This document shows positions 1 through 64,000 of a stretch of 64,000 nt of DNA, in pieces. The translations under genes were made by a program, and so were the position numbers. Positions within the stretch are counted from its first letter, which is position 1; every line of letters starts with the position of its first letter. This stretch comes from Gammaproteobacteria bacterium (GTDB taxonomy: Bacteria > Pseudomonadota > Gammaproteobacteria > Eutrophobiales > Eutrophobiaceae). The notes beneath the pieces are model-generated. The model did no database searches and was not told the DNA's origin. It saw nothing but the letters and a program-made list of their open reading frames with translations. The stretch spans positions 12,150 through 76,149 of the forward strand of contig JAJFKL010000045.1 in the NCBI GenBank assembly GCA_021773235.1, read 5' to 3'.

Positions 1-66
1 GCCAGCATAAGATACTGCAGGCATACTAGCAATCAAGGCCAATAATATTATAGATTTAACTTTCAT
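1..66 (-). CDS. 5' end (signal peptide) of a secreted/periplasmic protein that continues off the left edge
   Basis: Reverse complement of 1..66 reads MKVKSIILLALIASMPAVSYAG. GGAGGAA Shine-Dalgarno at 75..81. Absent from the ORF track because it is truncated. Confidence 0.4.
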   Translation of the reverse strand, partial: MKVKSIILLALIASMPAVSYAG

Positions 67-96
67 CGTTTTACTTCCTCCACTTTATTAAACAAA

Positions 97-525
97 TTAA
101 TGTTGTAAAAACTTATGCAGTCTTGCATCTTTTGTACTGAAATGATTTACAAACCAGTCTTGCAATCGTTCTCCAAACTCATCTTTATCCAGTGACTCTC
201 TTTCTTCATATTCATCCATTATGTCTCTAATACTATCCAATAGTGCTTCATGATCTTCTTTGTGGTCTTCAAATTGATCATATTTCAATTGTCTCATTTC
301 TTTTTCTTCCAATGCAAAATGTGCTGATATTTGCATGAAAACTTCTCCAAGTGCGTCCAACACAGCCAAGGTGGAACCGTCCTTTTCCGCTTCATTATAT
401 AACTCATTAATTAACTCTATTAATTCCTGATGTTCAAAATCGACTTCTTTTATGCCGATTTTAAAATCATCTCGCCATTCTAATAATGCCATTCTATTAA
501 TCTCACTGAAAATAAAACCCGCCAA
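97..525 (-). CDS. Bacteriohemerythrin (hemerythrin-like metal-binding domain protein)
   Basis: 142 aa. WRDDFKIGIKEVDFEHQELI start and later His/Glu/Asp-containing helices are typical of hemerythrin-like domains. Overlaps the upstream gene by 23 nt (same operon). Confidence 0.85.
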   Translation of the reverse strand: MAGFIFSEINRMALLEWRDDFKIGIKEVDFEHQELIELINELYNEAEKDGSTLAVLDALGEVFMQISAHFALEEKEMRQLKYDQFEDHKEDHEALLDSIRDIMDEYEERESLDKDEFGERLQDWFVNHFSTKDARLHKFLQH

Positions 526-1006
526 GGTCTTTTCTAAAATCTATAACAAAAATTTCTTTAGGTTCAATATTGATTACCGTATCACTCTCATAATCGTAAC
601 CCTCTTCTCGTCCACTATCTCTTAATTTTACAATTAACTGGTGTTCACCTGGTTTGACCGAAATCCTTTCATAGATAGAAGCGGAACCATCTTTAGCTAG
701 ACCGGTAGGGTTGTACGACTTACTTAATAAATTTTCACCATCCAACATAACGTCAACATAAAGAGGTACTCTCTCCCTTGGACAATCCATAGGTCGTCGC
801 ATATTGGGGGCTAATGTATTTAATTCTTCCTGTGTAAACTTACGACATTCTTCTTTGCGTTCACTAGCATGGCTAAAACTAACCATAATCAACGCCATCT
901 CAGAATCGTGATAGGTATAGCTCGGCGAATTCGAGAAATACCCTAGCATTAAACCAAAGAGTATAAACGAAACAATCTGACCAAGCAGCTGACTAAACCT
1001 AAGCAT
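503..1006 (-). CDS. Membrane-anchored hypothetical protein
   Basis: 167 aa. One N-terminal TM helix (IVSFILFGLMLGYF) followed by a soluble domain with no motif I recognise. Overlaps both neighbours (translational coupling). Confidence 0.5.
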   Translation of the reverse strand: MLRFSQLLGQIVSFILFGLMLGYFSNSPSYTYHDSEMALIMVSFSHASERKEECRKFTQEELNTLAPNMRRPMDCPRERVPLYVDVMLDGENLLSKSYNPTGLAKDGSASIYERISVKPGEHQLIVKLRDSGREEGYDYESDTVINIEPKEIFVIDFRKDLGGFYFQ

Positions 1007-2573
1007 CGACTTTCTCGCTACTTTTGTTTATTTTATTCTGGTCTTCGAGCTGTGCGGAATCAAGTTTATTCAAACGCAGGCGAAAAGTTGTTAGCTCTTT
1101 AAAAAATTCTTTTCGCCGAGTCATGCCTGCCCAGTATTTACCGATTCGATCCTGGTTTACCCGTTTGCGTATACGGGGATCACGTTGCCCAGCTAGACGC
1201 GCATCAGTCCATTTTATCCCTAGGCGGTAACTGCAGTCACCTTCACGACATCCTGTAAGAAAGACCCCATCAGCCAGTTTTTTCGATAATACAAAATCAA
1301 TAAATGAAGGTGGCAACATACCAATACAAGGCATGGTGACCACACCTACACTTGTATCTGATACTTCCACAGGATTGAGACTGTTATCACAACCGTAAAC
1401 AATAACCCGATCAGTCCCGGTAAGATTACGCGATGCACTAATCGTTTTATTTCTCAATATTTTGATCTTATCCTCCGGTAATTCTATTCCCGGAGATAAT
1501 TCAGACTTCGTTCTAAAGGGTGTCGCCGTTGGACATGAGCCGACACAAATACCACAACTAACACAATGACTGGCATCAACAACAGCTTCCATTTTATAAG
1601 CACTACCATCGCTACGTGGTTCCATATCGATCGCACTAAAAGGGCAGTCCGCAGCACAACGACTACAACCATTGCAATTATCAAGGTGTACGACCGCGAC
1701 TTCAGCACGCTTACCCGGTGGCATCCATGGCACCATCATTAACAACAATGTCGCGCCGATAAGTGCTATCCAGACAGTTAAGCCGGAGACATTATTCATG
1801 ATGGGATAGATTGGCATATAAAACCAATCCAGATTGACTGTGGTGGGAACGATACTTAAATCAGCAGGCGCCTGACTCAACGCTGGTTTTATAAAAGAGA
1901 GTATCAATAGCATGCTAAGTGTCGCTATAGCGAGTTCCTTAGGTGGATTAACTTTGGGCGTAGCATGCCTTTGAATGTGTATCCACATAACAAATAACAA
2001 AATTAGCGGTATAGCAATATGCATGAACACCATCAGCGTGAAAAAACGCCCACTCAATTTGGCATCAGTAAGAAAATTACGCGCGATCGCTTCACCAAAT
2101 ATTGGAACCGCATCTAAAAATTCAGCCGTGGTAATAGCAATATATTGAGCAAGCTGATCCCAAACCATCCAGTAACCGGAAATACCCGCGGTAAATACTA
2201 ACCAGAGCATAGGTATTCCAGTAAACCAGGCAAACCAACGCGAACTTCGGAATCGATCCATGGCGAACTCACGCAACAAGTGCACCATCATCATCACAAC
2301 TAAAGCGTCTGATGCATAGCGATGCAAACTACGCATGATACCGCCGGCATACCATTGTTCATGCGTCAGGTATTCCAAGGACTTATACGCCTGGCTAACA
2401 CCCGTGTCGAAGAATATGTATAGGTAGAGTCCACTAACAACAACGATCCAGTAATAAAACCAACCCAATGCACCCAATTGATAAAAAGGATTCCATTTAG
2501 CGCCAAAAAGAGCATCGAACGAATCTTCAAGATGCTCAAAACATATTCTCAATAACTTCTTTAATACTTCCAC
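999..2573 (-). CDS. Fusion protein: di-haem cytochrome b N-terminal domain + 2x[4Fe-4S] ferredoxin + MvhD/FlpD-like iron-sulfur domain
   Basis: 524 aa. Four His in TM helices (SLHRYASD, MMVHLL, FMHIAIP, MWIHIQRH). Two ferredoxin motifs: CNGCSRCAADCP and CVSCGICVGSCP. C-terminal YGCDNS...PCIGMLPP...GCREGDCSY is typical of the hydrogenase iron-sulfur subunit (MvhD-type) domain. Confidence 0.8.
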   Translation of the reverse strand: MEVLKKLLRICFEHLEDSFDALFGAKWNPFYQLGALGWFYYWIVVVSGLYLYIFFDTGVSQAYKSLEYLTHEQWYAGGIMRSLHRYASDALVVMMMVHLLREFAMDRFRSSRWFAWFTGIPMLWLVFTAGISGYWMVWDQLAQYIAITTAEFLDAVPIFGEAIARNFLTDAKLSGRFFTLMVFMHIAIPLILLFVMWIHIQRHATPKVNPPKELAIATLSMLLILSFIKPALSQAPADLSIVPTTVNLDWFYMPIYPIMNNVSGLTVWIALIGATLLLMMVPWMPPGKRAEVAVVHLDNCNGCSRCAADCPFSAIDMEPRSDGSAYKMEAVVDASHCVSCGICVGSCPTATPFRTKSELSPGIELPEDKIKILRNKTISASRNLTGTDRVIVYGCDNSLNPVEVSDTSVGVVTMPCIGMLPPSFIDFVLSKKLADGVFLTGCREGDCSYRLGIKWTDARLAGQRDPRIRKRVNQDRIGKYWAGMTRRKEFFKELTTFRLRLNKLDSAQLEDQNKINKSSEKVDA

Positions 2574-2576
2574 GTT

Positions 2577-3494
2577 TTACGATGTCCCTGTGATTTTATT
2601 ATTCTGTCGCCATGCTCGCACAATAAATACTGCTATAGCACCTAGAATGAGAATACCCATAGCTATTCCAATAAATATTGAATAATCAAATTCATAACGG
2701 CCACTATGTGGATCATAAATTGTACAAAACAAACGAATATTATTTATCCAACCTTCCACCAGTGTCGATTCAGTGCGGTTACCGAATAGTAATTCTTTTA
2801 ACGGCTCAATCAGTTGTGGAGGTTCATATTTTACACCATAAATTTGCCGATAAACTTTTCCATCCGCATCAAGTAATGTTACCTGTGAAAGATGGTCAAA
2901 ACCTCTGGGTGATTTAAAAAAGATAAATCCCATATCATTACTAAAAGCTTTAATAGTCTCTTTATCAGTACTCAGAAAATCCCAGCCTGAAAAGCTAATA
3001 TTACGCTCACGTGCAAACAAACGCATGCGTTCTGGACTGTCTGCTTCTGTATCAAATCCGATAGTGACAACCGAGAAACTTTCATCGCCTAATGCATCTC
3101 GAGCAACCTCAATGACGTCAGCAAGAGAGTTGGTCAACGTTGGACAGATATGATGACAACTTGTAAAGATCATACTTACAATCAGGGGTTTTCCTCGATA
3201 TTGGGTAATATCGACAGGTTTTTTATCCTGATTAATAAAATTATAACTTTCTATTGTTCTATTTATTGCAGACTGACTAAATTCAAAGGCTTTATCTTTG
3301 TCGTATTGTTTTGCAAGCTGATGACCATCAGTGACCGAATAAGCATTGAGAGAAAAAAGATACAGGAAAACAAAACCAATCTTTTTTAGGGGGTTAATCT
3401 GGTTTGGTTTTTTATAATTTACGCATAGTACTTTAATTAAATAGAGCGACACATGATTCCCACATAATTTAAATAACCAACACATCCAGAACAC
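2577..3494 (-). CDS. senC: SCO1/SenC family copper chaperone with an extra C-terminal TM helix
   Basis: 305 aa. Thioredoxin-fold copper site FTSCHHICPT. Hydrophobic N-terminal anchor and C-terminal TM (IFIGIAMGILILGAIAVFIV). Start uncertain (M1 or M4); overlaps the ctaB end. Confidence 0.8.
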   Translation of the reverse strand: MFWMCWLFKLCGNHVSLYLIKVLCVNYKKPNQINPLKKIGFVFLYLFSLNAYSVTDGHQLAKQYDKDKAFEFSQSAINRTIESYNFINQDKKPVDITQYRGKPLIVSMIFTSCHHICPTLTNSLADVIEVARDALGDESFSVVTIGFDTEADSPERMRLFARERNISFSGWDFLSTDKETIKAFSNDMGFIFFKSPRGFDHLSQVTLLDADGKVYRQIYGVKYEPPQLIEPLKELLFGNRTESTLVEGWINNIRLFCTIYDPHSGRYEFDYSIFIGIAMGILILGAIAVFIVRAWRQNNKITGTS

Positions 3495-4335
3495 ATGCGC
3501 AGAGTAACAACGTCAGCTGTATTAATGAGGCATGGAAATTTTTTCGTGCAATCTCTATTGTTGGTTGACGTACCAAATCAAAACTAGTCTTTAAAAAATA
3601 TAAGCCGCCACTAAGTGCACCCAATAAATATAACCAACCTAGGCCATAAAAATAAGGGAGTATTGAAACCAGTACTAATGCCAACGTATGAGCAAATATA
3701 ATTTTTGCTGCTACCGGCTTTTCAAACACTGCCGGCAACATAGGCACACCAGCTTGCTTGTAATCATTGGCAAATACAAATGCCAGGCTCCAGAAATGAG
3801 GAGGCGTCCAGAGAAACAAGACTATCGCCAATAATATTGGCGCTGGAGATAAGGAAGGGTCAACTACTGCCGCACCACCGAGCACAGCAAAACTACCCGA
3901 TAATCCACCAATGACAATATTTAGCCAAGTTCGTTGTTTTAGCCAAACGGTATAAACAACACCATAGGTGAATGCACCTAGAAAAACATAGAGTGCCGCG
4001 ACTGAGTTGATTGCTATTGAAGTTCCCACCACAGAGATTAGCAACATCAACCCAATAACAGTTAACCAGTATTTATCCGCCTGAAAACGACCTGTTACAA
4101 ACGGTCGATTTCGTGTGCGCTTCATGGTTGCATCTAAATCACGTTCAACAAATTGATTAAATGCACCAGCACTGGCTGATGACATCAGTATGGCTAAACA
4201 AAACAGAAATATCTTCCACGTTTCCGGCAACGGCCCCGGCGTAATTGCGAGACCTGCAAGCCCGGTTATCATTATCGCAAAACCGATCCTGAGCTTACAG
4301 ACTGATACTAACTCTCTAATAACACCGGGCATCAT
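3469..4335 (-). CDS. ctaB: Protohaem IX farnesyltransferase (haem O synthase)
   Basis: 288 aa polytopic protein with the UbiA-family motif NQFVERDLDATMKRTRNRPFVTGR. Confidence 0.9.
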   Translation of the reverse strand: MMPGVIRELVSVCKLRIGFAIMITGLAGLAITPGPLPETWKIFLFCLAILMSSASAGAFNQFVERDLDATMKRTRNRPFVTGRFQADKYWLTVIGLMLLISVVGTSIAINSVAALYVFLGAFTYGVVYTVWLKQRTWLNIVIGGLSGSFAVLGGAAVVDPSLSPAPILLAIVLFLWTPPHFWSLAFVFANDYKQAGVPMLPAVFEKPVAAKIIFAHTLALVLVSILPYFYGLGWLYLLGALSGGLYFLKTSFDLVRQPTIEIARKNFHASLIQLTLLLCACVLDVLVI

Positions 4336-4351
4336 TATGAATGCTCCTGAC

Positions 4352-6046
4352 TTAACGCAGTGGCCAGACTTCTGCTAAGTATTTCCAGTTAACAAAGTAG
4401 TAAAGTACAAAACTCGTAAAAAAGACAACAACCAAAACAATCGTGCCCGGAATCGCAGGATGTTCTTCGTCACCATGCTCGGCAACAACTGCTGCATTTT
4501 CATCGGTAGGTACAGCCGTAGGTGCTTCAGTACTATCAACCTTCTTACCAAAGAATATCGAACCCACTGCAACAGCGATAAACATAGCACCGCCCACCCC
4601 AGCTAAAATTGCACTCATACCATTCAAGCCCATCATCAGATTGGCTGCACCTGGAAAATCATAAGGAAGCACCGCATCAGCCTGAGAAATATCCCAATGG
4701 CGTCTTGGCACACCCAGAGTTCCTGCGCCCATCATGAACACAGAGATACCAGCAACACCCAGTCCGAAGACGTAGGGCTGAAGCTTTGCCATTCCAGGAA
4801 ACATTATCTCTTTTTGAAAAATAAGCGGAATTAATAAATAGGTCACAGCCATAAATGCCAGTGTGGTCCCTGCTACAACGGTCGCATGAAAATGTCCTGG
4901 CACATATATAGTGTTATGAATTATCAGGTTGATTTGCTCAACCCCCATAACAACACCCGATATGCCACCAAGAAAGCCAAACAGTATCAAGGAAACAAAC
5001 ATCCCTGAGAAAGCGGGATTTCCCCATGGGCATTTACGTAGCCATTCAAACAGTCCATTGGTATAGCCTTTACTACGTTGTGCTGCTTCGATCTGTCCTG
5101 GCACAGTCATACCATGAACCATACTTCCGAGTACCGCCAAATAGATGGCATAACTGGTATTAAAGATTTTCCACTCAGAGCTGATACCTGGATCAACTAG
5201 TAAATGATGCGCACTGGCAAGTTGTAGAAACAGTACATAGAGGAGGAAAGCACCGCGACTAACTTTTTCAGACAAGGGTTTTGCACCCAATACCACTGCC
5301 GATATTAAATACCAGATAGAGATATGCGCCGCAACATTGATCTGTTGTGATGAATGTCCAAATGCCCACCATATAGTCCGATACATTAAAGTATCAATAT
5401 GGCTAACATAGCCGATAGACCACAGAAAAGTTGGTATTAGTATGATTGCACCTGATGCAATCGTAAACACAGCAATAATGGCTGCCACCGTTGCACCAAA
5501 GGTTACCAGGGGCACCGAACCTTCATACGTTTTTTCCTGTTTCGCTATTACCAACGTGCCGAAGAAAACAAAGCAACCGATCAAGGCACCCACGGCGAAA
5601 AGTATGACACCTGCGTAAAACGAAGGATCTGCTTTTAATGGCACATAGGATGTAAACATGACACTTGAACCACCCTGTAATACGGCAATATTAGTGACAA
5701 TTGCACCAATCAACATCAAGGCAAAACCAGCCCACGCCCATTTTGGTGTTGCCAGTCGACTCCCTAAAAGTACCGACGAGGCAAAATATAAGACCGCCAT
5801 TTCAAAGAAAATGATCCATACCACCAAGAGATTTATGCCATGTGCGGTAAGCGCAAGATAAAACCAATCTGCAGGTAACAAGTGGACAGCCTTCCAACGC
5901 GTTAATGCCACCATTATCCCAAAGAGTCCACCGACAAGCAGGAAGACTACCGCTACCACGGCGTTTGCCTTAATCAGATTTTCAGCTGATTTATAAACAC
6001 GTAACCCTGTCGTTTGGCATGTTCTGTACTGTTCATTAATTGCCAT
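4352..6046 (-). CDS. Haem-copper oxidase superfamily subunit I, B-family-like, lacking the cross-link tyrosine (candidate NO reductase subunit)
   Basis: 564 aa, about 13 TM. His ligands at TAHGINL (H69), WWAFGHSSQQ (H231), SAHHLL (H280/281) and PGHFHATV (H385/387). Gln sits at H231+4 where HPxVY enzymes have Tyr. Confidence 0.9.
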   Translation of the reverse strand: MAINEQYRTCQTTGLRVYKSAENLIKANAVVAVVFLLVGGLFGIMVALTRWKAVHLLPADWFYLALTAHGINLLVVWIIFFEMAVLYFASSVLLGSRLATPKWAWAGFALMLIGAIVTNIAVLQGGSSVMFTSYVPLKADPSFYAGVILFAVGALIGCFVFFGTLVIAKQEKTYEGSVPLVTFGATVAAIIAVFTIASGAIILIPTFLWSIGYVSHIDTLMYRTIWWAFGHSSQQINVAAHISIWYLISAVVLGAKPLSEKVSRGAFLLYVLFLQLASAHHLLVDPGISSEWKIFNTSYAIYLAVLGSMVHGMTVPGQIEAAQRSKGYTNGLFEWLRKCPWGNPAFSGMFVSLILFGFLGGISGVVMGVEQINLIIHNTIYVPGHFHATVVAGTTLAFMAVTYLLIPLIFQKEIMFPGMAKLQPYVFGLGVAGISVFMMGAGTLGVPRRHWDISQADAVLPYDFPGAANLMMGLNGMSAILAGVGGAMFIAVAVGSIFFGKKVDSTEAPTAVPTDENAAVVAEHGDEEHPAIPGTIVLVVVFFTSFVLYYFVNWKYLAEVWPLR

Positions 6047-6049
6047 TGT

Positions 6050-6595
6050 TTATATCCCCTCGTTATCGACGACATATATCCTGCCGAGCATTGTGTGATG
6101 TCCAATACCACAATATTCATTACAGACGACTCCAAATTCCCCTGTCGTCGTAGGTGTAACTGTGAGCACCATTTCGTAATCAGGATGTATTTGTAAGTTA
6201 ATATTTATCGGCTGCAAAGAAAAACCGTGCATCCAGTCCAAAGAAGATAAGTGAAGTCGATATGACTGACCTTTTTCCAATTCCAGGATTGGCCACCACT
6301 GCCAGAGTCTGGCAATCATATAGACATCTGAACCAGGAGGCGGACGGACAACCGGATAACCGGATTCTTCACGGACTGTATATTTATCCGTCATTGCTTC
6401 AGTTTTTTCAGTGAACTGTTCTGCTGTGATTTTATATGCTTCGTTAGATAAGTTTTGTTCACCATAAGCGTGCCAGTAGATCATCATGAAAAACATAATC
6501 AATCCCCAGACGAAAGCGACGATGACCCAGATAAGCTCGGATTTTGGGACAGAATCATTCCACCAGATCCTGCTTTTTGGAGGGGTAACTGACAT
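6050..6595 (-). CDS. Haem-copper oxidase subunit II with CuA centre
   Basis: 181 aa. N-terminal TM hairpin, cupredoxin domain with HGFSL and the CuA motif CNEYCGIGHHTM. A 3-nt gap separates it from subunit I. Confidence 0.85.
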   Translation of the reverse strand: MSVTPPKSRIWWNDSVPKSELIWVIVAFVWGLIMFFMMIYWHAYGEQNLSNEAYKITAEQFTEKTEAMTDKYTVREESGYPVVRPPPGSDVYMIARLWQWWPILELEKGQSYRLHLSSLDWMHGFSLQPININLQIHPDYEMVLTVTPTTTGEFGVVCNEYCGIGHHTMLGRIYVVDNEGI

Positions 6596-6615
6596 AGTGT
6601 TGTCTCCTTAAATTA

Positions 6616-6792
6616 TTATTTTGCTACAGGGATGGTAATGATTTCCATAATGCCCCAGATAACATAAAAGACAGTTGGAATAGTGACGCCGAGAAAGAGC
6701 AATAGAAAAGGATTATCTATTATCTGTTGCATGACTGGTATTCGTTCAGATTCTGTGTCGCTATCGCTAGACACGCCATTTTCTTCAGACAT
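6616..6792 (-). CDS. Small single-TM protein, first gene of the oxidase operon (possible extra subunit)
   Basis: The track ORF 6616..6843 is trimmed here to the internal ATG at 6792, which has a GGGGG Shine-Dalgarno 4 nt upstream. Acidic N-terminus, then TM FLLLFLGVTIPTVFYVIWGIMEI. Confidence 0.45.
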   Translation of the reverse strand: MSEENGVSSDSDTESERIPVMQQIIDNPFLLLFLGVTIPTVFYVIWGIMEIITIPVAK

Positions 6793-6913
6793 ATCGCCCC
6801 CTAATATATTAAAAGATCGTAGATATACTCTACTTTCATACATTTAATTTGAGTGCGACAATTTGTCCACTCAATTATAGAGAGCCAATCTATGCTGTAT
6901 TTAATCTATATGT

Positions 6914-6927
6914 CTTGACCTAGATCA
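6914..6927 (-). promoter_or_regulatory. FNR/Dnr-type box (TTGAC-CTAG-ATCAA, 9/10) upstream of the oxidase operon
   Basis: Read directly from the sequence. A TAGATT -10-like hexamer lies about 31 bp downstream on the minus strand, which is class II spacing. Confidence 0.55.
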
Positions 6928-6972
6928 AGAAGAATGGTGGAATAATACAACGAACTTATATTTCTAATATAT

Positions 6973-7155
6973 TCAACCACTTAGGGCGCGTATTACAGTA
7001 AAGGAACTCACGGCAAGTATCAAAATAATTACAAAAAAGACTAGACTGCGATACTCAAATTTTCGGCCCGAGGCTTTTTCAATCTGCACCAGTATCCAGT
7101 CTGAACCGAGATAAAGGATAATTCCGGCTAAGGTGTATGCCACTATTTCAGTCAT
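6973..7155 (-). CDS. Small two-TM membrane protein (hypothetical)
   Basis: 60 aa with two hydrophobic helices. AGGAT-like ribosome-binding site upstream. No recognisable motif. Confidence 0.35.
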   Translation of the reverse strand: MTEIVAYTLAGIILYLGSDWILVQIEKASGRKFEYRSLVFFVIILILAVSSFTVIRALSG

Positions 7156-7288
7156 TTGATTTTATCCTGATTCATTGTTTCATAAGGTCATGGTAATAAT
7201 GAATTTGCATTACTCTGTAATTTATTATTTACTCAATTCATAATTTAAAACAACCACTCATTTTAAAATTGTAACGCCTTAATAAACT

Positions 7289-8272
7289 TTGCTTGTATCA
7301 ATCATGCAATTCCTTAAAAGCAATCACTATCCAAAGAAATGTTTTTTTCTTTTGAATTGTAGCGCCTTAATCATGTCGTTACTGATTGTATTTTTAAGCA
7401 CACACATCAGGCTCGGAGAAGCGGGCTTGGGTTGCTCCCCATGGCCTGATTGTTATGCACAGCTCTCTTTTGCTGATGGTCCCAAAGGACTTCAAATACC
7501 GGACTCCGAATTTAAAATATTTCGGTCTATGCATCGCAGCATAGCAAGTATATTGGGTCTTAATATTTTAGTTATCATGTTAATAGCACTTTGGTTTCGC
7601 AAAACAACATCACCGTTATTACCAATATTGATGTTTCTAGTTGTTCTTTTTCTTTCAATATTAGGAATTGCGACACCGACAAGAAGTTTACCCCTTGTTA
7701 CATTGGGAAATATTCTAGGCGGTATAGTTTTGTCAGGTCTTGTATGGAGACAAATCCTGTCGACTAAAGACAGACCGAAAAAATCCGCACCCTTTATTTT
7801 GTTTCTAGTATCTATAACACTGACAGTGCAACTGATCAGTGGTGCCTGGGCAAGTGCAAATTACACGGGATCTGCCTGCCCGAAATTATTATCATGCACC
7901 TATACGAATGACATAACAGGCAACCTGCTCGATAGCTTAAATGTATTACGCAAACTAACACTGGATAGTGATTGCCATCTGATACTGAATGAAACATCCA
8001 GCATTATTCAATTTAACCATAGGCTCATCGCCGTAATATTATTAATAATAATTGTTGTAGCCTTATGGAAAGTAAGACGTGAATACCCCTCTTTACTCAA
8101 ACCATTAATGATTGTCAGTGTTGTTTTCTTTGCTGAGTTTATTCTCGGGGTCGTTAATGTATTAACTGAAATGCCGTTATGGACAAACACACTGCATAAT
8201 TTATTAGCAGTGGGATTATTATTTGCTACGATTAATTTAACGATGCTAATTCATCGCAATAGTGGCCATTAA
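7289..8272 (+). CDS. ctaA: Haem A synthase (COX15/CtaA family)
   Basis: 327 aa, about 8 TM. Cys pair GLGCSPWPDC, a second pair CPKLLSC, and conserved His in SMHRS, FNHRL and LHNLL. Start uncertain (TTG at 7289 or ATG at 7304). Confidence 0.75.
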   Translation: MLVSIMQFLKSNHYPKKCFFLLNCSALIMSLLIVFLSTHIRLGEAGLGCSPWPDCYAQLSFADGPKGLQIPDSEFKIFRSMHRSIASILGLNILVIMLIALWFRKTTSPLLPILMFLVVLFLSILGIATPTRSLPLVTLGNILGGIVLSGLVWRQILSTKDRPKKSAPFILFLVSITLTVQLISGAWASANYTGSACPKLLSCTYTNDITGNLLDSLNVLRKLTLDSDCHLILNETSSIIQFNHRLIAVILLIIIVVALWKVRREYPSLLKPLMIVSVVFFAEFILGVVNVLTEMPLWTNTLHNLLAVGLLFATINLTMLIHRNSGH

Positions 8273-8296
8273 CACTAGATATAACGGGATCATCTA

Positions 8297-8725
8297 ATGA
8301 GTATTGTTTGGAATAATAGAAAAAACTGGGTAAAAAGTGCACACAATACAAAATGGTGCCTGATTGGTTGTTCTATTGGAGATTTTGGTACGATTGCTTA
8401 TTTTCAGTTCAGCGAGCATAGCTTAACAACTATTACCGTTATGCTATTAGCTATGTTAAATGGCCTGTTAACAAGCATCTTACTTGAGACTATTATTTTG
8501 TATCGTTCGAGCTTCAGTTTACGAGATGCATTTATGACTGCTATTGGTATGAGTTTTATCTCCATGTTGGCAATGGAGACCGCAATGAATCTAACAGACT
8601 ATATGTTGACTGGTGGGGCGATATTGACTTGGTGGGTAATCCCCATTGCACTGTTTGTCGGTTTTATAACACCTTGGCCTTATAATTATTGGCGCTTACA
8701 AAGACATGGAAAATCTTGCCATTAA
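8297..8725 (+). CDS. Small 4-TM membrane protein, possibly DUF4396-like
   Basis: 142 aa. WCLIGCSIGDFG motif in the first TM. The family assignment is from memory only. Confidence 0.45.
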   Translation: MSIVWNNRKNWVKSAHNTKWCLIGCSIGDFGTIAYFQFSEHSLTTITVMLLAMLNGLLTSILLETIILYRSSFSLRDAFMTAIGMSFISMLAMETAMNLTDYMLTGGAILTWWVIPIALFVGFITPWPYNYWRLQRHGKSCH

Positions 8726-8811
8726 TAATCAACCGTAAAATTATTTAATCAATCTGATTTAAGTCTGGAAGCGAAACAAACATATCAAATCGATATAAAC
8801 TCTATAACTTA

Positions 8812-10182
8812 TCAACTTTGTATTTGTTCCGTTGATTTATTTAACATCGCTTTGATCACAATAACAATAAACATAAAACCACCAACCGCAGACAGTAACC
8901 CACCTATTCCCATTACGCCCATTCCGGCAATACGCTCTATTGAATCCAAACCCTGTGCAGCGCCAGCAACTTTTCGTTGAACACCGTATCCCCCAGACCA
9001 GACCAGACCGGCAATATGGAGAAACTGTCCTGAGGCATAGAACCAAAGCTGTATTTTCGAAAGCTTGAAATTAACTTTGATAAAACCCAAGGCGGGTAAT
9101 AATTGATAACAAAGCCCCATCAATGCCAATGAAACACCAACAATACAACCATGGTAATGCGCAGGGATCTTGACGTTATTGCCATCAATCATGAAACCCA
9201 TCATGCCCCCTACTCCGAATAACATTAACGAAGTCAGTAAGGCAGCATACGCTGAAGATCCTTTAGCTGAATCTACTTTCTTTTGAAACAGTGTAAATAA
9301 TATCGCCATACTCAACGGAAATACGGCAAGGCTTCCGCCAAAACTCATCAACATAGTAAATATTTGACGATGAGAAATATCTGTAACGTCATACGCATAG
9401 TAAACAAGTGGTGTCGCAAATATTGAGAGCAAACCAACACCAAACAAAAATAAGGCAACTCTCGGACTTAATGGTAGAGAGAGTCCAGCACTCGATAATA
9501 ACCATAACCAGGCCACCATCATTAACAAAGTATAGGTAAATTGAAGTACGTGTCCCCCACCCCAGAAAAGGAGTTCGTAATAAACTTCACTGACTAATTG
9601 AATAGGCAAACTAATGTATGACCAGACAAAGGCTGCCAGCGCGACAAAAACGCCAATCGCTGCACAATTTAATCCAAATCGAATAACACCTTGACCGCTA
9701 ATCGTTTCCCCAACCTTAGTCATTGCACTCATACTGAATATAACTTGCAATCCGATTCCCGCACCGAAAATAACTAGGCCAACAAGAAAAAGTGAATCAT
9801 CCAACACTGGAATATAATTACTCATTAGTGCATTGGCACTGCCCATAAAAGGTGAAATAGTAATTATCAGGGTTCCTAGAAGTACAACAATAAAACTCAA
9901 TCGAGCAAGCCATGGAAATACAGGACGACTATTTAGGCTCCATAGGACACTCGCAAAAGATAATATCCACACTAAAGAAGACAGGTTGACATGTATAACC
10001 AGAGCTGTGTGGAAGAAATCAACGAATGGAATAAGTTCACCGACTATCGGTGTTCTGGCAAGAACCAACAATACTGAGAAAATTCCTGCCCCAAATAAAG
10101 TAAGTATAGCTAACCAGAACCAGGCAACTGCCAGATCTCTTCTATAATCAGTTGGCACGTCAAGTACATATTTAAAAAACAT
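8812..10182 (-). CDS. Divergent NorB/CcoN-like (haem-copper oxidase subunit I-like) 12-TM protein lacking the HH metal-ligand pair
   Basis: 456 aa. FFHTALVIH (H58/H64), LFWGGGHVLQF (H211) and PAHYHG (H342/H344) match the spacing of NorB/CcoN ligands. There is no HH doublet anywhere, and the expected region reads PLVYYAYDVTDISHR. Confidence 0.7.
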   Translation of the reverse strand: MFFKYVLDVPTDYRRDLAVAWFWLAILTLFGAGIFSVLLVLARTPIVGELIPFVDFFHTALVIHVNLSSLVWILSFASVLWSLNSRPVFPWLARLSFIVVLLGTLIITISPFMGSANALMSNYIPVLDDSLFLVGLVIFGAGIGLQVIFSMSAMTKVGETISGQGVIRFGLNCAAIGVFVALAAFVWSYISLPIQLVSEVYYELLFWGGGHVLQFTYTLLMMVAWLWLLSSAGLSLPLSPRVALFLFGVGLLSIFATPLVYYAYDVTDISHRQIFTMLMSFGGSLAVFPLSMAILFTLFQKKVDSAKGSSAYAALLTSLMLFGVGGMMGFMIDGNNVKIPAHYHGCIVGVSLALMGLCYQLLPALGFIKVNFKLSKIQLWFYASGQFLHIAGLVWSGGYGVQRKVAGAAQGLDSIERIAGMGVMGIGGLLSAVGGFMFIVIVIKAMLNKSTEQIQS

Positions 10183-10205
10183 ATCTAATCAGTGACGCTT
10201 ATTAG

Positions 10206-10700
10206 TTAATAACTCAAAATAGACTTTTTATTTGAATCTGATTTTATAAACACCAGACCCATTGCTAAACCAAACAAGAGTTTTGAGATCAAGGTCACTA
10301 TAAGAGGCATTAAGGAAATAAATGATGGATTGAGTATCGGTAAAACAACAAAGAAATTAACAACCCACACAATGGCGAGCGTTGTAAAACTGCATACAAT
10401 AACACTACGGTTACCAAATTGACGAGCTACTGATTTTAATATTATTGCATTAAAAGAAATGGCTAATATCAGTGACAGTATCAAATGGAACAGGATACCA
10501 AGCATCGGTGCATAATAGGAGGTCGCTGTGAAAGGCAATAGTGTCACTGATATTTCTCGCGCTACATTTGTCGCACTAACTGAACTCAGGGAGCTATATA
10601 GACTAACCCAGAAGATTTCCATCATGCCACCAACTATTCCGGCTGTAATCACAGTTACATCTAAACTATTAATCTCGCTGCGGGAATATTTATTCTGCAT
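10206..10700 (-). CDS. Polytopic membrane protein (hypothetical), between nirN and the NorB-like gene
   Basis: 164 aa, 4-5 predicted TM helices, no recognisable motif. Same strand as its neighbours, with short gaps. Confidence 0.5.
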   Translation of the reverse strand: MQNKYSRSEINSLDVTVITAGIVGGMMEIFWVSLYSSLSSVSATNVAREISVTLLPFTATSYYAPMLGILFHLILSLILAISFNAIILKSVARQFGNRSVIVCSFTTLAIVWVVNFFVVLPILNPSFISLMPLIVTLISKLLFGLAMGLVFIKSDSNKKSILSY

Positions 10701-10743
10701 AAAACTTAAATCCTGTTTTTAGAATACCTAGTTTAACGTATTG

Positions 10744-12324
10744 TTAATGACTGGTGCCGCTGGATCTCGTAATTTTATTATAGACATTATATTTCCCAGA
10801 AGGCTTTTTCATCGGGAGTCGTTTAATCTCTTCGAGTGAATTAGCATCATAAATTATAATAGCACCATCGTTATCCCAAATACTCAATATCGCATAGCGT
10901 CCATCTTTTGTGAACTCAACATGCGCTGCTGTTTTACCAGGTTCCGGCTTGAGTGTTTTTACAATTTCCAAAGTGGCTTTGTCGATAATATGAACGACAT
11001 CTTTATTTGGCCCAAAGAACACATCGACCCATGCATAAGGTGTTTTTTCATGACTACGCATAAAGAACCCCGGTCCTTGTGTGTCAATACGTTTAATCGT
11101 CTTCCAGTCATTCATATCAATGACACTAACAACACCGTCTTTCAGGTTTGGGGTGGCGAGTATAGGTTTACCTTGGTATTCCCAAGTAATCCCTGAGCCC
11201 ATATGAGGTAAGCCCGGAAGATCAAGTTCTGAGTCTTTCTTTCCCAGAACCAAATCAACAACCTGGCCATTCTTTGAATTTCTGGCAGCCCCAATCAAGT
11301 ATTCATATTTCTGATCAAAGAAGAAGTCATCTAGATAATCATCCAACTCTATACGGCGCACTGGAAAAGGTTCTTGTTCCGGTGGCCCTTCATCTCGATG
11401 GTCATGTACCCAACCATAAAATGGCGGGTTATCTGAATAAGGAATTTCCCAAACTTCAGTAATGTCTTTTAATGCAGCAATAAAACTTTCACGCGGCCCT
11501 GCATCATAAACAGCACTAACACGTGAACTGTTTCCTGAATTATCTTTTACCTCGATAAGTTTGACCGGTGATAAGTCAGAGGTATTGAATATAACCAGCG
11601 TATGCGGCAAATAATTCGCGGCAATCACGTAACGACCATCACTGGATGTTGCAATGTTGCGTGTGTTTATTCCTGCACGAACTTCTGCCACTGTTTTCAG
11701 GTTATACATATCAAATTTTGATATCCAACCATCTCTCGACACAAAGAATACAAAGCGACCATCGGGTGAATATTTTGGCCCACCATGTAATGCATGTCGT
11801 GTTTTAAAACGGTGAATGGGTTCAAAGCGATCACCATCCAATACTGTTGCATGATGGTCGCCTGTTTCTACAACCAGAAACAGATTGAGAGGGTCAGCAT
11901 CAAATGTTGGTTTATTGCTTAATTGATCGTCCTTGAAATATTGAACGCGAGATTGCGTTATTTCTTTCATTCCCCACGCTGGCATTTCTTTTAATGGGGT
12001 ATAAATAAGATCTACCAGTAATGAAATTTCCTCATCATTTAGCTTACTGCCAAATGCAGGCATTTGCGTTGCTGCTAATCCATCACGTATCGATGCTGCA
12101 GCTTTTTTAGGTCTGACACGTTTTAGGTTTTCCGGGAGTAATGCCGGGCCAATACTGCCGAGACGATCCTGACCATGACATTCGGCACAATTATTTTTAT
12201 ACAATTGGGATACATCTGATTCTGCATAGACAGGAATCAGTCCACTTGTAATTATAATTAATAAAATTGAATTTAAGGTATTGAATCTAGATAACAACGG
12301 CATCGTTTGTGTTTTTCTCTTCAT
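10744..12324 (-). CDS. nirN: Cytochrome cd1-family protein NirN (dihydro-haem d1 dehydrogenase)
   Basis: 526 aa. Signal peptide, haem c motif CAECHG, then a d1-type beta-propeller paralogous to NirS/NirF. Lies after nirJ, as in Pseudomonas nirJEN. The start may be M8 (12303). Confidence 0.8.
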   Translation of the reverse strand: MKRKTQTMPLLSRFNTLNSILLIIITSGLIPVYAESDVSQLYKNNCAECHGQDRLGSIGPALLPENLKRVRPKKAAASIRDGLAATQMPAFGSKLNDEEISLLVDLIYTPLKEMPAWGMKEITQSRVQYFKDDQLSNKPTFDADPLNLFLVVETGDHHATVLDGDRFEPIHRFKTRHALHGGPKYSPDGRFVFFVSRDGWISKFDMYNLKTVAEVRAGINTRNIATSSDGRYVIAANYLPHTLVIFNTSDLSPVKLIEVKDNSGNSSRVSAVYDAGPRESFIAALKDITEVWEIPYSDNPPFYGWVHDHRDEGPPEQEPFPVRRIELDDYLDDFFFDQKYEYLIGAARNSKNGQVVDLVLGKKDSELDLPGLPHMGSGITWEYQGKPILATPNLKDGVVSVIDMNDWKTIKRIDTQGPGFFMRSHEKTPYAWVDVFFGPNKDVVHIIDKATLEIVKTLKPEPGKTAAHVEFTKDGRYAILSIWDNDGAIIIYDANSLEEIKRLPMKKPSGKYNVYNKITRSSGTSH

Positions 12325-13471
12325 TATTTTCAGGCAAACCTATTTCCTCATCGGTGAGATAACAACCCGGATCTTCTGCCCAGGGATCTCCCGTCAATTG
12401 CATTGCTCGTATACGCGTATTTCCACCGCATATATCAAAGAAAGAACAGCTATGGCAACGCCCTGAAATATTACGTGGTGTCTTTTTCAATTCCTTCATC
12501 ATCGGATCACTAGTGTCCATCCAAATATCGGAAAAAGGACGATCTTTAACGTTACCAAGACTGTAATGCCACCAATAAGTATCAGGGTGTACATCTCCGA
12601 GGTTGTCGATATTCGCGACATTAACACCGGAACTATTGCCTCCCCACTGTTGAAGTTTGGCTTTTATATGTTGCGCCATTTCAGGATGATTTTTCTCTAC
12701 CCAGTGAAGTAGATAAACGCCATCAGCATCATTATTACCAGTGACATATTCAGTTTTAATCCCGTTCTCAATATCTTGCCAACATGTTTCAAAGATCAAG
12801 TCGAGAGCATTTCGGGTCATCTGGAAGGTAGCATCGTCCTTTCTATTTCTGTTTCCTCTACCAGAGTAGTTAAGATGAGACAGATAGAACTTATCAATTT
12901 CTTCATCATGCATCAGCTTTAGTAAGTCCGGCAACGATGCATCGTTGTCCTGAGTGATTGTATAACGAATACCTATCTTTATATCGTTATCGCGACAGAG
13001 ACGGATCGCATTGATCGATGCATCGTAGGCACCTTCCTTACGTCGGAATTTATCGTGTACATCACCAATGCCATCAATGCTTATTCCGACATAGTCGTAA
13101 TCCATCGCTTTTATTTCACTGATCATATCCTTATTGATCAAGGTACCATTGGTAGAAAGGCCAACATAAAACCCCATGTCTTTGGCTCGTTTGGAAATCT
13201 CAAATATATCTGGATGTAATAGTGGTTCGCCACCTGAAAGGATTAATACAGGAACACGAAATTCTTTAAGGTCATCCATGGTACGGTAGATATCATCGGT
13301 ACTGAGTTCGTCTGGGAAATCATAATCTGCCGAAATAGAGTAACAATGTTTACAGGCTAGATTACAGCGACGTATCAGGTTCCATATCACGACGGGACCG
13401 GGTGGTTTTCTTGCGGGTCCAATCGGTGTCGGATTTTTTACTTCATCCAAATATTGTCTTATACGAAACAT
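12287..13471 (-). CDS. nirJ: Radical SAM haem d1 biosynthesis protein NirJ
   Basis: 394 aa. CNLACKHCY radical SAM cluster motif and C-terminal Cys-rich SPASM-like region (CHSCSFFDICGG). Lies within the nir cluster. Confidence 0.9.
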   Translation of the reverse strand: MFRIRQYLDEVKNPTPIGPARKPPGPVVIWNLIRRCNLACKHCYSISADYDFPDELSTDDIYRTMDDLKEFRVPVLILSGGEPLLHPDIFEISKRAKDMGFYVGLSTNGTLINKDMISEIKAMDYDYVGISIDGIGDVHDKFRRKEGAYDASINAIRLCRDNDIKIGIRYTITQDNDASLPDLLKLMHDEEIDKFYLSHLNYSGRGNRNRKDDATFQMTRNALDLIFETCWQDIENGIKTEYVTGNNDADGVYLLHWVEKNHPEMAQHIKAKLQQWGGNSSGVNVANIDNLGDVHPDTYWWHYSLGNVKDRPFSDIWMDTSDPMMKELKKTPRNISGRCHSCSFFDICGGNTRIRAMQLTGDPWAEDPGCYLTDEEIGLPENNEEKNTNDAVVI

Positions 13472-13480
13472 TTTTTATCC

Positions 13481-13987
13481 TTATTGAGTATTGCCGATGC
13501 GCATACCCGTTTTTTTCAATATACGTGTGCTGTATAACACGGTGTGTTGTCGATTTGCAGCACCTAGTATAGCTGCAATCTCATTAATATAATTATCGGT
13601 TGTTTGTTTATCATACCCATGCACCATTGCAAACAGGTTGTATGGCCAATCGGGTAGGTGCCGTGGACGATGATAACAATGACTAACAAAATCCAGGGCG
13701 CCAATTTTGTTACCTAATTCATTTATTTTTTCATCAGGCACATCCCATACCGTCATTCCATTTGCACGGTAACCCAATCGATAATGATTTGGAACAACGC
13801 CAATTCGTCTGATAATACCTTGTTCAAGCAGCTTACCAATTCTTTCTATAACCAGTTTCGGTTCAAGCTCAAGTTGTTCTGCAATGACATGATAAGGCCG
13901 GGCGGTAATAGGAAAGCCTGCTTGTGTCGCTTCAATAATCCTTCGATCAATTTGATCCAGTGTGGTGTTATCTGAATTACGCATCAA
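13481..13987 (-). CDS. nirH: Sirohaem decarboxylase subunit NirH (Lrp/AsnC-like)
   Basis: 168 aa. Fourth of four tandem AsnC-like paralogues (D-L-G-H order). Confidence 0.8.
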   Translation of the reverse strand: MMRNSDNTTLDQIDRRIIEATQAGFPITARPYHVIAEQLELEPKLVIERIGKLLEQGIIRRIGVVPNHYRLGYRANGMTVWDVPDEKINELGNKIGALDFVSHCYHRPRHLPDWPYNLFAMVHGYDKQTTDNYINEIAAILGAANRQHTVLYSTRILKKTGMRIGNTQ

Positions 13988-14420
13988 ATTTCAATCTCAC
14001 AAAATATTCATCAAGTTTAGGCATTGCAAAAGTCGGATAACCTGTTTGTGTTTCAATATCCGCAAGTAAATCTTCTAATTGAGATTCAGATTCTGCAGCA
14101 AGAACAAACCAGACATTAAGTTCATGTGTCCGTTCATAATTATGCGCAACTTCAGGGTAACTATTAACAGCCTCAATAACTTTTTCAAGATCATGTTCAG
14201 GAATTTGCATGGCAACCAAACAATATATGCCTCCAAGCATTTCAATATTATACAATGGCCCAAATCGACTTAAGGTACCATCATCACGTAGTGCTTGAAC
14301 GCGCAGTATTAATTCATTTTCTTCCAGATTTAATTGTTCTGCCAGCATGGCAAAAGGTCTTTCACATACAGGAAAACCTTCCTGCATGTGATTAATGATA
14401 CTTCGGTCAACCTCGTTCAT
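13977..14420 (-). CDS. nirG: Sirohaem decarboxylase subunit NirG
   Basis: Track ORF trimmed to the ATG at 14420, which forms an ATGA overlap with the nirL stop. MNEVDRSIINHMQEGFP is an AsnC-like HTH start. Confidence 0.8.
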   Translation of the reverse strand: MNEVDRSIINHMQEGFPVCERPFAMLAEQLNLEENELILRVQALRDDGTLSRFGPLYNIEMLGGIYCLVAMQIPEHDLEKVIEAVNSYPEVAHNYERTHELNVWFVLAAESESQLEDLLADIETQTGYPTFAMPKLDEYFVRLKFDA

Positions 14421-14935
14421 GTTTTTATTCCAGGCTGTGAAATATAATTTGCCGCGCATTGTTTAAAACGTCTTTTACTAAACAGTACCTCATAAGGCAC
14501 ATCACACCAGTCGTTTTCTGAAATCATTTCTTCTAATAGCAGTGTTACTTCATTACGCGACTTCCCATGAATCATACAAAATAAATTGTAGCGCCATTCG
14601 GGTAATTGTCGGGGACGGCGGTAGCACAATGTAATGAAAGGATAAGATTTGATTTGATTGCCGACAGCCTGAACCTGATCGTCCGCAATATCCCAGACCA
14701 CCATCGCATTCTCCCTATAACCCAATTCATGGTGACGGACCACAACACCAAAGCGTTTAAATAAACCACGCTCTATTAAACTGGATATCCGATTGATGAC
14801 TTCCGCTTCCGAGATACCTAATTGGTCACTAATTTCAGCGTAAGGACGATCGGCTATAGGCAAACCATTTTGTATACTGGCGATTAACTGGTGCTCGATA
14901 TAATCGAGTCCGTTATTATTTAGTGCTGATTCCAT
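14417..14935 (-). CDS. nirL: Sirohaem decarboxylase subunit NirL
   Basis: 172 aa AsnC-like paralogue; second in the D-L-G-H series. Confidence 0.8.
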   Translation of the reverse strand: MESALNNNGLDYIEHQLIASIQNGLPIADRPYAEISDQLGISEAEVINRISSLIERGLFKRFGVVVRHHELGYRENAMVVWDIADDQVQAVGNQIKSYPFITLCYRRPRQLPEWRYNLFCMIHGKSRNEVTLLLEEMISENDWCDVPYEVLFSKRRFKQCAANYISQPGIKT

Positions 14936-15429
14936 TTCAAATTAAAACCTAAATCAATATGGAATGCCTCTTCTAAAGGCAAACGTAATAATTGACATCC
15001 TGTCTTTTCTTTTATTTCGCTTAATATTATTTCCAACCGTTTTTCATCTGCGGCCGTAATCACAAACCAAAGGTTAAACTTATGTTCCCGTTCATAGTTA
15101 TGATTAACTTCGGGGTAACTGTTTACCATTTCTGCGATTTCATTCAGTTTTTCTTCAGGGACTAATAATGCCGCTAACAGGCTGGCACCGATAGTATTGG
15201 GTTTTATTACTGGACCAATTCGGCTAATGGCACCCTCGGCAATTAATCTTTCATAAATATTTAATACTTGGCTTACATCAACTCTATAACGATCCGCAAT
15301 CTCGTGAAACGGTTGTGATGATAATGGGAAGTCATGCTGAAAATCATTCATCAATACTTTTTCCAATGAGGTGTAAGGCTGGTCATTAAACTCACCGTAT
15401 TCAATATTTTTATCCAATGCTTTTGTCAT
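14920..15429 (-). CDS. nirD: Sirohaem decarboxylase subunit NirD
   Basis: 169 aa AsnC-like paralogue directly after nirF. Confidence 0.8.
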   Translation of the reverse strand: MTKALDKNIEYGEFNDQPYTSLEKVLMNDFQHDFPLSSQPFHEIADRYRVDVSQVLNIYERLIAEGAISRIGPVIKPNTIGASLLAALLVPEEKLNEIAEMVNSYPEVNHNYEREHKFNLWFVITAADEKRLEIILSEIKEKTGCQLLRLPLEEAFHIDLGFNLKWNQH

Positions 15430-15431
15430 CG

Positions 15432-16604
15432 TTATAAACCTATCTTGTGTGCTCGATGCGTGAAGAAAATCCCACTGGGTTTATCTACGGAAATTTCAGC
15501 AAGAGCATCAAAGGTTTCCGTATCATAGACATCAACACGATCTTCATCTCTTATAGACACCCAGACCTCTTCACCGCGTGGCGTAAACTCCATATGCAAA
15601 ACAGCTTTACCCGGTGAGAGTTCTTTCACTATCTCCATCTTTGCGGTATCAATAATTTGCAGGCGGTCATTCTTAGGAAATGCAAAATTAACCCAAACAT
15701 GCCTCCCATCTGGTCTGGCGATGGCAAATACCGGTTGGCCATATGTTTTAATACGTGCGACTTCTTGCCAGCTATCGGGGTCAATGATGACAACGGCGTG
15801 TTCGCCAATTGCTGGGATAAAGAGATGTTTTCCAGCAAGCGCCCAACCTTCCAAGTGTGGCATTTTATAGACGGGTAGCTTTTCTGTACCTCGACCATAA
15901 TTAGTTAATACCTTCTTAACACCTTTATCGATATTCCAGAGGTCAAGAACGGCGAGACCATTCTCGCCAAATAAACCGGCAATGTAATAGCGACCATCAG
16001 GCGTTATTAGTGCGTCATAGGGCTGTAAACCAACATTCTTGAATTTTGTAATAACTGGTTTATTAGGATCATTAATATCAACCACCCAGATTTCACCCGC
16101 ATCATAAAGACTGAAGACAAAGCGTTGCCCTGGTGCATCAACCAAACCAACCACCTTTGAAAATTCTCCTGCGCCATATTCAGCAGGTATGTCGGTAACG
16201 GGTGCGAGTGTTTCTGAATCAAATATGCGAACACCGCCCGGCTCATAATTTGATACGGCGACCAATTTTCCATCTTGTGAAATTGCCCCGCCAATACTAT
16301 TACCCGCTTGGATAATGCGCTTATTGATTTTGTTGGTAAGCAAATCTATTTTTGTTAAACCACCATCGCGACCAAATACGAACGCATAACGTGCGTCACG
16401 TGAAAATGTCGCCGACGCATGGGAGAGGTCGCCTAATCCTTTAATAATGCCTATATCGGTTCGTTTGCTGGTATTAATCAACTTAACCTGACCAACAGCA
16501 CGCTCAATGATAATGCCTAAATCACCAGTGCCTTTTAATTCTGCATGAGAATTTACAGCGATCAGCAAACCAAGACATAAAACTATTTTTCTTATGAAAA
16601 TCAT
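15432..16604 (-). CDS. nirF: Haem d1 biosynthesis protein NirF (cd1-like beta-propeller without a haem c domain)
   Basis: 390 aa. Signal peptide, d1-type propeller similar to the NirS/NirN C-terminal domains, no CxxCH. Position follows nirC. Confidence 0.85.
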   Translation of the reverse strand: MIFIRKIVLCLGLLIAVNSHAELKGTGDLGIIIERAVGQVKLINTSKRTDIGIIKGLGDLSHASATFSRDARYAFVFGRDGGLTKIDLLTNKINKRIIQAGNSIGGAISQDGKLVAVSNYEPGGVRIFDSETLAPVTDIPAEYGAGEFSKVVGLVDAPGQRFVFSLYDAGEIWVVDINDPNKPVITKFKNVGLQPYDALITPDGRYYIAGLFGENGLAVLDLWNIDKGVKKVLTNYGRGTEKLPVYKMPHLEGWALAGKHLFIPAIGEHAVVIIDPDSWQEVARIKTYGQPVFAIARPDGRHVWVNFAFPKNDRLQIIDTAKMEIVKELSPGKAVLHMEFTPRGEEVWVSIRDEDRVDVYDTETFDALAEISVDKPSGIFFTHRAHKIGL

Positions 16605-16605
16605 A

Positions 16606-16941
16606 TTAATTGCTTTCTAATATTCCAGTTTTAAGTTGTTTTACCATCCAGCTTACTTCCTGTTTATCAAGAATTCCCTTCCAGGGAGGCATAGGCGTTC
16701 CTTTAACACCATTCATAATGATGCTAGATAATGCCTCGGGAGATTTATCCTTGAGTTTTTCAGGTGTCAGTGAAGTGCCTAAACCACCTTTCAATGTCAT
16801 TCCATGACAGGAACCACAATCATGTTTTATCAAATGTAATAATTCTTGTTGGCGGTCATTGGGTATATCAGTCGCTATAACAGCACAGGGAAAAATCAAC
16901 GTTTGAACAAACAGACTACCTATTAATGTCTTGATGAACAT
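16606..16941 (-). CDS. nirC: Monohaem cytochrome c55X NirC
   Basis: 111 aa. Signal peptide, single CGSCHG motif, and Met in MPPW. Position precedes nirF. Confidence 0.75.
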   Translation of the reverse strand: MFIKTLIGSLFVQTLIFPCAVIATDIPNDRQQELLHLIKHDCGSCHGMTLKGGLGTSLTPEKLKDKSPEALSSIIMNGVKGTPMPPWKGILDKQEVSWMVKQLKTGILESN

Positions 16942-17513
16942 TATTTTCCGGCCATAAGATCGTTATCGATATATTCAACACGCACATATTTTTGCAGGCC
17001 CATCACTCTTGCTTCTCGATCATTTCCGTTTACCGTTATATTCCATACAGCAAGTTGATTTACCCCAGTCGGAATTAAATTTGATTCCTGCATTTGCTTT
17101 AGGACTGCCACAGGATAATTATCGGAAGATGGCTCGCCCAACTTGTCCGAAAGATCCTTGCGAACAGAATCGGAATTCACTAATCCGGGGAAAATTTCAA
17201 TGACTAGTGCAAGACGATCTGAATTTGCCGGGAAGACATAAAGTAAATCAGTGGTTATCCAACTTTGTTTTCGTTTGGCAAAAATCAAATGGTCACCATC
17301 AGTATCTTCACTACTCGAAAAGTCCACACCATCTTTTTCAAAAACAGCACGTACTTCCTCTGCTGACATACCGAAACTAGTGCTGAGATGGCCTTGCAGT
17401 TGTGTTTCTGCAATAACGTTATTAATATTTGTTAGTGCAAATATAAGAAATAAGATCTTTATTAATTTATTAATCATTACTACTAAGCTTTTGCTCTCAA
17501 TTAAATCTATCAA
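16941..17513 (-). CDS. Secreted hypothetical protein embedded in the nir operon
   Basis: 190 aa. Signal peptide (ILFLIFALTNINNVIA) and no recognisable motif. Its stop overlaps the nirC start. Confidence 0.5.
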   Translation of the reverse strand: MIDLIESKSLVVMINKLIKILFLIFALTNINNVIAETQLQGHLSTSFGMSAEEVRAVFEKDGVDFSSSEDTDGDHLIFAKRKQSWITTDLLYVFPANSDRLALVIEIFPGLVNSDSVRKDLSDKLGEPSSDNYPVAVLKQMQESNLIPTGVNQLAVWNITVNGNDREARVMGLQKYVRVEYIDNDLMAGK

Positions 17514-17540
17514 GTAGCAAAGAATCTCCTCTAATTAAAT

Positions 17541-17873
17541 TTACTCAACGATAATCGTACCGATCATATCTTCATGAGGTTCGCAACGATAAGGATAGGT
17601 GCCCGGTTTGTCGAATGTCCTCTCCCATGTTTCTTCTGGAAAAATGTACTCAGCTTCAGGAAAGCCTTCAGCTTCAAACCAGACACTGTGATATTGACGT
17701 TTCTCTACGTTCAGCCATTTAACGGTGGTTCCCACCTTTACTGTAACGGGCTCTCCGTTTCCATATTGGGAATCTTTAATTTCAACGATAACAGTCTCAG
17801 CAAAAACGGAAACAGCGCTCAAAGAGAAACATAATGCTAGTACAACATTATTAATCAATAGCTTTGTGTTCAT
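17541..17873 (-). CDS. Small blue-copper protein (cupredoxin, amicyanin-like loop)
   Basis: 110 aa. Signal peptide. Type-1 Cu ligand pattern: H in QYHSVWF, and C-x2-H-x2-M in YRCEPHEDMIG. Confidence 0.7.
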   Translation of the reverse strand: MNTKLLINNVVLALCFSLSAVSVFAETVIVEIKDSQYGNGEPVTVKVGTTVKWLNVEKRQYHSVWFEAEGFPEAEYIFPEETWERTFDKPGTYPYRCEPHEDMIGTIIVE

Positions 17874-17946
17874 TTTCTTATCCTTCTAGTTGTGTGTCTC
17901 TGATTTGACATACTGAAAGTAGAAAATACTTATAAAAATATCAATA

Positions 17947-19689
17947 TTATTGTTTTACTGCATTGAGTTCAGCTTCGTCATTATCAAAACCTAGTTTATA
18001 ACCTAGAGATACATGATGGTAACGACCATTGGTATAATCATCATGGATTGCAAAACCAAAGTTATATACTTGATCAGTAACCAAACTAACATCACCTGAC
18101 TTATCAGAAACAAGTTTGCGTTTCATCACGATAGTCCAAACACCATCAGACAAACTGGATGTAGACTCTGCACCCTGACCACCTTCCATATAACGTTGTT
18201 CAAGAATGTAGCCATCTTCAGATTTGCCAGTGCCAGCCTGATAACGAATCAGATCCATGAAATGACCTGCTTCCAGTTCAGCTTTGATTTCATCTTCATT
18301 CTTAAGTTTGTCCCAACCACCTAATTTTTTACCGCCACGTCCCTTGAGTTCAATTTTGGTACGACTCTCAGTAATGAACTTACTAATACCTTGTTCAAGA
18401 TTCAGAGCTAAACCACTTGCAGATAAATCGTCTGCGGTCGGCTCAAGAGGCATACCTTTCGCATCAATATGACAAGTCCCCCAGCAACCTGCCCTGTCAG
18501 CGTAAGTAACATCATCAGTTGCTAACATAATGGCAAATTTTATCTGGTTATCAGCATCCATCTTGCCACCATCAACAAAAGGCGCAGGCGTGTGCGCTGT
18601 TTCTGGAAATTGGAAGCGCATATAGAGATTTTCTCCATCATGGGTAGCTCGAACACTAACAGGGATACTGCCTCGTTTATCGGGTATTACTGTATCCGTT
18701 TCTGCCAGATACTCATGCTCTCCGGAAACGATTAGCTCCCCGATATCAACAGTCTCTTCGTCGTGACATTCGAAACAACGATCTCCCGAATTAAAAGCTC
18801 GCTTACCACTATGGTTTTTACCTAAGGTCCATTCCATTGAAGCTTGTCCTGGATAAAAGATATTAATTAATCGTTCAGGTGCCTTTTCCCAATCAACACC
18901 AGATGAGTCCGACGCTGCAGATGCAGGAGCAGCCTCTGTAACTTCTTCAGCGACGGCTGTTTCCTCTTTAGCGACTTCTACTTTTTTAGGTTCTACAGCA
19001 GCTGCTTTTGTTTCTTTTGGTTTTTTGTCTGCATTCATGAACTTATCATAGGCCTCAGGTATAGGGCGTATGAAATCAGGGTTGGGTTTTTCCAGTTCAT
19101 CTTTTTCTTCTTCGGTTAACTGGTCATGTACTTTCTTATGCGCAATACCCTTATGACAATCAATACAGGTCTGGCCTGTTTTCATTGCATTATAATGTTG
19201 TTTACGAGCACGCGGTTTTTGTGCTGCCGGATCCATTGTCGATATTTCATGGCAATTACGACATTCTCTGGAATCGGATGCTTTCATCCGTTTCCACTCA
19301 CTTTTGGCCATGTGTAGACGGTATTTTTCGAACTTTTCTGGCGTATCGATCGTACCCATTACTTTGTGCAATAACTCATTACTCGCCTGTATTTTACGTT
19401 TTATCTTATAAAGCCAGGGACGAGGAACATGACAGTCCGGGCAACCAGCCCTGACACCACTTCGATTTGCATCATGAATCGTACCTTTATATTCCTGATA
19501 CACATTATCTTCCATTTCATGACACGAGATACAAAAATCCATTGTATTCGTTGCTTCCATTCCCGTATTAAAACCGCCCCAAAAAATCACTCCGATAAAC
19601 ATGAAGAAAATGGCAACACCCAAGGTAGTACCAAAAATAATTTTTCGGTTAAGAAAACTGGAAAATATATGATTATCTGGTCGTGTCAT
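17947..19689 (-). CDS. nirT: NapC/NirT-type tetrahaem quinol dehydrogenase fused to a C-terminal haem-binding (EB_dh/DOMON-like) domain
   Basis: 580 aa. N-terminal TM; CISCH, CPDCH, CRNCH and CIDCH motifs. An Ala/Glu/Lys-rich linker is followed by about 310 aa carrying CFECH and CWGTCH, and [16 protein letters not shown]. Confidence 0.85.
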
Positions 19690-19750
19690 GATTTTTATCT
19701 TTATTTTGTGTGCTGTAATCGTCAGCTTATTGATTACAATTATTTATTGT

Positions 19751-19786
19751 AAAAAATGGGCATGAAAATAGATTTCATGCCCATTT
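19751..19786 (-). terminator. Rho-independent terminator after nirS
   Basis: On the minus strand: 13-bp perfect stem AATGGGCATGAAA/TTTCATGCCCATT, 5-nt loop, then a T-run. Confidence 0.7.
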
Positions 19787-19823
19787 GTCATAGTTACACC
19801 ATCATAAAAGTAGACTTACACAT

Positions 19824-21452
19824 TTATGTCACGTGATGTACACGGTTATAAACGTTGAACTTACCTGTTGGTGTTTCCAACCCTTTAATTCGGGCTTTCT
19901 CTTCCAGAGTCTTAGCGTCATAAATAACGATTTCACCCTTATCTCTATCACCCGCACCACGTGCCCAGACAGAGACCCAAACTTCGGTACCGTCTTTATT
20001 GAACTCTTGATGTACAGCAACAGCCTTGGGATATTCAGTTACCCGAATGAACTTAACAATTTCACGCGTCTTCTTATCAATCACGACCACACTTTGTTGA
20101 ACCTCTGGTTCTGGATGCTTGGTTTGATCCGCCCATACATAATCAGAATTAGGGTGGGTTCTGACGAATAATCCAGGACCATCTGTTTCAACGGTGTAAC
20201 ACAGCTTCCAGGCTTGGTCTGGATGGTCTTTAGGGTCATTACCCCAAACAGCAACCTTACCTTCACCAAGGTGGGTGGTACCTGCGACTGGTCCACACTC
20301 TGGATCGTTCCAGTTAGCACCAGGACCAGGATGTGGCATCTTGCCAGTTTCAATAGAGGCAACAAATTTACGTGTTACTGAATCCATAATTTCCATACGG
20401 TTTGAGGCGTTTGCCGCAATCTGGAAATAACGTTGTGTTGGATCGAAGAAACCATCATGTAGAAATTTGTGACTATTAATCTGTTCAATACGCAGGTTAT
20501 CAATATCACTGTAGTCTACCTGCCAAAGTTGACCTAATTCTTTAATCGCAACAATCCAGGTTGGTGCATGAGGTGTGTTGTAGATAGCCGCAACACGTGC
20601 TTCGTTTACAAAATCACCATCAACATTCACGCCGCGAGTAGAAACAACTTTTAGTGGTTCCATGGTCTTCGCATCAAGGATAACGAAGTGAGGAGGCCAG
20701 TAACCACCACCGATAATGTATTTATCTTTCCATTCGCCGAAATGTGACACCGCAACGTCACGAGCATCGTAAGCAACTTGCGTATCGGCTACTACCTTTG
20801 GCGGGTTCATCCATAGATCGATTTTACTCATCTTGCCATCTCGACCTTGGGTGTACCAGAAACGACCATCTGAGCTTTCTTTTAAGACGTGTATCGCATA
20901 ACCAGTATCAACCTTTGCAATAACCTTCTTGGTATCGCCATCGATAATACCTATCTTGCCTTCATCACGCAGGATGACGAGGAAAAAATTCTCCCAATTA
21001 AGGCTATGTTCAGGCTTAGTCGGGTAATCTTTAGGAGCAATATGAGTCTTCCAACGTTCCTTCATCAGAGCTAGCGACATCTCAGCAGGAACCGGTGGTT
21101 CCATCTGGATGTAAGTTGCCAAGTCTTTAATTTGTTCTTTCGTGAACATATCGTCAAAATTATTCATACCCTTCTCAGTACCAAGGGCGATAATTTTTTC
21201 TAGACGTTTTTGACCTTTTTTACGGGTCTCTTTAGGTTCTAGACTCTTACCTGTTGCACCTTTACGAAATGCGCCATGACAGCCAGCACAACGTTGAAAA
21301 TAAAGTGCTTTTGATGACTCGAACTTCTCTTCTGACAAGGTCGGTTCAGCTTCGTCTTTGGCGAGCACTGCACCAGATAAAAAGAAACAGACTGACAAGC
21401 AGACTAATCCAAGCATCCGCTTAATTGTTACAAATCCTGTATATAGCTTCAT
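19824..21452 (-). CDS. nirS: Cytochrome cd1 nitrite reductase NirS
   Basis: 542 aa. Signal peptide, FQRCAGCHGAFRKGATGKSLEP haem c domain, d1 beta-propeller, C-terminal GKFNVYNRV. Confidence 0.95.
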   Translation of the reverse strand: MKLYTGFVTIKRMLGLVCLSVCFFLSGAVLAKDEAEPTLSEEKFESSKALYFQRCAGCHGAFRKGATGKSLEPKETRKKGQKRLEKIIALGTEKGMNNFDDMFTKEQIKDLATYIQMEPPVPAEMSLALMKERWKTHIAPKDYPTKPEHSLNWENFFLVILRDEGKIGIIDGDTKKVIAKVDTGYAIHVLKESSDGRFWYTQGRDGKMSKIDLWMNPPKVVADTQVAYDARDVAVSHFGEWKDKYIIGGGYWPPHFVILDAKTMEPLKVVSTRGVNVDGDFVNEARVAAIYNTPHAPTWIVAIKELGQLWQVDYSDIDNLRIEQINSHKFLHDGFFDPTQRYFQIAANASNRMEIMDSVTRKFVASIETGKMPHPGPGANWNDPECGPVAGTTHLGEGKVAVWGNDPKDHPDQAWKLCYTVETDGPGLFVRTHPNSDYVWADQTKHPEPEVQQSVVVIDKKTREIVKFIRVTEYPKAVAVHQEFNKDGTEVWVSVWARGAGDRDKGEIVIYDAKTLEEKARIKGLETPTGKFNVYNRVHHVT

Positions 21453-21557
21453 CTTTATTTCTCCAATTTTATATACACTTAATTACTTCATTAACTATTG
21501 TTATTTAAAACAAACTCCCGAAGTTTTAGCTCCGAGAATTTATGCTTAGTTTCACTA

Positions 21558-22874
21558 CTAGAATTTAATCTGTCCCCATATCCATGTCTTGGTGACATCA
21601 GAAGCTCGACTTCCTCCTCGAGCAATATTGGTTGCATTGGTATCGGCATCATAAAATCCAACTTTTGCACCCACGGTGTAGTGTTTTTTAAATGTCTTTA
21701 CCAACAACAAGTCAAGTTCATCTCCATAGTCGTACCCCAAATTATCCGACTCGATCATATGGTAAGAAGCAATAAACTTGGCGCCAAACGCCTTAACCAC
21801 TGCTGTGAAATAAGCATCTTCGATACCGTCACCAGGTGTTGTAAGGAATCTATCTGTCCAACCCTGAAAAGCGTGACCTGTAGCGAGTGGCGTTCTGAAA
21901 GAATTAGTGCCATTGCCTGTGAGCACTTCATAATCGAACTTCAAAACAATTGCCTTAATAAAGTTACCCGGTACATATTTAATACCGACCTCACCAAGAT
22001 AATAATCTTCATCAACGTTAGCAGTATTGTCTCCATAGTCTTCCTGAGTTGCGTATTCGCCGGCATAGAGAAGCTTCAACTTTTCCGAAACGGGATATCC
22101 ACCGCTGATGCGCCCACCATAGGTCTCTGTAGAATTTGCTGTAGAATTCTCAAAGTCTAAAAGGTATGCGTAACCTTCTAGTTTGGCGTAATTAAAGCGA
22201 TCATATTTAAGGTTGATAAAATGCGAATCACTATCGAAATTAGCCCTTGCACTGATAACGGCTTCATCGGTAAAAATACGATTGACGTTCCATGAATAGG
22301 CATAATTAATTGTTGTATACGGCAATGATTTATTTTGGAAAGTAAATGCATCATGATTTTGCCAATTCTGACGCCACAATACAGTACCCATAAAACGGTG
22401 AAACGGTGCATTTCGGTAAGTAATGATCTGGCGTCCCAGTTTAAATGTGCTTCCATTTAAAAACATACCTTCTGTACCGGTATAACTGATGAAACCCTCA
22501 AGCAAGTCTGTTTCTGACGGATCAGCAACCACAGCAAATTGCGTTTTGGCGTTGGAACGTCCGGTTCCATCATTAAAATCATCCTCAAAGACATCACTGA
22601 CATCCTGCCCTAAAATACGTAGACCAAAACCGTGGAAACTGCCGGTGGTATAACCCAAGGTTGTTCTTATAGTAGAGGCATTTGCCTGATCGGTTGCGGC
22701 ATTATCATCCACATGCTCAAAACGATAACGGGCAGAAAAATCGAACTTTCCTCCCTTTATTGCCTCCCAAAGGGGGTCATCACTGCCCTCAGCCAAGACT
22801 GACTGACAAGATAGTGCGACGAAGATAGACACAAGATACTTACTCACGCACTTAAAAGTGCTGAACTTGTTCAT
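21558..22874 (-). CDS. Outer-membrane beta-barrel protein (porin; AlgE/alginate-export-like by recollection)
   Basis: 438 aa. Signal peptide ending VLA-EG. Alternating amphipathic strands, aromatic-rich, and a C-terminal ...WGQIKF typical of OMP termini. Confidence 0.7.
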   Translation of the reverse strand: MNKFSTFKCVSKYLVSIFVALSCQSVLAEGSDDPLWEAIKGGKFDFSARYRFEHVDDNAATDQANASTIRTTLGYTTGSFHGFGLRILGQDVSDVFEDDFNDGTGRSNAKTQFAVVADPSETDLLEGFISYTGTEGMFLNGSTFKLGRQIITYRNAPFHRFMGTVLWRQNWQNHDAFTFQNKSLPYTTINYAYSWNVNRIFTDEAVISARANFDSDSHFINLKYDRFNYAKLEGYAYLLDFENSTANSTETYGGRISGGYPVSEKLKLLYAGEYATQEDYGDNTANVDEDYYLGEVGIKYVPGNFIKAIVLKFDYEVLTGNGTNSFRTPLATGHAFQGWTDRFLTTPGDGIEDAYFTAVVKAFGAKFIASYHMIESDNLGYDYGDELDLLLVKTFKKHYTVGAKVGFYDADTNATNIARGGSRASDVTKTWIWGQIKF

Positions 22875-22955
22875 TTTATTATTCCTCCGAATATCAAGTA
22901 TTATTAATAAATTTTTAGATTGGCCACATAATATGATTGAATCAACAAAAATTAC

Positions 22956-22969
22956 TTGATGCAGATCAA
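22956..22969 (-). promoter_or_regulatory. Perfect FNR/Dnr box TTGAT-GCAG-ATCAA upstream of the porin-nirS unit
   Basis: 10/10 match, read directly. A TATTAT -10-like hexamer lies about 31 bp downstream on the minus strand, about 82 bp before the porin ATG. Confidence 0.65.
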
Positions 22970-23122
22970 ATGGCTGCTTTTATTTTTGCGCACTATTTTT
23001 TAATAATTATTAGTAGATTCAAGCAGTTATTGATTGCCTTAAAAACAGGCCGTGGAATGATTCGAACAAAGCAATTCCTGACCACAGCAGTTGGTGTGAT
23101 CTTTAAGTTTTTTTTGTAGTAC

Positions 23123-23136
23123 TTGATTCAGATCAC
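23123..23136 (+). promoter_or_regulatory. FNR/Dnr-type box TTGAT-TCAG-ATCAC (9/10) upstream of the membrane hemerythrin
   Basis: Read directly. TACAAT at 23159..23164 is 32 bp from the box centre (class II spacing). Confidence 0.5.
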
Positions 23137-23265
23137 TTCATTGAGGCTTAACAATAGCTACAATAACGACGAATACAGATCTGGCCTTAGAAAGTGGAAG
23201 GTGTACAAACATAGTCAGATTACTGAATATTCGGAAAATTTTATTTATTACTAGGAGAGGTCAAC

Positions 23266-23847
23266 GTGGTCAGAAATCTTATTATGCTTGGCATGGCGAT
23301 CTTGGTCGTGTCGTTAATTGCCCTAATCATTATCGGATTCCTATCTGGTATTTCAAACCCACTGCCGTGGATTTCAATGGCAATTCTTGCAATAGTGATC
23401 TTGACTCATAATAGAATTGTCAAATATAGATACCTGGAATGGAAAGAAAGTTACAGTGTAGGAATTGAGTCGATAGATAATGATCATAAAAAATTAATCC
23501 AATTAATTAATAATTTACAAACAGCAATTGACTATAAAACAAATAATGAATTTGAAAAAAAGACATTAGCTGAAGTCATCGATTATACAAAATACCATTT
23601 CTCCAGAGAAGAAGACCTCATGGAAAATAATGGGTATTCAGATTTCGTAGCGCATAAGGCACAACACGAAAAAATGATAGCGAAGGTGACCGAGCTTGTA
23701 CAAGCCTATGAGAAAGATGAATCAGAAGGTATTAAAGCTGGCGCGATTGAATCATTACTTATGTATCTTAAATCCTGGTTGATCAACCATATTAATGGGA
23801 CCGATCAAGAGTATTCCGAATATCTGATCAGTAAAGGTGTTAAATAA
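23266..23847 (+). CDS. Membrane-anchored bacteriohemerythrin (2 TM + hemerythrin domain)
   Basis: 193 aa. GTG start with AGGAGAGG Shine-Dalgarno. Two N-terminal TM helices, then WKESYSVGIESIDNDHKKLIQLIN, a hemerythrin-like domain. Confidence 0.8.
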   Translation: MVRNLIMLGMAILVVSLIALIIIGFLSGISNPLPWISMAILAIVILTHNRIVKYRYLEWKESYSVGIESIDNDHKKLIQLINNLQTAIDYKTNNEFEKKTLAEVIDYTKYHFSREEDLMENNGYSDFVAHKAQHEKMIAKVTELVQAYEKDESEGIKAGAIESLLMYLKSWLINHINGTDQEYSEYLISKGVK

Positions 23848-23949
23848 AATTATTTTTTTTAATAACTAACACAGAGATTTATATATCACTATCAACCTTT
23901 ATGCTCTATAGAGGAAAGAATAAACGTTTATTCCATCAACAACCCGGCA

Positions 23950-25341
23950 TCATGCTGGTGGTTCAAACCAGGACAGGGATTCATGTAACTTAACTACTTC
24001 ACCGATAATAATCATTGTTGGGGGTTTAATATCATGTTGCTTTGATATTTCAGGTAAGGTTGCCAAATCACCAATGTGGACTTTTTGCTGCGGCGTTGTT
24101 CCTCTTTGTATCAAGGCTGCTGGCATTGTATTTGGTAATCCTCGTGTAATCAATTCCCGACAAAATAATTCCAAACCCATAACACCCATGTATACAACTA
24201 TAGTTTGTTTTGGTTGAATCAAGGTTTCCCAATTAAGATCCGTACTACCGTCCTTTAAGTGTCCCGTGATAAAGACACAGGTATGCGCATAGTCTCTGTG
24301 TGTTAATGGGATACCCGCATAACTCGCACAACCTGAAGCTGCAGTAACCCCTGGAATCACCTGAAACGGAATATGTTCAGCAGCGAGTAATTCTATTTCT
24401 TCTCCACCTCTACCGAATATAAAAGGATCGCCTCCTTTAAGCCTTAAAACACGTTTCCCCTGTTTCGCCAAGTCTACTAATAACTGACTGATGTCTTCTT
24501 GAGGCAAGGCATGCTGGTTACGCTTTTTTCCCACATATATACGTTCAGCATCTTTACGGCACAAGTCAACAATCACTGGGGCAACTAATCTGTCGTAGAG
24601 TACAACTTCCGCCTGCTGCATTAATCTCAACGCACGAAAAGTTAATAGATCAGGGTCACCCGGTCCGGCACCTACCAGGTAAACTTCTCCTGTTTTATTA
24701 ATAGTATCAGCGTCATCAGATAGCGTTTTTTCGAGAGCGCTCAGCGCTTTTTTCTGTTGCCCGACATAAATCATTTCGGCAATGGGGCCTTGTAATACAT
24801 TTTCCCAATAACGTCTACGATGTTGCATATCTGGATACTTTGCTTTAACAGCATTGCGAAATTTCTGCATCAGCTGAGCCAAATTACCATATGAAGATGG
24901 AATCAAAGACTCAAGACGTCCGCGCAATAGTCGCGCTAAAACAGGTGAGGCTCCTCCTGTAGAAATTGCAATTTGCACCGGATCTCGATCAACAACTGAT
25001 GGCATAATAAAACTACACAGTTCAGGATTATCAACCACATTGACCGGCAAATTTCTTTCTTTAGCTAGCTCAGATATACGCTTATTAACCGCGGCATCAT
25101 CAGTAGCTGCAATAACCAATGTTTTTTCTTGCAGATTATCTTCATTGAAGTCACTGCATATGTAGGTAATTAATTGATTATCTGCCAATGCTGATAATGC
25201 AGGGCAAAGTTTAGGTGCAACTACTATGACTTGCGCATTGGCTTTTCGTAACTGTTCTACCTTGCGTGCAGCGACAACACCTCCTCCGACAACGAGACAA
25301 GGCGTTATAGTTATATCTAAGAATACAGGAAGATACTTCAT
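23950..25341 (-). CDS. cysG: Sirohaem synthase (precorrin-2 dehydrogenase/ferrochelatase + uroporphyrinogen-III C-methyltransferase)
   Basis: 463 aa. N-terminal Rossmann VVGGGVVAARK; C-terminal SUMT domain VGAGPGDPDLLT ... GGDPFIFGRG. Confidence 0.9.
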   Translation of the reverse strand: MKYLPVFLDITITPCLVVGGGVVAARKVEQLRKANAQVIVVAPKLCPALSALADNQLITYICSDFNEDNLQEKTLVIAATDDAAVNKRISELAKERNLPVNVVDNPELCSFIMPSVVDRDPVQIAISTGGASPVLARLLRGRLESLIPSSYGNLAQLMQKFRNAVKAKYPDMQHRRRYWENVLQGPIAEMIYVGQQKKALSALEKTLSDDADTINKTGEVYLVGAGPGDPDLLTFRALRLMQQAEVVLYDRLVAPVIVDLCRKDAERIYVGKKRNQHALPQEDISQLLVDLAKQGKRVLRLKGGDPFIFGRGGEEIELLAAEHIPFQVIPGVTAASGCASYAGIPLTHRDYAHTCVFITGHLKDGSTDLNWETLIQPKQTIVVYMGVMGLELFCRELITRGLPNTMPAALIQRGTTPQQKVHIGDLATLPEISKQHDIKPPTMIIIGEVVKLHESLSWFEPPA

Positions 25342-25501
25342 GATAAATGATTCATATCAGCTCATGATAAGAAAAACAATTGACGAATTCAATCCAATTA
25401 AATGCAACTCAATAATTTAGACTGAAAGGATAAACTAAACTACTAAGGGTCTTATTGCTTTTTTTATCCAATAATAATATTGAATAAAAATACTCTCTCA
25501 C

Positions 25502-26185
25502 TTAAACCGAACTGTTTACATATTCTTGTAGACATTCGATGTCTTCGAATACAATATGGCTGCTACGATCAGATATTACGCCATATTCTGTTAATTGATT
25601 GAAAGCACGTGAGAGGGTGCCTGGTTGCACGCCTAAGTGCGCCGCCAATACTGTTTTGTTAAATGGTAGCTCAACGCTTTTTTCATCTGAATGTTGTTCT
25701 ATAAGTTCGAGAAGAAAAATCGCCAATCGTCTCGGAACACACATAGTCTTATATTGTTCAAACTCATTGACCAATGTATTAAGCTGTCCTGACAGGCGCG
25801 CAATTATACGCATAGCAATATCAGGGTCCTCTTGTATCATTTTTCGCAAAGCAGTAAGTTTTATTTCAAGCAGAACACACGATGAAGCTGCGTAGGCATT
25901 TGCAGGATAACGTCCTATCACCAAAGCTGCTGGTTCGGCAAAACTTTCTCCATCCTTAAAAACATGTAAAACCGATTGTTCAGCTTTCGCATTTTCCTTA
26001 ATGATCGATACCCATCCCTGTATGATAAGAAAAAATGCATTTGCCTCATCACCTTGACAAAAGATAATCTCATCTTTGGCAAATGAAATGAGCTTAGATT
26101 TGCTGCAAATCTTTTCAAGTTGGAACTCATTTAATCCTTTAAATAAGGTTGCATTCTGAAGTTTCTCAATTGCATCCGTGATCAT
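25502..26185 (-). CDS. Crp/Fnr-family transcription regulator, Dnr/NnrR-like (no FNR Cys cluster)
   Basis: 227 aa. cNMP-like beta-roll and C-terminal HTH TVLAAHLGVQPGTLSRAFNQL. Lacks the N-terminal CxxCxxxxxC of FNR. Confidence 0.8.
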   Translation of the reverse strand: MITDAIEKLQNATLFKGLNEFQLEKICSKSKLISFAKDEIIFCQGDEANAFFLIIQGWVSIIKENAKAEQSVLHVFKDGESFAEPAALVIGRYPANAYAASSCVLLEIKLTALRKMIQEDPDIAMRIIARLSGQLNTLVNEFEQYKTMCVPRRLAIFLLELIEQHSDEKSVELPFNKTVLAAHLGVQPGTLSRAFNQLTEYGVISDRSSHIVFEDIECLQEYVNSSV

Positions 26186-26271
26186 TATTTTTTATTCCGA
26201 GCATTTATTAATGAATAATATAACCAATATAATACGGATATTCTTTAATTAAACACCGAATTTTCGTTAAA

Positions 26272-26294
26272 TCGATATAAATAGTTTATATCGA
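26272..26294. promoter_or_regulatory. 10-3-10 perfect palindrome TCGATATAAA-TAG-TTTATATCGA upstream of the regulator gene
   Basis: Read directly. Lies about 90-110 bp upstream of the 26185 start codon. The binding protein is unknown. Confidence 0.35.
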
Positions 26295-26624
26295 GACCTT
26301 TCATAAACCCTGTGTATTTATAAAATTACTGACTGGGAGCTAAAGCTCATTGCCGCTGCAGCTATCACCGTAACTCCTTTTAAACTGTATTCTTTGATTA
26401 TTTTGTATGTTATTGCCAGAATTTCCAATAAACATCATTATAGAAGCCTGAAATCGTTAATAATTCTGGCAATACTAGTGAGATTCTCCTATAGTGCGTT
26501 CAGCTACAGTTAGTGTTATTGGCAGTTTTGGTCTTTTCCATCCGTGATACTCTCATGAATTCCCCGTTTCATTAACCTGTACAAAACACAAAATTTGTTT
26601 AATTTAATTCAGGTGAAAAGAGAC

Positions 26625-26825
26625 ATGGCAACAGGAACAGTAAAGTGGTTTAACGAATCTAAAGGTTTTGGTTTTATTACTCAGGATGACGGCGGCGCTG
26701 ACGTATTCGTACATTTCAATGCGATACAAGGTACCGGATTCAAAACCTTGAACGAAGGACAAAAGGTAAACTATGACGTTGAGGACAGCCCTAAAGGCCT
26801 CCAGGCAACTAACGTTTCCGCGTAA
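26625..26825 (+). CDS. CspA-family cold-shock protein
   Basis: [31 protein letters not shown] carries the RNP1/RNP2 motifs. Track ORF trimmed to the ATG at 26625, which has an AGGTGA Shine-Dalgarno. Long upstream leader, as is typical for csp genes. Confidence 0.95.
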
Positions 26826-26856
26826 GTAATACCTAATCGGATAAACCGATATAAAG

Positions 26857-26886
26857 AACCCCGTTTCGACGGGTTTCTTTTTTTTT
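26857..26886 (+). terminator. Rho-independent terminator after the csp gene
   Basis: AACCCCGT-TTCG-ACGGGTTT hairpin followed by a run of T (CTTTTTTTTT). Confidence 0.75.
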
Positions 26887-26933
26887 GGGTTTATTTGCAA
26901 TAACAACTTCAATACTCCGAAAGGGGAAAAGAA

Positions 26934-27194
26934 TTGAAAAAATTATTTATTGGCAATTTAGCCCCAAGTACAAAAGAACAAGAACTTGAAGACCTGTTCT
27001 CGGAATTTGGTAAAGTTCGATCACTGAAACTTGTGACAGATGTATTTTCTGGTCAGTGTAAAGGTTTTGGTTTTATTGAAATGGAAGGCCACGAAGCACG
27101 TGCAGCTATTGCTGGGTTGAATGGCAAAGACTTTAACGGTAAGCAGTTGAAAGTTAACTTTGAAGTCATTAAACCAGGACGCGGGCGCCGTTAA
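26934..27194 (+). CDS. RRM-type RNA-binding protein
   Basis: 86 aa. RNP2 LFIGNL and RNP1 KGFGFIEM. TTG start preceded by AAAGGGGAAAAG. Basic GRGRR tail. Confidence 0.85.
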   Translation: MKKLFIGNLAPSTKEQELEDLFSEFGKVRSLKLVTDVFSGQCKGFGFIEMEGHEARAAIAGLNGKDFNGKQLKVNFEVIKPGRGRR

Positions 27195-27268
27195 GCATTA
27201 GTACTGGGGCGACCACCGTCTCTGTCTATAATACATGTGGTGATTCCTGCAATACTGGAATCACTCAC

Positions 27269-27748
27269 TCATTTTCTAAGCAATAATTTTTCGTCAATCG
27301 CAATAAATTTAGTTGCTTGTTTCATTAACAAATCCGATGTTAATTCAGGCACGCCATAAACTTCAGCTTTGGTATTAAAACGTTTTTTGATTCGTTGTAA
27401 TAATATATCGAAATCACCATCCCCTGAAGCCAATATTACAGTGTCACAGTTTTCTGCTTCTTCAAAAACATCTAACGCAATGCCTACATCCCAATCTGCT
27501 TTTGCTGTTCCGTCAAGACGTTGCAACATGGGTTTTAGTTTTACAGTAAAACCTATCGCACGCAGTATATTCTGAAATTGCTTCTGCTTTTCATCTCCAC
27601 GATCTGTTGCATACGCAAACGCCTTTATAATTTCACGCTCACTAGTAACTTCTGCCCAAAACTTATTGTAATCAAAACTGCATTGGTGCGCCTGCCGACA
27701 CGTGTAGTAGATATTTTGTACATCAACAAAAATACTAATTTTTTCCAA
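27269..27748 (-). CDS. NYN/LabA-like (PIN-fold) domain protein
   Basis: 159 aa. IFVDVQNIYY ... ILASGDGDFDILLQRIK is the pattern of LabA/DUF88 NYN domains. Confidence 0.8.
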   Translation of the reverse strand: MEKISIFVDVQNIYYTCRQAHQCSFDYNKFWAEVTSEREIIKAFAYATDRGDEKQKQFQNILRAIGFTVKLKPMLQRLDGTAKADWDVGIALDVFEEAENCDTVILASGDGDFDILLQRIKKRFNTKAEVYGVPELTSDLLMKQATKFIAIDEKLLLRK

Positions 27749-27900
27749 TATTACACCTGCCGTTTATACTCATAGATGAGTGATATTATTGCACGCCTGA
27801 TTCCAGCCATACTCTCACAGCTTCATTGGCTAAACCATATTAATTTATTTAGTCAGAAATTATTCTGATTGAGGATAAGGTAATTAACATTTATTATATA

Positions 27901-27914
27901 TTGATATCGATCAA
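27901..27914 (+). promoter_or_regulatory. Perfect FNR/Dnr box TTGAT-ATCG-ATCAA upstream of the MlaC-like/RND/cytochrome c' operon
   Basis: 10/10 match, read directly. -10-like CATTAT/TATTAA lies about 31-34 bp downstream. The ATG is at 27973. Confidence 0.65.
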
Positions 27915-27972
27915 CATTAATTTTTGACAATAGCTCATTATTAAATGATGGCATTAATGGAGGAAAAATAAT

Positions 27973-28578
27973 ATGAAAAAACGATATTACAAGAACTTAC
28001 AAATTGTTATTTTCTTATATTTCATCTCACATATTAGTGTAGCTATTGGATTGACAGCCGATGAAATTGTCTATGAAACAACTCAGGAAGTTCTAAATCG
28101 ACTTGAAGCTGATAAAGATCGATTGCAGGCAGAAAAAAAATACATAAAGGTAATTGTTCGTGAATTAATTATGCCGCATATGGACTTCAAGACTATGTCA
28201 GCTCTGGCTCTAGGGGGCAACTGGGTGATATTAAATGGCGGCAAACAAGCTTGCTTAAGCCGTGGCTTTAAGAATTTATTAGTCGAACGCTACGCACACG
28301 TTCTATTGAGTTATCGTGATCATAATATTTATTATCAAACTGCCAAACCTATTGGTGAGAAAGACTATGTCTCTGTGATTCAAACATTAACCCGTTCTGA
28401 AACCAAGTCTTCAACAATAGAATACCGTATGCACCCTGATGGTGATAGCTGGAAAGTAGCAGACCTTCTTATAGATGATGTGAGTCTTATCAGAAGCTAT
28501 AGAAAAATATTTCATAAAGAAATAAAACAAGATGGACTTGTAGACTTTATTAAAAGTTTTAAGGAATGTAGTTCATAA
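27973..28578 (+). CDS. MlaC/Ttg2D-family periplasmic lipid-binding protein
   Basis: 201 aa. Signal peptide. ELIMPHMDFKTMSALALGGNW ... FKNLLVERYAHVLLSY is the pattern of the toluene-tolerance/MlaC family. Confidence 0.75.
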   Translation: MKKRYYKNLQIVIFLYFISHISVAIGLTADEIVYETTQEVLNRLEADKDRLQAEKKYIKVIVRELIMPHMDFKTMSALALGGNWVILNGGKQACLSRGFKNLLVERYAHVLLSYRDHNIYYQTAKPIGEKDYVSVIQTLTRSETKSSTIEYRMHPDGDSWKVADLLIDDVSLIRSYRKIFHKEIKQDGLVDFIKSFKECSS

Positions 28579-28617
28579 CACTATAGTTCTCCTGATAGAC
28601 GTATTTATATAAAGTCT

Positions 28618-31092
28618 ATGCCTGTGAAATTTTCGTATATATATAACCGTCTCATACTAAATAATCCTGTTGCGGTTATTCTTATATCTCTGTGCCTCGT
28701 AGCTGTTTCACTCTTTTATTCTTTTAACTTTGAGCTTGATGCATCAGGTGAGTCACTTGTATTAGAGAATGATACGAGCTTGAATTACTACCGCCAAATA
28801 AGTCAAAAATACGCTTCGGACGACTTTATCGTTATTGCATTCAAACCAACCACAAAACTTTTGTCAAAACAGTCTATTAACACTGTTCGTAGCTTACGCG
28901 ATGAACTATTAGAACTCGACAATATAGAATCCGTTAGTTCGATCCTTGATGTGCCTATTATTTATGAATCTGGATTAAAACTATCAGATATCGCAGGTGA
29001 ATTGCAGTCACTTGATTCTCCAAATATAAATTATGACGTCGCATATAAGGAATTCAAATCAAACCCACTCTACAAAGAGTTGATTGTCAGTAAAGACGGG
29101 GCAACAACTGCATTACAAGCCTTATTTAAAAGAGATCCTGGATACGATGCATTATTAAACCGACGCCAACAGTTACAATCATCAACTCATACTTTATCTA
29201 ATAGTGAAATAATTGAACTTGATGAGATAAAACAAAAAATAAAAAACAGGAACAAATTTCTTGCTGAAGTTCGTGAGCAGGATATTAAGCAAATACGCGA
29301 AATAATTGAACGACAACAAGATCAAGGAGAATTATATCTGGGCGGGATACCTATGATCACGGTTGACATGATTCAATTTATTAAACATGACCTGATTGTC
29401 TTTGGTAGCGGTGTATTCTTATTTCTAATCTTAATTCTTTCTCTGTTCTTCCATAAAGTTCGTTGGGTATTATTACCCATGTTGATATGCGCCATTACAG
29501 GCTTAAGCTCAATAGGTTTTATGGGGTTCAGCGGATGGGCGATAACGGTTATATCATCAAACTTCTTATCTATCTTGTTAATTATCACCTTGTCACTAAC
29601 GATTCATCTCATTGTACGTTATAGAGATTTACAATTAACACATCCAACGTCAACAAATAAAGAATTAATTCAACTAACAACTGCCTCAATGGCGCGTCCT
29701 TGCTTTTATACAATACTGACAACGGCTGTTGCATTTGCCTCTTTGGTTGTAAGTGAAATCAGACCGGTAATTGATTTTGGCTGGATTATGGTGATAGGCC
29801 TGAGCATAGCATTTATTGTGAGTTTTACTGTTATGCCAGCATGCTTAACTCTACTTGGCGGAACTGAAACACCTTCTCAAAACGACAGAACAAAAGCCAT
29901 TACATTATATCTCGCTAGATTGGTACATCAAAAGCCAGCTTCTATAATTATTACTTCATTAGTTCTAATGCTTTCTATTGGTTATGGCATTTCAATGCTA
30001 GAAGTAGAAAATAGGTTTATAAATAATTTCAAATCTGATACTGAAATTTATCAAGGCATGAAATTAATTGATAATGAATTAGGTGGCACGATGCCTTTGG
30101 ACATCATTATTGACCCTGATACGTCTTTTATAGAGATGAGAGATGAACTCGCAGCTGAAACTAATGAGTTGGATGATTTATTTTTTGATGAAGCGGGGGA
30201 GTTATCTGAGCCTAATTATTGGTTAAACCCAACTATGCTGGATAAGGCAAAGTCATTGCATGAATACCTGGAGTCACATTCTGTTATAGGGAAGGTAATT
30301 TCAATTGTTACGTCATTAAGTATTGTTGAAAAATTAAACGGTGCGCCCTTTGATGAATTTGAATTAGCCTTAGTACGAAAACGCATTCCAGAGTCTATTG
30401 CTGGCGATCTTGTAAGTCCCTATCTATCAGATGATTCTAATCAATTACGTTTCAGTATACGTATCATTGAATCTGATCCAGGTTTAAATCGAAAAGCATT
30501 ATTGAATAATATTTATAATTACCTAATCGACGATTTAGAATTTGAAAATAATCAAGTACATTTGACAGGGATGATGGTGCTTTATAACAATATGTTGCAA
30601 AGCCTCTATCGCTCACAAATCTTAACCATAGGCGCTGTTTTTACTGCTATTCTAATAATGTTCATTATTTTATTCAGAAACATGCATCTTGCATTAATTG
30701 CCATAATTCCTAACATATTTTCAGCCATATTAATTCTTGGGATTATGGGTTGGGCTGGTGTACCACTAGACATGATGACGATAACAATCGCTGCAATAAC
30801 AATTGGTATTTCCGTTGATAATACCATTCATTATTTACACCGCTTACAACACGAATATCCACTTTGCCACGACTATGAAGAAGCTATCAACCTCTGTCAT
30901 GGCAGTATTGGGAAAGCGATGTACTACACATCTATTGCAATTATGTTTGGCTTTGCATTACTTTCATTTTCAAATTTTATCCCGACAATATACTTTGGGC
31001 TACTCACCAGTTTTGCCATGTTTGTAGCTTTAATTGGTGATTTATTATTATTGCCCGCGATTGTATTAGTCATGAAACCAAAGATCGTATGA
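28618..31092 (+). CDS. RND/MMPL-superfamily exporter (HpnN-like putative lipid transporter)
   Basis: 824 aa. 1+5 TM / large loop / 1+5 TM architecture with two periplasmic loops, a duplicated sterol-sensing-like bundle, and the GxSxDNxIH motif (GISVDNTIHY). Confidence 0.85.
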   Translation: MPVKFSYIYNRLILNNPVAVILISLCLVAVSLFYSFNFELDASGESLVLENDTSLNYYRQISQKYASDDFIVIAFKPTTKLLSKQSINTVRSLRDELLELDNIESVSSILDVPIIYESGLKLSDIAGELQSLDSPNINYDVAYKEFKSNPLYKELIVSKDGATTALQALFKRDPGYDALLNRRQQLQSSTHTLSNSEIIELDEIKQKIKNRNKFLAEVREQDIKQIREIIERQQDQGELYLGGIPMITVDMIQFIKHDLIVFGSGVFLFLILILSLFFHKVRWVLLPMLICAITGLSSIGFMGFSGWAITVISSNFLSILLIITLSLTIHLIVRYRDLQLTHPTSTNKELIQLTTASMARPCFYTILTTAVAFASLVVSEIRPVIDFGWIMVIGLSIAFIVSFTVMPACLTLLGGTETPSQNDRTKAITLYLARLVHQKPASIIITSLVLMLSIGYGISMLEVENRFINNFKSDTEIYQGMKLIDNELGGTMPLDIIIDPDTSFIEMRDELAAETNELDDLFFDEAGELSEPNYWLNPTMLDKAKSLHEYLESHSVIGKVISIVTSLSIVEKLNGAPFDEFELALVRKRIPESIAGDLVSPYLSDDSNQLRFSIRIIESDPGLNRKALLNNIYNYLIDDLEFENNQVHLTGMMVLYNNMLQSLYRSQILTIGAVFTAILIMFIILFRNMHLALIAIIPNIFSAILILGIMGWAGVPLDMMTITIAAITIGISVDNTIHYLHRLQHEYPLCHDYEEAINLCHGSIGKAMYYTSIAIMFGFALLSFSNFIPTIYFGLLTSFAMFVALIGDLLLLPAIVLVMKPKIV

Positions 31093-31111
31093 AACTATTC
31101 TTAGCCTTAGA

Positions 31112-31573
31112 ATGAACAGAAACTTTTATATTTTCATAAGCTTCCTTATCTGTCTGATGAGTACACCTACAGCTCATTCAGAAAGCGACTTGCCAATATC
31201 ACCTGAGAAATTAGAGTTCCATGTTGTTTACAGCGAAGGCTTACGCGATATCATGCGGCGATTAAATCAATTGGTTTATAAAAAAGAATTGAGTGATCTA
31301 AATAAAAATGAGTTACGTAATCAACATCTGGAAGAGTTAGTTTATACCGTTAATGAGTTAGGTTTTGCTGCAATAGTTTTGCAAGAAGCGTTGTCTGGTT
31401 TTGATTTAAGTACAGAAGAAAAAGACATTTTTCATGCACTCGCCATACAACTGCAAAAAGAAGCCGAAAATATTAAAGAAATGGCCGAACAAAATGATAC
31501 GGTTAATATGGAACGTTCTTATAAGCGACTAAATGACACATGTGCTGCTTGTCATGAACTGTTTCGGTTCTAA
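31112..31573 (+). CDS. Class II (four-helix-bundle) c-type cytochrome, cytochrome c'-like
   Basis: 153 aa. Signal peptide, helical sequence, and a single CAACHELFRF haem motif at the extreme C-terminus. Confidence 0.7.
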   Translation: MNRNFYIFISFLICLMSTPTAHSESDLPISPEKLEFHVVYSEGLRDIMRRLNQLVYKKELSDLNKNELRNQHLEELVYTVNELGFAAIVLQEALSGFDLSTEEKDIFHALAIQLQKEAENIKEMAEQNDTVNMERSYKRLNDTCAACHELFRF

Positions 31574-31600
31574 TTTAAAGTTAATATTGGTGATATATAT

Positions 31601-32335
31601 TTACCAATCCTCAAGCGCAGTGCGAAGGTCAACCTCGAATGTCCAGCCTGTTTTTGGCTGTTGATATAAAAATTCATAAGCATCGACAATGCTCTCGATA
31701 TTTATCATTCCTTCTTCGCCTAATTTATCAGCATAGTCACTAAAATTGATATTGGCTTTTTCACCATTTATTAAACCATCTATAACAACATGTCCAACGT
31801 GAATACCCTCTTGTCCGACTTCTTTAGCCATAGCTTGAGCAAGCGTCCTTAGTGCTGCTTTAGATGCATTAAAAGCTGAAAACCCAGCACGACCACGTAA
31901 GGAAGCACTGGCGCCTGTATACAAGATTGTACCCGCACGGTTGGTTTGCATATGCCGAATAGCTTCTCGGCCAAATAAAAACCCACCAAAACAACATGAC
32001 TGCCATGCCTTTTCAAAATAATCAGCTTCCATGTCGATAATACGTCCTGGAAAATTATTCCCAACATTATAAATTGCTACGTTAACAGAACCTATTTCAT
32101 TAGCAGTATTAAACAGCTTGTTGATTTGAGACTCATCGGTGCAATCGGTTACAAGTGCCGTGGCCATACCACCATTTGTCTCAATGGCAGAAACTACATT
32201 CTCTAATTTAGATTGTGTACGTCCGGCTACGACAACATGCCTGCCTAATGAAGCAAATCGTTTGCAAAGCGCACCACCCAATCCATTCTCGGGACCAACG
32301 CCGATGATGATCGCAGTATCCATTAATTTATCCAT
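31601..32335 (-). CDS. Short-chain dehydrogenase/reductase (SDR)
   Basis: 244 aa. Gly-rich nucleotide motif IIGVGPENGLGGA and catalytic S...YxxxK-like region (ASASL...FNASKAAL). Confidence 0.85.
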   Translation of the reverse strand: MDKLMDTAIIIGVGPENGLGGALCKRFASLGRHVVVAGRTQSKLENVVSAIETNGGMATALVTDCTDESQINKLFNTANEIGSVNVAIYNVGNNFPGRIIDMEADYFEKAWQSCCFGGFLFGREAIRHMQTNRAGTILYTGASASLRGRAGFSAFNASKAALRTLAQAMAKEVGQEGIHVGHVVIDGLINGEKANINFSDYADKLGEEGMINIESIVDAYEFLYQQPKTGWTFEVDLRTALEDW

Positions 32336-32479
32336 TCGTTAAGTTAGGAATAAGGAATATAACCGTGTTAATGATAAATGTTAAGGTGCGCAGCCTGAGT
32401 ATCATCAAATTTAATTACCAAACTGAACTGTTTACGAGTTAATATATTTGCTACGAATTAGAGTCACGGGAAAATAAAG

Positions 32480-33808
32480 ATGAATACAAATACAGATTCT
32501 AAAACTATTGGCCGTTATAAAATCGAAGAGCAGATCGGCGAAGGGACATATGGCGTTGTTTATCGGGGCCAAGATCCGCTATTGAAAAGAGACGTTGCTA
32601 TTAAGGTTCCAAAAATTGACACGAACTCACCTGAAATAACATTTGAATTGGGAAAATCATTCTATAACGAGGCTCAGATTGCGGGAAATTTTACCCACAC
32701 GAACATTACCACGGTTTTCGATGTCGGTAGAGATAATGGAATAGACTATCTTGTTATGGAGCTCGTGCCAGGACGACCTCTGGATGATTACTTTAGTACT
32801 TCAGGTATTGAGGACGTAGAGGAATGTCTTGATATCATTTATAAATGTTGTGTAGCTTTAGATTTCGTTCATTATCACGGCATCATTCACCGCGACATCA
32901 AGCCGGGCAATATAATGTATAACCGACCTCAAGGCCTGGTGAAATTAACAGATTTTAGTATTTCCCATTTTCTGGAATCCAAAGAACATGTCAAACAAGC
33001 TGGCACGCTTGCGTATATGGCACCTGAACATTTTCTTGAAGCACGCGATATATCTATCCTGACCGATATCTTTGCATTGGGATGTACCATGTACAAAATG
33101 TTGGCGGGAAAAGTACCCTTCAAAGGTAATAAAGCAGAAGAGTTAGTCAACAATATCCTGCATGAAACTCCCTCTCCATTGTGGGGATTTAGAAAAGACG
33201 TATCAAAAGAGGTTTCAGCCATCGTAGATAAAGCAATGGCGAAAAAAGATGAAGACCGATATCAATCCGCATTGGATTTTGCTGCTGATCTTAAAATCGC
33301 TCATAACAATCTGATACTTGAGAGAACCAAACAAACAGCGACCGTAACATGGCCACCTGAATTAGAGTACTACACTAAATTTAGGCAAAATGACTGGTTT
33401 CGTTATTTTTCTCCTGATCAGATACAACAATTATTGCAAATCGGTTCCGTTAAAGAAGTCGGAGACGCTCAACCCATCATTACCGAAGGAGAAGCCAGTA
33501 AGGAATTCTTTTTACTGATAGAGGGCCAAGTAATGGTGATGAAAAAGGGTGTTAATATCAGCTTACTTGAGAGCGGCTCCTGTTTTGGTGATACAAGCTT
33601 ACTTGGCGAATCGACTCAACGTACCGCCAGTGTCAAAGCTGTAGGCTATGTAATTCTTTGGAATATAGATTCAGATAAAATAGATAAATTGTCGGCAGAG
33701 AACCGTTCGTCTCTGTACAAGACTCTTTTGGGTGTTTCTATGGAACGGCTTGAAGAACTGACTGGGGATGTAGCTACCTTTATAGGCGATTCTGATTTGC
33801 AGATATAA
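32480..33808 (+). CDS. Hanks-type Ser/Thr protein kinase fused to a C-terminal cyclic-nucleotide-binding domain
   Basis: 442 aa. GEGTYGVVY, AIK, HRDIKPGN, DFS and GTLAYMAPE kinase motifs. C-terminal FFLLIEGQV...GSCFGDTSLL...RTASVKA is a cNMP fold. Confidence 0.85.
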   Translation: MNTNTDSKTIGRYKIEEQIGEGTYGVVYRGQDPLLKRDVAIKVPKIDTNSPEITFELGKSFYNEAQIAGNFTHTNITTVFDVGRDNGIDYLVMELVPGRPLDDYFSTSGIEDVEECLDIIYKCCVALDFVHYHGIIHRDIKPGNIMYNRPQGLVKLTDFSISHFLESKEHVKQAGTLAYMAPEHFLEARDISILTDIFALGCTMYKMLAGKVPFKGNKAEELVNNILHETPSPLWGFRKDVSKEVSAIVDKAMAKKDEDRYQSALDFAADLKIAHNNLILERTKQTATVTWPPELEYYTKFRQNDWFRYFSPDQIQQLLQIGSVKEVGDAQPIITEGEASKEFFLLIEGQVMVMKKGVNISLLESGSCFGDTSLLGESTQRTASVKAVGYVILWNIDSDKIDKLSAENRSSLYKTLLGVSMERLEELTGDVATFIGDSDLQI

Positions 33809-33857
33809 TTAAATTTGATGGGTCAGATAGGTTTTAAAATAAGCTTGAAAGCCTTTG

Positions 33858-33877
33858 AAATGGCGCGCCCGGAAGGA
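33858..33877 (-). repeat. Direct repeat of the tRNA-Arg 3' end (att-like), partner at 36843..36862
   Basis: AAATGGCGCGCCCGGAAGGA is identical at both sites. The last 17 nt are the 3' T-stem, acceptor and CCA of tRNA-Arg. Confidence 0.7.
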
Positions 33878-34097
33878 CAGAACTGGGCACTGGATTGAAC
33901 GCCTAAAACTGCCAGCTTAGCCAAATTCAACAAATTTTTGCTTCTGAATGGCCGCAACCCAATGCAGCCTATAGTTAATTAATGTAAACATCACCCTGTC
34001 CAGCGGAAGCGGCCGTTGAGTATTTCAATTAAGTTGGTACTAATTGTTTAAAAGTGGACATTATAGGTTGACTAGTATCTCTATCTATTTGGATAGA

Positions 34098-36623
34098 TTA
34101 GGACTTGGTCTCGTCATCCTTTGACTTATTAATATCAGCCACATTATTTGAGCGATTAAGTAATTCATCAAAGGATTGTGGCTTATGAATACCATAACCC
34201 TGCGCATAGTTAACACCTATTTCTCGTAACATACCCTTGATTTCAACGTTCTCCACAAATTCAGCAATGGTCTGCATACCCATCACCTGACCAATCTCAT
34301 TAATCGATTTCACCATCGCATGGTCTATCGGATCATCAACAATATCTTTAACAAACATGCCGTCTATCTTGAGATAATCCACCGGCAGATTCTTCAAGTA
34401 AGCAAAAGAAGAAAGACCGCTGCCAAAATCATCCAAAGCAAAACGACATCCCAACCCCTTCAAAGTTGAAATAAATTTCATTGCCTGGCTTAAGTTGGCG
34501 ATGGCCATCGTCTCTGTAACTTCAAAGCAAACCTTCTGTGCTTCAACCCCGGTTTTATCAAGCTGTGTGATGATAAAGTCGAGCATATTGTTCTCAGTGA
34601 ATGACTGCCCTGAGAGATTGATGGATATGAAGTTAATCTGTTCAAGAAAAGCAGGGTTTTCCGTAAATAAACGGAACGTCTGTTCAATAACCCACCTATC
34701 TAATTGGGTGATTAGATTATAGCGTTCCGCAGCAGGTAAAAAAGCACCCGGTGGAATAATCTCTCCTTGCTCGTCGAGCATCCTGATGAGTAATTCATAG
34801 TGCTTGTCAGTGCGCTTATCAAGACTCTCAATGGCCTGTGCATAGAGGCAGAAACGGTCTTCATCAAGGGCGTGTTGTATGCGGGTCACCCACTGCATTT
34901 CACCTTGTCGTCGAGCCAACTCAGCATCTTCTTCATGATGCACATGGATGCGATTACGCCCCTTGTCCTTGGCCATGTAACAGGCGGCATCGGCATCTTT
35001 TAACAATTCGGTTAGATTGAGCGTTGCATCTGTTATTGGCACTAAACCCATACTCACGCCGACCCTAAAGCTGCGTCCTTCCCATATGAACTGATAGCCT
35101 TGAATCGCAGTTTGTAATGAGGTTGTTACGCGATGTGCATCATCGAGTGAACAGTGTTCCATCAATACGCCGAATTCATCACCCCCTAGACGGGCTAGCG
35201 TATCGCGATGCCGAACTACCTTTTGTAGCATCTTACTGAGTTGTCTGAGCATTTCATCACCGGCGATATGGCCACAGGTATCATTCACTACCTTAAATTG
35301 ATCCAAATCCATATAACACAAGGCATGTTTTGCTTTGTCCTGTTTAACTGATGAAAGTAATCGTTCTGTCCGGCGTTCAAACTCGTGCCGATTAATCAGC
35401 TCTGTCAAAGCATCGTGACTCGCCTGAAAGCTGAGTTTATCATCTGACTGTTTGCGCTTGGTGATGTCTTGCACCTGGACTATGAAGTAGAGAGGAGTGG
35501 TGTCTTGATCTCGAACTAGTGAGACATTTAACAGACAACAAACATCATGACCCTGTTTGTGTCTATAACGTTTCTCAATCTGATACTTATCAACCTCACC
35601 TGAGATTAACTTTTCGTAATTGTCAACGCTAATTTTAATATCGAGCGGGTTGGTGATGTCATTGAAATGAATTCCTATGAGTTCGTCTGACGAGTAACCG
35701 AGCATCTCATAGAAGGCCTCGTTAACTTCAACGATAATGCGTTCAGGTGAACAGATTGCCATCCCAATGGGCGCATCTACAAATGAAGCCAAAAAACGTA
35801 TATTACTTTCTTGGAGTATTGCTTCCGTCAGTTTGCGCTCGGTGATGTCCTGAAAGATTCCAGTCAGTTTTTGCGTTTTACCATTCTTTTGGGTAGTGCG
35901 ACAGGTTGCGCGCACATTGATTTTTCGACCCTTAGTAGTGTACGTTTCCAACTCTAGATCGTAGTCTTTACCATTAATAATAGCTTCATCCAGAGCTGTT
36001 GTAATAATTTCTCGAGACTCAGGCAAGAAATAGCTTACGCCAGATTCAACTGTGGGATTATATTCTTCTGGCGAGGTGTCATGTATGCGATAGGTTTCGT
36101 CAGTCCAGAACAGTTCTTCAGTATCTACATCAAATTCCCAGCCACCCAATTTAGCAATTTGCTGCGACTCCACTAAGAGTTTGCTGAGCCTCAGTAACTC
36201 ATGCACATCTTTTTTGTGCTCTGTGATATCAAGTCCAAAGGCATAGTTAAACTTTTCGTGACTGATAAACCCCCAGCGAATTTCTTTTACCGTTCCATCC
36301 TTGCAGGTCACGACAGCATCAATTGGTTCGATAGCCGTTTTTGTGGGAATAGCAGCTTCGATTCTTTCTTGCCACAACTGCCTGATGAACTCACGGTATT
36401 CCTTTTCAGGATAGGCCTTTGGCCACCAATCTAACACTGAGGGGATATCTTCCATGGTATAACCAAACAGATCTGTAAATGTTTGGTTCATATATTCACA
36501 CTCCTGACCTTCACCCTCCGAGATGACATAAATCGCTAATGGCATTGATTCCATTACGGCATGGAACCGAACATCATTCTGGATCGTTTGTACTATGTCT
36601 TCTGGTTGGGGCTTGTTATCCAA
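34098..36623 (-). CDS. PAS-PAS-PAS-GGDEF-EAL signalling protein (c-di-GMP turnover)
   Basis: 841 aa. Three PAS-like segments, GGDEF motif RLGGDEFGV, and EAL-domain motifs (FEVTET, DDFGSG). Confidence 0.9.
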   Translation of the reverse strand: MDNKPQPEDIVQTIQNDVRFHAVMESMPLAIYVISEGEGQECEYMNQTFTDLFGYTMEDIPSVLDWWPKAYPEKEYREFIRQLWQERIEAAIPTKTAIEPIDAVVTCKDGTVKEIRWGFISHEKFNYAFGLDITEHKKDVHELLRLSKLLVESQQIAKLGGWEFDVDTEELFWTDETYRIHDTSPEEYNPTVESGVSYFLPESREIITTALDEAIINGKDYDLELETYTTKGRKINVRATCRTTQKNGKTQKLTGIFQDITERKLTEAILQESNIRFLASFVDAPIGMAICSPERIIVEVNEAFYEMLGYSSDELIGIHFNDITNPLDIKISVDNYEKLISGEVDKYQIEKRYRHKQGHDVCCLLNVSLVRDQDTTPLYFIVQVQDITKRKQSDDKLSFQASHDALTELINRHEFERRTERLLSSVKQDKAKHALCYMDLDQFKVVNDTCGHIAGDEMLRQLSKMLQKVVRHRDTLARLGGDEFGVLMEHCSLDDAHRVTTSLQTAIQGYQFIWEGRSFRVGVSMGLVPITDATLNLTELLKDADAACYMAKDKGRNRIHVHHEEDAELARRQGEMQWVTRIQHALDEDRFCLYAQAIESLDKRTDKHYELLIRMLDEQGEIIPPGAFLPAAERYNLITQLDRWVIEQTFRLFTENPAFLEQINFISINLSGQSFTENNMLDFIITQLDKTGVEAQKVCFEVTETMAIANLSQAMKFISTLKGLGCRFALDDFGSGLSSFAYLKNLPVDYLKIDGMFVKDIVDDPIDHAMVKSINEIGQVMGMQTIAEFVENVEIKGMLREIGVNYAQGYGIHKPQSFDELLNRSNNVADINKSKDDETKS

Positions 36624-36845
36624 AATTCTTGACTGCCACCTTGCGAGTTATATTATTGTTGTAATGAATATTATTCCGGTATCTGTTTATATATCGGCAA
36701 TTCAGACGGGAACGGGACTATTTCAATCAACCTTATTCGGCTAAGTATATACTTAGCCGTAAAGTGTTGTAATAAGTATGGAGCGGTCATTTTGGCTTCG
36801 TAGTCTTGTACGAATTAAGGTCGATGGTTTGAAAGTGTCTGAAAA

Positions 36846-36922
36846 TGGCGCGCCCGGAAGGATTCGAACCTCCGACCCCCTAGTTCGTAGCCAGGTACTC
36901 TATCCAGCTGAGCTACGGGCGC
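36846..36922 (-). tRNA. argV: tRNA-Arg (anticodon ACG)
   Basis: Reverse complement GCGCCCGTAGCTCAGCTGGATAGAGTACCTGGCTACGAACTAGGGGGTCGGAGGTTCGAATCCTTCCGGGCGCGCCA folds as a cloverleaf with a CT-ACG-AA anticodon loop. Confidence 0.95.
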
Positions 36923-36969
36923 GTTATTTGAGAACGGCGAATAATATAGAACTACGGGATTTAGTCAAA

Positions 36970-37061
36970 TGGCGGAGAGAGAGGGATTCGAACCCTCGAT
37001 ACGGGATAAACCGTATACTCCCTTAGCAGGGGAGCGCCTTCAGCCGCTCGGCCACCTCTCC
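36970..37061 (-). tRNA. serV: tRNA-Ser (anticodon GCT), long variable arm
   Basis: Reverse complement GGAGAGGTGGCCGAGCGGCTGAAGGCGCTCCCCTGCTAAGGGAG...GGGTTCGAATCCCTCTCTCTCCGCCA. Lies after csrA, as in enterobacteria and pseudomonads. Confidence 0.95.
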
Positions 37062-37224
37062 AGATATATTTAACACAGCAATATCACCCTTTAAATTGGG
37101 TGATTTCCCAAAAACTATATGTTGTTTTGACCCTAGATTTTTAGGTCGTCAAGGATACCCTTGCCGGGATTCCGGGTAAAGACTAGTTAAAAAAACCTTC
37201 TTACTAATATTGTATTTCTAGTGC

Positions 37225-37404
37225 TTATTCAGCATCGGTTTTTTCATCCTGAATCCGATCATAAATTTCTTCACGATGTACAGCAACATCCTTAGGCGCA
37301 TTAACACCTATACGCACTTGGTTGCCACGGATGCCTAACACCGTAACGTTTACTTCATCTCCAATCATCAACGACTCACCTACACGTCGAGTTAATATCA
37401 ACAT
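37225..37404 (-). CDS. csrA: Carbon storage regulator CsrA/RsmA
   Basis: Hand-translated 59 aa: [65 protein letters not shown] Shine-Dalgarno. Below the length cutoff of the ORF track. Confidence 0.95.
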
Positions 37405-37541
37405 CTCAATTCTCCTATATCTTCCGTAATCAACGGTTTTCCATTATCTTATTAAAATAAAGTCCCTAAACGTAATCAGCGTTTCTCAAACCTAATGGTA
37501 TTACTCCATCATTTTAGCTCATCGGGTACTAAATTGGTCAC

Positions 37542-38768
37542 TTAGGCTATATTACCATCATCCAGTCCGAAAGCCGTATGTAATGTACGAACTCCAAGCT
37601 CTAAATACTTTTCGGCCACTACGACCGAAACCTTAATTTCCGAAGTAGAAATCATTTGTATATTAATACCCTCATCAGCCAATGCCTTGAACATGGTATT
37701 GGCTATACCAGCGTGTGAGCGCATACCTACACCCACCGCAGAAATTTTCACTATGGTATTATCTCCTGAAACGTCCTTTGCATCGATAGCTTTTGCTGTT
37801 TTCTGCAAAATGCCGAATGCTTTGTCATAGTCATTACGATTTACCGTGAATGTGAAGTCAGTACTATTATCCAGACCTACATTTTGCACAATCATGTCCA
37901 CTTCAATATTGGCATCGGCAATCGGTCCGAGTATCTTAGAAGCGATTCCAGGCATGTCTGGAACACCTACAATCGTCAACTTTGCTTCATCGCGATTGTG
38001 AGCAATACCTGATATCAGTGCTGCTTCCATATTTTCATCCTCATCGGTTATTAACGTGCCTGGACCATCTTCAAAGCTGGAAAGAACGCGTAAGTTAACA
38101 TTATATTTTCTGGCAAATTCAACGGAACGTATTTGTAATACCTTGGAACCAAGACTGGCCATTTCCAGCATCTCTTCGTAAGTAATCAAGGGTAGCCGTT
38201 GTGCATTCTGGACTATTCGTGGATCGGCTGTATAAACGCCATCAACATCAGTATAGATTCTACATTCATCTGCATTCAAAGCAGCTGCCATAGCTACTGC
38301 CGTCGTATCTGAACCACCTCGGCCCAAAGTGGTAATGTTGCCATTTTCATCAATCCCCTGAAAGCCTGCTACGACAACGATTTTACTTTGATCCAGTTGT
38401 TTATGAACACGAGCAGCCTCAATATCAACAATCCTCGCTTTGTTATGTTCATTATCTGTACGAATATGAACTTGGCCGCCAGTATATGAGACTGCAGGAT
38501 AGCCTTTTTCTTCCAGAGCCATACTAAGTAAAGCGATGGTAACTTGTTCACCAGTCGACAATAAAACATCCAGTTCTCGAGGCGTGGGCGTATGTGATAA
38601 CGCTTTTGCAAGCGATAGCAATCGATCAGTCTCACCACTCATAGCAGACAATACCACCACGACCTGGTTACCCTGTTTTTTTGTTTCGATTACTCTGTCG
38701 GCAACTGCTTGAATTCGTTCAATTGTGCCAACGGAAGTACCGCCATATTTTTGGACTATTAATGCCAT
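37542..38768 (-). CDS. lysC: Aspartate kinase
   Basis: 408 aa. MALIVQKYGGTSVG start and C-terminal ACT domains. Confidence 0.95.
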   Translation of the reverse strand: MALIVQKYGGTSVGTIERIQAVADRVIETKKQGNQVVVVLSAMSGETDRLLSLAKALSHTPTPRELDVLLSTGEQVTIALLSMALEEKGYPAVSYTGGQVHIRTDNEHNKARIVDIEAARVHKQLDQSKIVVVAGFQGIDENGNITTLGRGGSDTTAVAMAAALNADECRIYTDVDGVYTADPRIVQNAQRLPLITYEEMLEMASLGSKVLQIRSVEFARKYNVNLRVLSSFEDGPGTLITDEDENMEAALISGIAHNRDEAKLTIVGVPDMPGIASKILGPIADANIEVDMIVQNVGLDNSTDFTFTVNRNDYDKAFGILQKTAKAIDAKDVSGDNTIVKISAVGVGMRSHAGIANTMFKALADEGINIQMISTSEIKVSVVVAEKYLELGVRTLHTAFGLDDGNIA

Positions 38769-38837
38769 ATCGCTGATTCTAGTAAAAAGCGACGAATTCT
38801 AGCTGAACTGGGCAATATAAGGAATAGATAATAAGGT

Positions 38838-41438
38838 TCAAATCTGGTCACGAATCCAGTCTGGGACGTTTTTTAGTGCGTCTTCCAAGCCTGAGGGATC
38901 ATTTCCGCCGGCCTGAGCCATATCCGGCCGGCCACCGCCTTTCCCGCCTACTTGTTGTGCGACATGGTTGACCAGATCACCTGCCTTGATTCGATCTGTG
39001 GCGTCTTGAGTTACACCAGCGACCAAACTCACTTTTGAGTCGTTCACTGTCGCGAGTATGACCACTGCTGTGCCGAGCTTATTTTTCAATTGGTCGACTG
39101 TTTCGCGTAGGGTTTTTGGATCGATACCTTCGAGTGATTTTGCAATGATCTTAATTCCTTCTATTGTTTCTGCTTCACTGGCCATATCCGAGCCTGCACT
39201 ACTGGCCACCTTACCTTTAAGTTGTTCCAGCTCTTTTTCCAACTTTCGGGTTTTGTCGATTTGTACTGATAGCTTCGAGTCAACTGACTCAATGTCGGTT
39301 TTAAGGATCTCTGCAATACGCTGTAATTTAACTTCCGCATTTTCAATCCAGTTTAAGGCACCAACACCCGTTACGGCTTCTATCCGGCGTACGCCTGATG
39401 CCGTTCCCGACTCCGAGACTATCTTGAAAAAACCGATATCACCCGCACGTTCAACGTGTGTTCCGCCACAGAGTTCGCATGAAAAATCACCGCCTATATT
39501 CAATACTCTGACTGTGTCTTCATACTTTTCACCAAATAAGGACATGGCTCCAGAAGCCTTGGCGTTATCCAGTGACATGACTTGTACTTCAGTTGCTTCA
39601 TTCTTTAATACTTGAGAATTTACCAACCTCTCAATTTCATGAATCTGCTGTTTTGTTAATGGTTCGTTATGTGAGAAATCAAAACGTAACCGATCATCCG
39701 CAACCAAAGATCCTTTTTGTAAAACATGTTCTCCTAAAAGATTGCGTAACGCGGTATGCAATAAATGCGTTGCTGAATGATTGCGCATGATGTCGATGCG
39801 TCGTTTTTGATCGACAGACGCGCGTACAACATCCCCCACCCTTAATATACCAGTACGTAATACACCAAGATGAATATGCGATTGACCTTGTTTCTTTGTA
39901 TCTTCTATTTCAAAAAACACATCATCAGTAAAAAGTTCACCTTTGTCACCCACCTGACCACCAGACTGAGCATAGAGAGGCGTTTCTAATAATATAACGC
40001 CTCCAACATCACCTTGTTTTAAAGACTTTACATTACGACCATCCTGATAAAGCGCAATGATGGTTGTCTTTTGCTTTAAACGATCGTATCCAGTGAACTC
40101 ACTGACTAAGCTATCATCGGTATCGACAGATACACCAACATCAAACTTACTTGCAGCCCTTGCACGTTTACGCTGTTCAGCCATGGCCTTATTAAAGCCA
40201 TCCATATCTACTTTTAGATTCCGCTCACGCGCTATATCTGCGGTAAGATCAACCGGGAATCCATAAGTATCATATAAACGGAAGACATCCTCTCCTTGAA
40301 TCACATCACTATCCATTTTACTTATAACGTCATCCAGAACCTTTAACCCTTGTTCTAGGGTCTCTGCAAAACGTTCTTCTTCAGCTAACAATACTCTTTC
40401 TATATTTAACTTTGATTGTGCTAATTCAGGATAGGCTTTACCCATAACTTGTTCGAGTACATCGACTAACTTATAAAAGAAGGGTTCATTGAAACCTAGT
40501 TTGTTGCCATGTCGAATTGCACGTCGGGTGATTCTGCGTAAGACATAACCGCGACCTTCATTAGAAGGGATAACGCCATCGGAAATCAAGAATGAACAGG
40601 AACGAATATGATCAGCAACGACTTGACTGGAGATAACATCAAGATCTTTTTTACCAGCAAGCTCTCTTATTGAATGAATGATTTTTACGAATGATTCAAT
40701 TTCATAATTATTATGCACGTCTTGTATAACCGCAGTAATACGCTCGAGCCCCATCCCGGTATCAACAGATGGATCAGGTATAGGTTTTAAATTGCCACCT
40801 GCATCACGGTCATATTGTGTAAAAACAAGATTCCATATTTCAATATATCGATCCAGATCGGCATCAGCTGAGCCTGGAGGGCCACCGGGGATATCTTCGC
40901 CATGGTCATAAAAGATTTCGCTGCAAGGGCCACAGGGACCTGTATCACCCATGGACCAAAAATTATCGGCTTCACCACAACGACTAAAACGATCCGGTGA
41001 TACACCTATCTCTTTTAGCCAAATATCAGCCGCTTCATCATCATCTTCATATACCGTGATCCATAATTTAGATTCAGGTATTTTTAATTCTTCTGTTAAA
41101 TATTCCCAGGCATACGCTATTGCTTCACGCTTAAAATAATCACCAAAACTAAAGTTTCCTAACATCTCAAAAAAAGTGTGGTGGCGTGCCGTATAGCCAA
41201 CGTTTTCCAGATCATTGTGCTTACCACCTGCGCGTACACAACGCTGTGATGATGTTGCGCGTTTATATTCTCGTTTTTCTCTGCCAAGAAAGACATCTTT
41301 AAACTGCACCATCCCCGCATTGGTAAATAGCAATGTCGGGTCATTGGCAGGCACCAAAGAACCACTAGAGACTACTTCGTGGTCTTTCGATTCAAAGAAA
41401 TCTAGGAATGATTGGCGAATATCGTTACTGGTTTTCAT
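38838..41438 (-). CDS. alaS: Alanine--tRNA ligase
   Basis: 866 aa. Class II motifs, the HxxxH...CxxxH editing region (HSATHLLH ... CGGTHV), and a C-terminal DHHA1-like domain. Confidence 0.97.
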
Positions 41439-41803
41439 TATTTTAATAGTTGGCTTATCTGTTCACTGCTAAAACCGCGACTATATAGGAATCGGGATTG
41501 TTTTGCCTTAATTTGATAATCCCCAGGGACACTTTCACCGTATTTTTTTACCCTGACTTCTTCTGCCAATGACATCCAGTCTATCGATTCTGATTCGAGG
41601 CATTGTTCGATCAAAACTTGCTCAATACCACGTTGGCGTAATTCCTGAGTAATCTTATTCGGCCCCTGCCCTTTGTTAAGACTATGATGCACAAAGCTTT
41701 CGGCAAAACGTTCATCACTTTGTAGTCCTTCACTACTAAGTGTATCCAGGAGATCTTCGATTAATACCTCATCTGTGCAACGCCGTGCGAGTTTATTCGC
41801 CAA
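41438..41803 (-). CDS. recX: RecA regulator RecX (N-terminus probably extends to about 41878)
   Basis: The 121-aa track ORF starts at a TTG. The same frame stays open upstream and encodes ...[19 protein letters not shown], a conserved RecX N-terminal helix. TAATG overlap with alaS. Confidence 0.8.
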
Positions 41804-41874
41804 TTCCTTACGGCTATGTTCGCGTCTAGCCAGGAAGTCACATGCTCGTTGCAGGACTTCCTGACGTTCGGTAC

Positions 41875-42957
41875 TCAGGCAATTGCTCCTTCTGTTTCTG
41901 CCTCATCTTGTGTTGCTTCAGCCTCAGATTTAGCGATATCTTCTGCTGTTATTTTCGGCAGCAATTGTTCCCTTATATTCGTTTCTATCTCAACTGCTAT
42001 TTCAGGGTTTTCTTTTAAGAACTTACGCACGTTTTCCTTACCTTGGCCAATACGGTCATCCTTGTAGCTGTACCATGCACCGGCCTTGTCGATAAGCTCC
42101 AGTTTCACGCCAAGATCTATCACTTCTCCAAGACGAGAAATTCCTTCGCCATATAAAATTTCAAACTCAGCTTGTTTAAAGGGTGGCGCTATCTTGTTCT
42201 TCACAACCTTAACGCGGGTTTCATTACCCACTACTTCATCACCTTTCTTAATCGCGCCTATTCTTCTGATATCCAATCGAACCGAGGCATAAAACTTTAA
42301 TGCATTACCACCAGTCGTCGTTTCTGGGCTACCGAACATCACACCAATCTTCATACGAATTTGGTTAATAAATATCACACAACAATTGGCGCGTTTGATG
42401 TTTCCCGTTAACTTTCTTAAGGCTTGAGACATTAATCGCGCTGCAAGACCCATGTGTGAATCACCCATCTCACCTTCTATTTCTGCCTTCGGTACCAAAG
42501 CGGCAACGGAGTCGATAACAACCAATTCAACCGCACCACTACGAACCAACATGTCACAGATTTCTAATGCCTGCTCACCCGTATCAGGCTGCGATACGAG
42601 TAATTCATCAATATTCACCCCAAGCTTCTCGGCATAAACAGGATCAAGGGCATGTTCTGCATCGATAAAGGCACAGGTCTTACCCTGCTTTTGTGCTTCG
42701 GCAATCGCTGACAATGTTAGCGTCGTTTTACCAGAGGACTCAGGCCCATATATTTCAACAACACGTCCATAGGGTAATCCACCAGCGCCGAGGGCAACGT
42801 CCAGTCCGATTGAACCGGTGCTCACCGTAGGTACGGAAGCCACGGCTTGGTCACCCATCTTCATAACAGAGCCTTTGCCAAATTGTTTTTCAATCTGACC
42901 TAACGCCATCGATAGTGCTCTTTTCTTATCTTCTTCAATCTTTTCTGCGCTTGCCAT
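41875..42957 (-). CDS. recA: Recombinase RecA
   Basis: Walker [26 protein letters not shown]-terminus. Trimmed to the ATG at 42957, which has a GGAG Shine-Dalgarno 7 nt upstream. Confidence 0.97.
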
Positions 42958-43106
42958 GTCTAATTCTCCATTTATTGCTTTATTCAAAATACGTAAGCCA
43001 TTCCCTGAACAGCCCTCTTGGAAAGAACTATAGGCAATACATTTTTTAATGTCAATACTTTTTACTACCTATATATTTTATACTATATAATATATTTTAT
43101 TAGCTT

Positions 43107-44030
43107 ATGGCCTTATTTTGTATAATCCATGACATTAACCCTATTTCTAACAATACAATGCTGAACGATATTAAATGGGCAACACGCCAACGCTTGCAGT
43201 ACATAGAGCTTATGGCCTACTACACAGGTGTAGTCACCCGCAGTGAGGTGGCCAAAGCCTTCGGTATCTCTGACGCAGCTGCGACGAAGGATCTGAAGCT
43301 TTATAGCGATATCGCCCCTGAGAACCTGACATATAAGCACACTGTGTTTGGCTTTGTGCCCACGCCCGCATTTAAAGAGGTCTTTGCCGATCTATCTCCG
43401 GCAACCGTATTACCCATGATTGAAGCTAATCTGACCGTTGTCGGCGGCCCGAGCCAAGATAGCGCTGTCTTTGGCATCCCGGTTGATGGTCTTGCCTTGC
43501 CCAATCGATTGCCCGATAAAGCCGTGCTAGCACAAGTCACACGCGCGATTCATAATAAGAAAAAGCTCAATGTTAGTTATCATTCACTTTCAAATAGAAC
43601 TAGTGATGAAAATCGACTTATCGAACCACATGCACTAGTTAACACCGGTTTTCGTTGGCATGTGCGTGCCTACAATGAGGACACTTTTGATTTCAGGGAC
43701 TTCGTCTTATCACGATTCGAAGCCGCTGAGTGTCAAGATGAAACGGCTGATTCCAGCGCGCAATATGATGATGACTGGGTAGAGATCATCACTATGAAAC
43801 TGACTCCTCACCCTAAACTGGAGGATAAAAACCGAGCCAGCCTGCTAATCGATTACGGTAGTGATAATGACATTATCGAGATAAAAATCCGGCGCGCCTT
43901 GATTGGCTATTTACTACAACAACTGTCTGTTGATACAACGCAGGACCACTCATTAAATCCTAATAAGTACCAATTGATTGTGTTGAATCGAGATGAGATT
44001 GAGCCTTTTGCGGGTTGGGCGTTTAATTAA
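43107..44030 (+). CDS. HTH-WYL domain transcriptional regulator (BrxR/CapW/PafBC-like architecture)
   Basis: N-terminal wHTH (RLQYIELMAYYTGVVTRSEVAKAFGISDAAATKDL) and a central WYL-type segment (RLIEPHALVNTGFRWHVRAYN). Start may be the ATG at 43158. GC visibly higher than the flanks. Confidence 0.7.
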   Translation: MALFCIIHDINPISNNTMLNDIKWATRQRLQYIELMAYYTGVVTRSEVAKAFGISDAAATKDLKLYSDIAPENLTYKHTVFGFVPTPAFKEVFADLSPATVLPMIEANLTVVGGPSQDSAVFGIPVDGLALPNRLPDKAVLAQVTRAIHNKKKLNVSYHSLSNRTSDENRLIEPHALVNTGFRWHVRAYNEDTFDFRDFVLSRFEAAECQDETADSSAQYDDDWVEIITMKLTPHPKLEDKNRASLLIDYGSDNDIIEIKIRRALIGYLLQQLSVDTTQDHSLNPNKYQLIVLNRDEIEPFAGWAFN

Positions 44031-44058
44031 GTTTTCTGCTTTCGACCATGAGCGGTCA

Positions 44059-44679
44059 TTAGGCTTTTACAATCAAGTAACTTCCAGCTCCAACCATGAA
44101 ACCACCAGCTAACTTTTTTGCACCTTTTTGAAGCTTCATTCCTTGTGTCATATACATTACTTTTTTTGCAATAACTGCGTAGGTAACTTTTACTCCGCCA
44201 ACTGTCGCAATAGTTACAAATATAATTATCAGCAAATCTAAATATTCTATAGCTGCCAAGTCTATAAAAGCTGGAAATAAACTCACATAGAAAAATATTG
44301 CTTTAACATCACCAAGGGTTAAGAAGAACCCTGACAAAAAGCTGACTAAGATATTTCCTCTTAATTTTGATTCATCGACAGTATAGGTGGAATTATTTTG
44401 TGATGTTAATAATGAATATCCGATCCAAAGAAGATAAGCGCCACCAATGTATTTTATAATTACAAACATAGCGCCCATAGTTTCTGCTATAACTGATAAA
44501 CCAAGTATCGCTAAAAATATGAATACGAGATCACCAAGAACGATACCCAGAGCTACTGCCACACCATTAGATATACCAAGAGTAGCTGAACGAGTAATCA
44601 CCAGAGCAACACTTGCACTTGGAATTACCGCAAGTGTAATCATAATTAAGAAAAGTGAAACAACATCAAGAAAATTCAT
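44059..44679 (-). CDS. LysE/RhtB-family amino-acid exporter
   Basis: 206 aa, 6 TM. N-terminal PGP-less variant of the LysE pattern (ITLAVIPSASVALV...). Confidence 0.8.
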   Translation of the reverse strand: MNFLDVVSLFLIMITLAVIPSASVALVITRSATLGISNGVAVALGIVLGDLVFIFLAILGLSVIAETMGAMFVIIKYIGGAYLLWIGYSLLTSQNNSTYTVDESKLRGNILVSFLSGFFLTLGDVKAIFFYVSLFPAFIDLAAIEYLDLLIIIFVTIATVGGVKVTYAVIAKKVMYMTQGMKLQKGAKKLAGGFMVGAGSYLIVKA

Positions 44680-44736
44680 AAATCATATTTTATATATTTA
44701 TATGTCTGCTTCGGGTCGGTTGCAGTATTTTAGTAT

Positions 44737-45234
44737 TCATTCTGAATCTTTTTGCAAAAGCTCTATTAAACCTTGTATTGCTAATAGACAAGACTGTTCT
44801 CTGACCTTTAAACGGCCACCCTCAAATCGAATTCGTGTCGTTGTTCCTCCATTCCCTCGCTTGTACCAGCCCAAGCATACTGTGCCGACAGGTTTGTCTT
44901 TTGTTCCACCGTCTGGACCGGCTACCCCAGTTATCGCTACGCTATAATCTGCACGACTATTTTCGACGGCACCTCTGGCCATAGCGCTTGCTGCTTCTTC
45001 ACTGACGGCACCATATTGTTGAAGCGTATCGAACGGGACAGCTAACATTTCTTGCTTGGCTTCATTGGAATAAGTCACAAAGCCTCGTTCAAACCAGGCA
45101 GAACTACCCGGTATACGTGTCAAAATTTCAGCGAGTCCGCCGCCAGTGCATGATTCAGCTGTCGTTAACTTGCTTGAAGTTTTTAAAAACAGTTCCGCAA
45201 GTTGTTCAGCTTGTCGTGTTGCTACATCACTCAT
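44737..45234 (-). CDS. CinA-family protein / NMN amidohydrolase PncC-like
   Basis: 165 aa. TAESCTGGGLA motif and GVAGPDGG. Confidence 0.85.
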   Translation of the reverse strand: MSDVATRQAEQLAELFLKTSSKLTTAESCTGGGLAEILTRIPGSSAWFERGFVTYSNEAKQEMLAVPFDTLQQYGAVSEEAASAMARGAVENSRADYSVAITGVAGPDGGTKDKPVGTVCLGWYKRGNGGTTTRIRFEGGRLKVREQSCLLAIQGLIELLQKDSE

Positions 45235-45692
45235 GATGACTTACTTCTTTTGTCTTTAAAGAATGTCTGTATTAATGAACGACACTCATCTTCCATTATG
45301 CCTTTGTCTATTTCAACCTTGTGATTTAATTCTTCTGCTTGTAGTAGGTTAAAGATGCTGCCACACGCGCCTGTTTTAGGATCTGTAACTGCGAAAATTA
45401 TTTTGGAAAGTCTTGCATGAATAATAGCACCTGCACACATGGCGCAAGGCTCGAGCGTGACATACATCGTTGAATTAGGTAGCCGATAGTTGCCAACATT
45501 ATTACCAGCATCACGTAACGCTATCATTTCAGCATGTGCTGTGGGGTCGTTACTTGAGATAGGTTGATTCCAACCTTCGCCAATAATTTTATCTTCATGA
45601 ACAATGACTGCGCCAACAGGGACTTCATCATGCGCTCTCGCTTTTTGCGCTAATTCTAAAGCACGCTGCATCCATTTGACATCATTGTTCAT
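45231..45692 (-). CDS. tadA: tRNA adenosine(34) deaminase
   Basis: 153 aa. HAEMIAL and PCAMCAGA zinc motifs. Confidence 0.9.
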   Translation of the reverse strand: MNNDVKWMQRALELAQKARAHDEVPVGAVIVHEDKIIGEGWNQPISSNDPTAHAEMIALRDAGNNVGNYRLPNSTMYVTLEPCAMCAGAIIHARLSKIIFAVTDPKTGACGSIFNLLQAEELNHKVEIDKGIMEDECRSLIQTFFKDKRSKSS

Positions 45693-45697
45693 AATAA

Positions 45698-46351
45698 TTA
45701 GCTTTCTTCATACAAGCTTAATCCATTCGCGTTTTCTTCTGCTTCGTTAGTATTTGCCTTACTCTTTTTTCTTACAGGGTTAATCGTTGATTGGACAACC
45801 CACTCTTCATTAAACAACCCCGGTTTTGTTACTACTGTTATATACCTTCCTTTTTTAATTCTACTCAATTCTCGGTATTCATCCTTATTTAATCTCAGCT
45901 GGATGAACTCAGGCGTCTTCCGCCAGTGTTTAATTTTTGCCTGATAAGAATATTTATCACCAAAGCCCTTGTTGCCATAAAGATATTTTTTAAACGCATC
46001 TTCTACTTTAACGTCAAAGGTTTCTTCATCTTGTTGATCAAATGCACCGTTAATTATATAGCCTGCACTAAATAGAAAATAAGGGGTAGCAATAAAATTA
46101 ATGACAAGCCAGCTTGTAACATCGACAGCCCGGTAAGATTTTAGAAATTTACTTTTAATACCTTTTAAGATCAGAATAAACCCAATAATTACTGTTAAGA
46201 TGGTTACTGATAATGAAATGATATTCTCATCAACGATTCTATAATTTTCTGTAGAATAGACTAAGAAAAAAGAGCCTATGACAAAAGCAGCAATAGCAGA
46301 AATTTTTAAAAGTACAATCTTCGTATCTATATCTTTATTTTTATCGACCAT
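45698..46351 (-). CDS. Hypothetical membrane protein
   Basis: 217 aa. Three to four N-terminal TM helices, then a soluble Lys-rich domain. No recognisable motif. Confidence 0.5.
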   Translation of the reverse strand: MVDKNKDIDTKIVLLKISAIAAFVIGSFFLVYSTENYRIVDENIISLSVTILTVIIGFILILKGIKSKFLKSYRAVDVTSWLVINFIATPYFLFSAGYIINGAFDQQDEETFDVKVEDAFKKYLYGNKGFGDKYSYQAKIKHWRKTPEFIQLRLNKDEYRELSRIKKGRYITVVTKPGLFNEEWVVQSTINPVRKKSKANTNEAEENANGLSLYEES

Positions 46352-46375
46352 AGATAATTCATATAACGCTAAATT

Positions 46376-46457
46376 TTATTCCCACTAGATCGTGGCTGTG
46401 GGTTTCCCTGATAGGTCATAGCTTACGCGCGAGATGCTATCGATTTTATTAATGATC
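46376..46457 (-). pseudogene. Decayed duplicate of the guaA 3' end
   Basis: Ungapped hand alignment with 47199..47280 gives 61/82 identities. It translates as IINKIDSISRVSYDLSGKPTATI*WE*, against the GuaA C-terminus [26 protein letters not shown]. Confidence 0.8.
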
Positions 46458-47150
46458 TTGTATCCATTCTCTAGCTAGTTTCTGGGCTGTTTCAATTTCG
46501 GACAGTGTCATTTTCTTTGAAATATAATTTATGTATGTTACTGATATCTCATTTCCATTTTCTAATGCAATATCAAACCATTTAAGTGCCTCTATATAAT
46601 CATGGGGGACACCATGTCCGCTCTTATACATCTCGCCAAGATTGAACTGTGCTTTTACATCACCCTGCTCTGCTGAGGCGTTGAACCAGTGTAGTGCTTG
46701 CTTATAATCACGAGGGGTTCCTTGTCCATTCTTATACATATTACCTAGGTTAACTTGTGCCTCAACAAGTCCCTGCTCAGCAGCACTTCTGTACCAGTTA
46801 AATGCTTGTTCATAATTCTCTTTAACACTACCTTTATCACGGTACTGTCCATTTATATACATAATGCCAATATTGTATTTTGCCTCGGCAACACCCTGCT
46901 CTGCTGCTTTCTTGTACCAATAAAATGCTCTCTTATAGTCTTGAGATACGCCTACTCCTGCATCGTACATCATGGCAAGACTGAACTGTGCTGCTACCTC
47001 ACCTTCTTCTGATAATTTTTCATATAATGAAAATGCAGTGGAATAATCATGAAGCATGAATGCTTCGTCAGCATCTAAAAGCTCATTCGAATAAATAGAT
47101 AATGAGTTTAGTAGCAGAATGAATAAAATTATTTTTTTAAATTTCTTCAT
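46449..47150 (-). CDS. Secreted Sel1-like (TPR-type) repeat protein
   Basis: 233 aa. Signal peptide and about five repeats of the type A.....G..GV.QDY..A..WY.KAAEQG. Confidence 0.85.
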   Translation of the reverse strand: MKKFKKIILFILLLNSLSIYSNELLDADEAFMLHDYSTAFSLYEKLSEEGEVAAQFSLAMMYDAGVGVSQDYKRAFYWYKKAAEQGVAEAKYNIGIMYINGQYRDKGSVKENYEQAFNWYRSAAEQGLVEAQVNLGNMYKNGQGTPRDYKQALHWFNASAEQGDVKAQFNLGEMYKSGHGVPHDYIEALKWFDIALENGNEISVTYINYISKKMTLSEIETAQKLAREWIQDH

Positions 47151-47198
47151 GATTTTTATTTTCTTTGATCACGAATATATGAAGAGAACTAAAAAATA

Positions 47199-48773
47199 CT
47201 ATTCCCACTCAATCGTGGCTGGAGGCTTACCTGAAATATCATAAGTTACACGCGAGATACCTTCGACTTCATTGATAATTCGATTAGAAACATGTCCGAG
47301 AAAATCGTAGGGTAAATGTGCCCAATGTGCGGTCATGAAATCTACGGTTACAACAGCACGTAGTGAAACGACGTAATCATATTTACGCGCATCGCCCATT
47401 ACACCGACAGACTTAACCGGAAGGAAAACGGTAAAGGCTTGGCTCACTTCGTCGTATAAATTATTCGCACGAAGTTCTTCAATGAAGATATTGTCTGCAA
47501 GGCGAAGTAGATCCGCATATTCCTTTTTAACTTCTCCTAAGATCCTTACACCTAAACCAGGTCCAGGAAACGGATGCCGATAAACCATTTCTTTTGGTAA
47601 ACCAAGCTGCACGCCTAAGCGTCTTACTTCATCTTTGAAGAGTTCGCGTAAAGGTTCAACTAATTCCATCTTCATGGTGTCGGGCAACCCACCCACATTG
47701 TGATGTGATTTAATCACATGTGCCTTACCGCTCTTGGCGCCGGCAGATTCGATCACATCAGGATAGATTGTACCTTGCGCCAACCACTTCATGTCGTCGA
47801 AATCGTTTGAATGCTCTTCAAAGATTTTGATGAATTCACCACCGATAATCTTACGTTTAACTTCCGGGTCTTCAACACCACTAAGTCCATCGAGAAAACG
47901 TTGTTCGGCATCTACCCGAATGACATTAATACCCATATGTTCGGCGAAGGTTTCCATCACTTGGTCACCCTCATTCAAGCGCAATAAACCGTTATCAACA
48001 AAGACACAGGTTAATTGATCGCCAATCGCTTCGTGTAATAGTGCGGCGACAACTGAAGAATCAACGCCGCCCGATAATGCTAACAAGACTTTATCATTAC
48101 CGACCTGCTCTTTAACGCGTGCTATACCGTCTTCGACAATGTTCTCTGTCGTCCAAAGTGAATGACATCCAGCGACTTCATGTAGGAATCGTTGCAGGAT
48201 TGCCTGTCCTTGGGTGGTATGTGTTACTTCTGGATGAAATTGTAGTCCGTAAAACTTTCTCGACTCATCCGCAATACCGGCAATGGGCGCGTTATCAGTA
48301 GAGGCAATCACTTTGAAACCTTCCGGTATTGCGTCAACGCGATCGCCATGACTCATCCAAACATCTAATAAACCATGTCCTTCATCATTGACTTCATCTT
48401 GTATGTCTTTCAATAGGTTTGAATGTCCACGTGCTCTGATTTGCGCATATCCAAATTCGCGCAACTCGGAATTAGCCACCTTTCCACCCAGTTGTTCAGC
48501 CATCGTCTGCATCCCATAACAGATTCCAAGTATGGGTATGCCCATATCGAAAACTATCTCTGGTGCCCTGACCTTGTTCAGCGCTGTAACTGACTCTGGT
48601 CCACCGGATAAAATAATGGCGTTAGGTTTGAAATCTTTTATTGCCTGTTCATCCATATCAAAGGCATGGATTTCACTATAAACGCTCGCTTCACGAACGC
48701 GTCTGGCTATGAGTTGTGTGTATTGCGATCCAAAATCCAGGATCAGGATACGTTCGGAATGTATATCAGTCAT
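47199..48773 (-). CDS. guaA: GMP synthase (glutamine-hydrolysing)
   Basis: 524 aa. GATase domain (GICYGMQ), the SGGVDSS PP-loop, and C-terminal ...PPATIEWE. Confidence 0.97.
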
Positions 48774-48800
48774 TCTGGGTATTTACTTGTGGTTTGAGTA

Positions 48801-50261
48801 TTAAACTCTGTAGTTTGGTGGTTCTTTTGTGATCGTCACATCATGCACATGGCTTTCTTTATAACCCGCATTACTGATACGAGTGAACTTGGCCTTTTCC
48901 CGCATCTCTTTCAGAGATGAACATCCTGTGTAACCCATAGCGGCACGGATACCACCCGTCATTTGGTGGATTATAGCGGCCAGCGGACCTTTATAAGGAA
49001 CTCGTCCTTCGATACCTTCTGGTACCAATTTTTCAATTTCATCATTCTCCTGAAAATAACGATCAGATGAACCATGTTGTTGCGACATTGCACCTAATGA
49101 TCCCATACCTCGATAAGATTTATAGGAACGCCCCTGATAAAGCTCAACTTCACCCGGTGCTTCCTCGGTACCTGCAAACATACCACCCATCATCGTGCTA
49201 TGTGCACCGGCAGCGAGAGCTTTGGCGATATCACCTGAATAACGAATACCGCCATCAGAAATCAGTGGTACTCCTTTGCTTTTTAGCGCTTCCGCAATAT
49301 TTGCCACCGCAGAGATCTGAGGCATGCCTACACCGCTCACTACACGCGTTGTACATATTGAGCCTGGCCCAATACCAACCTTAACCGCATCTGCGCCAGC
49401 ATCAACTAGCGCAAGTGCTGCATCAGCAGTCGCAATATTGCCGCCGATAACCTGAGTATCTTTGAAGTTTTTCTTTACCCACTTGACCATGTCCAACACA
49501 CCTTTGGAATGTCCATGTGCTGTATCGACCACAATAACGTCAACACGTGATTCTACAAGTTGTTCAACACGTAGCTGTGAAGATTCACCGACACCTACAG
49601 CAGCACCTACACGCAAGCGCTCAGAGGTATCAATACAGGCACTAGGGAAATCTGATGCCTTTTGCATATCTTTTACTGTTATTAAGCCTGCGAGTTGAAA
49701 TTGATCATTAACAACTAGGACTTTTTCAATTCGGTGTTTATGCAAGAGAGCACGGACTTCTTCCTTTGTCGCATTTTCTCGGACTGTTACAAGGTCATCC
49801 TTACGCGTCATAATATTGCGCACAGGATCATCCGTTTTCTTTTCAAAACGTAAATCCCTACTGGTAACAATACCCACCAGCTCATCACCATCGACAACCG
49901 GCACGCCAGAGATATTTTTTTCACGCGTTAATTCGATAACTTCCTGGATACTGGTATGAGGTCCAACGGTTAATGGCTCTTTGATAACTCCACTTTCATA
50001 TTTTTTCACTCGCCTTACATTCTTGGCCTGTAATTCGGGACTCATATTCTTATGGATTATGCCGATACCACCTTCCTGAGCTAACGCTATTGCCAGGCCC
50101 GATTCAGTCACCGTATCCATGGCAGCGGACACAATAGGCACGTTTAGAGTTATTTCTCGGGTTAGCAGGGTTTGTAATGAGACTTCGCGCGGTAAGACCT
50201 CAGAATAATCTGGTATTAGTAAAACATCATCAAAGGTAAGCGCTTCTTCAGCAATAATCAT
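48801..50261 (-). CDS. guaB: IMP dehydrogenase
   Basis: [12 protein letters not shown]-terminus, CBS pair and the catalytic [11 protein letters not shown] loop. Trimmed to the ATG at 50261. Confidence 0.97.
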
Positions 50262-50384
50262 GAGATTTCCATATGTTGGCAAATAAATGTAAAAATAAAA
50301 TAACCGTGAATTATAGCCCCAACTCGTTCTACGGCAACCGTCTTCTGCTTTGTTTCAGTATTCTTTTCGCTTAACATAAATATC

Positions 50385-51743
50385 ATGACACCAATCAAGA
50401 GCAAATCACCCGATCCAAACGACATTTACACGATTAGTCGCCTAAACCGCGAAGTTCGCAGAGTTCTCGAAGATGTATTTCCGGCGATCTGGGTGCAAGG
50501 TGAAATGTCTAACCTCGCCAAACCGGCATCTGGCCATCTTTATTTCACTTTAAAAGACAATAACGCCCAAGTCAGGTGTGCTATGTTCAAGAATCGTCAA
50601 TCTGGTCTACGTTTCGATCCTGAAAATGGTATGCAAGTGATGGCTCGAGCCAATATCGGACTTTATGAAGGTCGCGGGGAATACCAGCTCATCATCGAAT
50701 CATTAGAGCCCGCCGGGGCTGGTGCATTACAAATTGCCTTTGAAGCATTAAAGCAGAAGCTTTCTTCAGAAGGTTTATTTGCGGAAGAACACAAAAAGCC
50801 ACTCCCTCTATTCCCAGAAACTATTGGCATTATCACCTCGGCAACCGGCGCAGCCGTTCAAGACATCCTGAGCATTCTTAAACGTCGATACCCGTACGGC
50901 AAGGTGATTATTTATCCAGTTCCTGTACAGGGTGAAGGTGCGGCGATAAAAATAGTTAATGCGATCAAACTTGCTGAGCAACGAAAGGAATGCGATGTAT
51001 TAGTCCTTTCGCGTGGAGGCGGGTCTCTGGAAGATCTATGGTCATTCAATGAAGAAATTGTCGCGCGCGCTATTTATGATACTGTCACACCCATCGTCAG
51101 CGGCGTTGGCCATGAAATTGATTTCACCATAGCTGACTTTGTCGCTGACCAAAGAGCACCCACTCCCTCAGCTGCGGCGGAACTCGTCAGCCCAGATGAA
51201 AACGAGACTGTTGCAAAGTTGAAGCAACATGAAGAACAACTGACCCGTTATCAAAAACAGACTATTCACAATCTCCGTCGTCATGTTGAATTGCTATCGG
51301 TACAAGTACCTCATCCGAGGCAACGCCTAATAGAATTAATGCAACGGACTGATGAATATTCTATGCGACTCAGATATAAAATTGAAAATGAGCTATCAAA
51401 TAAAAAAATAATGCTTTCTTCATGGGTAAACAAAATAAGCGAATTAAATCCTGTACACCAGGTTTCTCAACAGCTAGAAAAAGTAAAACATATACATTCT
51501 CAACTTGAGCAGTCAATAAAATTAATTATTGATAGATCTAATAACGATATTTCAAGACTGAACCATATGTTGAATACTGTCAGTCCTATTTCTACATTAG
51601 AACGGGGTTATGCCATCGTCACGGATAGCAAAACAAATACGATTGTTACTGATGGTAAGAATCTAAATGCTGGGGATCAACTTCGAATCAGGTTGTCGGC
51701 AGCTGAAATTGATTCGACTATAGATAAGATCCATGAAGATTAA
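50385..51743 (+). CDS. xseA: Exodeoxyribonuclease VII large subunit
   Basis: 452 aa. N-terminal OB fold (VWVQGEMSN) and RGGGS motif. Divergent from guaBA, as in enterobacteria. Confidence 0.95.
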
Positions 51744-52548
51744 ATTTGTTTTATTGATATTCTCGATTTATGTGTCAGCTGTTACTGCGTTAGAACTTCC
51801 TACAGAATCTGCCGTTCCCGGCGGCATTGCTATCATATCGATTCATACACTAGAAAAACCAGAGGCATATTTTCATGATCATAGAGTTATGGTTGTTGGC
51901 TCAAGCGATAATTGGAAAGCCATCGTAGGCATACCCCTCACTGAAAAGGCTGGCATACAGACACTGATTGTAAAAAATAATGATCTTGCAACAAAATATA
52001 AATTTGAAATAGAAAATAAAGAGTATGAGACACAACACCTCACCATCAAGAACAAACGTAAAGTAAACCCAAACGAGCAGGATATGTCTCGCATAGTTTC
52101 AGAAAAAGAAATTATCTCAGAGGCCAAATCACATTGGCGTGATAACGAAGATGTATCTCTACATTTTATTAAACCAACAAAAGGTCCATATAGTAGTCCA
52201 TTTGGCTTAAAACGTTTTTTTAATAAACAACCAAGAAAACCGCATAGCGGTTTAGATATCGCTGCTCCGAAAGGAACACCCATTAACGCACCAGCTGATG
52301 GTATTGTAATTAATACAGGTGATTACTTTTTTAATGGTAATACTGTATTTATAGATCATGGCCAAGGGTTGATTACCATGTATTGTCATATGAACCATAT
52401 TGATATTAAAGAAGGCACATTGGTAAAAACCGGTGATATAATTGGCGAAGTAGGCCTAACCGGACGGGTGACCGGCGCGCATTTACACTGGAGTGTAATT
52501 TTAAATAATACTACTGTTGATCCATTATTGTTTTTGGTAAAGGAATAA
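51733..52548 (+). CDS. M23-family metallopeptidase
   Basis: 271 aa. Signal peptide; [14 protein letters not shown] and GAHLHW motifs. Confidence 0.85.
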
Positions 52549-52555
52549 CAACAAA

Positions 52556-53311
52556 CTAATATCTGAGTTTATACCATACTATTCCAATATATTCGCGCAA
52601 TGCAATGCGAACATTAAACAGCGCAGAAGCATTAGGTAAATAATAGTCCCAGGATGTATTAGTCATATTAGAAGCAAACATAGTCGGTGCTGGCGTCACC
52701 TCAAGCCCCTGTTTCTCAAACATCTTAACTGCACGTAGCATATGCCATGCATGAGTAACAAGATAAATTTTTTCAATCCCATTTTCTTTTAATAGCGCAG
52801 CAGAATATATTGCATTTTCAGCAGTATTTCGTGATTTACCTTCTTGCCAAGTTACGGATGCATTGAAACTATTTTTTAATGTATCTGCCATAACTGAAGC
52901 TTCAGACATATCACTAGACACAACATAGCCACCAGAAACAAGAATAGGGAGTCCCGTCTCTCTATGTATAAAAGCAGCATAATGATCACGTTCTAATGCT
53001 GCTGTACCATCAATCGCCTTACCATACTCTTTTGCATAGGGATAACTACCAGCAGAAAGCACAACAATTGCCTGTTCCTTGTTAACTACAACAGGAGGCA
53101 CAAGCGGAGGATATTTTTCCAGGCTCTTTAGCAACGCATGAGAAAATGGGAGCCAACAAAATAAAACTAGTGACAAGGCACCGGCAAACAATAAAACACG
53201 AGCACAATATTTATATTTATTTAATAGCAATAGTCCGATTGCAATAACAACGAAGTTTAACGCAGGAGGAAGTATAATCGCTTTAATTAAAGCAACAACC
53301 GAAAAGCTCAT
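52556..53311 (-). CDS. YdcF/ElyC-family (DUF218) protein
   Basis: 251 aa. N-terminal TM helices, then a DUF218-like domain (VVLSAG...SRNTAENA...LVTHAWHMLRA). Confidence 0.8.
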   Translation of the reverse strand: MSFSVVALIKAIILPPALNFVVIAIGLLLLNKYKYCARVLLFAGALSLVLFCWLPFSHALLKSLEKYPPLVPPVVVNKEQAIVVLSAGSYPYAKEYGKAIDGTAALERDHYAAFIHRETGLPILVSGGYVVSSDMSEASVMADTLKNSFNASVTWQEGKSRNTAENAIYSAALLKENGIEKIYLVTHAWHMLRAVKMFEKQGLEVTPAPTMFASNMTNTSWDYYLPNASALFNVRIALREYIGIVWYKLRY

Positions 53312-53325
53312 GACCTAGTCAACTT

Positions 53326-54285
53326 TTAAATTGACTCGCCCGAAGCTTGCAAATCCGCATGATAAGAAGACCTTACCATCGGCGCACTAGCCACGTTGTT
53401 AAAACCTAAGCTTTCTGCAAATTGCCGTAGCTCTTCAAATTCATCAGGATGCACATAGCGTTCTACTGGCAAGTGATATCGACTTGGTTGTAGATATTGC
53501 CCGATGGTAACCATATTACAATCATGATCTTTTAAATCATTTAAGACTTGTTTAACCTCATCGATTGATTCCCCTAGGCCTAACATTAGCCCAGATTTAG
53601 CCGGGACTGCCTCATTTTTCTGTTTAAATTTTTTAATCAATTCTAATGATGCTAAATAGTCCGCACCTGGTCTAACTTTTGTATATAAAGCGGGCACTGA
53701 TTCAAGATTGTGATTAAACACATCTGGCGGCGCTTTCTTTAATATATCTAGTGCAATATCAATCTTGGAACGAAAATCGGGCACCAATATTTCAATTTTT
53801 GTTTCTGGAGATTCTGCTCTGATCTCATTGATGCAATCCACAAAATGACCAGCGCCACGGTCTAAAAGGTCATCCCTATCCACAGAAGTAATTACAACGT
53901 ACTTCAATTGCATTATTTTAATCGCATGAGCCAGATTAGTTGGCTCTTCAGGATCAAGACCTTTGGGTTTACCATGCGCGACATCACAAAATGGACAACG
54001 ACGAGTACAAATATCACCCATTATCATAAAAGTCGCAGTGCCGTGGCCAAAGCATTCACCAATATTAGGGCACGATGCTTCTTCACAAACAGTATGTAAT
54101 TTATGTTTGCGTATCAAAGATTTTAAATCTAATACTTTTTTATCTGTAGGTGCCTTGGCTTTTATCCAATCGGGTTTTCTTTCCCGCTTGCCTTCTACCG
54201 GTATAATCTTAACTGGATTTTTATTGGTCTTTAGCTTGCCACGTTTATCGCGTTCTGGCTGTTTGTGAATATTATCTTGATACAT
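53326..54285 (-). CDS. lipA: Lipoyl synthase
   Basis: 319 aa. [12 protein letters not shown] and CTRRCPFC cluster motifs. Confidence 0.97.
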
Positions 54286-54304
54286 TAATACGTCCTTTAG
54301 TTAC

Positions 54305-54940
54305 TTATGCCACATCTGACAAGACACCCGAAGATTGATCCATGTTTTTGATCAAATGTTGAGATAGCTTCCGCTTTACATCTGCAATAACAATATCTTT
54401 CTTATATTTTACTATCTGTGTACAAACCAGTCCTTCATAACCGCAAGGATTAATGCCTTCAAAAGGCTTTAGATCCATATCTATATTTAAGGACAAGCCA
54501 TGATAGGTGCCGCCCTTTTTTACTCGGACACCTAACGCAGCAATTTTTTCTCCATCGACATACACGCCGGGCGAACCTGATAATCGCTCAGCTTTTATTT
54601 CATAGTCACATAAACAATCGATGATTGATTTCTCAATCAATGAGACAAACTTCTTAATAGAATAAGAACGTTGTTTTATATCTATCAATAGGTACGCTAT
54701 TAATTGTCCTGGCCCATGATATGTTACCTGCCCCCCGCGATCTGTCTCTACAACTGGAATATTTGTTGTATTAAGTAAATGTTCTGTTTTACCAGCAAGC
54801 CCTAATGTATAGACCGGTGGGTGCTCGAGTAACCATATTTCATCATCGGTATCAGCATCACGTCGATCATTAAATTCACGCATGCGGTCATAAATTGCCA
54901 TGTATTCCTGCAGACCAAGATCTTTTATTTGGATGGTCAT
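54305..54940 (-). CDS. lipB: Octanoyltransferase
   Basis: 211 aa. RGGQVTYHGPGQ motif and catalytic Cys in NPCG. Confidence 0.95.
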   Translation of the reverse strand: MTIQIKDLGLQEYMAIYDRMREFNDRRDADTDDEIWLLEHPPVYTLGLAGKTEHLLNTTNIPVVETDRGGQVTYHGPGQLIAYLLIDIKQRSYSIKKFVSLIEKSIIDCLCDYEIKAERLSGSPGVYVDGEKIAALGVRVKKGGTYHGLSLNIDMDLKPFEGINPCGYEGLVCTQIVKYKKDIVIADVKRKLSQHLIKNMDQSSGVLSDVA

Positions 54941-55209
54941 AAGGCCATCAACACCTTTTCATGCGCAGTAAGCTCCAAATAAATATTATCTAGTTGCTGC
55001 CTGCTCTCAGCTTCCACAGTAACTGTGATTGAAATGTATTTCCCTTCTTGGCTAAGACGACTTTTTATAGCGCCTTCAGTCAAATCAGGAACATGCTTTC
55101 TTACAATTTCAACAATCAGGATATCAAAGCCTTCTTCCGCCATTCCCATTGCTTTGATGGGAAACTGACAGGGAAATGCCATAATGCTATCTTCATCAGG
55201 CTCTTGCAT
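54937..55209 (-). CDS. ybeD: YbeD-family (DUF493) protein
   Basis: 90 aa. FPCQFPIKAMG motif. 4-nt overlap with lipB (conserved ybeD-lipB pair). Confidence 0.85.
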   Translation of the reverse strand: MQEPDEDSIMAFPCQFPIKAMGMAEEGFDILIVEIVRKHVPDLTEGAIKSRLSQEGKYISITVTVEAESRQQLDNIYLELTAHEKVLMAL

Positions 55210-55281
55210 AAGATTTTACTTTTGTTCAATATTTTCAGGAAAGATTAACATATTTTCTTTAAGCTTAATGATACTAAAAGG

Positions 55282-55789
55282 ATGATTCTAAAACACGATC
55301 AAACTCTAGCTGATCTTCGATCTATTAATGCTTCTAGCGGTAAATTAAGCTGGATCGGGATCAGACCTAAACACCAACAAGCGATGATCATGCCAAAAAA
55401 GGCTATATTATTGGAAAATAAAGGTATTGAGGGCGATCATATTGCTAAAGGCTCCAGTAGAAAGCGTCAAGTGACCCTCATTCAGGAAGAACACCTGCCG
55501 GTCGTCAGTAAATAGTAGTGCTGTAAACCCAGAATTCTTGCGGCGAAACCTCGTTATCGGGGGAATCAATTTATTGGCTCTTAAAAATGAGAAATTTTCG
55601 ATTGGGGAATGTGTTCTGAAAGGGACAGGTCTATGTCATCCTTGTTCACGTATGGAAGAAGCATTAGGAACCGGGGGATATAATGCCATGCGCGGACATG
55701 GTGGAATTACAGCTATCGTGATTCGTGGCGGTACAATCGCCTTAGGAGACAGTGTCACCTTATTAGCGGAACAAATCTCAGGTGATTAA
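55282..55789 (+). pseudogene. MOSC-domain protein split by a frameshift
   Basis: ORFs 55282..55515 and 55538..55789 are the two halves of one MOSC domain (…GDHIAKGSSRKRQVTLIQEEH / …LRRNLVIGGINL…GLCHPCSRME…). The second frame is open from 55475, so the shift lies at about 55500..55515. Confidence 0.7.
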
Positions 55790-55867
55790 ACTCAACTATT
55801 GATTGTAATTTTAATACATGCCCCAAACTATTCACTATAATAGAATTATCAACCTTTGGAGAAGAAT

Positions 55868-56242
55868 ATGGATATAAAAGAAAATGCCAAAAATGTAGAT
55901 GTTTGGACCCGTGGTCTATTTATACTTATTTATGGCGTCATATTTTATTTTCTTTTTGCATTGATTTGGCTCGTGGTTATTTTCCAATTTCTCACAAAAT
56001 TAATCACAACAGAATTGAATGAGCAATTACTCGACTTTAGTGATTCTTTAACTAAATATGTTAGCCAAATATTACTCTATATCACCTTCAAGTCCGAAGA
56101 ACGTCCATTTCCATTCAGCCCATGGCCTTCAGATGATGATGCCTTGAATACTAACTCTCTTAGTAGCAATAAAACCCGAAAGAAGAAAACAACAAAGAAA
56201 AAAGCAACGAAGAAAACGCCTAAAACCCCGGACGAGACATAA
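55868..56242 (+). CDS. Two-TM membrane protein with a Lys-rich tail (DUF4389-like by recollection)
   Basis: Trimmed to the ATG at 55868, which follows a GGAGAAG Shine-Dalgarno. WTRGLFILIYGVIFYFLFALIWLVVIFQF. C-terminal KTRKKKTTKKKATKKTPKTP. Confidence 0.5.
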   Translation: MDIKENAKNVDVWTRGLFILIYGVIFYFLFALIWLVVIFQFLTKLITTELNEQLLDFSDSLTKYVSQILLYITFKSEERPFPFSPWPSDDDALNTNSLSSNKTRKKKTTKKKATKKTPKTPDET

Positions 56243-56400
56243 CTCACGTTTATCTAACTATTATGTGATGCATTTCTCTATACAGTTAGTCTGTAAATTA
56301 AAACATGTGATAGAGATAACAAATGTAGTTGCTTATTATGTAATAGAATTAACATAGTTATGAAATATTTAATTTCGAATAATTAAGTCAAGGTCACGAA

Positions 56401-57261
56401 ATGACAGAAAATAAAATAAGTCCAGCTTATCTCAGCAAGGTTCCCATTTTTGCATCGCTGAGTAATGCTGAGCTACAAGAAATCATTAATTCTTCAGACA
56501 ATGGATATGAAGAATATGAAATGAAGCAAGGCATCATTCGCGAGGAAGAGATTGGCGATTGCATGTATGTCATCTTGGAAGGCACGGTTGAAGTCTCAAT
56601 TAAGGGCAGTGCTGGCGGCCGTGAAATTTCGATTGCTACTTTACGTGCAGGTGATTTTTTTGGAGAACAATCATTACTCCCTGGTGGCACAGGAAGAAGG
56701 AATGCCAGTGTCCGTGCATTTCATCCTAGCAAGCTATTTCGTATAGATAAAAGGCATGTATTGTTAAATATTGGTGGGCTGGATGAGTCAGAAGACGTAA
56801 CCGTCCAGATGTTTAAATCAGATGAACAAGAAGTCCGCGATATGTTGGGCAAACTTCGAATATTTGAATCTCTTGCATCATCAGAATTAGATACCTACCG
56901 TTCATGGACCGAGGTAGTCACCGTGGGCCCAGGTGATTTCGTTGTAAAAGAAGATGAGCCCGGCGAACACTTATTCGTCGTTCTGGAAGGCATTGTTGAA
57001 GTTTTTATAATTGATGAAGATGGAAAGATCAACATACTCGCCAGATTGAAACCTGGAGAATACTTCGGCGAACAGGCATTAATGGATGATAGTAGCGGTG
57101 AAAGAAATGCTTATGTCAGAACGGACAATGAAACGCGATTAATAAAGATAGCAAAAGATTACTTCAAATTAGCATTAAAACGAGACAGCGTTTTAGCAAT
57201 GACCTTAAAAAAAGTAGGTGCAGCTCAAAAGGAAGAGATCTCAAAGCTTGAAGGCAAATAA
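56401..57261 (+). CDS. Protein with two tandem cyclic-nucleotide-binding domains
   Basis: 286 aa. Two copies of the FGE(Q)xLL...RNAxVR pattern (GDFFGEQSLL...RNASVRA; GEYFGEQALM...RNAYVRT). Confidence 0.8.
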   Translation: MTENKISPAYLSKVPIFASLSNAELQEIINSSDNGYEEYEMKQGIIREEEIGDCMYVILEGTVEVSIKGSAGGREISIATLRAGDFFGEQSLLPGGTGRRNASVRAFHPSKLFRIDKRHVLLNIGGLDESEDVTVQMFKSDEQEVRDMLGKLRIFESLASSELDTYRSWTEVVTVGPGDFVVKEDEPGEHLFVVLEGIVEVFIIDEDGKINILARLKPGEYFGEQALMDDSSGERNAYVRTDNETRLIKIAKDYFKLALKRDSVLAMTLKKVGAAQKEEISKLEGK

Positions 57262-57391
57262 TAATATAGTTGTTCATTAATACCCGCTACTCCCAACCCA
57301 AGCTATTCCAAAATAATTCATTTATACTATAGCTTTATGCTCGCAGTATCTGTGGCTAGCTATATCGATATTGGTAATTCTATTTTTCATC

Positions 57392-58315
57392 ATGCCCGCA
57401 TTAGAAATAAAAAACTTAAATAAAATATATTCAAATAAATTCGAAGCCTTAAAAGGGATTGATCTGAATGTAAACCAAGGTGACTTTTTCGCTTTGCTGG
57501 GTCCTAACGGCGCCGGAAAATCTACCACAATTGGAATTATTTGCGGTCTTGTCAATAAAACCTCAGGAACAGTTAAAGTCTTTGGTAATGATATAGATAC
57601 AGAGAATGATGCGGCAAAAGCCTGCATCGGAGTCGTTCCGCAAGAGCTTAATTTTTCACAATTTGAATCATGCCTGAGCATAGTACTCAATCAGGGTGGT
57701 TACTACGGAGTCAGCCGTAGTGTAGCAATGGAACGTGCTGAAAAATACCTTAAGAAGCTTGGTCTTTGGGAAAAACGTAATGAGTGTTCACGAAACTTAT
57801 CGGGGGGGATGAAACGCCGCTTGATGATCGCCAGAGCATTAATTCATGAACCTAAAATGTTAATCCTGGATGAACCTACTGCTGGGGTTGATGTTGAGTT
57901 AAGACGTTCGATGTGGGATTTCTTGATAGATTTAAATCAACAAGGCGTCACTATTGTTCTCACTACTCACTATCTTGAAGAGGCCGAAAGTCTTTGTAAA
58001 AATATAGCGATAATTGATCAAGGCATAATCGTTGAAGATACCTCAATGAAACAGCTTCTATCAAAATTAGATAAGGAAACATTCATCTTTGATTTGGTTG
58101 AGTCCATTGCTACTTTGCCCGATTTAAATGGGCTTAGTAGTAAGTTAATAGATCCTACAACTGTAGAAATTGAGATCTTGCGTAAAGATAATATCAATCA
58201 AGTTTTTGATGTTTTTACCAGTAACAATATAAATGTTTGTAGCATGAGAAATAAATCAAATCGACTGGAAGAGCTATTTCTTGATTTGTTAAATAACAAT
58301 AATAAAACGGATTAG
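57392..58315 (+). CDS. ABC transporter ATP-binding protein (ABC-2/YadG-type)
   Basis: Walker A GPNGAGKST, signature LSGGMKRR, Walker B LILDEP. Trimmed to the ATG at 57392. Confidence 0.9.
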   Translation: MPALEIKNLNKIYSNKFEALKGIDLNVNQGDFFALLGPNGAGKSTTIGIICGLVNKTSGTVKVFGNDIDTENDAAKACIGVVPQELNFSQFESCLSIVLNQGGYYGVSRSVAMERAEKYLKKLGLWEKRNECSRNLSGGMKRRLMIARALIHEPKMLILDEPTAGVDVELRRSMWDFLIDLNQQGVTIVLTTHYLEEAESLCKNIAIIDQGIIVEDTSMKQLLSKLDKETFIFDLVESIATLPDLNGLSSKLIDPTTVEIEILRKDNINQVFDVFTSNNINVCSMRNKSNRLEELFLDLLNNNNKTD

Positions 58316-58324
58316 ATCATAGCC

Positions 58325-59092
58325 ATGCAATCCCTGTTTATCCCATTCAGTACAATCGTTATCAAAGAAGTTTCGCGCTTTACACGAATTTGGGTGCAAA
58401 CTATTTTGCCCCCAGCAATAAGCATGACACTCTATTTTGTTATTTTTGGTAGCCTGATTGGTCCAAGAATTGGAACTATGAATGGGTTTGATTATATTGA
58501 TTATATAGCACCCGGTATCATCATGATGTCGATAATAAACAATGCTTATGCAAATGTAGTCTCTTCTTTTTATGGTGCTAAATTCCAGCGACATATTGAA
58601 GAGATGTTAGTCGCACCTATTCCAAACTTTATCATTCTCGCTGGCTTTGTCACCGGTGGTGTTGTACGAGGCTTTATGGTTGGAGCGGTTGTCACCATAG
58701 TAGCTCTTTTTTTTACAGATCTGCAATTGCATAGCTTTCCGATAACTATTGCTGTTGTCTTGATGACTTCGATCGTTTTTTCTCTGGCGGGAATGATTAA
58801 CGCTATTTTTGCAACTAAATTTGATGATATTTCTATCATACCCACTTTTGTATTAACACCGTTGATCTATCTTGGCGGCGTTTTTTATTCGATTGATATG
58901 CTACCTGAATTCTGGCAAAAAGTGTCTGCCTTCAACCCAATACTATATATGGTGAATGCTTTTCGATACGGCATGCTTGGAGAGTCTGATATCAGCATCA
59001 CTCACGCCTTTATTATGCTTATAGTTTTCACAATTACATTATTGATAGTTTCTTTGCAATTGTTAAATAGAGGCGTCGGAATAAAGTCTTGA
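58325..59092 (+). CDS. ABC-2 type transporter permease (YadH-like)
   Basis: 255 aa, 6 TM. Directly follows the ATPase gene. Confidence 0.9.
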   Translation: MQSLFIPFSTIVIKEVSRFTRIWVQTILPPAISMTLYFVIFGSLIGPRIGTMNGFDYIDYIAPGIIMMSIINNAYANVVSSFYGAKFQRHIEEMLVAPIPNFIILAGFVTGGVVRGFMVGAVVTIVALFFTDLQLHSFPITIAVVLMTSIVFSLAGMINAIFATKFDDISIIPTFVLTPLIYLGGVFYSIDMLPEFWQKVSAFNPILYMVNAFRYGMLGESDISITHAFIMLIVFTITLLIVSLQLLNRGVGIKS

Positions 59093-59110
59093 TATAGTCC
59101 TAGGTTAAAA

Positions 59111-59479
59111 TTATTTACCCGTATAAACACAACCTGATGTACATGTCTCTTTCACAACGATAGAGCTAAGTAATGGCAACTGTGATTTGAGTTTATACCA
59201 TAGCCATTTGGCCAAGTTCTCACTTGTAGGGTTTTCCAAGCCCTCTACCTCATTAAGGTAACGATGATCCAAACAATCAAACACAGGTTTAATTGCCCCA
59301 CTTATTTCAGCAAAATCCATCACCCAACCCGTAGTCTCATCAACATCTCCAGAGACATGTACTTCTATAGTAAAAGAATGTCCGTGTAATCGACTACATT
59401 TATGATCATCTGGTAAGTTCGGTAAGCGATGTGCTGCTTCAATAGTAAATGATTTATATATTTCCATAATTATTGGCAA
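59111..59479 (-). CDS. queD: 6-carboxy-5,6,7,8-tetrahydropterin synthase
   Basis: 122 aa. FTIEAAHRLP ... CSRLHGHSF ... ETCTSG motifs. Confidence 0.9.
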   Translation of the reverse strand: MPIIMEIYKSFTIEAAHRLPNLPDDHKCSRLHGHSFTIEVHVSGDVDETTGWVMDFAEISGAIKPVFDCLDHRYLNEVEGLENPTSENLAKWLWYKLKSQLPLLSSIVVKETCTSGCVYTGK

Positions 59480-60309
59480 TAACCTGATTTAAATTCCTGG
59501 TAAAGCTGATTAACTGTTTGCCACAAGGGACCGACCTCTCCTGTTCCTACAGGCTTATTATTCAATTGGGTAACAGGAACAATCTCCCAAGTTGAACTTG
59601 TAACCCAGACCTCATCAGCTTTCAATAAATCTTCTTCACTGATGGTTGTCTCAGAATAAGACATCTTATGATCGGACAGTATTTCAACAACTAAATCTCG
59701 CGTTATGCCAGGTAAAACATGATTATTTTTAGGCGGCGTAAGTATCTCATTCTCTTTGCAAACAAAGACATTACTTGCTGCACCCTCTGTTATATTACCG
59801 TCCCTAATCAGGATAGCTTCTTTTGCACCCTGTTGTTTTGCTTTATGCCTGAGTAACACACTCGGTAGCAGGGTAATGGCCTTAATATCACAATATTGCC
59901 ATCGTATATCCTCATGAGTTATCGCATTAATTCCGTCGGACAAATCCTTTTTTTGGATTGGTCGGCTCATTGCAAAAATTGTTGGATTTTCAGCAAGTGA
60001 AATATCGTGATCTCGTTCGGTAACACCACGCGTGATTTGTAAATAAATGGACTGTTCTGGTTGTTCACCAGACTCTATTAATTTTTCAAATATTGAGGAC
60101 CATTCTGAAGAAGGATACGGATTCTCCATGAAAATAGCCTTCAAGCTATTCTCAAGACGCTGCATGTGTTCATCAAAACGAAATATTGTACGGTTAAAAA
60201 TTGGGATGACTTCATAAACCCCATCGCCAAAGGTAAAACCACGATCAAGCACGTTAATTGATGCTTCTGAAAGAGGTTTATACTCCCCGTTTAAATAAAC
60301 CGTTGTCAT
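59470..60309 (-). CDS. Class IV aminotransferase (D-amino-acid aminotransferase-like)
   Basis: 279 aa. DRGFTFGDGVYEV start and the fold-type IV pattern with a catalytic Lys region. Confidence 0.8.
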   Translation of the reverse strand: MTTVYLNGEYKPLSEASINVLDRGFTFGDGVYEVIPIFNRTIFRFDEHMQRLENSLKAIFMENPYPSSEWSSIFEKLIESGEQPEQSIYLQITRGVTERDHDISLAENPTIFAMSRPIQKKDLSDGINAITHEDIRWQYCDIKAITLLPSVLLRHKAKQQGAKEAILIRDGNITEGAASNVFVCKENEILTPPKNNHVLPGITRDLVVEILSDHKMSYSETTISEEDLLKADEVWVTSSTWEIVPVTQLNNKPVGTGEVGPLWQTVNQLYQEFKSGYCQ

Positions 60310-60315
60310 AATTTT

Positions 60316-61461
60316 TTATTCAAACAAAAGATACACTTCATCTTTTAATCTATTAACGATACCACCTTCAACGATCGATTCGAGTGCTAATAGCGGTACT
60401 GTTGTGATATTTTTGTTTTCCAACTTTATATTTAGCACACCTTTTTGATCACCTTTATTAACTGGAGCCATGATCTTTTTATCCACCTCTACAACTGGCT
60501 CAAGTTTTTCATACTGGCCTCTTGGAACGGTAATATAGATATCCTTATTAACACTTAAGTTAAGATTATCAGTGTCTGCTTTCCATACTTTAACACTGGT
60601 AATCAAATCTCCTGCACTATAAAGTTTGTGTGTTTCAAAGAATCGGAAACCATAATTTAATATTGCTTGACTGGCTTTTGCTCTGGCATTCATTCCATCT
60701 GTCCCCATTACAACAGAAATAAGCCGCATCCCATCTCTATCAGCCGAGGCAACCAAACAATAACCAGCTTCTTCTGTATGGCCTGTCTTTATTCCATCAA
60801 CACTACGATCTCGCCAAAGTAATTTATTACGATTATGTTGTTTAATCTTATTAAAGGTGAATTCCTTAACTTTGTGTAAGGCATAAACTTCCGGGTAGTC
60901 TCTTATTAATGCCTGGGCCAACTTAGCTAAATCACTAGCAGTCGTATAGTGGTCCGGGTCGGGAAGACCAGTACTATTAACAAAGTGTGAATTGTTCATG
61001 CCTAACGTCTCTGCGTGTTTATTCATCAAATCAGCAAAGACACCTTCGGTACCTGATATATACTCAGCTAGTGCAACACTCGCATCATTTCCTGATTGAA
61101 TAATGACACCATGAAGTAGGTCATCAAGTTTAACTTGCTTATTAACCTCAATAAACATCCTTGAACCTTCTGTGCGCCAGGCTTTTTCACTCACCAATAC
61201 TTCGTCTTCTAGAGAAATTTTTCCATTCGCTAACTCACTGGCCACAACATAGATAGTCATGATCTTGGTTAAGCTGGCGGGAGGTAGTTTTTCTTCTGTA
61301 TTTTGTTCTACCAATATATCGCCACTATTAAAATCCATCACCACGTAGGATGAGGCCTTTATTGTAGGCGGAGCAGGAACAATCATTTCCCCCGCTATAA
61401 CTTGCAGCGGTACAAATACCAGAATAAATATAACTTTAAATAATCTTATTTTCATATCCAT
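60316..61461 (-). CDS. dacA: D-alanyl-D-alanine carboxypeptidase (PBP5/6 family)
   Basis: 381 aa. Signal peptide; SLTKIMT (SxxK), SGN and KTGHT motifs. Confidence 0.9.
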   Translation of the reverse strand: MDMKIRLFKVIFILVFVPLQVIAGEMIVPAPPTIKASSYVVMDFNSGDILVEQNTEEKLPPASLTKIMTIYVVASELANGKISLEDEVLVSEKAWRTEGSRMFIEVNKQVKLDDLLHGVIIQSGNDASVALAEYISGTEGVFADLMNKHAETLGMNNSHFVNSTGLPDPDHYTTASDLAKLAQALIRDYPEVYALHKVKEFTFNKIKQHNRNKLLWRDRSVDGIKTGHTEEAGYCLVASADRDGMRLISVVMGTDGMNARAKASQAILNYGFRFFETHKLYSAGDLITSVKVWKADTDNLNLSVNKDIYITVPRGQYEKLEPVVEVDKKIMAPVNKGDQKGVLNIKLENKNITTVPLLALESIVEGGIVNRLKDEVYLLFE

Positions 61462-61467
61462 TTATTT

Positions 61468-62316
61468 TTAATTAGTAACAATACGATGTTCATTAACATC
61501 ATAGTCAGTCAGGTCTGAAACAATAGCATCGGCCTGATCTATATTAGTCAGTGGTCCAATCCTGACTCGATACAGGGTATTACCAGAAACAACAACCTCA
61601 CTGATGTTTATCTTGTCTTTGCCAATTGGTGCTAGTTTTTGCTTTAAGCCTTCGGCATTAGTTAAATTGCCAAATGACCCCACCTGAATATAAAAACCAT
61701 CTTCATTCTTTACAGTAGGGGTACTTACAACAGGCGCACCTTCAGCAGTATCAACAGAGGCCGTCTGCCCTGGTCCAACAACCCTGATTTCAACCAGGCC
61801 AGTACCATTTTTCACAATATCAAGTTTAGTGGCAGCTGTATAAGAAAGATCAATAATGCGATTCTCATGAAAAGGTCCACGATCATTGACCTTAACAATA
61901 ACCTTTCTTCCATTTTTTAAATTAGTTACTTCAACATATGTAGGTAACACTAAGCTTTTATGAGCCGCGGTCATCGCATACATATCATAGGTCTCACCAC
62001 TAGAGGTACGTCGACCATGAAATTTTGTGCCATACCATGAGGCAATACCCTTCTCCACGAAGCCTTTATTACTTTCCATAACATAATATCGCTTATCAAA
62101 AACAACATATGACTTTGGATTACCGTAACGACTTTTTGGCTCATCCTTGGGCACAGCATTCGGAACTTTTGAAACATCAATCTGCTTACTAGGTGCTTTA
62201 TCACTTGAAGAAGTAGCGACGCCAACGCCCCCACAAGCCGATAAAAATAATGCAACAATCAATATAGTTACTCTTATGACAATACTTCCAGTGAGTATTT
62301 TTAAAACTAGAGTCAT
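61468..62316 (-). CDS. rlpA: Septal-ring lytic transglycosylase RlpA (DPBB + SPOR domains)
   Basis: 282 aa. Lipoprotein-like N-terminus (LSAC), GIASWYG...HGRRTSSGE DPBB motif and a C-terminal SPOR domain (YIQVGSF). Confidence 0.9.
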   Translation of the reverse strand: MTLVLKILTGSIVIRVTILIVALFLSACGGVGVATSSSDKAPSKQIDVSKVPNAVPKDEPKSRYGNPKSYVVFDKRYYVMESNKGFVEKGIASWYGTKFHGRRTSSGETYDMYAMTAAHKSLVLPTYVEVTNLKNGRKVIVKVNDRGPFHENRIIDLSYTAATKLDIVKNGTGLVEIRVVGPGQTASVDTAEGAPVVSTPTVKNEDGFYIQVGSFGNLTNAEGLKQKLAPIGKDKINISEVVVSGNTLYRVRIGPLTNIDQADAIVSDLTDYDVNEHRIVTN

Positions 62317-62318
62317 AT

Positions 62319-63320
62319 CTACTGTTCTAGAGCCTGGGATGTTTTATTAATCCGTTTTTCAATCTCTGATGCTAACTGATAGACGGCCATAGCGTATAGA
62401 TGACTATGGTTATAGCGAGTGATGACATAAAAATTTTTATGTGCCAACCAATGTTCATTGGTGTTTTTCTGTTCGTATTCAAATAACTTTAACTTCTCAT
62501 TTTTTTCAAACAGCGAATTTGATTTTATACCCAGACTTTCCAACTCAGACTCATCTACATCTGGCTTGAGACCATTGCCTAATACACTCTTATATTTATC
62601 ACCCTCTAACGTCACTTTGGCAATAACAGGCTTATCCTTTTGCCAACCATGTTCGGCAAAATAATTTGCAACACTGCCAATGGCATCATCCGGGTTATTC
62701 CAGATATCAATTATATTATCTCCGTCAAAATCTATTGCATAATGACGATAACTACTCGATATAAATTGCGGCATACCCATTGCGCCGGCGTAAGAACCTT
62801 TTAAGGTAAGTGGGTCAAAACCCTGTTCACGTGCAAGCAATAAAAACTGTTCAAACTCGTTACGAAAAAAAGCAGCTCGCTTTGGGTAGTGAAACCCAAG
62901 TGTATTTAGCGCATCGACAACGCGATAACTTCCGGCAATTCGCCCATAAAAAGTTTCCACACCAATAATTGCGGTAATTATCTCTACAGGGACACCAAAT
63001 TGTTTTTCCGCGGCCTCTAGCTTCTCCCGATTTTTATCCAGAAACTCAACGCCTTCAATAATGCGTTTTTTCTTTAAAAATATGTTTCTGTATTTATACC
63101 AAGGCAATCTTTTTTCTGCTGGTTTTGAAATTGCTTTAAGAATTGTTTCTGAAACGATGACTTGGTCAAATAGCTTTTTCAGACTTGTTGAATCAAAGTC
63201 ATATTGAGATGCCATTTTCTTAATGAAATCATCCTGCATTGTCGATACATCTGTATTAGCCTGCGCGAAAGACATCCATAGGCACAACAGAGTTATTATG
63301 AGTAATTTAATTTTTTGCAT
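62319..63320 (-). CDS. mltB: Lytic murein transglycosylase B
   Basis: 333 aa. Signal peptide; IIGVETFYG ... GAMGMPQFISSSY motifs. Confidence 0.9.
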   Translation of the reverse strand: MQKIKLLIITLLCLWMSFAQANTDVSTMQDDFIKKMASQYDFDSTSLKKLFDQVIVSETILKAISKPAEKRLPWYKYRNIFLKKKRIIEGVEFLDKNREKLEAAEKQFGVPVEIITAIIGVETFYGRIAGSYRVVDALNTLGFHYPKRAAFFRNEFEQFLLLAREQGFDPLTLKGSYAGAMGMPQFISSSYRHYAIDFDGDNIIDIWNNPDDAIGSVANYFAEHGWQKDKPVIAKVTLEGDKYKSVLGNGLKPDVDESELESLGIKSNSLFEKNEKLKLFEYEQKNTNEHWLAHKNFYVITRYNHSHLYAMAVYQLASEIEKRINKTSQALEQ

Positions 63321-63323
63321 GTT

Positions 63324-64000
63324 TTAAAATGAGAGAAAACGTCTATGAGTGTGTATTGCCATTATGATACCGAATCCAATCATTAATGTTACCATTGAGG
63401 TGCCTCCATGGCTAACCAATGGCAATGGAACCCCGACCACAGGTAACTGTCCGGTGACCATGCCCATATTCACAAAGATATAAACAAAGAAGGTTAGTGT
63501 TAAGCCACTGGCCAATAAGCGACCGAAGGTATGTTGTGCATTTATGGCAATATAGAGCCCACGTGAAATAATGAATAGGTAGATGCATAATAAAAACAGC
63601 ACACCTAACATACCGAATTCTTCACAAAACACCGCAAAGATAAAATCCGTGGATCGTTCAGGCAAGAACTCTAAATGCGATTGGGTGCCATTCAACCAAC
63701 CTTTGCCATAAAAACCACCCGAGCCAATCGCAATCTTCGATTGAATTGTGTGATATCCAGCACCTAAAGGGTCATTCTCAGGATTCAAGAAGGTCAAAAC
63801 CCGTCGCTTCTGATAGTCGTGCATGAAATACCAAAGTAAAGGAGCGCCTGCAGCTGCAAAACCTCCCATTATTGTCAGTAGACGCCATGAGATACCGGCA
63901 ATAAATAAGACTGAAAAACCGGCAGTTGCTACTAATAAAGCAGTTCCCAAGTCAGGTTGTTTTGCAATTAATAAGACCGGTATTGTTATTAACACACAGG
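63324..64000 (-). CDS. rodA: Rod-shape SEDS protein RodA (3' part; gene continues off the right edge)
   Basis: C-terminal 223+ aa with [17 protein letters not shown] and [13 protein letters not shown] motifs. Followed by mltB-rlpA-dacA. Confidence 0.9.

Follow-up and report, generated by a model that had tools for sequence, protein, structure and literature searches.

The window, i.e., the whole analysed stretch of 64,000 nt, comes from an uncultured MAG lineage. Within it, an FNR-type box precedes three plus-strand genes coding for an MlaC-family carrier, an MMPL-type RND pump of 824 aa, and a class II cytochrome c. The features of the locus are as follows.

27869-27897: promoter-like match TTGAGG-17-TATTAT, directly upstream of the box and ending 3 nt ahead of it
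27901-27914, no strand assigned ("."): FNR-type box TTGATATCGATCAA, TTGAT-N4-ATCAA, 10/10 match
27939-27944, plus strand: putative -10 hexamer TATTAA, starting 24 nt past the box
27959-27964, plus strand: Shine-Dalgarno sequence GGAGGA, 8 nt ahead of the ATG, read directly from the sequence
27973-28578, plus strand: MlaC-A, a secreted lipid carrier of the MlaC/Ttg2D family, 201 aa, PF05494 122 bits
28618-31092, plus strand: RND-A, an MMPL/HAE3-like RND transporter, 824 aa, PF03176 108 bits
31112-31573, plus strand: periplasmic class II cytochrome c (four-helix bundle) with a signal peptide, 153 aa, PF01322 31.3 bits

The preliminary description of the locus was accurate with respect to the perfect box ahead of the three genes, the gaps of 39 and 19 nt between them, and the assignment of their products, all of which agree with the coordinates and the Pfam matches. 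Between the box and the ATG of mlaC-A (27973) there are 58 nt. The gap between the RND and cytochrome genes is 4–18 nt in relatives, and no terminator-like hairpin was found between the three genes. This arrangement supports their packing as one transcription unit in the window's genome, and they are probably co-transcribed. No MlaA-type outer-membrane partner is encoded within the operon.

MlaC-A belongs to the MlaC/Ttg2D family (the cut-off for PF05494 being 26 bits), its translation has a visible N-terminal hydrophobic signal sequence, and its closest solved relatives are MlaC/Ttg2D-type proteins (E-values from 4e-14 to 1e-10). It scores below the equivalog cut-offs both for MlaC proper (NF011697, 49.7 vs. 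195) and for HpnM (TIGR03481, 57.9 vs. 160.1). The genome encodes six MlaC paralogues, MlaC-A among them. RND-A is an MMPL-type RND transporter by its PF03176 repeats, matched in two stretches (cut-off 20.5), and its RND/SSD-like transmembrane blocks, with additional sterol-sensing and SecDF-C matches; its HAE3 score of 170 bits is far under the HAE3 cut-off. The relatives with solved structures, all weak, are an NPC1-related protein, HpnN, and MmpL5. RND-A keeps the TM10 motif GISVDNTIHY, and its TM4 motif lacks the Asp that HpnN has.

The pump had been called HpnN-like, an identification that we reject given its scores against the HpnN profiles (96 bits at a cut-off of 752 for TIGR03480, and 82.5 at a cut-off of 1100 for NF052374) and the presence of a genuine HpnN (849 bits, C38:33766-36309) on another contig, beside the squalene-hopene cyclase gene shc (791 bits, C38:38096-39952). 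Solved structures of HpnN are available (5khn, 6wu0).

As RND pumps form a versatile group, some MlaC-family proteins take their name from toluene tolerance, and the operon encodes no outer-membrane partner, one could also think of an efflux pump for solvents or drugs, or an exporter of some other small molecule, with the MlaC-like protein being a Ttg2D-like tolerance factor and no lipid traffic involved. This is very unlikely, as RND-A falls into the MMPL/HpnN/NPC1-like branch with the sterol-sensing-domain signature rather than into the AcrB-type HAE1 branch, no gene for a membrane-fusion protein or an outer-membrane factor is seen beside the pump, and the sister paralogue, RND-B, sits with mlaC beside murA, where mla genes are usually found. 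A lipid is the presumed substrate of MlaC-A/RND-A, and any direction of transport is likewise presumed.

In the phylogenetic tree, RND-A forms one clade (SH-aLRT 100) with members only from the window's own GTDB family, and the cytochrome-bearing loci form one sub-clade inside it (support 97). By these relationships, RND-A and the housekeeping RND-B are paralogues, the former specific to the family. Of the 18 loci where the region upstream of the orthologous MlaC–RND pair could be assessed, 14 have a perfect box and 17 a box with no more than one mismatch; the loci come from related genomes and hence are not independent observations. The box mostly lies 53–63 nt ahead of the start codon and is kept where the identity of RND-A is only 55–89% and the flanking intergenic sequence has diverged, spanning other genera. 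In G098, a close relative, the box is degenerate (TTAATGTGGATCAA); no good box was found upstream of the RND-A pair at L030, and at L025 the nearest one is about 700 nt off.

The paralogous pair served as a control: among 21 RND-B loci within the window's own order, none has a perfect box in the 400 nt upstream. In other families, 27 RND homologues were examined, and none has a perfect box within approximately 400 nt upstream; one has such a box some 800 nt upstream. The window itself contains two perfect TTGAT-N4-ATCAA sites (0.30 expected), a number reached in four out of 100 shuffles. Compared across genomes, the conserved unit is the box together with MlaC and RND-A, without the cytochrome.

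In class II promoters, such as those controlled by E. coli FNR and P. aeruginosa Anr, the TTGAT-N4-ATCAA site is centred near -41.5 and overlaps the -35 region, and the -10 element follows about 22 nt past the box. With TATTAA as the -10 hexamer, the centre of the window's box would be near -41.5 to -43.5 relative to the predicted start, that is, in the class II FNR geometry. The promoter region with this putative hexamer (ATTATTAA) is unchanged across the four closest genomes, and "ATGGAG" at the Shine-Dalgarno region is also kept in relatives. All 17 RND-A loci considered (17/17) have, beginning 21–25 nt past the box, a hexamer that agrees with TATAAT in four or more of its six positions, and the strict pattern TAnnnT occurs downstream of the box in nine out of 17, compared to the background of 16%.

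The window's box also has a rival promoter-like match upstream, TTGAGG-17-TATTAT, which would imply the opposite sign of regulation: transcription would start from this upstream promoter, the box would overlap the start, FNR would repress the operon, and the pair would be the aerobic isoform. The block containing the match hardly varies among the four closest genomes, and a start from it would fall inside the box, so that repression may apply to the window's sub-clade. Outside this sub-clade, however, the block is not conserved, whereas the box and the -10-like element at the class II spacing are; moreover, promoter-like matches in this AT-rich region are no commoner than in its shuffles (26 found, 22.9 expected), and the block could be used by the divergent NYN gene. 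Repression by FNR is therefore rather improbable. Judging by its conservation and spacing, the box ahead of the MlaC–RND pair is a true FNR-type site, kept through the phylogeny and putatively in the class II position, and FNR is predicted to activate the mlaC-A/rnd-A promoter. Given such a site and the packing of the genes as one unit, it is reasonable to infer that this envelope-lipid transporter is controlled by oxygen limitation.

Two FNR-type regulators with the C-x2-C-x5-C cluster and the recognition motif ETVSR are encoded in the same genome (C34:9718-10485 and C18:18036-18761). The Cys cluster of FNR points to the sensing of O2, not to the NO sensing of Dnr-type regulators, and the Glu residue of the E--SR recognition motif contacts TTGAT. 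Genome-wide, there are 40 perfect boxes compared to approximately 7.5 expected from base composition; about 24 are intergenic, and these precede, in particular, hemN, tandem-Usp genes, the gene for the ccoI/fixI ATPase, hemerythrins, a NapF-like ferredoxin, and one fnr-like gene. An FNR orthologue is present in 26 out of 27 genomes with RND-A and in 47 out of 99 others. The fnr gene is divergent and directly beside the RND-A operon in G105, and lies near RND-A on the same contig in G109; in G114, which has all three genes together, no FNR was found in an assembly that is 85% complete.

The box had initially been labelled FNR/Dnr, and it might be the operator of an NO-responsive regulator of the Dnr/NnrR type, with the operon sensing NO and not oxygen. 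Dnr-type regulators recognise FNR-like boxes, the window's denitrification genes are preceded by similar ones, and a candidate Crp/Fnr-family gene without the Cys cluster (25502-26185, 227-aa product) lies 1.7 kb upstream of the operon and is syntenic in G098 and G102. The recognition helix of this protein, however, is GTLSR, without the Glu found in E--SR, and the gene was not detected in the 5–13 kb examined around the majority of RND-A loci with a conserved box. The regulators that do fit the box are the two proteins with the Cys cluster and ETVSR, i.e., oxygen sensors, and in G105 it is fnr that adjoins the operon. Finally, nirS, nirK, and norB were not seen in three out of five genomes with the cytochrome at the RND-A locus (G114, G102, and G104, the latter assembly being 100% complete), which leaves them with no recognisable NO-producing nitrite reductase. 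Control by a Dnr/NnrR-type regulator is thus unlikely. Of the suggested induction by anaerobiosis or NO, the oxygen-limitation part is made plausible by the conserved FNR box and the FNRs with Cys clusters, while the absence of these denitrification genes from three of the five genomes speaks against the NO part.

The third gene product is a class II cytochrome c, with the PF01322 match (cut-off 26.5) confined to the last 50 residues and the haem motif C144-A-A-C147-H148 (CAACH) located five residues from the C-terminus. The AF2 model has four helices (pLDDT 67), and Foldseek with this model retrieved generic four-helix bundles only, b562 and cytochrome c' among them. Like other class II cytochromes c, e.g., cytochrome c' of Alcaligenes xylosoxidans (1e85), low-spin c-556 types, and Kusta0087 of Kuenenia (6r6m), the protein combines a predicted four-helix bundle, a signal peptide, a single CxxCH near the C-terminus, and a PF01322 score above the cut-off; unlike them, its likeness is recognisable in helices C–D only, to which its PDB profile matches (cytochromes c' and the small soluble cytochrome c of Kuenenia) are limited. 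Cytochrome c' sensu stricto has a five-coordinate high-spin haem with a vacant hydrophobic distal site and binds NO. In helix A of the window's cytochrome, His37 and Met48 are invariant and could supply the sixth ligand, hence a six-coordinate haem is possible.

The cytochrome gene is found immediately behind RND-A in four out of 126 species-level genomes of the order (G000, G114, G102, and G098), all from one sub-clade of one genus, and 4 kb downstream of RND-A in a fifth genome; all other RND-A loci examined have unrelated genes downstream and no cytochrome there. In other species, the orthologous cytochrome stands alone elsewhere, often with an FNR-type box of its own: among the stand-alone orthologues and paralogues, the box has no mismatches at L031, L033, L009, and L010, and one mismatch at L032, L035, L036, and L008. 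By this distribution, the cytochrome is a lineage-specific, recent addition to the operon.

These data bear on the proposal of the preliminary description that the triad is one functional module, where an HpnN-like hopanoid/lipid exporter would remodel outer-membrane lipids in response to anaerobiosis or NO, in mechanistic coupling with an NO-binding cytochrome c'. The tight packing of the three genes behind one box conforms to it, as do the adjoining nirS/nirN/nirF/nirT/norB-like island in the window's genome, the best PDB sequence matches of the cytochrome (the NO-binding Kuenenia small cytochrome c and cytochromes c'), and hopanoid production inferred from shc. Yet a neighbourhood survey for the MlaC–RND–cytochrome triad revealed that the gene order is not kept across independent lineages: the cytochrome directly follows RND-A only in the four species of one genus, and its orthologues elsewhere stand alone. 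In addition, G114, G102, and G104 carry the cytochrome at the locus without visible nirS, nirK, or norB, the pump is not HpnN, and with the invariant His37 and Met48 the haem may not be five-coordinate. An NO-coupled module is thus highly improbable, and the triad would come close to a lineage-specific juxtaposition, the outcome that the preliminary description itself had named as counting against a common function.

Taking together the box on MlaC–RND-A as the only conserved unit, the FNR-type regulators, and the sporadic cytochrome, we favour, with some confidence, the interpretation of MlaC-A/RND-A as an oxygen-limitation isoform of a lipid shuttle under an FNR-type class II promoter, with the cytochrome appended by operon fusion. 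The core would be the two-gene operon mlaC-A–rnd-A, whose products are a lipid carrier of the periplasm and an MMPL-type RND pump of the inner membrane driven by protons; this pair is a paralogue, specific to the family, of the presumably constitutive, box-less rnd-B–mlaC–murA pair. On binding to TTGAT-N4-ATCAA, a [4Fe-4S] oxygen sensor of the FNR/ANR type would activate the class II promoter of the operon, so that in a micro-oxic or anoxic cell the MlaC-A/RND-A intermembrane shuttle would adjust envelope-lipid traffic. The cytochrome would be a periplasmic four-helix haem c protein from a family whose members often stand alone under FNR control; its gene may have come to sit behind rnd-A in an ancestor shared by a few species of the window's genus, and there, lacking a separate box, it would be transcribed from the operon promoter. 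Most likely, the cytochrome is co-regulated through this fusion, which does not in itself speak for a mechanism shared with the lipid shuttle.

A bolder version has FNR switching on, under anoxia, a second PMF-driven MlaC–RND shuttle whose lipid specificity differs from that of RND-B–MlaC, thus remodelling the outer membrane, and the haem protein recruited as a working partner in the window's sub-lineage; the latter might act on the shuttle by sensing NO or redox state, or by carrying a redox-active lipid. We consider this quite doubtful.

The favoured interpretation, an oxygen-limitation isoform with an appended cytochrome, if true, predicts that envelope-lipid traffic is retuned once oxygen runs out. 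The family-wide FNR-boxed second MlaC–RND copy and the box-less housekeeping copy would provide a natural contrast of regulated and constitutive forms, and the same box is recognised by E. coli FNR, so that the promoter is open to heterologous assay. The cytochrome, in turn, is a caution, since the tight packing most likely reflects two regulon members joined rather than a common mechanism.

The window's box has half-sites identical to those of known class II FNR/ANR promoters, and its spacing to the putative -10 element would fit such promoters. As in FNR/ANR systems, cognate regulators with the Cys cluster and the E--SR motif are encoded in the genome, and hemN, usp, ccoI/fixI, and hemerythrin genes carry the same box, as in FNR/ANR regulons. 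A full-text literature search found no description of an MlaC–RND lipid transporter as a member of the FNR/Anr regulon.

Lipid movement to and from the Gram-negative outer membrane is still debated, and shuttles consisting of MlaC and RND proteins are recent proposals. One of them is HpnM–HpnN, an MlaC-like carrier and an RND hopanoid exporter, proposed to form a hopanoid shuttle (PMC12324291). The window likewise has side-by-side genes for a secreted MlaC-family protein and a 12-TM MMPL-type RND pump, and HpnN is among the weak best matches of RND-A; unlike HpnM–HpnN, the window's pair is under an FNR box and outside the hopanoid cluster, and its proteins score far under the HpnN and HpnM cut-offs. 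The other is the mlaA–mlaC–RND operon of C. jejuni (Cj1371–Cj1373), where the genes for MlaC and an MmpL-like RND pump lie together, and Cj1372/Cj1373 have been proposed to move phospholipids by means of the PMF, possibly in the anterograde direction, with no oxygen-sensor control described in the preprint (bioRxiv 10.64898/2026.08.28.747810). In contrast to Cj1371–Cj1373, the window's operon has no mlaA, its order is mlaC–RND with a 39-nt gap instead of overlapping codons, and the pair is a second, predicted-regulated copy alongside the housekeeping RND-B–MlaC.

Checks of open reading frames, motifs and Pfam domains bore out the preliminary description of the sequence throughout, that is, an FNR-type box (TTGAT-N4-ATCAA), the three genes behind it, the gaps between them and the CAACH motif of the cytochrome:

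27901-27914, FNR-type box TTGATATCGATCAA, 58 nt ahead of the first ATG
27973-28578, same strand as the other two genes, MlaC gene (MlaC-A), 201 aa, PF05494, 122 bits against a cut-off of 26
28618-31092, same strand as the other two genes, RND pump gene (RND-A), 824 aa, MMPL PF03176, 108 bits against a cut-off of 20.5
31112-31573, same strand as the other two genes, cytochrome gene, 153 aa, Cytochrom_C_2 PF01322, 31.3 bits against a cut-off of 26.5

The intergenic gaps are 39 nt (MlaC–RND) and 19 nt (RND–cytochrome), GGAGGA sits 8 nt 5' of the first ATG, that of the MlaC gene, and no terminator-like hairpin was found between the three genes. Only 27 nt (31574-31600) separate the stop codon of the cytochrome gene from that of a convergent SDR gene (31601-32335, minus strand); within this spacer, the weak AT-rich inverted repeat TTGGT..ACCAA is a possible bidirectional terminator.

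The order is a single family in GTDB, and in its 126 genomes the pump forms two paralogue groups, namely, RND-A, the type of the window (at least 54% identical, 27 genomes), and RND-B, a housekeeping paralogue (42-47% identical, near-universal in the order), found in the window's own genome, G000, at C23:252076-254526. We fetched 20 RND-A neighbourhoods, 18 of them assessable for the box, and compared them with 400 nt upstream of RND-B at 21 loci of the same order. The MlaC gene lies immediately 5' of RND-A in all 20 fetched loci, and the perfect box precedes 14 out of 18 assessable RND-A loci vs. none of the 21 RND-B loci (17 out of 18 vs. one out of 21, if one mismatch is allowed). Despite divergence of the surrounding intergenic sequence, the RND-A box mostly keeps a distance of 53-63 nt from the start codon, and a -10-like hexamer with at least four of six matches to TATAAT starts 21-25 nt past it in all 17 boxed loci (strict TAnnnT in nine out of 17, vs. 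a background of 16%). By sequence, this spacing fits a class II FNR promoter.

In the maximum-likelihood tree, where rows L018 and L026 (wrong ORFs with very long branches) were disregarded, RND-A is one clade (SH-aLRT 100), all members of which come from the family of the window. A sample of 400 genomes of the class gave no RND homologue above 50% identity outside that family; we retrieved 27 loci from other families, and 26 of them lack a detectable MlaC neighbour and all 27 lack a perfect box within approximately 400 nt upstream. We take the box to be real, conserved and attached to the MlaC–RND pair. The RND-B–MlaC–murA order is retained in 18 out of 21 RND-B loci; in G000 (C23:252076-255380; L039 5062-8420), RND-B and then MlaC stand immediately 5' of murA, hisG and hisD. 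In other Gammaproteobacteria, it is mlaFEDCB that usually sits in this murA neighbourhood.

A block of approximately 45 nt directly 5' of the box (ATTGAGGA..GGTAATTAACATTTATTATATA; window 27869-27900) hardly varies among the four closest genomes, and the intergenic sequence outside it has diverged among them. The block includes a promoter-like TTGAGG-17-TATTAT and may bind a second regulator, serve as an UP element or drive the divergent NYN gene; inspection by eye gave no convincing match to NarL-type heptamers in it.

Four Crp-family genes are present in G000; one encodes a CRP-like protein, and the others are as follows:

C34:9718-10485, FNR-type regulator with C-x2-C-x5-C and the recognition helix ETVSR
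C18:18036-18761, second FNR-type regulator, also with C-x2-C-x5-C and ETVSR
window 25502-26185, minus strand, Crp/Fnr-family regulator without the Cys cluster, recognition helix GTLSR, not E--SR

The regulator encoded in the window, judging from its sequence, probably targets a site other than the canonical FNR box; its best NCBIfam match is FtrB, under the cut-off, and its gene is syntenic in two other genomes of the order, G098 and G102. The second FNR-type gene (G000:C18:17856-18761) has a perfect TTGATCTAGATCAA 166 nt upstream, which suggests an FNR cascade or autoregulation. Genome-wide, 40 perfect boxes are observed vs. approximately 7.5 expected, about 24 of them intergenic, and the boxed genes (hemN, two tandem-Usp genes, a ccoI/fixI-type ATPase, hemerythrins, a NapF-like ferredoxin, PAS chemoreceptors and the second fnr-like gene) make up what looks like a regulon typical of FNR/Anr. 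Among the RND-A genomes, 26 out of 27 have an FNR orthologue, vs. 47 out of 99 others; in G105 this gene is divergent from the operon and adjoins it, and in G109 it lies near RND-A on the same contig. In the most economical reading, oxygen-sensing FNR would activate the putative MlaC-A–RND-A operon via the box.

The rival reading is that a Dnr-type NO sensor acts at the box. The upstream part of the window does carry nirS, nirN, nirF, a NirT-type cytochrome and a NorB-like oxidase, followed by cysG and the Crp-family regulator, and the preliminary description proposed induction of the operon by anaerobiosis or NO. The NO/denitrification reading is unsupported: G114, G102 and G104 carry the cytochrome at the locus, and nirS, nirK and norB were not found in any of them, G104 being 100% complete. 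Control by a Dnr-type sensor is less likely than activation by FNR.

The nirS protein encoded in window 1-23000 shares 85-94% identity with its counterparts in G074, G121 and G122, which belong to other genera; no nirS was detected in the closest relatives of the window genome, and in G098 (C14:35315-39561) nirK and a norB-like gene occupy the same slot left of cysG in place of the nirS island; together, these sequence comparisons suggest that this site holds a swappable denitrification cassette that moved horizontally. The source assembly (the window being part of contig C40) is 2.87 Mb and 81% complete, and the nearest public relatives are MAGs of uncultured marine Gammaproteobacteria/Thiotrichaceae.

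The preliminary description treated the cytochrome as the third member of a functional triad. Our survey of gene neighbourhoods points to a lineage-specific linkage, since the cytochrome gene lies directly 3' of RND-A in only four genomes of the order (G000, G114, G102, G098). In G104, it stands 4 kb downstream of RND-A, past inserted opposite-strand genes. The tree groups these five loci in one sub-clade (SH-aLRT 97), and the remaining RND-A loci have unrelated genes 3' of the pump. At the G104 locus (L014, on C18), approximately 4 kb of mostly opposite-strand genes (7810-11636) separate the two, and a second, shorter cytochrome-like ORF is seen at 14211-14498; this arrangement may reflect an insertion that split the triad or, alternatively, a pre-fusion state.

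A word-based protein search yielded 25 close relatives of the cytochrome, down to approximately 45% identity. The best match in other species of the genus is 40-48% identical and stand-alone, in a different conserved neighbourhood, and such stand-alone genes often have an FNR-type box of their own (perfect in loci L031 and L033, with one mismatch in L032, L035 and L036). Three more class II cytochromes c, paralogues of the one in the window, are encoded in G000, none adjoined by RND or MlaC genes:

C10:123350-123901, C14:184327-185198 and C11:162887-163288, three paralogues, 31-36% identical

Two are preceded by perfect FNR-type boxes and one by a box with a single mismatch, and G000 is predicted to have four anaerobically boxed, putative four-helix haem proteins. 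For the window's cytochrome, no site with <1 mismatch is present in 30300-31130. In the simplest history, one FNR-regulon gene, the cytochrome, would have come to stand behind another FNR-regulated operon, and its regulation would have been kept through that placement without its own box. On these sequence data, the cytochrome appears to be a recent, lineage-specific add-on to the operon.

The cytochrome carries a signal peptide, its residues 144-148 read CAACH, and its PF01322 match is confined to the last 50 residues. Profile similarity to PDB entries, namely, cytochromes c' and the small soluble cytochrome c of Kuenenia, covers only helices C-D, and hence the distal-site residue is not placeable by homology. 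The AF2 model has four helices (pLDDT 67), and its Foldseek matches are unspecific four-helix bundles, b562 and cytochrome c' among them, none at E <=0.001; the model is consistent with a four-helix bundle of no specific assignment. Since His37 and Met48 of helix A are kept (His37, Ser41 and Ile47-Met48 do not vary in the close family and hardly vary among the 30%-identical paralogues), a Met or His sixth ligand, in the low-spin c-556/b562 manner, is as possible as a five-coordinate c' site.

The pump was initially called HpnN-like. RND-A scores 96 bits with TIGR03480, far under the 752-bit cut-off, and is not HpnN; the bona fide HpnN (849 bits) is encoded at C38:33766-36309, 1.8 kb from a squalene-hopene cyclase (791 bits). 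This adjacency (G000:C38:33766-39952) predicts that the lineage makes and exports hopanoids. HpnN has the TM4 Asp, whereas the RND-A/B family is without it and retains the TM10 motif G-I-[SA]-V-D-[ND]-[TS]-I-H-Y. Together with HpnN, the six MlaC, two MlaA and two MlaE genes of G000 indicate that RND-A/MlaC-A is one among several predicted lipid-traffic modules; a MlaC–MlaA pair at C33:20703-21963 is reminiscent of the proposed HpnM/HpnS module.

The preliminary interpretation is thus upheld in part, and what holds is in one way narrower and in another way wider than that interpretation. The robust result of the sequence comparison is an FNR-boxed paralogue of a predicted MlaC–RND lipid-shuttle pair, family-wide, vs. 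a box-less housekeeping copy. A full-text literature search found no FNR/Anr-controlled MlaC–RND system described; published proposals of a shuttle that combines MlaC with an RND pump concern HpnM/HpnN (PMC12324291) and C. jejuni (bioRxiv 10.64898/2026.08.28.747810).

Follow-up and report, generated by a model that had tools for sequence, protein, structure and literature searches.

A decayed duplicate of the guaA 3' end behind a Sel1-repeat gene in an uncultured marine gammaproteobacterial genus, a possible scar of insertion without a dedicated integrase

A 64,000-nucleotide stretch of contig JAJFKL010000045.1 (assembly GCA_021773235.1, here G000), referred to below as the window, contains the 3' end of guaA twice, once as the functional end of the gene and once as a decayed copy (psi), and the locus raises the question of how the second copy came to lie on the far side of an unrelated gene. 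The features described here are located on the minus strand. An intact guaA open reading frame for GMP synthase (47199..48773, 524 aa, sharing 88-98% identity with GuaA from across the genus) is followed by a 48-nt leader between its stop codon and the sel1 start codon (47151..47198), by sel1, which codes for a Sel1-repeat protein of 233 aa and represents the inserted cargo (46449..47150), and by psi (46376..46457). A 24-nt spacer (46352..46375) separates psi from mem217 (45698..46351), an older accessory cargo of the slot that codes for a predicted membrane protein of 217 aa, has a GC content of 0.327, and gave no Pfam or PHROG match. Next come tadA for tRNA adenosine deaminase, the ancestral downstream neighbor of guaA (45231..45692; Pfam and synteny), and a cinA/pncC-type gene of the conserved backbone (44737..45234; PF02464 and synteny).

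An earlier, sequence-only reading of this DNA had proposed an ungapped match between 46376..46457 and the last 82 nt of guaA (47199..47280), and the proposed 61 identities at 82 positions were recovered exactly. The runner-up among 82-mer matches on either strand of the window reached 41/82, and 200 shuffled queries reached at most 43/82; the binomial probability of 61/82 is ~7e-20 per position and ~1e-14 over the whole window. The repeat is real, and a whole-genome search recovered a second guaA-end copy independently in G000 and in the relatives G008 and G009. A screen of G000 for short-range diverged direct repeats gave matches that were swamped by paralogues. The translations given in the sequence-only reading, IINKIDSISRVSYDLSGKPTATI*WE* for psi and 26 residues for the functional copy, were reproduced, as was the content of the interval, in which sel1 is the sole open reading frame. 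The functional copy comprises the last 26 guaA codons, the stop codon, and one base; relatives in the genus, including species with an empty site, share 92-100% of its 26 residues. The 27 codons of psi include an in-frame TAG at codon 24, and psi overlaps sel1 by 9 nt, the sel1 stop codon included. Similarity begins 81-82 nt ahead of the guaA stop codon and finishes at the stop codon, so that the repeat spans from an internal point of guaA to its very end, as in the replacement of a gene end.

In G005, G010, G014, and G015 the site is empty, with a gap of 15-18 nt between guaA and tadA, and the two genes are direct neighbors in other families as well. Judged by this synteny, guaA followed directly by tadA is evidently the ancestral arrangement, and the site was once empty. 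With this adjacency broken in G000, the claim that DNA had entered at the guaA 3' end was borne out. The layout guaA-leader-sel1-psi was also found in two other species, G008 and G009. G020 and G022 carry sel1 followed by only the first 14-23 nt of psi, and a spacer of ~125 nt stands where most of psi would be; it matched neither the G000 genome nor any of the loci retrieved for comparison. The metagenome relative L225 is a deletion derivative in which sel1 is fused to the tail of mem217. The 48-nt leader is conserved in G020, G008, G009, G022, and L225, and no terminator-like site was found between guaA and sel1. Within the genus, mem217 occurs only in G000, G008, and G019, each time directly upstream of tadA, and it follows psi in G000 and G008. 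As G009 has a full psi without mem217, psi is not tied to that gene; the flank after psi in G009 had no match elsewhere. The slot cargo differs in almost every species of the genus and includes HipA, cytochrome c peroxidase, GGDEF, and Sel1 proteins and a CRISPR-Cas locus. The sel1 relic marks the interval between guaA and tadA as an active hot spot in this uncultured genus of marine gammaproteobacteria. The record of one relative bears the name 'Thiotrichaceae bacterium UBA973'.

All five psi copies or stumps have an A at the first position of codons 5 and 7. In the functional guaA ends of 22 aligned genomes, the first position of codon 7 is a G in 22/22 cases and that of codon 5 in all except G010 and G014. 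Because all copies share these two derived changes, psi is shown by this alignment to have a single origin. In G000, G008, and G009, psi differs from the functional copy of the same genome at 20-21 of 81 positions (0.25-0.26), and the psi copies of different species differ from each other at 17-24 of 81 (0.21-0.30), values that show drift at a roughly neutral rate. The stop codons and other changes differ by species, and the psi of G008 has no stop codon. The divergence of 26% had previously been taken as a sign that one of the two ends was foreign derived; near-neutral decay combined with synonymous drift of the functional copy suffices to account for it. A codon-bias argument for a foreign functional origin, based on the distribution of all differences between psi and the functional copy over the three codon positions (6/1/13, p = 0.004), was dropped, as the changes on the psi lineage, assigned by eye against other members of the genus, gave only 6/1/6 (p = 0.15). 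Over codons 8-23, at few informative sites, the psi of G000 is closest to the functional ends of sister species (8/48 differences). Typing of these codons as native or element derived gave opposite outcomes for G000 and G008, with a nonsignificant 4/48 versus 9/48 at 3-4 informative sites. G000 and L225, which are not sister genomes, nevertheless have nearly identical functional ends (~2/60 differences versus ~9/60 elsewhere; p ~0.01 in a post hoc comparison).

The retention of psi in three species, between co-oriented genes and without a terminator-like site, could be explained if psi were kept for a function, for example as an RNA element or in the regulation of sel1 or mem217. The roughly neutral divergence between species and the species-specific stop codons and changes argue against such a role, as does the deletion of psi in G020, G022, and L225, in which sel1 was kept. 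An assembly artifact is contradicted by the presence of psi in independent assemblies of three species. Taken together, function or artifact is a highly improbable explanation.

The product of sel1 matched PF08238 with 155.5 bits (cut-off, 30.7; E = 1.5e-46) in four stretches, and its N terminus, judged by eye, resembles a signal peptide. The GC content of sel1 is 0.370, compared to 0.444 for guaA. Orthologues with 78-87% identity are confined to the guaA-tadA slot of the same genus: a scan of the genome collection for sel1 returned only G008 and G009, and a metagenome scan combined with a protein search added one more close relative, L138/L225, which represent the same organism. No relative carrying sel1 in an intact version of an element was found in the genome and metagenome collections. 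Synonymous divergence was compared between clade A (G000, G020, G008, and L225) and G009/G022. The dS values of sel1 were 0.38-0.97, whereas those of guaA were 1.7-2.5 or saturated, those of tadA 1.0-1.5, and those of cinA 1.9-2.8, which places sel1 2-5 times below both flanking core genes. For the pair G020-G009, third-position differences of 0.24 versus 0.51 (Fisher p = 2e-12) likewise indicated that sel1 is younger than its flanks. Since its dS lies below that of both flanks, the cassette would have moved between lineages of the genus; by this measure sel1 is evidently a gene exchanged horizontally among its species. In the guaA tree the sel1-bearing genomes are scattered, with empty-site species in between, and guaA itself is mosaic among these species, which points to frequent recombination.

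How the cassette entered the site can be approached from the elements known to use guaA. The 3' end of this gene is a documented attachment site for GIsul2, PIMEs, ATE-1, and a Brucella IncP island. The att sites of GIsul2 comprise 19 bp with an 8-bp core, GAGTGGGA, at the last guaA codons (PMC9376610). This core is present in codons E-W-E of the guaA gene studied here (47203..47210), and psi has TAGTGGGA (46380..46387), which matches it at 7 of 8 positions, trivially so because psi copies the guaA end. The sequence-only reading had assumed that an element entered guaA and later lost its integrase and most of its cargo, leaving sel1. With site-specific integration of a guaA-specific tyrosine-integrase element, the functional guaA end would be attL and psi attR, and sel1 between them would be an integrase-less remnant of the CIME type. 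In agreement with its view of the guaA end as an attachment site, integrases directly adjoin guaA in G283, G088, and G103. Within the genus, G018 has an integrase fragment directly after guaA. This fragment had no Pfam match and no plasmid match, matched PHROG weakly (E = 0.014, function unknown), and was placed solely via its full-length homologues in G283, G088, and G103; the G283 protein itself scored 26 bits on PF00589 (cut-off, 27.1). G022 has a CRISPR-Cas island between guaA and sel1, which is bounded by a repeat of the guaA core that measures ~17 nt. The junction at the guaA stop codon is used by this island and by the integrase-bearing elements of G018, G088, and G283, and the sel1 leader likewise starts at the stop codon, just past the core. 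This flush start and the 7/8 core in psi fit a site-specific event equally well. Further support comes from the same window, in which 20 nt of a tRNA-Arg 3' end recur exactly on the two sides of a single gene, again without an integrase.

Against an integrase-borne origin stands, first, the absence of the enzyme. No tyrosine integrase was found between the two repeats, no replication, mobilization, or excision genes (repA/C, alpA, relaxase, oriT) were found in 46376..47280, and a search of G000 (81% complete) for a guaA-linked integrase of the G283 type gave only one match of 24%, on contig C35. Second, the postulated later loss left no trace: sel1 fills the whole interval, and a deletion would need to have stopped exactly at both att sites, with junctions that are identical in three species. 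Third, the repeat is too long. The element of G283 repeats ATTGAGTGGGAATAG, ~15 nt, and known and observed guaA integrase elements repeat 8-19 nt, none of it near 82 nt, which does not favor a replacement gene end of the GIsul2 kind.

A survey of long guaA-end repeats among 355 sampled gammaproteobacteria with a match bears on the same question. Direct repeats of the guaA end were found in G090 (151 nt), G282 (196 nt), G049 (340 nt), and G294 (551 nt), with 87-98.5% identity, and bracket 2.4-9 kb of cargo. No site-specific integrase was detected in the cargo of these four genomes; that of G294 holds only an IS21. All four repeats end no more than 2 nt from the stop codon of guaA, and a variable 5' end combined with a fixed 3' end fits homology plus selection, not a fixed crossover. 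In the present data, repeats accompanied by an integrase thus measure 8-19 nt, and those without one 82-551 nt, with variable length. Given these observations, loss of the integrase from a guaA-specific element is a possible but rather unlikely origin of the sel1 interval.

The insertion probably arose without a dedicated integrase, and we tentatively favor the explanation that psi is the scar of a homology-anchored insertion-duplication. According to this proposal, an old insertion would have put a one-gene cassette, made up of sel1 and its 48-nt leader, between guaA and the cargo already present in the slot, with the guaA 3' end most likely serving as a stretch of homology and not as an integrase site. 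We infer one of two recombination routes. Circularized foreign DNA with ~80 nt of a guaA end plus sel1 may have recombined into guaA by insertion-duplication of the Campbell type. Alternatively, a linear fragment with its anchor in guaA may have been joined illegitimately ~82 nt before the stop codon of the recipient. Both routes would keep guaA intact and leave a second guaA end behind the cargo, and only repeats reaching the stop codon would survive because only those keep guaA working. A length of 82 nt is short for RecA-type integration, yet above the usual minimal length. It counts against the homology route that no circular form, donor arrangement, or junction microhomology was recovered for the sel1 insertion. 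A guaA-like psi of ~92 nt in G238, with an integrase fragment on one side and an ISCR2-like end on the other, also speaks against it, although PF12835 integrases, the kind located beside this psi, are not otherwise guaA linked (1 of 30 loci).

The forms of the slot in the relatives permit another explanation, in which a single illegitimate event, with its anchor on the tadA side, joined two preexisting slot alleles. One of them, allele X, would be guaA-sel1-spacer-tadA, the form of G020 and G022, and the other, allele Y, would be guaA-other cargo-tadA; in X the junction would lie just past the stop codon of sel1, and in Y ~60-70 nt before that of guaA, so that the first 14-23 nt of psi would be the 3' flank of sel1 and only the remainder guaA. 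Both forms occur in both lineages, they diverge right after GATAGCA at psi codon 7, and the shared derived changes of psi are all located in codons 1-7. Moreover, the Sel1 C terminus, ...W..(D/K)H*, is a native feature of the family, present also in G013 and L227, and therefore the first ~9 nt of psi would belong to sel1. However, G009 with its full psi but no mem217 indicates that psi accompanies sel1 rather than any one gene downstream, psi codons 4-7 match guaA in register at 10 of 13 positions (counted by eye), and no sequence in the data is related to the allele X spacer. We consider the joining of alleles improbable.

The locus has parallels in known systems. GIsul2 and the PIMEs share with the present locus the target, the extreme guaA 3' end, and a cargo that begins right after the stop codon, the core being exact in guaA and 7/8 in psi. 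They differ in encoding a tyrosine integrase together with replication or mobilization genes, whereas the present locus lacks an integrase, carries a single cargo gene, and has a repeat of 82 nt. CIMEs are decayed integrative elements that have kept attL and attR and lost the genes for integration and transfer (PMC5704250). As in a CIME, the sel1 cargo lies between direct repeats of a target-gene end without a recombinase, and the later element added at the same site in G022 resembles CIME-like accretion. The repeat, on the other hand, is far longer than the att sites of integrases for guaA, and descent from an ICE or IME is only putative, with no gene remnants of either found in the sel1 interval.

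A formal likeness is offered by e14 and phage 21 in Escherichia coli icd, where the repeat begins inside the gene and extends to its stop codon, so that an intact gene is kept and a displaced pseudo-end is found past the insert, as it is here. Both are prophages that encode an integrase and cross over at a fixed point, in contrast to the integrase-less locus studied here and the comparable repeats of 151-551 nt in other genomes. Insertion-duplication and homology-facilitated illegitimate recombination in naturally transformable bacteria are known mainly from laboratory crosses; one stretch of homology suffices, copies of it come to flank the foreign DNA, and the element need not encode a recombinase. 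The sel1 locus agrees with this in that a homologous segment flanks the cargo without a recombinase, the missing junction microhomology being a point of difference. Core-gene hot spots, finally, hold differing small cargo, as the guaA-tadA interval does, although turnover by flanking homology normally proceeds without duplication of the flank.

The scar is real but ordinary, and it lies at a known hot spot for foreign DNA. A more far-reaching idea, which we regard as speculative and rather doubtful, is that leader-sel1-psi is a cassette that can still move without an integrase and that guaA-end duplications reflect a general integrase-free loading of hot spots in Gammaproteobacteria. If this were true, the 82-nt repeats would be the exit and entry sites of the cassette, used by RecA-type recombination or in trans by integrases recognizing the guaA core, and guaA-end duplications of 82-551 nt, always ending at the stop codon, would mark the loading of hot spots beside essential genes. 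Taken alone the relic is small, and its value is that of a dated marker: a secreted Sel1-repeat gene was passed between species of the genus, and long duplications of a target-gene end can arise without a nearby integrase. Annotators often take such duplications as proof of an integrase-borne island, and the comparison of repeats of 8-19 nt with an integrase and the far longer ones without advises caution.

The repeat at the end of guaA is set in a run of minus-strand genes. In the window, guaB (48801..50282) and guaA (47199..48773) are followed by a 48-nt leader, to which guaA is the 5′ neighbour, a 233-aa ORF (sel1, 46449..47150), the second copy of the guaA end (psi, 46376..46457), a 24-nt spacer, a 217-aa ORF for a predicted membrane protein (mem217, 45698..46351), tadA (45231..45692), and cinA (44737..45234). 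The source genome, G000, is a 2.87-Mb draft of an uncultured marine gammaproteobacterium, and the record names of its relatives are 'Thiotrichaceae bacterium UBA973' and 'Gammaproteobacteria bacterium'. The sequence-only reading had claimed a second guaA end, and this was reproduced: psi aligns without gaps to the final 82 nt of guaA and is identical at 61 of these positions, a match with a binomial probability of ~7e-20, while the runner-up 82-mer in the window reached 41 identities and shuffled queries at most 43. The translation of psi, which is interrupted in frame by TAG as its codon 24, and the assignment of the gene between the copies to the Sel1 repeats (PF08238, E = 1.5e-46) were likewise obtained again. 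The GC content is 0.444 in guaA, 0.362 in the interval, 0.327 in mem217, and 0.439 in psi. No family match was found for the mem217 protein, and no terminator-like site was found between guaA, sel1, and mem217.

A genus-wide search returned a second guaA C-terminus only in G000, G008, and G009, each time directly 3′ of a sel1 orthologue. G008 has the order guaA-sel1-psi-mem217-tadA and its psi lacks a stop codon; in G009, which is without mem217, guaA-sel1-psi is followed by unrelated sequence up to the contig end, and a different gene starts the tadA contig. In G020 and G022, sel1 is followed by just the first 14 to 23 nt of psi, a ~125-nt spacer, and tadA. In one metagenome organism (loci L225, L226, and L138), sel1 has 253 aa and its C-terminus merges into the mem217 tail (ending NGLSDYHEEM-stop vs NANGLSLYEES-stop) 12 nt before tadA, an arrangement derived from the full form by deletion. 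The five psi copies or stumps all have an A at position 1 of codons 5 and 7 (V to I and G to S, respectively); in the functional guaA ends, position 1 of codon 7 is G in 22 of 22 aligned genomes, and position 1 of codon 5 is G in all of these except G010 and G014. The two derived changes common to the five show that psi arose once and has been carried along with sel1 since. Close sel1 orthologues (78 to 87% identity) are confined to this slot of this genus; other Sel1 proteins are at most 57% identical, and among those fetched none was near guaA.

The backbone of the genus, and of other families, is guaB-guaA-tadA-cinA, and in G005, G010, G014, and G015 the gap between guaA and tadA is only 15 to 18 nt. 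This ancestral adjacency, together with the accessory nature of sel1, bears out the earlier proposal of an insertion into guaA. Elsewhere the slot holds HipA and a mem217 homologue (G019), a dihaem cytochrome c peroxidase (G001), on the opposite strand a protein whose GGDEF motif was recognised by eye (G011 and G004), a 424-aa Sel1 protein (G013), or three small ORFs (G002). As the small cargo differs from species to species, the stretch between guaA and tadA is a hot spot, with sel1 and mem217 as accessory genes in it. An illegitimate joining of two alleles of this slot is an improbable origin of psi and ranks third among the explanations weighed. Another slot of variable content separates cinA from a WYL regulator gene. 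In the window it contains a LysE-type exporter gene (44059-44679, GC 0.346); in G005 it is empty, in G008 it is occupied by a gene of 480 aa that by eye looks photolyase-like, in L225 by a LigT-type gene, and in several other relatives by ORFs of 171 to 173 aa similar to the latter. The window also has an exact 20-nt direct repeat, AAATGGCGCGCCCGGAAGGA, at 33858..33877 and 36843..36862, one copy of which is the 3′ end of tRNA-Arg(ACG) (36846..36922).

The guaA tree unites G000, G020, and G008 in one clade and places L225 with G005, G018, and G012, and G009 and G022 at a distance; between the sel1-bearing genomes come species whose sites are empty or hold other cargo. Nei-Gojobori dS values between the first group (G000, G020, G008, and L225) and G009/G022 were 1.7-2.5 or saturated for guaA, 1.0-1.5 for tadA, and 1.9-2.8 for cinA, but 0.38-0.97 for sel1. 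Between G020 and G009, the third-position differences were 0.24 in sel1 vs 0.51 in guaA (Fisher p = 2e-12). Sliding windows revealed no long low-divergence tract extending into guaA, which, taken with the low dS of sel1, shows that sel1 moved between species as a unit, with its left edge at the end of guaA. mem217, restricted to G000, G008, and G019 and each time immediately upstream of tadA, has a G000-G008 dS of 0.25 (dN/dS = 0.34), below that of guaA (0.79), tadA (0.54), and sel1 (0.54), so that it seems to have been recently exchanged as well. As a separate observation, guaA is mosaic among the species of the genus: for example, over positions 58-240, G005 and L225 differ at 0-2 of 60 nt, and G000 and L225 at up to 19 of 60. 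This mosaicism indicates that homologous recombination has been frequent in guaA, a core gene.

The 26% divergence between the two ends had been taken to fit a foreign-derived end; a foreign end as its cause is not supported. Between psi and the functional copy of the same genome, 20 of 81 positions differ in G000, 20 in G008, and 21 in G009, and the psi copies differ from each other at 17-24 of 81, which is somewhat less than the synonymous divergence of sel1 in the same pairs. The raw differences between psi and the functional copy are biased by codon position (6/1/13, p = 0.004); those assigned to psi, after each change was placed on a lineage by a by-eye comparison with other members of the genus, are not significantly so (6/1/6, p = 0.15), and the raw bias is mostly synonymous drift of the functional copy. 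With the two distances similar and no significant bias in the psi-assigned changes, a distant foreign source is unnecessary; an event that somewhat predates the common ancestor of the cassettes (leader, sel1, and psi), followed by near-neutral decay, explains the divergence. In favour of a functional end that came in with the cassette in G000, codons 8-23 of the G000 psi are nearest to the functional ends of its sister species, and the functional ends of the non-sisters G000 and L225 are almost identical (~2/60 vs ~9/60 elsewhere, p ~0.01, post hoc); against it, G008 shows the reverse of the G000 pattern, and the informative sites number only three or four.

The att sites of GIsul2, which integrates at the guaA 3′ end, are 19 bp long and contain the core GAGTGGGA, encoding the last residues E-W-E (PMC9376610). 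The same locus is targeted by PIMEs, and CIMEs and other guaA-targeting elements have been described (PMC5704250). In the genus, a 172-aa N-terminal integrase fragment lies immediately 3′ of guaA in G018 (L035 1737-2255), and full-length homologues adjoin guaA downstream in three unrelated gammaproteobacteria (G283, L125 670-1965; G088, L124; G103, L126). The G283 integrase has 431 aa and a weak PF00589 match, and its 5-kb element is flanked by ATTGAGTGGGAATAG, with a second element in tandem behind. In G022, an island spanning two contigs (L219, G022:C3:44000-56000, 3536-12001; L218, G022:C52:1-14000, 1-2845) separates guaA from sel1. It contains a type I-C CRISPR-Cas locus (Cas3, Cas5d, Csd1) in which the repeat GTCGCGCCTTCACGGGCGCGTGGATTGAAAC occurs at least 27 times, along with genes for a WYL regulator and a SWIM/DUF6880 protein and a tadA-like copy with a frameshift; the parts of the island that were read showed no integrase. 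Its right edge, ACAATCGAGTGGGAATAA, is a ~17-nt guaA-core repeat directly followed by the sel1 leader. From the short core repeats of G283 and G022 we conclude that core-targeted insertions occur in the genus and duplicate ~15-17 nt, not 82 nt. At 82 nt, the psi repeat is also far longer than the 19-bp GIsul2 att sites. A GIsul2-like replacement of the gene end is not supported, nor is a lost integrase. A decayed integrase-borne element is a doubtful, second-ranked source of psi.

Among 400 sampled gammaproteobacteria searched for second guaA ends (355 with a match), four resolved cases have partial guaA-end copies downstream of guaA on the same strand: G090 (L229; 151 nt, 89% identical to its own guaA), G282 (L230; 196 nt, 89%), G049 (L228; 340 nt, 87%), and G294 (L231; 551 nt, 98.5%). 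All four repeats terminate at most 2 nt from the stop codon and enclose 2.4-9 kb of ordinary accessory genes, for example dehydrogenase, HIT, GST, and LysE genes in G090 and AbiE, GGDEF, and an IS21 in G294; a site-specific integrase was found between the repeats in none of the four. G321 has a 51-nt guaA-end copy followed by a HipA-like gene (read by eye) and tadA. In G238 (L232, G238:C101, 1377-1457 plus flanks), a ~92-nt guaA-like pseudo-end lies between a fragment of a PF12835 integrase and an IS91/ISCR-type transposase. Its core continues into an ISCR2-like end, GGGAGTGACCGGCACTGGC, that closely resembles the terIS published for ISCR2, a site overlapping a GIsul2 att core; apart from G238, PF12835 integrases showed no link to guaA.

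A variable start with a fixed end at the stop codon is the prediction of homology-driven insertion-duplication filtered for intact guaA, and since a fixed crossover would not give variable repeat starts, the pattern fits this route and not such a recombinase. We tentatively favour it for psi as well: the sel1 cassette would have been inserted through homology anchored in the guaA end, with no integrase, and selection for intact guaA would keep only repeats reaching the stop codon. Psi is a real, old, and non-functional scar of the insertion of the sel1 cassette at the end of guaA.
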